Program-made: the position numbers and the translations under genes
Notes under the pieces: generated by a model
The model's database searches: none
Seen by the model: the letters and a program-made list of their open reading frames with translations, nothing else
What the model was told of the DNA's origin: nothing
Source: Escherichia coli
GTDB taxonomy: Bacteria; Pseudomonadota; Gammaproteobacteria; Enterobacterales; Enterobacteriaceae
Assembly: GCF_030384885.1 (NCBI RefSeq)
Contig: NZ_CP128613.1
DNA: 64,000 nucleotides
Strand: one strand, 5' to 3'
Part shown: positions 1 through 64,000 of the stretch, in pieces
How the letters are laid out: the number at the start of each line of letters is the position of its first letter
How positions within the stretch are numbered: the stretch's first letter is position 1

Positions 1-9320: not shown

Positions 9321-9620
9321 AAAAATCCCTTAATTATGAGTCAATAAAGCATGATTCCATTCCAGAGAGGCTGGGCAGGACTTGATAAATATTGATAATA
9401 TAAATATATGCAAATAATAAAATTATTTTAGATTAGAGCAAAAAACACATTACATGTCTATACGACATATAATAAAAAGGTTACAACCATCTGAAATTTA
9501 AAGATTTGTTCTTATTCTCAAAAATATAAAATCATAAATTAAAAATATAAATTCACCCCATTAGATTCATTAAATAAATACTTATTATATTTATCTATAT
9601 AACGTCATAGTAATCTATTA
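9321..9620 (-). promoter_or_regulatory. AT-rich upstream/promoter region of the accessory fimbrial operon
   Basis: ~300 bp of very AT-rich, curved-looking DNA (repeated AAAAATATAAA motifs) immediately upstream of the pilin gene; no ORF of 60 aa or more. Confidence 0.5.
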
Positions 9621-9643
9621 CGCTCTCCGCATCAGCGGAGAGC
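9621..9643 (-). terminator. Hairpin downstream of mrcB (putative terminator)
   Basis: Inverted repeat CGCTCTCCGC-ATCA-GCGGAGAGC about 10 bp after the mrcB stop; no strong U-tract, so it may be a factor-dependent or REP-like structure. Confidence 0.5.
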
Positions 9644-9653
9644 TATTACGATA

Positions 9654-12188
9654 TTAATTACTACCAAACATATCCTTGATCCAACCTGCTACGCCGTCAC
9701 TGTCTTTCTGCTCTTGCTGATCAGGTTGCTGTTGCGGCTGTTGCTGCGGCTGAGAAGACTGATCAAACGGATTGCCTGACGGTTGCTGCTGCATCTCACT
9801 CTGCTGGCACAGCGATTGCGGATCGCTGGTCCAGACCGGTAAGACACGCATGCCACCGCTGCAGACAAAGTTGCCGTCGTAGTCCACGCCCATATCAGCA
9901 ATGTCTTCTGGCGGAACAAGATTCAGCGGTGTTGGCGTCTGGTTAGCCAGATAACGCTGATAAATCGACATTGCCCCACTGGCACCATACAGTTTGGTCG
10001 GCTGGTTGTTATCACGGCCTACCCAGGTGATGGTCACCGTGCTGCCGTCAATGCCCGCAAACCAGGTATCCACGTTGTTGTTGGTAGTCCCGGTTTTGCC
10101 CGCCAGATGCAGGTTCGGGTATTTCGCCCCAAGCTGACGACCCGTACCGCGTTGTACCACCTGCTGCATGGTCCATAGTGTCAGATACGCCGCCTGCGCC
10201 GGAACCGCGCGTTCCGCCTGCGGGAAGCTCTGATACAGCACCTTGCCATCTTCCGCAATTACCGAACGCAGCGCAGAAAGTGGTGCACGGTTACCGCCGC
10301 TGGCGATGGTCTGGAAAGCCTGCGCCACTTCGATTGGCGTTAAGTTCAACGCCCCCAGCAGCATTGCCGGAACCGGATGCAGCTGATCTTTCGGTACGCC
10401 CAGTTTAATCCAGGTATCCGTAACCGCAGGCAGCCCCAGCGCCATCCCCAGATTTACCGTCGGCACGTTCATCGAACGAGTCAACGCATCCACCAGCATC
10501 ACTCTGCCACTTTCGCTATAACGACGATCATCGTTCTGCGGTGACCAGACCTGACCGTTCGGCTGACGCAGCGCGATTGGCGCATCGGCAATCCACGTGT
10601 TCAGGCGATAGATTCTCGGCTGGCTTAAGGCCGTCAGATAAGTCGCTGGTTTTGCAAGGGAACCAATCGAACGACGCGCCTGCATCGCACGGTTGTAACC
10701 TGCAAACTGCGGCTCAGAACCACCAACCATCGCGCGAACTTCACCGCTAAAGCGGTCGACAACCACGATTGCCGTTTCCAGATCGCTCAGCTTTCGCTGT
10801 TTCTTCAGCGCCGGAATACCCTCCACGGCGGCTTTTTCTGCCGCGTCCTGGGCCACCGAGTCAAAGGTAGTGAAGATCTTCACGCCGGAGAGATCTTTCA
10901 CTTTATCGCCCAGTTTCGCCTGTAGCTCCTGACGCACCAGTTGCATAAAGGCTGGCTGTGGAGAGATTACCCCACCACGCGGCTGAACCCCCAGCGGACG
11001 CGCGCTGAGCATTTCATACAGTTCGCCGTCGATAATCTGTTGCTGTTGCAGCAGACGCAGTACCAGATTACGTCGCTCCAGCGCCAGTTTCGGGTTACGC
11101 CACGGATTGTAGATGGACGCCCCTTTCACCATACCCACCAACAGCGCCTGCTGGTCGAGGCTCAATTCTTCTACCGGGCGACCAAAGTAATACAAGCTCG
11201 CCAGCGGGAAGCCGCGGATTTCGTTGTCGCCGCTCTGACCGAGATACACCTCGTTCATATACAGCTCAAGAATACGGTCTTTGCTGTAACGCGCGTCCAT
11301 GATCAGCGCCATGTAGGCTTCGTTCGCTTTACGCCAGTAAGAACGCTCGCTGGAGAGGAACAGGTTTTTCACCAGCTGTTGCGTCAGCGTACTCGCCCCC
11401 TGCACCGTGCGTCCGGCGGTCAGGTTTGCCAACACCGCACGTCCGATGGAGTAGAGACTGATCCCATCATGCTCGTAAAAATGACGGTCTTCTGTTGCCA
11501 GCAAAGTATCCACCAGCAGATCCGGGAAACCACTGCGCGGCACAAACAGACGTTGCTCACCGTTTGGCGAAGAGATCATGGTGATCAGACGCGGATCAAG
11601 ACGGAAGAAACCAAACTGACGGTTGTTCTCCATATTGACGATCGTCGCCAGATGATCGCCATCAAAGGTCAGACGCGCACGCACCTGTCCTTCTTTGCTG
11701 TCCGGGAAATCAAACGGACGACGGATCATCTCAATGCTGTTGGCCTGCACGGTAAATTCGCCAGGGCGCGTCATTTTCGACACCTGACGATACTGGGTCG
11801 CCTCCAGCAGCTTCACCATCTCGTTTTTGCTGATGGTCATGTCTGGCTCAAGGTTGACCATTCGGCCATAAACAGCCGCAGGCAATTGCCAAACTTTGCC
11901 ATCAATACGGCTACGAATTTTTTGATCGAGATAAACACCGTAAATGGCGATCAGCACGGCAAAAACGATAGCCAGTTTTAGCAGCAGCCATAGCCAGCCG
12001 CGTTTGCCACGAGGCTTACGCCCTTTGCCTTTGCCCTTACCTTTGCGCGGCATCGGTTCTTCATCCTCATAGTCATCATAATCGTCGTAATCATCGTCAT
12101 CTTCGTAACGACGACGGCTTACCTTTTGTTTGACCGGACGCGTCGGTTTCCCTTTGCGTCCAATTGGCTCGCGGTCATTCCCGGCCAT
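9654..12188 (-). CDS. mrcB: Penicillin-binding protein 1B (bifunctional glycosyltransferase/transpeptidase)
   Basis: 844 aa from [13 protein letters not shown]; acidic [15 protein letters not shown] and KGKGKGKG N-terminal tracts, transpeptidase SxxK (SLAKP) and KTG motifs, Gln-rich C-tail. Confidence 0.95.
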
Positions 12189-12281
12189 GCTTTTTCTCCG
12201 CAATATTCAGGCGCAAAAGCCCGATTTTCTGTTCTTCTGTAACAAGACAGAAGAAGATATCTCTCAAATTTACTTTGGTCT

Positions 12282-14711
12282 TCATGAATACTTTTTCGTC
12301 CGTCGCGTCGGTGCGGTATTTGCCGGATCATCCGGCCAGACGTGTTTGGGATAACGCCCTTTCATCTCTTTTTGCACCTCGCGATACGCTCCTTTCCAGA
12401 AGGCGCTCAAATCTCGTGTGATTTGCAGCGGCCTTTGGGCAGGAGAAAGCAACTCCAGCACCAGCGGCACGCGCCCCTGGGCGATCGTCGGATTGGTGGC
12501 CTCGCCAAACATCTCCTGCATTCTCACCGCCAGCGCGGGCGGGTTATCTTCATGGTAACGAATGGCGATCCGGCTTCCCGTCGGCACAGTGTAATGCGCA
12601 GGCAATTCACTATCCAGACGTTGCTGCATCCCCCAATCAAGTAATCCGCGTAGCGCCTGATAAATATCGAGTGATTTCAGGCCGCGTAGCGAATGTACGC
12701 CTGTCATATGCGGCAGGAGCCACGTTTCCAGCGTCGCCAACAAACTTTCATCATCAACCGCTGGCCAGTCATATTCCGGCAACCACTTTGCGGCGCATAA
12801 CAAACGCAAGCGTAGCTGTTCCGCTTCCGCCGTCCAGTTGAGCACGCTTAAACCTTTATCACGAATGCCGTTAAGCATCGCCTGATGCAACTCGTCTTCC
12901 GAGGGTTTCGCCAGCGGCTGCACTTTCACCGTCAAATGACCGATTTGCAGCCGACGCCACGCTTTCAGCGTACCTTGCGCGTCATCCCACTCCACAGTGT
13001 CAGACTGCTGTACCAACTGCGGACAGCGTTGTACTAATTCATCGATATCGACCGGTAGCGCCAGTAAAATCCGCGCATCCGGCGAGGCGCTGCCCTGCAA
13101 TAATAACGGTGCGATCAACCATTCGTGGCGGCTGAGCGCATCATCGGCATCGAGCATTGCCCCCATGCCGTTTGCCAGTTGATAGCGCCCCTCTTGCCCA
13201 CGGCGGCGAGCGATGCGATCGGCAAACGCTCCGGCAAGTAACGGTGCGATAAGCGAACTGTCTGCCTCACCGCCGCGTACGTTTAAGCGCTTTAACAGTT
13301 GCTGGCTACGTTGCTGCCAGGCAGGTTGATTGCGCGAAAACGCCACGCCCAGATCGATATTGCCCATCCGTGGTGGCTCTTCGAGAATAGCGGCAATTTT
13401 TGCAGCGGTAGCAGCTTCGTCGTCGCTCTTTGCGCTCACCAGCATTGCCGCTAAACGCGGATCGTTACCCAGCGTCGCCATTTTCTGCCCTTTCGTGCTT
13501 AGCCGTTCACCGTCCATCGCCCCCAGCATCCGCAACAGGCGTTTCGCGGCCTGTAAATTCACGGCTGGCGGTTGATCCAGCCAGCTCATCTGCGTCGGAT
13601 CGCTGCATCCCCATTGCAGTAATTCCATCAGCAAACCGGAGAGATCGCTTTGTAATATTTCTGGTTCACTTTGCGCGGAGGCGCGTTCTGCTTGTTCTTT
13701 GGCGATTAAATGTAAACAGATCCCCGGCTCCAGACGTCCGGCACGCCCGGCGCGTTGCGTCATTGATGCCTGGCTAATGCGTTGGGTAATCAGCCGCGTT
13801 AGCCCCGTGCGCGGATCAAAGCGCGCCACACGTTCCTGAGCACAATCCACCACCAGACGAATACCTTCGATGGTTAAACTGGTTTCAGCAATATTGGTTG
13901 CCAGCACCACTTTGCGCATCCCTTCTGGTGCCGGAAGGATCGCTTTTCGCTGATCGTTCAGCGACAACGCGCCATACAGCGGGCAGAGCAACACATCACT
14001 ACCGATGCGCGAAGCCAGTTGTTCCTGAACGCGCTGAATTTCTCCGACACCAGGTAAAAATAACAGTAATGAGCCGCTTTCCTGATGCAGCAATTCGGCG
14101 GTGGCAACCGCCACGGCTTCATCAAAACGCTGATGAGCGAGCAGCGGTAAATATCGGCGTTCAACCGGAAATGAGCGCCCTTCTGAGATGACGACGGGCG
14201 CTTCTGGCAGCATCTGCTGCAAGCGGTCATTGTCCAGCGTAGCCGACATAATCAGTAGTTTAAGGTCATCACGCAGACCTTGTTGCACATCGAGTAACAG
14301 CGCCAACGCCAGATCCGCCTGCAAGCTGCGCTCATGAAACTCATCGAGGATCACCAATCCAACGCCGCTCAGTTCAGGGTCACGCTGGATCATGCGCGTC
14401 AACACGCCTTCGGTAACTACTTCCAGGCGAGTATTTGCCCCGACACAGTTTTGCGCGCGCATCCGGTAGCCTACCGTATCACCTGTTTTTTCGTTAAGCA
14501 GTTCCGCCAGTCGTTGCGCAACGTTACGCGCCGCCAGGCGACGCGGCTCCAGCAGGATAATTTTTCCGTTAATGCCGGGATGCGCCAGCAGTTGCAGCGG
14601 CAGCCAGGTTGATTTCCCGGCCCCGGTCGGCGCACTTAATAACACCTGCGGTGCACCATCGAGGGCAGCAAGTAACTCAGGTAAGACGGCGGCAACGGGC
14701 AACGACGACAC
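12282..14711 (-). CDS. hrpB: ATP-dependent RNA helicase HrpB (DEAH-box)
   Basis: Walker A PTGAGKST, DEFH box; GTG at 14711 with a GGAG 8 nt upstream gives 809 aa; the alternative ATG at 14756 has no Shine-Dalgarno. Confidence 0.9.
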   Translation of the reverse strand: MSSLPVAAVLPELLAALDGAPQVLLSAPTGAGKSTWLPLQLLAHPGINGKIILLEPRRLAARNVAQRLAELLNEKTGDTVGYRMRAQNCVGANTRLEVVTEGVLTRMIQRDPELSGVGLVILDEFHERSLQADLALALLLDVQQGLRDDLKLLIMSATLDNDRLQQMLPEAPVVISEGRSFPVERRYLPLLAHQRFDEAVAVATAELLHQESGSLLLFLPGVGEIQRVQEQLASRIGSDVLLCPLYGALSLNDQRKAILPAPEGMRKVVLATNIAETSLTIEGIRLVVDCAQERVARFDPRTGLTRLITQRISQASMTQRAGRAGRLEPGICLHLIAKEQAERASAQSEPEILQSDLSGLLMELLQWGCSDPTQMSWLDQPPAVNLQAAKRLLRMLGAMDGERLSTKGQKMATLGNDPRLAAMLVSAKSDDEAATAAKIAAILEEPPRMGNIDLGVAFSRNQPAWQQRSQQLLKRLNVRGGEADSSLIAPLLAGAFADRIARRRGQEGRYQLANGMGAMLDADDALSRHEWLIAPLLLQGSASPDARILLALPVDIDELVQRCPQLVQQSDTVEWDDAQGTLKAWRRLQIGHLTVKVQPLAKPSEDELHQAMLNGIRDKGLSVLNWTAEAEQLRLRLLCAAKWLPEYDWPAVDDESLLATLETWLLPHMTGVHSLRGLKSLDIYQALRGLLDWGMQQRLDSELPAHYTVPTGSRIAIRYHEDNPPALAVRMQEMFGEATNPTIAQGRVPLVLELLSPAQRPLQITRDLSAFWKGAYREVQKEMKGRYPKHVWPDDPANTAPTRRTKKYS

Positions 14712-14784
14712 AAAACGCTCCAGAGGGTTAACATTCTTCGCGCCACATTGTAGCATCGCGGTAATGCATAACCGAGTACCTCAC

Positions 14785-16034
<1,250 letters not shown>

Positions 16035-16211
16035 TAGAGTAAGTAACTGGTTAATTTACATTCTGGTCGCGTGCGCAAATACGCTTTTCCTCACACAGTT
16101 GTCAAGTGTTACGTTTAGATAATTGCTATCCGGAAAAGCTTCTGCTATTTATAGCGGCCTCATTTTTCCCCCGAACATGGGGATCGATAGTGCGTGTTAA
16201 GGAGAAGCAAC

Positions 16212-16667
16212 ATGCAAGAAGGGCAAAACCGTAAAACATCGTCCCTGAGTATTCTCGCCATCGCTGGGGTGGAGCCATATCAGGAGAAGCCGGGCGAAGA
16301 GTATATGAACGAAGCCCAGCTGGCGCACTTCCGTCGTATTCTGGAAGCATGGCGTAATCAACTCAGGGATGAAGTCGATCGCACCGTTACACATATGCAG
16401 GATGAAGCAGCCAACTTCCCGGATCCGGTAGACCGTGCAGCCCAGGAAGAAGAGTTCAGCCTCGAACTGCGTAACCGCGATCGCGAGCGTAAGCTGATCA
16501 AAAAGATCGAGAAAACGCTGAAAAAAGTGGAAGACGAAGATTTCGGCTACTGCGAATCTTGCGGCGTTGAAATTGGTATTCGTCGTCTGGAAGCGCGCCC
16601 GACAGCCGATCTGTGCATCGACTGCAAAACGCTGGCTGAAATTCGCGAAAAACAGATGGCTGGCTAA
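16212..16667 (+). CDS. dksA: RNA polymerase-binding transcription factor DksA
   Basis: 151 aa from [12 protein letters not shown]4 zinc finger [25 protein letters not shown]. Confidence 0.95.
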
Positions 16668-16695
16668 TTACAGCCGTTCCATCACGTTTACCACA

Positions 16696-16724
16696 GGCGG
16701 GAAATGCTCCCGCCTTATTTTTTG
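16696..16724 (+). terminator. Intrinsic terminator of dksA immediately upstream of gluQ
   Basis: GGCGGG-AAATGCT-CCCGCC hairpin followed by TTATTTTTT, ending 9 bp before the gluQ ATG. Confidence 0.8.
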
Positions 16725-16733
16725 TTCAACGAG

Positions 16734-17630
16734 ATGACAGACACACACTATATTGGTCGCTTCGCCCCCTCTCCTTCTGGCGAGCTTCATTTTGGCTCTC
16801 TGATTGCCGCGCTTGGAAGCTTTCTACAGGCTCGCGCCCGGCAAGGTCGCTGGCTTGTTCGCATTGAAGATATCGATCCGCCTCGTGAAGTTCCCGGTGC
16901 CGCAGAGACCATCCTGCGCCAGCTGGAACATTACGGTCTACACTGGGACGGCGATGTTCTCTGGCAATCGCAACGTCACGACGCCTATCGCGAAGCACTC
17001 GCATGGTTACATGAGCAAGGGTTAAGTTATTACTGCACCTGCACGCGCGCACGTATTCAAAGCATTGGCGGTATTTACGACGGTCATTGCCGGGAGTTGC
17101 ATCATGGGCCAGAAAACGCTGCTGTACGTATTCGCCAGCAGCATCCGGTCACCCAGTTTACTGACCAGCTGCGCGGCATTATTCATGCCGACCAAAAACT
17201 GGCGCGGGAAGATTTTATTATTCATCGCCGTGATGGTTTGTTTGCCTATAACCTGGCGGTGGTGGTGGATGATCACTTCCAGGGCGTGAGCGAAATTGTC
17301 CGCGGGGCAGATTTGATCGAACCCACGGTGCGCCAAATCTCGCTGTACCAGCTTTTTGGCTGGCAGGTGCCAGATTACATTCATTTGCCACTGGCACTTA
17401 ATCCACAAGGCGCTAAACTTTCCAAGCAGAATCATGCGCCTGCGTTGCCGAAAGGCGATCCACGCCCGGTACTAATCGCGGCACTTCAATTTCTGGGTCA
17501 ACAGGCAGAAGCACACTGGCAGGATTTCAGCGTCGAGCAAATTCTCCAGTCAGCCGTCACAAACTGGACGCTGACTACCATTCCTGAGTCGGCAATTGTA
17601 AATTCAACATTCTCAAATGCCTCATGCTGA
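16734..17630 (+). CDS. gluQ: Glutamyl-Q tRNA(Asp) synthetase
   Basis: Truncated GluRS-like catalytic domain with class I HIGH-type motif ([14 protein letters not shown]); start placed at MTDTHYIG because the track ATG at 16704 lies inside the terminator hairpin. Confidence 0.88.
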
Positions 17631-17689
17631 GCTATGATTAGCCGCTATTTTTTTGTCCTGAATGATGTTTGACACTACCGAGGTGTATT

Positions 17690-19087
17690 ATTTTTACCCG
17701 AGTCGCTAATTTTTGCCGCAAGGTGCTAAGCCGCGAGGAGAGCGAAGCTGAACAGGCAGTCGCCCGTCCACAGGTGACGGTGATCCCGCGTGAGCAACAT
17801 GCTATCTCTCGCAAAGATATCAGTGAAAATGCCCTGAAGGTAATGTACAGGCTCAATAAAGCGGGATACGAAGCCTGGCTGGTTGGCGGCGGCGTGCGCG
17901 ACCTGTTACTTGGCAAAAAGCCGAAAGATTTTGACGTGACCACTAACGCCACGCCAGAGCAAGTGCGCAAACTGTTCCGTAACTGCCGCCTGGTAGGTCG
18001 CCGTTTCCGTCTTGCTCATGTCATGTTTGGCCCAGAGATTATCGAAGTCGCAACCTTCCGTGGACACCACGAAGGTAACGTCAGCGACCGTACGACCTCC
18101 CAACGCGGGCAAAACGGCATGTTGCTGCGCGACAACATTTTCGGTTCCATCGAAGAAGACGCCCAGCGCCGCGATTTCACCATCAATAGCCTGTATTACA
18201 GCGTGGCGGATTTTACGGTCCGCGATTACGTTGGTGGCATGAAGGATCTGAAAGACGGCGTTATCCGTCTGATTGGTAACCCGGAAACGCGCTACCGTGA
18301 AGATCCGGTACGTATGCTGCGCGCGGTTCGTTTTGCCGCCAAATTGGACATGCGCATCAGCCCGGAAACCGCAGAACCGATCCCACGCCTGGCAACCTTG
18401 CTAAACGATATTCCTCCGGCGCGTTTGTTTGAAGAATCTCTGAAACTGTTGCAAGCGGGCTACGGTTACGAAACTTATAAACTGCTGTGTGAATACCATC
18501 TGTTCCAGCCGCTGTTCCCGACCATTACCCGCTACTTTACGGAAAATGGTGACAGTCCAATGGAGCGGATCATTGAGCAGGTGCTGAAGAATACCGATAC
18601 GCGTATCCATAACGATATGCGCGTGAACCCGGCGTTCCTGTTTGCCGCCATGTTCTGGTACCCACTGCTGGAGACAGCACAGAAGATCGCCCAGGAAAGT
18701 GGCCTGACCTATCACGACGCTTTCGCGCTGGCAATGAACGATGTGTTAGACGAAGCCTGCCGTTCACTGGCGATCCCGAAACGTCTGACGACGTTAACCC
18801 GCGATATCTGGCAGTTGCAGTTGCGCATGTCCCGCCGTCAGGGTAAACGCGCATGGAAATTACTCGAACATCCGAAGTTCCGCGCCGCTTATGACCTGCT
18901 GGCACTGCGTGCTGAAGTAGAACGCAACGCCGAGCTACAACGTCTGGCGAAATGGTGGGGTGAGTTCCAGGTTTCTGCGCCGCCAGACCAAAAAGGGATG
19001 CTTAACGAACTGGATGAAGAACCGTCACCGCGTCGTCGTACTCGTCGCCCGCGCAGACGTGCGCCGCGCCGTGAGGGCACCGCATGA
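17690..19087 (+). CDS. pcnB: Poly(A) polymerase I
   Basis: Nucleotidyltransferase motif [17 protein letters not shown]; basic C-tail; start placed at the ATT codon (IFTRVANF) per the known AUU initiation of pcnB; the track ORF starts at an upstream TTG. Confidence 0.9.
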
Positions 19088-19563
19088 CAGTGGCGTATAT
19101 TGCCATCGGCAGCAATCTGGCCTCTCCGCTGGAGCAGGTCAATGCTGCCCTGAAGGCAATAGATGACATTCCTGAAAGCCGCATTCTTGCCGTTTCTTCG
19201 TTTTACCGCACCCCACCGCTGGGGCCGCAAGATCAACCCGATTACTTAAACGCAGCCGTGGCGCTGGAAACCTCTCTTACAGCAGAAGAGCTCCTCAACC
19301 ACACACAGCGTATTGAGCTGCAGCAAGGTCGCGTCCGCAAAGCTGAACGCTGGGGACCGCGCACGCTCGATCTTGATATCATGTTGTTTGGTAATGAAAC
19401 CATTAATACCGAACGACTCACCGTCCCGCATTACGATATGAAGAATCGCGGCTTTATGCTGTGGCCGCTGTTTGAAATCGCGCCGAAGCTGGTCTTTCCT
19501 GATGGGACAGGATTAGACAACTTATTACGAATAAATAAGTTCGCTGAATTAAATAAATGGTAA
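19084..19563 (+). CDS. folK: 2-amino-4-hydroxy-6-hydroxymethyldihydropteridine pyrophosphokinase
   Basis: 159 aa from [12 protein letters not shown]; overlaps the pcnB stop (ATGA). Confidence 0.93.
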
Positions 19564-19910
19564 GGCAATAGTTTTGCAAATATAAATAAATTCCGAAAAT
19601 AGCTTTCACGCAATTACAATAATCCCTCCTCTAAGTTATAACCGTAATAATATAATATTCACCCCACTCAACAGCCCCACCCATATACACCATTATCATC
19701 ACATTAGATATTTAGTTTTACTTAAAAATGAATTAAGTGGATATTTAATTTTAAATATGCACAATATCCCCCCTAATGATGAACAGATGTTACATTCGGT
19801 AAATCCAAGCATCCATCATTAACAAACCATTCACCTTTTCTTTATCGAGACTTCCTGCTTGAGGAGGTCTGATTAAAGTTAAACTCATGGAATATGATTC
19901 AAGGATTTTT
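19564..19910 (+). promoter_or_regulatory. AT-rich promoter/regulatory region of the yad fimbrial operon
   Basis: ~350 bp AT-rich non-coding region upstream of yadN; no GATC pairs seen. Confidence 0.5.
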
Positions 19911-20495
19911 ATGTCTAAAAAATTAGGTTTTGCGCTCTCTGGTCTTATGCTGGCAATGGTTGCAGGTTCCGCTTCTGCTGATATGGACGGTGGTCAGTTA
20001 AATATCAGTGGTCTGGTTGTTGATAATACCTGTGAAACCCGCGTAGACGGCGGTAACAAAGATGGCCTGATCCTGCTGCAAACTGCAACCGTTGGAGAAA
20101 TCTCTGAGGGTGTGCTGGACACTACCGTTGGTGCTAAAGCTAAACCATTCAGCATTACTGTTGACTGTAGTAAAGCTAATCCGGCACCAGGCAGCACAGC
20201 AAAAATGACTTTCGGTTCAGTCTTCTTTGGTAACAGTAAAGGAACGCTGAATAATGATATGTCAATTAATACGCCATCGGACGGTGTTAATATTGCTCTG
20301 CACAATATCGAAGGTTCTGCTATCAAACAGGTTAAAATCAACAACCCTGGCGATATCTATTCCAAAGCACTGGATGCAACTTCTAAATCCGCAACTTATG
20401 ACTTTAAAGCATCTTATGTTCGTGCAGATGCGAGCCAACCAGGCACTGCTGGTTATGTGAAAACTAACACTGCATATACCGTTACTTATCAGTAA
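19911..20495 (+). CDS. yadN: Yad fimbriae major subunit
   Basis: 194 aa from [23 protein letters not shown]; fimbrial pilin C-terminus YTVTYQ. Confidence 0.9.
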
Positions 20496-20529
20496 GCATT
20501 TCCATCCATATTCATGAATTGAATACATA

Positions 20530-20571
20530 CAGGGAATAATATTGATATTTCATACTACTCCCTGTTTTTTT
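20530..20571 (+). terminator. Intra-operon hairpin plus T-tract after yadN (putative attenuating terminator)
   Basis: CAGGGA ... TCCCTG stem followed by TTTTTTT between the pilin and chaperone genes. Confidence 0.5.
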
Positions 20572-20591
20572 AACTCTGCCAGGAATGGTTT

Positions 20592-21332
20592 ATGTTTTTC
20601 AACACTAAACATACAGCAGCATTATGCTTCGCAACCTGTGTAGCTTTTAGCTCATCAGCTATAGCAGATATCGTAATTTCCGGTACACGCGTAATCTATA
20701 AAAGCGACCAAAAAAGTGTCAGCGTTCGTCTGGAAAATAAAGGCAATAACCCATTACTTGTTCAAAGTTGGCTGGATACCGGCGATGACAATGCTGAGCC
20801 TGGCAGTATTACCGTCCCCTTTACTGCGACTCCGCCCGTATCACGCATTGATGCAAAACGCGGCCAAACTATCAAACTGATGTACACCGCCAGTAGCGTC
20901 CTGCCAAAAGATAGAGAAAGTGTGTTCTGGTTTAACGTACTGGAAGTTCCTCCAAAACCAGATGCCGCAACAGCTACAAATCAAAGCCTGCTGCAGTTGG
21001 CATTTCGTACCCGTATCAAATTGTTTTATCGCCCTGAAGGGTTAAAGGGCAATCCGTCTGACGCGCCGTTAGCACTTAAATGGTCATGGGCAACTGCGGG
21101 AGGCCAAACAGCTTTGCAAGTAACAAACCCTACGCCTTATTACGTCTCATTTAGCAGTGGTGATTTAGAAACCAGCAGCAAGCGCTATCCACTCGACGTA
21201 AAAATGATTGCGCCATTCAGTAACGATGTCATCAAAGTGAACGGTATGAGTGGCAAATCAAGCTCTGCAAAAGTTCATTTCTACGCCATTAATGATTTTG
21301 GCGGAGCCATAGAAGGCAATGCAACTCTGTAA
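20592..21332 (+). CDS. yadV: Yad fimbrial periplasmic chaperone
   Basis: 246 aa PapD-like chaperone (also called ecpD in older K-12 annotation). Confidence 0.9.
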   Translation: MFFNTKHTAALCFATCVAFSSSAIADIVISGTRVIYKSDQKSVSVRLENKGNNPLLVQSWLDTGDDNAEPGSITVPFTATPPVSRIDAKRGQTIKLMYTASSVLPKDRESVFWFNVLEVPPKPDAATATNQSLLQLAFRTRIKLFYRPEGLKGNPSDAPLALKWSWATAGGQTALQVTNPTPYYVSFSSGDLETSSKRYPLDVKMIAPFSNDVIKVNGMSGKSSSAKVHFYAINDFGGAIEGNATL

Positions 21333-21367
21333 TCAGGCAAGGGATATTACGCAGCAGGAAGCGAAAC

Positions 21368-64000: not shown

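Follow-up and report, generated by a model that had tools for sequence, protein, structure and literature searches.

The AT-rich leader of the fimbrial operon ushABCD in Escherichia coli and its likeness to silenced fimbrial control regions

In Escherichia coli O157:H7, H-NS silences the lpf1 control region and Ler, the H-NS antagonist of the LEE, lifts the silencing (Torres et al. 2007, as cited in PMC3891560). In CFT073, H-NS represses the yad fimbrial operon more than 100-fold, and an hns mutant of EC958 likewise shows raised yad transcripts (PMC13245861). A sporadic fimbrial type, 'ECSF_0165', was listed by Wurpel et al. 2013 (PMC3559732). The name ushABCD comes from Stubenrauch et al. 2017 (PMC5717340), who reported the operon from ST131 and from enteropathogenic E. 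coli (EPEC) E2348/69 and put its usher in the gamma* clade beside YraJ; according to the same report, no lineage has both the yra and the ush operon (PMC5717340).

Here we analyse positions 9321–9620 of a 64,000-nucleotide stretch of E. coli DNA (contig NZ_CP128613.1), the whole of which is called the window below. These 300 bp are the leader of the pilin gene ushA. The operon and its names, ECSF_0165 and ushABCD, were already known; what is new is a deeply conserved ATGGA at −40 from the start codon.

The ushABCD locus and its distribution

The stretch under study lies in the 333 bp spacer between mrcB and ushA (9321–9653), and all genes around it are on the minus strand. On the 5′ side of the leader, and reading toward it, is the core gene mrcB, which encodes PBP1b (9654..12203, placed by its open reading frame and the RefSeq annotation), with hrpB upstream of that (12282–14756). 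Downstream follow ushA, encoding a major pilin of 188 aa (8754..9320; Pfam Fimbrial, 3.8e-20), ushB for a periplasmic chaperone (7992..8708; PapD_N and PapD_C domains), ushC for an outer-membrane usher (5476..7950; Usher, PapC_N and PapC_C domains) and ushD for a candidate two-domain tip adhesin (4444..5454; C-terminal Fimbrial domain). Past ushD lie fhuA, fhuC and fhuD.

Reading frames and domains thus give the order pilin, chaperone, usher, adhesin between mrcB and fhuA, which is that of the ushABCD or ECSF_0165 type. The same placement recurs in SE15, where the usher is ECSF_0165 and the stretch examined stops within it, and in E2348/69, where the operon is complete (E2348C_0153–0156). The window's ushA shares 82–84% of its nucleotides with the SE15 and E2348/69 genes, and the leader can be aligned throughout. 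Judged by gene order, locus and orthology, the operon is ushABCD (ECSF_0165 type, gamma* clade). Its proteins reach no curated NCBIfam cut-off, the closest models being Lpf and Fim, and ushC is 39% identical to YraJ of K-12. The N-terminal 190 aa of UshD matched no solved structure by sequence. An identity with Ucl- or F17-like pili was ruled out on this ground, because the lectin domains of UclD and F17G would be among the solved structures and the receptor domain of the adhesin matched none.

A BLAST comparison of the K-12 mrcB–fhuA spacer with the window showed that segment 4309..9645 (39% G+C) is missing in K-12, which has 133 bp there instead. The last 255 bp of mrcB are 95% identical to K-12, and homology stops at 9646. 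The region is 100% identical to that of E. coli strain 2013C-4282. A plasmid origin was considered and rejected, the sole match being an 834-kb E. coli record.

Both classical EPEC and the pandemic ST131 lineage have the operon, and it is present in about 10% of complete E. coli genomes, its leader having been found in 574 of 5426. The ST131/SE15-type allele accounts for about 569 genomes, is practically monomorphic and is 76% identical to the window leader; the E2348/DCE7-type allele occurs in a few genomes, and the window's own allele in only 2 of the 5426. Between alleles, the distal leader shows 69–77% identity with about 30 gapped columns, the proximal 79 nt show 82–90%, and ushA shows 82–88%. 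The leader has 25–27% G+C in every allele, its AT-richness being upheld despite 23–31% divergence and many indels.

Other genera encode UshA homologues with 57–64% identity in the same four-gene operon, immediately 3′ of mrcB. A TonB-dependent receptor gene occupies the fhuA position after the operon in Citrobacter freundii, Salmonella enterica and Enterobacter hormaechei; mrcB also lies directly 5′ of the operon in C. werkmanii, Pluralibacter, another Salmonella and further Enterobacteriaceae contigs, and in E. albertii the operon adjoins mrcB. The leaders in other genera are 339–454 bp long with 25–37% G+C, and none of the 11 ush loci from these genera has a regulator gene. The sequence-only reading of the window, made from its letters and reading frames, had spoken of an island. 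That term did not survive the comparison: the operon is also sited between mrcB and fhuA in Salmonella, Citrobacter and Enterobacter and 3′ of mrcB in Pluralibacter, and because it is syntenic across genera 'island' is misleading. The picture of an E. coli-specific island is thereby corrected to that of a locus common to enterobacterial genera. On the evidence of synteny, ush is an old presence/absence polymorphism, and, the locus being common to these genera, its patchy presence in E. coli would reflect loss or exchange through flanking homology.

Composition and anatomy of the leader

The leader had been described as strongly AT-rich, and it is: 9321–9620 has 22.7% G+C (77% A+T), the lowest of any 300 bp in the 64 kb, and the whole spacer 9321–9653 has 25.8%, against 50.0% for the window. 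Intervals of 300 bp that are equally AT-rich make up 0.04% of all; the next lowest, at 29.7% G+C, are the yadN leader and the pdhR–aroP spacer. TpA steps reach 15 per 100 nt in 9321–9620 as against 5 in the window, a threefold excess. The reiterated motif also noted there is real in kind, a repeat of AAAAATATAAA type, but it has two copies only, 14 of 15 positions being identical. The copies of AAAAATATAAA(A/T)TCA lie at 9520–9534 and 9541–9555, 21 bp apart, each with TATATT on the coding strand, and the ST131-type and E. albertii alleles likewise have two copies of TATATTTT, similarly spaced.

Apart from one 27-aa chance frame and the tail of a 57-aa frame that runs antisense to the pilin gene, the spacer holds no open reading frame of at least 20 aa. 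An Rfam scan of the segment carrying the operon and leader returned nothing at E = 0.6 or better. Scans of the leader for Fur, Lrp, IHF, CRP, Fis and OxyR sites gave none above dinucleotide shuffles; one weak Lrp-like match is at chance level.

The leader had further been called curved and typical of H-NS-bound fimbrial promoters. Curvature was assessed with the Bolshoy–Trifonov wedge model, phased A-tracts bending correctly as a check. The predicted end-to-end ratio of 0.88 is that of the leader's own dinucleotide shuffles (0.86 ± 0.08), which gives the description no support, and the local minimum in the leader reaches only the 5th percentile of the window. Sites resembling the high-affinity H-NS motif TCGATAAATT number three, with 2 mismatches each, against 1.6 in shuffles (P = 0.2), and are not enriched over shuffled sequence. 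H-NS motif-like sites stand at 9588–9597 and 9495–9504. Two inverted, H-NS-like GATAAAT sites were considered as a conserved bridging pair; the upstream one is conserved, and the pair was rejected because two alleles lack the downstream one.

Followed as it would be transcribed (minus strand throughout), the leader begins just past the mrcB stop codon with a hairpin, GCUCUCCGC-UGAU-GCGGAGAGC (9622..9643), whose perfect 9-bp stem folds at −24.1 kcal/mol (z = −3.95); E. albertii and every E. coli allele preserve it. A terminator scan found no U tract after it. In K-12, the mapped 3′ end of mrcB lies directly past an analogous, non-homologous hairpin that also lacks a U tract, with 97% efficiency (PMC10687069, supplement). 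Because the K-12 hairpin at the same place marks the mrcB 3′ end, the hairpin at 9622..9643 likely ends the mrcB mRNA as well and insulates ushA from read-through.

The distal, fast-evolving AT-rich part follows (9421..9614), presumed to be the platform for H-NS-type silencing. It holds the best σ70-like site, candidate promoter P1 (TTTATA-17-TATATT, 9523..9551, −10 at 9528–9523), which has the top score of 12.5 and from which a 5′ UTR of about 195 nt would follow. The ST131-type allele has a P1-like site in the corresponding position (score 12.2), and P1 is not above chance for DNA this rich in A+T (2 sites against 3.2 expected). Candidate promoter P2 (TAGACA-17-TCTAAT, with TG at −15/−14, 9432..9460) falls within the invariant blocks GTATAGACA and TTTTTTGCTCTAATCTAAAA. 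It is the only σ70-like site found at the same alignment columns in 8 of 8 alleles, is likewise not above chance and is weak because its −10 element is poor, with C at −11. By eye, no σ54, σE or σ28 promoter fits around ATGGA.

Allele alignment delimits a conserved proximal block, TCAATATTTATCAAG-TCCTGCCCAGCCTCTCTGGAATGGAATCATG (9350..9395). Within it lies ATGGA at −40 from the ushA start (9356..9360), readable as an ANGGA-type motif or as the start of an 8-codon upstream frame (MESCFIDS). The Shine–Dalgarno sequence AAGGGA (9326..9331) stands 6 nt 5′ of the ATG (9320–9318), and TAAGG is found there in 10 of 13 lineages. The functional order would accordingly run from a hairpin ending mrcB through some 200 bp of about 75% A+T bearing one or more promoters to about 75 nt with ATGGA and a strong ribosome-binding site (RBS).

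Three of these observations speak against silencing: no curvature is predicted, H-NS motifs are not enriched, and no promoter-like site rises above chance.

Silencing, switching, read-through and RNA-level control

Information on expression comes from the EPEC orthologue of ushA, E2348C_0153, the pilin gene adjoining mrcB (NC_011601 173313–173879 in the GFF of PMC8550237). Bingle et al. 2014 found it activated by Ler, 4-fold in mid-log and 5-fold in late-log phase (PMC3891560). The same paper gives a 6-fold activation of leuO by Ler, and because leuO is itself activated, the effect on E2348C_0153 is possibly indirect. Under virulence-activating conditions, mean normalised counts were 285 for E2348C_0153, 434 for mrcB, 14.6 for the usher gene and 7.7 for the adhesin gene (Pearl Mizrahi et al. 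2021, PMC8550237). Under non-activating conditions, the pilin count was 26.5, about 10-fold below the inducing value, and loss of hfq without induction raised it 13-fold (log2 fold change +3.76, padj 2e-5; PMC8550237, Table S2). These effects, and that of RyhB described below, belong to the EPEC allele, and the distal leader of the window allele is 69–77% identical to the studied alleles. The earlier statement that the operon is normally silenced is too strong as it stands, the EPEC pilin transcript reaching about two-thirds of the mrcB level under inducing conditions. Pilin mRNA that is so far from silent when induced is also an observation against silencing in its own right.

Together, the EPEC and yad data point to H-NS-type silencing with trans-acting relief as the best-supported mechanism, and to a promoter that is responsive rather than dead. 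We put at roughly 65% the probability that the best explanation of the ushABCD leader is an AT-rich region under H-NS-type silencing, relieved in trans and containing no DNA switch. H-NS-type nucleoid proteins would coat the leader and hold the promoter low, and a trans-acting anti-silencer or condition would lift the silencing and raise ushA expression. In LEE-positive strains, the anti-silencer would be Ler, acting directly or via LeuO; otherwise, temperature or other global factors may provide relief. A second, post-transcriptional layer, formed by Hfq with small RNAs and perhaps by CsrA, may tune pilin translation. We infer the binding of H-NS, the position of the promoter and the transfer of this mechanism to the window's rare allele.

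A different account would make the leader a phase-variable switch, whether an invertible element of fim type served by a distant recombinase, a Dam/Lrp methylation switch or a slipped-strand repeat. E. coli does have recombinases that work at a distance, and the leader offers some material for such a reading. The earlier statement that it has no 9-bp inverted repeats was wrong to the letter: there are three perfect 9-mer pairs, 106–194 bp apart (for example 9384–9392 with 9587–9595), and there is one imperfect 20-bp inverted pair, 161 bp apart. What stands is that their number is that of chance (shuffle mean 1.0, P = 0.13) and that the arms are not conserved, the downstream GATAAAT arm being missing from the E2348/DCE7 and E. 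albertii alleles. The leader is collinear and in one piece in 571 of the 574 genomes, one of the exceptions being an IS1 insertion, and no inverted form occurs in these assembled genomes. Rare tandem indels of 5 bp and 6 bp in two ST131-type genomes might suggest slippage, but both are singletons, and 566 of the 570 ST131-type leaders agree in length and in identity to the query. As the sequence-only reading had it, GATC is lacking: none lies between 9065 and 9678, and none is present in seven leaders representing E. coli and E. albertii alleles, including every E. coli allele. It was also right that no regulator or recombinase gene is adjacent, because the neighbours within 9 kb on either side are only mrcB and hrpB on one flank and the pilin, chaperone, usher and adhesin genes with fhuACD on the other; no frame resembling papI or papB was seen among the spacer frames, and no recombinase frame at the locus. 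The leader thus shows none of the features that define the fim, pap and slipped-strand switches, in agreement with the claim that it holds no recognisable switch. A phase-variable switch is already largely refuted, and we regard it as highly improbable. Improbable too, if less extremely so, is that ushA has no promoter of weight of its own and is transcribed by read-through from mrcB, the AT-rich DNA being a neutral spacer left from acquisition. The two genes share an orientation, the hairpin after mrcB carries no U tract, and their EPEC counts are similar in size under inducing conditions. Yet the K-12 hairpin that equally lacks a U tract stops 97% of mrcB transcripts, and the 10-fold and 13-fold shifts of EPEC ushA with conditions and with hfq are accompanied by log2 fold changes of only −0.15 and +0.45 for mrcB. 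Moreover, Ler activates ushA while mrcB is absent from the excerpts of the tables of Ler-activated genes (PMC3891560), and AT-richness, spacer length and the proximal motifs are upheld across genera.

Control acting mainly after transcription is a rather doubtful alternative to silencing, and one ground for it is ATGGA. The leaders of the 13 lineages compared cannot be aligned save for two short elements, ATGGA and the TAAGG at the RBS. ATGGA occurs at −34 to −43 in 12 of the 13 lineages and in five genera (Escherichia, Salmonella, Citrobacter, Enterobacter and Pluralibacter), its flanks being unalignable, and is the top 5-mer; in shuffles its mean is 0.86 and its maximum 5 of 13, and any 5-mer at all reaches at most 9 of 13. 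Going by this conservation, ATGGA would be the only element of the leader that goes beyond expectation. The CsrA consensus is ANGGA, and CsrA-controlled 5′ leaders include those of the glgC and pgaA type as well as the fim/pef hierarchy in Salmonella. Both AUGGA and the RBS fit this consensus. The layout of such leaders, with at least two ANGGA 10–63 nt apart and one of them on the RBS, is found here with GGA at −38 and −8, and a comparable pair spaced 22–32 nt occurs in 12 of 13 lineages. A CsrA dimer bound to AUGGA and to the RBS (AAGGGA or AAGGA) would then block ribosome binding. Alternatively, the AUG would open a frame of 3–14 codons that ends at or over the RBS or the start codon and sets pilin translation. 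In most lineages such frames stop no more than 14 nt short of the main ATG; three lineages show an overlap with it, as TAATG or ATGA, and in one more the frame reads a few nucleotides past it.

Several findings weigh on the other side. For most lineages, folding predicts a paired GGA and not one exposed in a hairpin loop: in folds of 48-nt segments, it is at least partly paired in the lowest-energy structure of 12 of 14 sequences, tending to pair with an upstream UCC. Structure near ATGGA is not significant (mean z = −0.56, combined P = 0.07) and gives no covariation that could be scored, and GGA in an RBS is to be expected of any gene. As for the upstream frame, it lacks both its own RBS and a conserved peptide, and AT-rich sequence yields frames of this length by chance. 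An RNA-level layer would also supplement transcriptional silencing, not replace it. A small two-tier hairpin can be drawn here, with inner stems that differ between genera; it is not significant by energy or by pairing probability. A conserved 5′ UTR hairpin was also sought and rejected: RNAalifold on the E. coli alleles gave invariant pairs only, and across 12 lineages MAFFT misaligned the arms and zero pairs were predicted.

Because the EPEC pilin transcript level depends strongly on Hfq, control at the RNA level does exist in that allele. In RIL-seq data, RyhB chimeras map to nucleotides 14–95 of the E2348C_0153 coding sequence (PMC8550237). Folding of whole-length duplexes with RyhB gave meaninglessly long pairings and was abandoned in favour of a seed search, which located an 8-nt seed, AUACUGGA, in the EPEC allele that pairs with RyhB nucleotides 56–63; 7 of its 8 nt are kept in the window allele, and it is broken in the ST131 allele. 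That AUGGA, some 30 nt 5′ of the RBS, is an ancient functional element of RNA-level control, as half of a dual CsrA site or as the start of an upstream frame, is a tentative suggestion drawn from its conservation, and we lean against it. If true, it would tie expression of the ush fimbria to the Csr, Hfq and RyhB networks and not to transcription alone.

Comparison with described fimbrial control regions

The fim switch, fimS, resembles the ush leader as an AT-rich promoter region of about 300 bp before a gamma-type pilin gene. Unlike fimS, however, ush has no conserved 9-bp inverted repeats, no adjacent recombinase gene of fimB/fimE type and, among the 574 genomes, no inverted form. Like CsrA-controlled leaders, ush has a pair of ANGGA motifs separated by about 30 nt, with one in the RBS; its upstream GGA, in contrast to theirs, is not predicted to lie in a hairpin loop.

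The yraHIJK operon of K-12, the sister of ush in the gamma* clade, has the same four-gene order, and yraH is preceded by a 400-bp leader of 27% G+C that also lacks GATC and a regulator gene. It differs in its locus (agaI–rsmI), in protein identities of 36–39% for chaperone and usher with none detectable for the adhesin, and in its leader sequence, the best match shared by the two leaders being 28 of 38 positions; by eye, no ATGGA was seen near −40 in the yraH leader. The yadN leader, 10 kb from ush in the same window (19564–19886), is about 320 bp long and AT-rich (lowest G+C 30–31%), and the operon is neither phase-variable nor equipped with a dedicated regulator. Most E. coli carry yad, a core operon of seven genes, in contrast to the four genes of ush in about 10% of genomes, and the hns-mutant data belong to yad only.

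The lpf1 operon is, like ush, of the gamma chaperone–usher type, and of the NCBIfam models LpfC gives the ush usher its highest score. In each case an AT-rich leader precedes an operon that encodes no regulator of its own, and each responds to Ler, for ush in the EPEC orthologue (PMC3891560). They occupy different chromosomal sites, the ush proteins fall below every curated Lpf cut-off, and H-NS binding and direct Ler binding have been shown for lpf, not for ush.

Collectively, these comparisons make the feature an ordinary representative of a familiar class of fimbrial control region, and the current understanding of fimbrial regulation is unchanged by it. Having no phase switch, the ush control region resembles the leaders of lpf and yad that are silenced in the H-NS/Ler manner, and by the features compared here it would be closest in mechanism to the lpf1, yadN and yraH leaders.

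The leader and its flanks

The AT-rich leader that separates mrcB from the pilin gene ushA is nearly invariant among ST131-type strains, in which about 570 leaders are identical apart from two singletons. These are a unique 5-bp tandem duplication (TGTGG) in strain R14 and a 6-bp deletion within an AAAAAC run in strain 98889 (L002 compared with L005 in the leader alignment A1, columns 170-205). The allele in the window is rare and divergent, and its divergent tract seemingly continues into mrcB: over the last 300 bp of that gene (9654-9953), identity to the E. coli alleles used for comparison is only 94.5-95.7%, against 99% between ST131-type and E2348-type strains.

Insertion sequences were found inside the ush leader in two cases, one in E. 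coli and one in Citrobacter. The E. coli case is an IS1A copy in the ST131-type strain 23779 (L006, 6229-6926); in Citrobacter freundii (L014, 5546-5725) it is a fragment of an ISL3 transposase. At the mrcB end, the hairpin is bracketed on both sides by the 8-bp direct repeat CGTAATAG (minus strand, 9615-9650), and the arrangement of 8-bp direct repeats with a 20-bp palindrome between them resembles a target duplication.

A second fimbrial leader lies 10 kb away. At 29.7% G+C, the folK-yadN spacer (19564-19886) in front of the Yad fimbrial operon ranks second in AT-richness within the window, which thus contains two fimbrial leaders without a regulator, those of ush and yadN.

Locus and possible decay of the ush operon across genera

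In Salmonella, Citrobacter, Enterobacter, Pluralibacter and E. albertii, too, the ush operon (4309-9645 in the window) comes immediately after mrcB (loci L014-L016 and L019-L024), and a fhuA-like receptor gene follows it in those loci for which the flank was covered. In the list of Wurpel et al. 2013 (PMC3559732) only six fimbrial types are common to Escherichia and Salmonella; the ush type is absent from those six. In EPEC E2348/69 the gene for the chaperone, ushB, carries a frameshift (L012, 8926-9643), and no gene was called at the expected usher position in C. freundii (L014, 7333-9879), which together suggest that the operon decays frequently.

Candidate post-transcriptional and read-through control

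The pentamer ATGGA, at position -40 relative to the start of ushA (minus strand, 9356-9360), is present in 12 of 13 lineages spanning five genera, across which the leader sequence around it cannot be aligned. The motif may act as a CsrA-type site or else open an upstream reading frame. At the other end of the operon, no intrinsic terminator was predicted in the ushD-fhuA interval (4230-4443) and the region homologous to the K-12 fhuA promoter and Fur box starts at 4308, making transcriptional read-through from ush into fhuA conceivable.

In EPEC, RIL-seq linked the iron-starvation sRNA RyhB to the first 95 nt of ushA (PMC8550237). The 8-nt RyhB seed AUACUGGA is whole in the EPEC allele (L012, 8390-8397), keeps 7 nt in that of the window (9237-9244, ushA codons 26-28) and is broken in the ST131 allele. 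The ush operon is followed by the Fur-regulated fhuA.

Follow-up and report, generated by a model that had tools for sequence, protein, structure and literature searches.

The genes hrpB and thpR are read away from each other in the stretch of Escherichia coli DNA that was analysed (the window, 64,000 nucleotides), and the locus raises the question of where two promoters can be placed between start codons that stand so close together. The preliminary description had put the hrpB GTG (14711) and the thpR ATG (14785) on opposite strands and 73 bp apart, which agrees with the sequence, the RefSeq annotation and K-12, and had concluded that at least one promoter must lie within the coding or leader sequence of the other gene. 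The evidence assembled here makes it very probable that the 73 bp between hrpB and thpR act as one compact bidirectional promoter of the sigma-70 type, the features of which are listed in Table 1.

The hrpB product is a DExH-box RNA helicase of 809 aa, which displays the Pfam domains HrpB_C, CON_HrpB, DEAD and Helicase_C, while the thpR product is an RNA 2',3'-cyclic phosphodiesterase of 176 aa with the LigT_PEase domain, and each protein aligns along its whole length with solved E. coli structures (6HEG residues 1-809 for HrpB; 4QAK and 5LDI for ThpR). In the RefSeq annotation of strain 2013C-4282, which is 100% identical, hrpB occupies 12282-14711(-) and thpR 14785-15315(+), and the gap is likewise 73 bp in the K-12 annotation (thpR 161501-162031, hrpB 162105-164534). 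As read from the sequence, the thpR ATG at 14785-14787 is followed by TCT GAA CCG (M-S-E-P), and the hrpB GTG is followed by TCG TCG TTG (V/M-S-S-L).

A GTG start for hrpB had also been proposed earlier, and it is borne out by the alignment of orthologues, by a GGAG upstream of the codon and by a mapped transcription start site upstream of it. In 54 of the 57 related loci the GTG stands at the position of residue 1, and it is invariant in 45 distinct sequences; CTCC, the complement of the hrpB Shine-Dalgarno sequence, is also invariant in the alignment, and the block that contains it (14717-14723) exhibits a mean major-allele frequency of 0.91. The longest hrpB ORF begins instead with an ATG at 14756, which would yield a protein of 824 aa, shorten the spacer to 28 bp and turn the GTG into an internal valine codon, and the ATG triplet is conserved in the alignment, yet it is hardly conceivable that this is the true start. 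Transcription begins at the mapped hrpB start site, 17 nt downstream of the ATG, so that the main hrpB mRNA lacks this codon; no Shine-Dalgarno-like sequence precedes the ATG, whereas the GTG has GGAG 6 nt ahead; and the frame of the ATG is lost in other genera, through a 1-nt deletion between ATG and GTG in the 72-bp spacer group and through a net gain of 4-5 nt there in the 77-78-bp spacer group. Its conservation is explained by the thpR -10, part of which gives ATG when read on the opposite strand. HrpB was also crystallised full-length as the 809-aa form (6HEG), though this reflects the choice of construct. Between the start site and the GTG, the hrpB leader contains no further in-frame ATG, GTG or TTG. 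Taken together, the hrpB start codon is settled as GTG rather than the ATG of the longer ORF.

Transcription start sites mapped in K-12 were transferred to the window by the relation K-12 coordinate = 176816 minus window position. By modified 5' RACE with deep sequencing, Kim 2012 detected 162077(+) with 92 reads and a 28-nt leader and 162053(-) with 19 reads and a 22-nt leader in K-12; Cappable-seq of K-12 likewise places the hrpB start at 162077(+) (score 21.3), and SMRT-Cappable-seq of K-12 places hrpB at 162076 forward and the beginning of the operons b0147-b0146 (thpR-sfsA) and b0147-b0146-b0145 (thpR-sfsA-dksA) at 162053 reverse. A ligT-sfsA-dksA-yadB-pcnB-folK operon was described by Conway 2014, and the transcripts headed by the thpR start site comprise thpR-sfsA-dksA(-gluQ-pcnB-folK). 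The homologous pair in Klebsiella pneumoniae was mapped by Kim 2012 at 171967(-) and 171989(+), 22 bp apart and with leaders of 22 and 29 nt. At the positions taken from K-12, the primary start sites of the window, 14739(-) and 14763(+), are 24 bp apart. The spacer differs from that of K-12 at two positions, both in the thpR leader, and because the promoter bases are identical to K-12, the window strain is expected to use the K-12 start sites.

The match of the elements to the sigma-70 consensus hexamers suggests dependence on sigma-70. At the centre of the spacer, ATTGTAGCAT (14747-14756, plus strand) harbors the hrpB hexamer TACAAT (minus strand) and the thpR hexamer TAGCAT (plus strand), and the TA at 14751-14752 belongs to both. 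For the thpR arm, a promoter scan returned one site (TTAACA-N17-TAGCAT) against 0.4 expected, and the -35 of this site (14728-14733) occupies the DNA of hrpB leader positions +7 to +12. For the hrpB arm, the TG of the extended -10 is located at -15/-14, one base before the hexamer (minus strand, 14755 to 14747), and a -35 sought at 15-18-bp spacers gave TCGGTT, CGGTTA and CTCGGT, which match TTGACA at 2 of 6 positions at most; with no recognisable -35, transcription from the hrpB arm probably depends on the extended -10. On its upstream side, the hrpB promoter reaches into DNA that also encodes the thpR leader. There are 195 copies of the bare motif A...TA...T in the window, with about 0.2 occurrences expected per 73 bp by chance, and because it is so frequent its presence in the spacer is no evidence by sequence alone.

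Table 1. Features of the hrpB/thpR divergent region, in window coordinates.
Feature	Position	Strand	Basis
hrpB CDS	12282..14711	-	ORF list; RefSeq annotation of identical strain; Pfam; full-length match to PDB 6HEG
hrpB start codon GTG	14709..14711	-	Plus strand cac, read directly from sequence
Divergent spacer with both promoters and both leaders	14712..14784	.	73 bp; sequence, RefSeq, K-12
hrpB Shine-Dalgarno GGAG	14718..14721	-	6 nt upstream of GTG; sequence
thpR -35 TTAACA	14728..14733	+	Promoter scan; 17-bp spacer to -10
hrpB primary start site (G), 28-nt leader	14739	-	Transferred from K-12 162077(+)
hrpB extended -10 TGcTACAAT (hexamer TACAAT 14752 to 14747)	14747..14755	-	Sequence; position fits mapped start site
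thpR -10 TAGCAT	14751..14756	+	Promoter scan; ends 7 nt before mapped start site
Upstream in-frame ATG, rejected as hrpB start	14754..14756	-	Reverse complement of part of thpR -10
thpR primary start site (A), 22-nt leader	14763	+	Transferred from K-12 162053(-)
thpR leader conserved block AATgCATAACCGAGT	14763..14777	+	Conservation 0.91-0.93
thpR CDS	14785..15315	+	ORF list; RefSeq annotation; Pfam; PDB matches
Equivalent of second K-12 hrpB start (161665+) with its -10, inside thpR CDS	15151..15163	-	Cappable-seq; SMRT-Cappable-seq; sequence comparison

A weak Shine-Dalgarno-like GAG was observed at 14774-14776, 8 nt before the thpR ATG. No terminator was found in a scan of 14300-15200, Rfam gave no match in or near the spacer (the sole match in the window, at 53678-53791, is the tp2 sRNA), and both leaders fold less stably than shuffles, with z-scores of +1.6 and +0.7. 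A small upstream ORF at the out-of-frame ATG 14734(-) of the hrpB leader was considered and rejected; this ATG is 5 nt from the start site, lacks a Shine-Dalgarno sequence and arises simply from reading the thpR -35 (TTAACAT) on the opposite strand.

Every core element (14728-14756) falls within 14712-14784, as do the two primary start sites, and neither promoter sits inside the ORF of its neighbor. The expectation that a promoter must lie within the coding or leader sequence of the other gene is correct as far as leader DNA is overlapped and incorrect for coding sequence: each promoter overlaps its neighbor only over the DNA of a short leader, 28 nt for hrpB and 22 nt for thpR. Start sites within the 73-bp spacer, which were found at K-12 162053(-) and 162077(+), had been named in the preliminary description as the observation that would count against its claim, and they are no true opposite of it because the promoters also overlap each other's leaders.

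The reading that two promoters do not fit into the spacer, with at least one gene transcribed mainly from within the coding sequence of its neighbor, draws on a second K-12 start at 161665(+), which is situated in thpR, 440 nt ahead of the hrpB GTG, and has a Cappable-seq score (20.1) near that of the proximal site; SMRT-Cappable-seq also reports b0148 from 161664, with full-length reads from there covering hrpB. This reading is nevertheless very unlikely, as primary start sites within the spacer are given by three independent K-12 data sets (Kim 2012, Cappable-seq for hrpB, and SMRT-Cappable-seq) and by Klebsiella, 161665(+) is unreported in Kim 2012, and the -10 of the internal site changes from TAATAT in K-12 to TGATAT in the window, as it does in each of the six related Escherichia loci. 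The K-12 hexamer is antisense to His-Ile-Thr codons, and a synonymous change removes its key A at the second position. The start at 161665(+) is a lineage-variable extra and no necessity of the geometry.

The divergent hrpB/thpR layout was detected in 5423 of 5426 complete E. coli genomes, with all 5423 at least 95% identical over the 85-bp query 14706-14790 that spans the spacer, and in 54 of 57 related Enterobacterales loci, 42 of which have 72-73 bp between the two genes. Chance does not account for the divergent arrangement. At 73 bp, the gap is the shortest of the six divergent gaps in the first 50 kb of the window, the others ranging from 108 to 354 bp. Differential conservation was observed along the spacer: the 10-bp core exhibits a mean major-allele frequency of 0.98 among 45 distinct Enterobacterales sequences, whereas the values are 0.62 at third codon positions in the genes on either side and 0.69-0.72 in the segments next to the core; the thpR -35 TTAACA shows a mean conservation of 0.92. 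Edwardsiella keeps TTAACA and the 17-bp spacing despite a spacer of 112-123 bp, and the core of Kosakonia, AGTATAACAT, has changed bases and retains both patterns, TGnTAnnnT (one strand) and TAnnnT (opposite strand), with the hrpB arm reading TGtTATACT, its TG retained. In five Enterobacter-type loci, an insertion of 5 bp moves TTAAC away from the -10, and the thpR -35 assignment is therefore not valid everywhere.

The conserved core and leader block might also represent the sites of a shared transcription factor that co-regulates hrpB and thpR, given that the block 14763-14777 and the bases around GGTTAAC are conserved beyond the apparent need of a weak Shine-Dalgarno sequence or a -35, and that GGTTAAC is kept even where the 5-bp insertion spoils the -35 spacing. 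Several observations make such a factor very improbable. The region is not spanned by any conserved inverted repeat, and its palindromes are limited to the 6-bp GTTAAC and an ATGCAT, which is strain-specific and has arisen by a single-base change; the Kosakonia core, where bases differ and both -10 patterns stay, is what would be expected of polymerase contacts and not of a factor site; and the leader block moves with the thpR ATG in the insertion variants, remaining beside that ATG and not beside the -10 core in loci L035, L042 and L049. The literature searched on hrpB/thpR regulation contained no regulator and nothing specific.

With the spacer as a bidirectional promoter, polymerase bound in one orientation would produce the thpR mRNA from 14763 with its 22-nt leader, and this transcript would run on into sfsA, dksA and beyond, as published full-length reads and RNA-seq operon maps describe. 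Polymerase bound in the opposite orientation would produce the hrpB mRNA from 14739 with a 28-nt leader, which would be translated from the GTG at 14711 by way of the GGAG Shine-Dalgarno sequence 6 nt upstream. The two binding modes would be mutually exclusive, because the start sites are just 24 bp apart.

The arrangement is real, conserved and ordinary, and its kind is already known; it carries little weight as a discovery because the start sites were already public for K-12 and Klebsiella and the class is very common. It demonstrates that a divergent gap of 73 bp suffices for two complete promoters and two leaders, and that the two-way promoter heading the dksA/pcnB operon is conserved across Enterobacterales, including Kosakonia with its changed bases, and hrpB/thpR could serve as a clean natural example for polymerase competition between housekeeping RNA-metabolism units. 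Since start sites 24 bp apart would allow one polymerase orientation at a time, the geometry may couple hrpB to thpR-sfsA-dksA-gluQ-pcnB-folK by competition or noise shaping, and both arms might answer ppGpp/DksA given the G+C-rich stretches between -10 and start in each (GTGGCGC and CGCGGT), although we consider this a speculative proposal with a rather small chance of being right. If true, it would represent competition-based or noise-shaping co-regulation of RNA-metabolism genes (helicase, RNA repair, DksA, poly(A) polymerase), and with a ppGpp/DksA response, some of the transcription of dksA would be subject to feedback by DksA through the upstream two-way promoter.

Among known systems, the hrpB arm resembles sigma-70 promoters with an extended -10 (TGn), as it has TGcTACAAT and no usable -35 (TCGGTT, 2/6), and would accordingly depend on its TG motif. 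Compact bidirectional promoters of other divergent pairs have start sites 10-23 bp apart and accommodate one polymerase orientation at a time, as hrpB/thpR would; those pairs mostly combine a regulator and its target with known factor sites, whereas hrpB and thpR both code for enzymes of RNA metabolism and no site for a regulator was identified. The closest likeness is to the bacterial bidirectional promoters of Warman, Forrest, Wade and Grainger, with their 23-bp configuration (bioRxiv 10.1101/2020.01.31.928960; NAR 2026, PMC12825309). About 19% of E. coli start sites are reported in bidirectional pairs in the literature on such promoters, and the text and supplement of the NAR 2026 paper (PMC12825309) contain no hrpB, thpR or ligT. 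The start sites of that class are 7-25 bp apart, a range that includes the 24 bp of K-12 and the 22 bp of Klebsiella, and its -10 elements lie on opposite strands with key positions paired symmetrically; at hrpB/thpR, both arms have the TA at hexamer positions 1-2 in common. The hrpB/thpR separation of 24 bp exceeds the ideal 23 by one, since the hrpB start is 8 nt, not 7, from its -10, and small departures of this sort are expected because the -10-to-start distance varies. Within hrpB/thpR the arms differ, one having an extended -10 without a -35 and the other a -35, and, like members of the Warman class placed between divergent protein-coding genes, the promoter gives rise to two mRNAs.

The divergent layout given in the preliminary description, with a GTG start codon of hrpB (b0148) at 14711 and an ATG of thpR (ligT, b0147) at 14785 some 73 bp apart, was confirmed by the sequence, by the RefSeq annotation of E. 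coli strain 2013C-4282, to which the window is 100% identical over the stretch compared, and by K-12, where the gap is also 73 bp (thpR 161501-162031, hrpB 162105-164534). The first codons are GTG TCG TCG TTG for hrpB (minus strand, 14711 to 14700) and ATG TCT GAA CCG for thpR (plus strand, from 14785). Each protein aligns over its whole length with solved E. coli structures, and Pfam places HrpB_C, CON_HrpB, DEAD and Helicase_C in HrpB and LigT_PEase in ThpR.

Features of the hrpB/thpR region in window coordinates
Feature	Position	Strand	Basis
hrpB	12282-14711	-	RefSeq annotation of 100% identical strain 2013C-4282
thpR	14785-15315	+	RefSeq annotation of 100% identical strain 2013C-4282
thpR -35, TTAACA	14728-14733	+	consensus scan
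thpR -10, TAGCAT	14751-14756	+	consensus scan; ends exactly 7 nt from mapped thpR start
hrpB extended -10, TGcTACAAT	14755 to 14747	-	sequence; ends 8 nt from mapped hrpB start
thpR transcription start	14763	+	carried over from K-12 162053(-)
hrpB transcription start	14739	-	carried over from K-12 162077(+)
Equivalent of K-12 161665(+) start with -10, antisense inside thpR	15151-15163	-	sequence comparison

Published start sites were carried over from K-12 by a gapless alignment of the hrpB/thpR region (K-12 coordinate = 176816 - window position), in which the spacer differs at two positions only, both within the thpR leader. Terminator-exonuclease enrichment combined with modified 5' RACE and deep sequencing mapped the K-12 ligT start to 162053(-), with a 22-nt leader and 19 reads, and the hrpB start to 162077(+), with a 28-nt leader and 92 reads (Kim et al. 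2012). The latter is also listed by Cappable-seq, and SMRT-Cappable-seq recorded full-length K-12 transcripts of b0147-b0146 and b0147-b0146-b0145 originating at 162053 reverse and of b0148 originating at 162076 forward. In window coordinates the two starts point outward, 24 bp apart, and both lie within the spacer. Homologous starts in Klebsiella pneumoniae are at 171967(-), with a 22-nt leader, and at 171989(+), with a 29-nt leader (Kim et al. 2012); the supplement of that study also gives, for NC_009648, a second ligT start at 171989(-), whose position is shared with the opposite-strand hrpB start and which could be an extra upstream promoter or a strand-assignment artefact. The genes ligT-sfsA-dksA-yadB-pcnB-folK form an operon whose primary transcription unit covers all six (Conway et al. 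2014), which puts the thpR arm at the head of a long operon.

The consensus promoter scan of 14300-15200 returned one site, on the plus strand, in which TTAACA and TAGCAT are separated by 17 bp. Its -10 hexamer and that of hrpB have the TA at 14751-14752 in common, giving a 10-bp core, ATTGTAGCAT (14747-14756), while the hrpB arm showed no hexamer resembling a -35 at spacers of 15-18 bp, the best being TCGGTT. When transcribed, the thpR -35 DNA becomes positions +7 to +12 of the hrpB leader, and the DNA upstream of the hrpB -10 becomes the thpR leader; the overlap is therefore mutual, in the leaders and outside the coding sequences. Just the far-upstream part of the polymerase footprint, judged from its general size, would touch the neighbour's first few codons. 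The contention that a promoter must lie within the other gene's coding or leader sequence thus stands for the leader and falls for the coding sequence; starts confined to the spacer, named beforehand as its refutation, were observed for both primary starts, and since these are compatible with promoter-leader overlap, the contention is partly supported. Both leaders folded less stably than shuffled controls, no Rfam match was found near the spacer, and no operator-like conserved palindrome was found in the spacer region.

Some 0.2 occurrences of the bare motif A...TA...T would be expected in any 73 bp, and the sequence by itself is therefore no evidence for the arrangement. A cross-species scan of Enterobacterales, in which a single genome represented each species, yielded 59 loci (57 scorable), with spacers of 73 bp (n=28), 72 bp (n=14) and 77-78 bp (n=5) and a few longer ones (112-123 bp in Edwardsiella, and 127 bp and 200 bp elsewhere). 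In a set of 45 distinct sequences, the mean major-allele frequency was 0.98 for the core, 0.92 for the thpR -35 and 0.91 for the hrpB Shine-Dalgarno block, and the hrpB GTG reached 1.00; by contrast, it was 0.62 at third codon positions in the two adjoining genes and 0.69-0.72 in the segments separating the promoter elements. In Kosakonia the core is replaced by AGTATAACAT or AGTATACCAT. The minus strand there still gives TGtTATACT (or TGgTATACT) and the plus strand TAACAT (or TACCAT), so the two -10 patterns, with the TA they share, outlast the base changes. Edwardsiella retains TTAACA, the 17-bp spacer and TAGCAT despite a longer hrpB leader. The 5423 E. coli genomes that match an 85-bp query containing the spacer (14706-14790) all do so at 95% identity or more, whereas over the 501 bp of 14500-15000 as many as 3861 of 5424 matching complete records show only 90-95% identity and just 18 reach at least 99%; the spacer is thus far better conserved than its surroundings, and the low 501-bp identity points to a minority lineage or an unusually diverse locus.

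In some genera, insertions separate the -10 core from the thpR ribosome-binding region, and these genera must have a different thpR leader or promoter. The 127-bp spacers belong to an Enterobacter sp. and Raoultella terrigena (L035 and L042, ~2874-3000) and the 200-bp spacer to Buttiauxella (L049, ~2801-3000), where the sequence apparently resembles an ERIC repeat. A conserved block of the thpR leader (14763-14777), with GAG 8 nt ahead of the ATG, keeps beside that ATG in the loci with insertions, and we therefore infer that it serves thpR translation initiation and not the hrpB promoter.

The longest hrpB-frame ORF starts at ATG 14756, 17 nt upstream of the hrpB transcription start and without a Shine-Dalgarno sequence; this ATG coincides, on the opposite strand, with part of the thpR -10, and indels between it and the GTG shift it out of frame in the 72-bp and 77-78-bp spacer groups. 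The GTG start proposed for hrpB is well supported by this broken frame, by the transcription-start position, by a GGAG 6 nt upstream, and by finding no other in-frame ATG, GTG or TTG between the transcription start and the GTG; in 54 of the 57 scorable loci, GTG is the codon that aligns with HrpB residue 1. Many E. coli genes start with GTG, and the hrpB start is thus unremarkable.

K-12 has a second hrpB start within thpR, at 161665(+), which Cappable-seq scores at 20.1 and from which full-length SMRT-Cappable-seq reads run across hrpB. The codons for the catalytic His-Ile-Thr motif, read on the antisense strand, supply its -10, TAATAT; a synonymous ATT-to-ATC change turns this into TGATAT in the window, as in each of the six related Escherichia loci, and so removes the key second-position A. 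The distal promoter is a by-product that varies between lineages and, judged from the hexamer, is probably weak or absent in the window strain.

Elsewhere in the window, the published K-12 mrcB start 164235(+) (Kim et al. 2012; Cappable-seq) corresponds to 12581(-), about 300 bp ahead of the hrpB stop; the K-12 mrcB leader is 495 nt and originates inside hrpB, and the window agrees with the 51-nt promoter sequence of Kim et al. (2012) except at the second base. The hrpB-mrcB intergenic region (12189-12281) is 93 bp versus 195 bp in K-12, where the hrpB stop is closely followed by an additional G+C-rich palindromic repeat, roughly 100 bp long, that the window strain lacks. A four-gene chaperone-usher fimbrial cluster (fimbrial protein, usher, chaperone, fimbrial protein) occupies 4444-9320 (-) in the fhuA-mrcB interval, and is presumably absent from K-12, judging by the consecutive numbers of mrcB (b0149) and fhuA (b0150). 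The sole Rfam match above the gathering threshold is the tp2 sRNA (53678-53791, +; 101.8 bits, full-length model), and yadE (30659-31888, -) is annotated in the identical strain as a pseudogene with an internal stop.

The hrpB/thpR arrangement is real, deeply conserved, already documented and of a known kind, and the pair was not found by name in the bidirectional-promoter texts and supplement accessible to search. Mutual exclusion of polymerases, together with the G+C-rich -10-to-start sequences, might speculatively tie hrpB both to the thpR-dksA-pcnB operon and to control by ppGpp/DksA; one polymerase binding event blocks the other at bidirectional promoters (2026 paper, PMC12825309). Such promoters are defined in bacteria by divergent starts 7-25 bp apart, with 5,292 such sites (19% of the E. 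coli total), and the favoured separation of 18 bp and other peaks including 23 bp each reflect a symmetric pairing of key -10 positions (Warman et al., bioRxiv 10.1101/2020.01.31.928960). The later study gives 18, 10 and 23 bp as common distances and attributes slight departures to a -10-to-start distance that is not always 7 bp (PMC12825309). The -10 configuration of the hrpB/thpR pair matches the 23-bp class of Warman et al.

Follow-up and report, generated by a model that had tools for sequence, protein, structure and literature searches.

The closest described system is the dksA/gluQ-rs junction of Shigella flexneri 2457T (Caballero et al. 2012, BMC Microbiol 12:226; PMC3542578). There, a dksA-gluQ-rs co-transcript was detected by RT-PCR, and a lacZ fusion running from dksA position +58 to the gluQ-rs start, which leaves out the dksA promoters, gave baseline activity, indicating that gluQ-rs has no independent promoter (PMC3542578). 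A fusion that stops where dksA ends produced 10-fold higher reporter activity than a fusion that included the intergenic region, and mutations disrupting the stem of the intergenic hairpin increased reporter activity more than 2-fold (PMC3542578). In stationary phase the intergenic amplicon rose 20-fold, compared with a 1.3-fold change for the dksA and gluQ-rs amplicons (PMC3542578).

For E. coli K-12, an RNA-seq study used the ligT-sfsA-dksA-yadB-pcnB-folK operon as a worked example (Conway et al. 2014; PMC4161252). A dksA-specific unit is made by an internal promoter together with an internal terminator, pcnB-folK form a separate unit, and a yadB-specific unit is not mentioned in the description of this operon (PMC4161252). 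A paper on the pcnB promoter (PMC2939334) mentions neither gluQ nor yadB, and a search of the gluQ-rs literature after 2012 returned no further work on the dksA-gluQ junction.

Here we analysed the same locus and the same element in a 64,000-nt stretch of Escherichia coli DNA (the window). As at the published junction, a second AUG follows 27 nt after an AUG in the hairpin loop, and the hairpin stability computed for the window (-14.5 to -15.1 kcal/mol) is close to the published value (-14.7 kcal/mol). The junction, which is that of strain E. coli 2013C-4282, differs from the K-12 sequence by one substitution ahead of the start codon (AAC for AAA, 16729-16731). The dksA-gluQRS terminator and the read-through across it are already known, having been published for this locus in 2012; the confirmation across species and the correction of the K-12 gluQ start presented below are useful by-products.

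The locus and its hairpin

All genes of the locus lie on the plus strand. RefSeq places sfsA at 15330-16034 and pcnB at 17690-19087, and the annotation of the identical genome NZ_CP027579.1 places dksA (151 aa) at 16212-16667 and, by RefSeq/PGAP, gluQRS (yadB; 298 aa) at 16734-17630. The TAA stop codon of dksA occupies 16665-16667. The region 16000-17700 shares 100% identity with E. coli 2013C-4282 (NZ_CP027579.1); of 5426 complete E. coli genomes, 5424 contain it. From the C-terminus of dksA through the U-tract K-12 matches the window, with a single substitution at 16731, just before the ATG, with Asn for Lys in the unused gluQ extension.

Identity over 16000-17700 reaches at least 99% in one of the 5424 E. 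coli genomes, lies between 95 and 99% in 2816 and between 90 and 95% in 2607. Since the dksA-gluQ junction barely differs from that of K-12, sfsA and/or gluQRS must carry the divergence, pointing to a recombined segment or to a divergent lineage. At the other end of the locus, RefSeq starts pcnB at an ATT codon (17690-17692), and a mechanical list of open reading frames starts it at a TTG (17669). The ATT is preceded by the Shine-Dalgarno-like sequence ACCGAGGUG, with an anti-Shine-Dalgarno pairing of -7.2 kcal/mol; an AUU start is a known rarity of E. coli pcnB.

A spacer of 27 nt (16668-16694, plus strand) separates the dksA stop codon from the hairpin and should leave enough room for the stem to form while a ribosome sits at the stop codon. 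The stem-loop itself (16695-16715, plus strand), identified by terminator scan, folding, conservation and published stem mutagenesis (PMC3542578), is built from the arms AGGCGGGA (16695-16702) and TCCCGCCT (16708-16715) around the loop AATGC (16703-16707). It is followed by the U-tract TATTTTTTGTT (16716-16726, plus strand), recognised from the sequence and by the terminator scan, which doubles as an A/U-rich leader 5′ of the gluQRS start. The scan reported eight pairs, six of them G-C, and a tail with seven T; seven of the eight nucleotides after CCCGCC are U. The gluQRS ATG (16734) lies 18 nt past the 3′ end of the stem.

This hairpin was the top-ranked terminator-like site of the scan over positions 1-20000 of the window. 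The total number of terminator-like sites in that scan did not exceed that in shuffled sequence, so ranking and energetics carry the case, not the count. At -15.1 kcal/mol, the 37-nt hairpin element is more stable than every one of 200 dinucleotide shuffles (-6.6 ± 2.3 kcal/mol; z = -3.76), and the GGCGGG..CCCGCC motif occurs once in the whole 64 kb, where 0.02 occurrences are expected. The junction therefore combines the properties of an intrinsic terminator: a stable GC-rich stem-loop with a U-rich tract on its 3′ side, located 3′ of a stop codon and oriented like the gene it follows, with pairing that has been kept in evolution. The first-pass annotation, made from the sequence alone, had proposed such a terminator at 16696-16724, a span within one base of the tool-defined limits, and the shuffling statistics bear it out. 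Its spacing of 9 bp between the terminator and the gluQ ATG is correct when the U-tract is taken to end at 16724.

A smaller hairpin (16658-16675; stem GGCTG/CAGCC) carries the dksA stop codon in its 8-nt loop. On the minus strand the scan scored it as a weak terminator-like site, and among the compared sequences it is present only in Escherichia; it is probably a chance feature.

To place the junction in an evolutionary context, the 298-aa protein was used as a tblastn query against one genome per species, yielding 80 Enterobacteriaceae loci from genera that include Escherichia, Citrobacter, Salmonella, Kluyvera, Enterobacter, Lelliottia, Leclercia, Kosakonia, Cedecea and Buttiauxella. Among the 80 sequences used for counting the hairpin core (the window and 79 loci), the exact GGCGGG...CCCGCC core was found 12-26 nt 5′ of the gluQRS ATG in 74, and a variant hairpin occupies this position in the remaining six. 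The median distance from the dksA stop codon to the core is 27 nt across species. Sequences of the spacer and flanks cannot be aligned between genera; the stem can.

Within the stem alignment 85.9% of cells are paired, versus 48-59% when the partner strand is slid by one to three columns. Next to no variation occurs in the six core pairs, which are hence uninformative on covariation. Above and below the core, two-sided changes were observed at five pairs, with A-U replaced by G-C five times, G-C by A-U six times and A-U by C-G five times. Together with pairing above that of the slid controls, these compensatory changes at the stem ends indicate that the hairpin structure is under selection, and the alignment argues that the core is conserved in sequence as well.

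The U-tract is more variable, with three to seven U in the eight nucleotides after the core in other species. In 18 species, mostly Enterobacter and Lelliottia but also Yokenella, the hairpin lies 12-14 nt from the ATG with its stem intact (loci L030, L036, L040, L043, L045, L050, L054, L055, L058, L062-L064, L070, L072, L074, L075, L078 and L081). The tail in this Enterobacter/Lelliottia/Yokenella group reads TTGTTACYGT, with three to five U in eight; the Enterobacter-type variant is TTGTTACCGT. That the hairpin has been kept despite a poor U-tract in Enterobacter and Lelliottia suggests that termination may not be its sole selected role.

Read-through expression of gluQRS

Taken together with the published experiments, these results support a model in which the hairpin is a leaky Rho-independent terminator within the dksA-gluQRS operon, and gluQRS is, very probably, expressed solely by read-through from the dksA promoters with translation starting at 16734. 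RNA polymerase departing from those promoters would transcribe dksA, and the GC-rich hairpin followed by the U-tract would form about 27 nt past the stop codon. Most transcripts would end at the U-tract, giving an abundant dksA-only mRNA, while a minority would continue and supply all gluQRS mRNA. The published reporter difference of 10-fold leads us to infer that on the chromosome this minority amounts to about one transcript in ten. The read-through mRNA would be translated from the AUG at 16734, 18 nt past the stem, and not from the AUG in the loop. Sequence and published experiments together show the structure, the co-transcription, the lack of a separate promoter, the gain upon removal or mutation of the hairpin and the use of the second AUG. 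GluQ-RS would be held far below DksA at the levels of both transcription and translation, yet remain tied to the same promoters. Such an arrangement, all elements of which are in the literature, explains how much DksA and very little GluQ-RS can be made from shared promoters, and ties a tRNA-modification enzyme to a regulator of the stringent response.

The dependence of gluQ on terminator read-through had been proposed from the sequence alone, and it agrees with the co-transcription and with the 10-fold and more than 2-fold reporter gains observed upon removal of the intergenic region and mutation of the stem (PMC3542578). With the paper's numbering converted by setting the dksA stop codon to +509, the published fusions would end at approximately 16683, without the hairpin, and 16746, with it. 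The same annotation had argued that the spacing leaves no room for an independent gluQ promoter. Such a promoter is excluded by experiment, through the baseline activity of the promoterless fusion and the K-12 RNA-seq, whereas the spacing argument is not valid alone, because a promoter could sit inside dksA. A consensus scan returned no promoter-like site on the plus strand between 15500 and 17600, a result that is weak by itself as the scan also misses the known dksA promoter.

The sole consensus promoter-like site on the plus strand between 15500 and 18500 is TTCTCA-17-TATGAT (17610-17638), which overlaps the last codons and the stop codon of gluQRS. By coordinate conversion, the pcnB-folK promoter S-159171 (PMC4161252) maps to approximately 17645, the start expected from the -10 element of this site.

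Two observations qualify the quantitative side of the model. Mutation of the stem had an effect of little more than 2-fold, against 10-fold for removal of the whole intergenic region, so the hairpin may not account for all of the 10-fold difference, and mRNA stability or the change of fusion junction could contribute. Moreover, a purely constitutive terminator does not explain why the intergenic amplicon increases 20-fold in stationary phase.

This rise, set against the 1.3-fold change of the flanking amplicons, is the main reason to consider that the hairpin might be the expression platform of a regulated attenuator, in which a ligand, a protein or a growth-phase signal modulates read-through and GluQ-RS can be induced, in stationary phase for instance, independently of DksA. 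Regulated read-through was raised by Caballero et al. themselves (PMC3542578), and the stem core keeps one sequence from genus to genus, even next to a weak U-tract. A GC core without variation, however, is what any stem under purifying selection would show. The 5′ flank differs between genera and so holds no conserved aptamer or antiterminator; across the 80 junctions no conserved antiterminator pairing that competes with the terminator was found. No sensor of the kind an attenuator needs was recognised: Rfam (E ≤ 1, 15800-18000) returned no family match except a chance sub-threshold snoRNA hit inside dksA, and the riboswitch search of the earlier study was likewise negative (PMC3542578). The only alternative helix, described below, is not conserved. 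We therefore regard regulated attenuation as unlikely and retain leaky termination as the preferred reading.

In the minimum-free-energy fold of 16665-16760, an outer helix (16680-16688 with 16728-16736) sequesters the gluQRS start codon. By partition-function folding of the 80 orthologous junctions, its pairing probability has a median of 0.04 and exceeds 0.5 in eight. It encloses the terminator hairpin and does not compete with it, and one of its halves is broken by the AAC/AAA difference in K-12. The helix was rejected as a chance feature of the strain.

A second role for the hairpin, as an element of translation initiation or factor binding (a ribosome standby platform or a protein-binding site) that sets or regulates the synthesis of GluQ-RS, is about as improbable as regulated attenuation. 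What points to it is the invariant core (GGCGGGAG...CUCCCGCC), found 12-26 nt 5′ of an AUG that lacks a Shine-Dalgarno sequence in 74 of 80 species, including lineages in which the U-tract has decayed. If true, it would explain the 20-fold growth-phase change in intergenic RNA.

Translation start of gluQRS

The gluQRS AUG has no Shine-Dalgarno sequence. Its best anti-Shine-Dalgarno pairing is -1.8 kcal/mol, with zero spacing to the ATG, compared with -9.2 kcal/mol for dksA (UUAAGGAGA), -5.2 for sfsA and -6.2 for folK on the same metric. The AUG used for GluQ-RS was likewise described as having no obvious Shine-Dalgarno sequence by Caballero et al. (PMC3542578). Over the 80 species the score at the gluQRS start has a median of 0.0; one species reaches -4, and the other 79 have no Shine-Dalgarno sequence. 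Judged by this comparison, the missing Shine-Dalgarno is a conserved property of gluQRS and not a quirk of one strain.

Initiation at such a start is probably inefficient and may depend on the leader, which is U-rich and unstructured; binding of ribosomal protein S1 to a leader of this kind is an obvious candidate for recruiting ribosomes to an AUG that lacks a Shine-Dalgarno sequence. Alternatively, the start might be served mainly by ribosomes leaving dksA that initiate again 66 nt further on, through termination-reinitiation or 70S scanning, which would couple gluQRS to dksA in translation as well as in transcription. The conserved lack of a Shine-Dalgarno sequence would fit such coupling, as would the short and constrained distance between the two genes (median 68 nt), and in the construct that yielded the 298-aa protein, pelB stood in for dksA as a translated ORF ahead of the start (PMC3542578). 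Yet 66 nt is long for re-initiation, and a stable hairpin between the dksA stop codon and the gluQRS start would hinder scanning. The S1-bound leader, moreover, explains a start without a Shine-Dalgarno equally well on general grounds, and we give re-initiation only a small chance.

Two in-frame ATG codons are available to gluQRS. The upstream one (16704-16706, plus strand) lies in the loop of the hairpin within which the first-pass annotation had placed it; it is the start in the list of open reading frames and the annotated start in K-12, where gluQ comprises 927 nt and 308 aa (NC_000913.3; start at 160112, versus 160082 for the second ATG). Edman sequencing, however, returned TDTQYIGRFAP, the residues that follow the second Met, so the second AUG is used and the protein has 298 aa (PMC3542578). 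That N-terminus was obtained from protein over-expressed under a T7 promoter, and a minor 308-aa species might occur in vivo. The solved structures 1NZJ and 4A91 represent the 298-aa form, their residues 1-298 aligning to residues 11-308 of the long ORF; it is in this form that the enzyme was crystallised and is active. The alignment with GluRS homologues begins only at residue 17 of the long form.

Conservation separates the two codons in the same way. The downstream ATG (16734) is universal: the tblastn match begins at the equivalent Met in 73 of 80 loci, and the other seven have an in-frame ATG within two codons of that Met or a different offset in the match table. Among the 80 sequences the loop ATG is confined to the window, three other Escherichia species and one chance case in Kosakonia, and is missing in nearly all other genera. 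Its position is occupied by ATA in E. whittamii, and in Escherichia sp. MOD1-EC7003 a T-tract shorter by one base puts the codon out of frame.

Apart from the K-12 annotation, the loop ATG has in its favour the Shine-Dalgarno-like sequence ACAGGCGGG ahead of it (-6.3 kcal/mol), but that sequence forms the left arm of the -15 kcal/mol stem, with just 2 nt between it and the codon. Translation from 16704 to give the 308-aa protein of the K-12 record is thus highly improbable and already largely refuted, as the first-pass annotation had anticipated in calling this start unlikely. The Edman N-terminus, the crystal structures, the PGAP annotation and cross-species conservation all favour the 298-aa form, and the reference gluQ start in K-12 is probably ten codons too long. 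The K-12 record, and hence many resources derived from it, still begin gluQ at the loop ATG.

Comparison with other terminator-preceded genes

preQ1 riboswitches and the attenuators of queuosine genes likewise place a terminator hairpin directly 5′ of a queuosine-linked gene. Unlike the preQ1 riboswitches, the dksA-gluQRS hairpin comes without an aptamer, an Rfam match or a conserved alternative structure, and it resembles the expression-platform half only. Closer parallels are provided by rpsU-dnaG-rpoD, with a terminator 5′ of dnaG and an unusual Shine-Dalgarno sequence, and by recA-recX, with approximately 10% read-through. In both, internal leaky terminators set gene ratios, and the analogy was also drawn by Caballero et al. 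(PMC3542578). The dksA-gluQRS operon differs from them in its genes, in a terminator stem that is unusually near the start codon (18 nt) and in a start that lacks a Shine-Dalgarno sequence entirely. What the three operons have in common is that the downstream gene is expressed through read-through only, and at a much lower level.

Follow-up and report, generated by a model that had tools for sequence, protein, structure and literature searches.

Within a 64,000-nucleotide stretch of Escherichia coli contig NZ_CP128613.1 (hereafter the window), we analyzed the 5' end of pcnB, the gene for poly(A) polymerase I (PAP I), which lies on the plus strand, preceded by sfsA, dksA and gluQRS and followed by folK and yadN, the dksA-gluQRS-pcnB-folK neighbourhood being conserved in enterobacteria. 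The pcnB product scores 999 bits against the NCBIfam equivalog NF008634 (PcnB), above the curated cutoff of 702, and across residues 28-442 of its 465 (35-449 of the called ORF) it is approximately 99% identical to Protein Data Bank entries 3AQK-3AQN, with two differences visible in the alignment. The features of the locus are as follows, in window coordinates:

16704-17630, plus strand: gluQRS, the upstream neighbour, whose 3' end carries the pcnB promoter region (ORF, NCBIfam and RefSeq)
17414-17419, plus strand: TAAACT, the reported -10 element of promoter pS2 (the pS2 starts given in PMC2939334 map to 17425-17427)
17610-17638, plus strand: sigma-70-like promoter (TTCTCA, 17 nt, TATGAT) straddling the gluQRS stop, the sole promoter-like match in 17300-17900
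17663-17665, plus strand: in-frame TGA bounding the pcnB frame upstream (direct reading)
17669-17671, plus strand: TTG, the opening point of the mechanical ORF call, probably unused (+0.1 kcal/mol; not conserved)
17680-17685, plus strand: Shine-Dalgarno GAGGTG, 4 nt before the ATT at 17690 (invariant in 81/81 sequences; -9.7 kcal/mol)
17687-17689, plus strand: second in-frame ATT (codon -1), lineage-specific, ACT in K-12 (direct reading and 71-mer search)
17690-17692, plus strand: annotated ATT (AUU) initiation codon of pcnB (RefSeq start, NCBIfam profile position 1, ATT in 81/81 sequences)
17690-19087, plus strand: pcnB coding sequence, poly(A) polymerase I, 465 aa plus stop (ORF, NCBIfam and RefSeq)
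17693-17722, plus strand: codons 2-11, nearly invariant in nucleotides (majority-codon fraction 0.94)
17723-17725, plus strand: GTG (Val12), the first canonical downstream in-frame codon, implausible as a start (+0.5 kcal/mol)
17843-17845, plus strand: first in-frame ATG (Met52), probably the ATG labelled +1(b) in PMC2939334 (ATG at +153 in related loci)
19084-19563, plus strand: folK, the downstream neighbour, whose ATG overlaps the pcnB stop (ORF, NCBIfam and RefSeq)

Reading the pcnB frame directly, we found TGA (17663-17665), TGT, TTG (17669-17671), ACA CTA CCG AGG TGT, ATT (17687-17689) and ATT (17690-17692), followed by TTT ACC CGA GTC GCT AAT TTT, which encodes F T R V A N F. A preliminary description of this locus had stated that the frame lacks an ATG near its 5' end and opens at the TTG at 17669, and had named an upstream in-frame ATG or GTG as the competing possibility. 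The first in-frame ATG is indeed as far downstream as 17843 (codon 52), the first canonical in-frame codon after the ATT at 17690 being the GTG at 17723 (codon 12), and an ORF finder calls a 472-aa ORF from the TTG to 19087. The competing upstream codon cannot exist, because the TGA at 17663-17665 closes the frame and leaves no in-frame ATG or GTG possible 5' of 17666.

Both the protein family profile and the public annotation agree with the earlier placement of the PcnB N-terminus at the ATT at 17690. Positions 1-468 of the 469 in the NF008634 profile align to ORF residues 8-471, residue 8 being that ATT. The RefSeq pcnB of E. coli 2013C-4282 spans positions 2631-4028 of its locus, equivalent to 17690-19087 in the window, as a coding sequence of 1,398 nt beginning at ATT; K-12 pcnB (b0143) is likewise annotated in RefSeq with an ATT start, 1398 nt and 465 aa, and the RefSeq start in 2017-02-2CC also falls at the equivalent of 17690. 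Alignment with annotated pcnB genes, which had been suggested as a check, thus returns ATT as the start both in K-12 and in a genome identical to the window at this locus. The structures 3AQK-3AQN are uninformative on the N-terminus because the constructs begin at residue 28 of the 465-aa protein. For annotation, the practical consequence is that mechanical ORF calling from the TTG yields what is very probably the wrong protein, of 472 aa.

Upstream of the start lies GAGGTG (17680-17685), an element that the preliminary description did not mention, as it did not mention the second ATT at 17687 or the GTG at 17723. We computed duplex energies with the 16S 3' end for each candidate start, using as reference the 1st percentile over all window positions (-9.3 kcal/mol). 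The ATT codons at 17690 and 17687, which share one Shine-Dalgarno, reach -9.7 kcal/mol, as against +0.1 kcal/mol for the TTG at 17669, +0.5 kcal/mol for the GTG at 17723 and -4.0 kcal/mol for the ATG at 17843. The GAGG core ends 6 nt before the ATT at 17690 and 3 nt before the one at 17687, and since an aligned spacing of about 5 nt is reportedly optimal in E. coli (Chen et al. 1994), the former is favoured. The Shine-Dalgarno serving the pcnB ATT is strong, with near-optimal spacing, and the computed duplex of -9.7 kcal/mol does not support the term "poor" that PMC3561954 and PMC9764084 apply to the pcnB ribosome-binding site.

RNA folds did not outperform shuffled sequences (z-scores of +0.74 for 17645-17760 and +0.70 for 17665-17730) and so lend no support to a structured element, and an Rfam search over 17300-18100 at a permissive threshold returned zero matches. 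As a candidate for translation coupling, an out-of-frame 15-codon ORF (ATG ATG TTT GAC ... CGC TAA, from ATG at 17662/17665 to TAA at 17707-17709) overlapping the Shine-Dalgarno and the ATT was considered and rejected, because it lacks a Shine-Dalgarno of its own (+0.4 to +0.7 kcal/mol) and because Enterobacter, Kluyvera and several Citrobacter do not have its ATG. The C-to-T substitution at 17688 that distinguishes the window from K-12 is synonymous in this short ORF (TAC to TAT), probably by coincidence.

To place the start site in a wider context, we compared the pcnB loci of 80 Enterobacteriaceae species from one genome-collection scan with that of the window, for a total of 81 sequences from genera including Escherichia, Citrobacter, Salmonella, Kluyvera, Enterobacter, Klebsiella, Raoultella, Kosakonia, Atlantibacter, Siccibacter, Franconibacter and Leclercia. 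The codon homologous to 17690 is ATT in 81/81 sequences, and GAGGTG precedes it across a fixed 4-nt spacer in all 81 as well. The spacer itself is variable (TACT, CACT, CACC, CAAC, CGCT, TATT and others), with codon -1 being ACT in 45 sequences, ACC in 20, AAC in 8, ATT in 3, GCT in 2, AAT in 2 and CCT in 1, and the region 5' of the Shine-Dalgarno varies further, with 1-nt indels that break the frame between genera. One ATT codon by itself would carry no weight, but because ATT and GAGGTG at 4 nt are invariant while the spacer and upstream region vary, conservation of the ATT is beyond chance. As a control, the folK start in the same species alternates between ATG (39) and GTG (31), while the pcnB ATT is constant.

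[quoted passage not shown] The TTG is the sole canonical start in the open frame before codon 12, and use of the promoter at 17610-17638 would probably place it within the transcript. However, an in-frame TTG at the homologous position (-21) occurs in only 27/81 sequences, and in 43 of the 81 the stretch from the nearest stop upstream to the ATT contains no in-frame ATG, GTG or TTG at all, with some sequences carrying an in-frame stop just 15-21 nt 5' of the ATT. One-base indels and non-synonymous variation also fall between the TTG and the ATT, the TTG lacks a Shine-Dalgarno, and the ATT, not the TTG, is where the NCBIfam profile and the RefSeq gene begin. We consider a TTG start exceedingly improbable on these grounds.

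From the ATT onwards, codons 1-11 (17690-17722) are 100% conserved in amino acids, and what little nucleotide change they show is confined to synonymous third positions (ACC/ACT, GCT/GCA, TTT/TTC, CGC/CGT/CGA and AAG/AAA), which indicates that these codons are translated, since the amino acids are fixed and variation is synonymous alone. The conservation also extends to synonymous sites: across 79 sequences, the majority-codon fraction over codons 1-11 is 0.94 vs. 0.72 gene-wide, ranking first among 39 non-overlapping windows of the gene, and the first 11 codons of the neighbouring genes (0.71 in folK and 0.67 in gluQ) exhibit no comparable peak. A second peak of synonymous-site conservation spans codons 34-48 (17789-17833), just 5' of the ATG at 17843. 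The freeze in codons 1-11 suggests that the initiation region is constrained at the RNA level, which lends itself to testing, and the two peaks together point to constraint at the RNA or DNA level, acting on the initiation region and possibly on an internal promoter. The peak at codons 34-48 may coincide with the sigma-S promoter pS1 and the putative Shine-Dalgarno and AUG described in PMC2939334.

Another alternative is that the GTG at 17723 or the ATG at 17843, on sigma-S-dependent pS1 transcripts, gives rise to a shorter isoform of PAP I beside or in place of the AUU product. PMC2939334 places pS1 downstream of the AUU, with a putative Shine-Dalgarno and AUG, reports two bands in anti-PAP I western blots, and attributes the ATG labelled +1(b) to Liu and Parkinson 1989. 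The ATG at 17843 has a weak Shine-Dalgarno (-4.0 kcal/mol) and stands immediately 3' of the second conservation peak. The coding-type conservation of codons 1-11 nevertheless excludes a short isoform as the main product, the GTG at 17723 lacks a Shine-Dalgarno, and pS1 is described in the same paper as active in vivo under special conditions only. We regard this alternative as quite unlikely overall, although a short isoform is possible as a minor, condition-specific extra, in which form it would be compatible with the AUU start.

Comparison with K-12 pcnB (b0143) showed the same gene in the same sfsA-dksA-gluQ-pcnB-folK-yadN order, with an annotated ATT start and a 465-aa product, and a region from the Shine-Dalgarno through codon 12 that is identical save for one base. 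That base, a C-to-T difference at 17688, turns the ACT ATT of K-12 into the tandem ATT ATT of the window. The preliminary description had held that the K-12 arrangement is preserved here; this stands for the ATT start itself but is not exact, as codon -1 is ATT instead of ACT, in a locus that is approximately 93-94% identical to K-12. The exact K-12 71-mer spanning the start site is found in 5,416/5,424 complete E. coli genomes and the exact 71-mer of the window in 2/5,424 (2013C-4282 and 2017-02-2CC). Because at least 5,418 of the 5,424 carry one or other of these two ATT-containing 71-mers, a change of start codon is possible in at most 6 of these genomes.

The tandem arrangement opens the question of whether the ATT at 17687 serves as the main start, or as a substantial second one, in the lineage that carries it, which would add an Ile at the N-terminus and possibly change PAP I output. 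In its favour, this codon is likewise a near-cognate AUU that shares the reading frame and follows the one Shine-Dalgarno, and TATT ATT is also present in E. whittamii, Escherichia sp. MOD1-EC7003 and a homologue of 62% protein identity (L088, positions 561-567). Yet the ATT at 17687 comes only 1 nt after GAGGTG and 3 nt after the GAGG core, compared with 6 nt from that core for the ATT at 17690, and RefSeq has pcnB starting at 17690 in each of the two tandem-bearing genomes. Codon -1 is moreover free to vary non-synonymously among species (ACT, ACC, AAC, GCT, CCT, AAT and ATT), and it is because of this variation that we read it as spacer rather than conserved coding sequence. A start at 17687 is very unlikely in our assessment, and the ATT at 17690 stays the preferred start in the tandem lineage as well. 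A further, speculative and rather unlikely proposal is that the invariant GAGGUG-N4-AUU and the next ~26 nt (codons 2-9), which are almost frozen synonymously in the 79 sequences, act as a dedicated cis-acting RNA element that permits AUU initiation or tunes it, perhaps through a response to IF3 or to growth rate, and that the tandem AUU AUU is a natural variant which alters PAP I dosage or the N-terminus.

The lineage of the window can be narrowed down from the same locus. The 3,795 nt around pcnB are 100% identical to "Escherichia coli" 2013C-4282 (NZ_CP027579), and DNA identity of the pcnB locus is approximately 93-94% to K-12, 92-93% to MOD1-EC7003 and E. whittamii, and 90-91% to E. albertii. 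With only ~93-94% identity to K-12, the window belongs to a divergent lineage of Escherichia that carries the E. coli label, and may represent a cryptic Escherichia clade about as far from K-12 as named sister species are.

For homologues beyond the Enterobacteriaceae, we searched 1.84 billion protein representatives and then looked up the corresponding contigs, finding the GAGGTG-N4-ATT module in three more loci, all homologues of 62-68% protein identity. The 68%-identity homologue reads GAGGTGTACC ATT TTT TCC. One 62%-identity homologue (L086), from a 1.08-Mb genome, has ATT annotated as its start, and the other (L088) reads GAGGTGTATT ATT TTA AAA, with the gene caller's start being an in-frame GTG 12 codons downstream. 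More distant cases are ambiguous: a 55% homologue has ATT ATT but upstream in-frame canonical codons too, and a 49% metagenome homologue (L087, positions 598-615) has ATC ATC at the homologous position, 6 nt after AGGTG, with the gene caller's start at an in-frame GTG inside the Shine-Dalgarno-like AGGTGA. The latter may be an AUC-initiated pcnB.

Upstream of the Shine-Dalgarno, a -10-like TATGAT followed by TAGCCGCTATTTTTT lies directly after the gluQRS stop (17628-17660), and a TATGAT+AGCCGC block is conserved in 72/84 loci, where it lies 36-72 nt from the ATT; the 68%-identity homologue is among them. Another upstream block, CATAGAGTAA, is found in Salmonella, Klebsiella, Raoultella and some Citrobacter and Kluyvera. 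The pcnB leader can be replaced, in contrast to the Shine-Dalgarno/ATT module. The promoter at 17610-17638 is a candidate for the major promoter pB. PMC2939334 further reports a sigma-S promoter, pS2, whose start sites lie at -263 to -265 relative to the ATT and whose -10 element is TAAACT, and the primers Przedpcn and Pr10 from that paper match window positions 17430-17450 and the complement of 17702-17727, respectively.

The AUU start of pcnB is already known, having been published in 2002, widely cited since and annotated in public genomes. Both AUU initiation and the translational limitation of PAP I are credited to a 2002 paper by Binns and Masters (Mol Microbiol 44:1287) in PMC2939334, PMC3561954, PMC9764084, PMC5499595 and bioRxiv 10.1101/063800, and these citing papers bear out the earlier description of AUU as a documented brake on PAP I levels. 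According to Mohanty and Kushner (PMC3561954), Binns and Masters also presented phylogenetic evidence for AUU starts in many Proteobacteria; the same authors give approximately 30-50 PAP I molecules per cell and describe overexpression as toxic. Nadratowska-Wesolowska et al. (PMC2939334) state that pcnB is regulated at translation initiation and that its weak start may guard against PAP I toxicity. The AUU start is thereby the accepted reason why a cell holds a few dozen PAP I molecules, more being toxic.

Only one other E. coli gene, infC, is named alongside pcnB as AUU-initiated (Hecht et al., bioRxiv 10.1101/063800; He et al., PMC5499595), and both genes were set aside in ribosome-profiling analyses owing to their AUU starts (PMC4245954). 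In reporters, AUU initiation amounts to 1-2% of that from AUG (Hecht et al., bioRxiv 10.1101/063800). In infC, which encodes IF3, a weak AUU start likewise sets expression, with IF3 discriminating against non-canonical starts (PMC5499595, bioRxiv 10.1101/063800). infC is autoregulated by its own product, whereas pcnB is not known to have a feedback loop. A further parallel, as described in PMC4447247, is ebpA of Enterococcus faecalis, in which a rare ATT start attenuates expression, although this is an unrelated gene (for a pilus tip protein) in a Gram-positive host.

Taking the locus and the literature together, we hold with high confidence that pcnB translation starts at the AUU at 17690-17692, with the ribosome placed by GAGGUG and with inefficient initiation keeping PAP I scarce, and that the published K-12 arrangement is conserved here. 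The GAGGUG at 17680-17685, being strong and correctly spaced, would position the 30S subunit over the AUU. From the literature, one would expect this near-cognate codon to be poorly accepted by the initiator tRNA and IF3, making initiation inefficient, and inefficient initiation in turn to keep PAP I scarce, excess PAP I being toxic; it is likewise the literature on which we rely for AUU use, for its limiting effect on expression and for a role of IF3 at pcnB. The only slightly new points are that ATT occurs here as a rare tandem and that the synonymous sites following the start are frozen. The comparative data, in which ATT and Shine-Dalgarno are invariant across the loci of 80 species and persist in homologues at 62-68% identity, are a modest addition.

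Several minor observations concern the genomes searched and the neighbouring reading frames. Of the 5,424 matches to pcnB among complete E. coli assemblies, three are on plasmid-labelled records, and two of 5,426 genomes gave no match. A minus-strand ORF at 17638-17970 (110 aa), antisense to the 5' end of pcnB, is taken as a mechanical ORF call. The gluQRS start differs between RefSeq records, corresponding to window position 16734 in 2013C-4282 (298 aa) and to the equivalent of 16704 in K-12 (308 aa). Finally, the start of folK and the stop of pcnB overlap in the sequence ATGA at 19084-19087.
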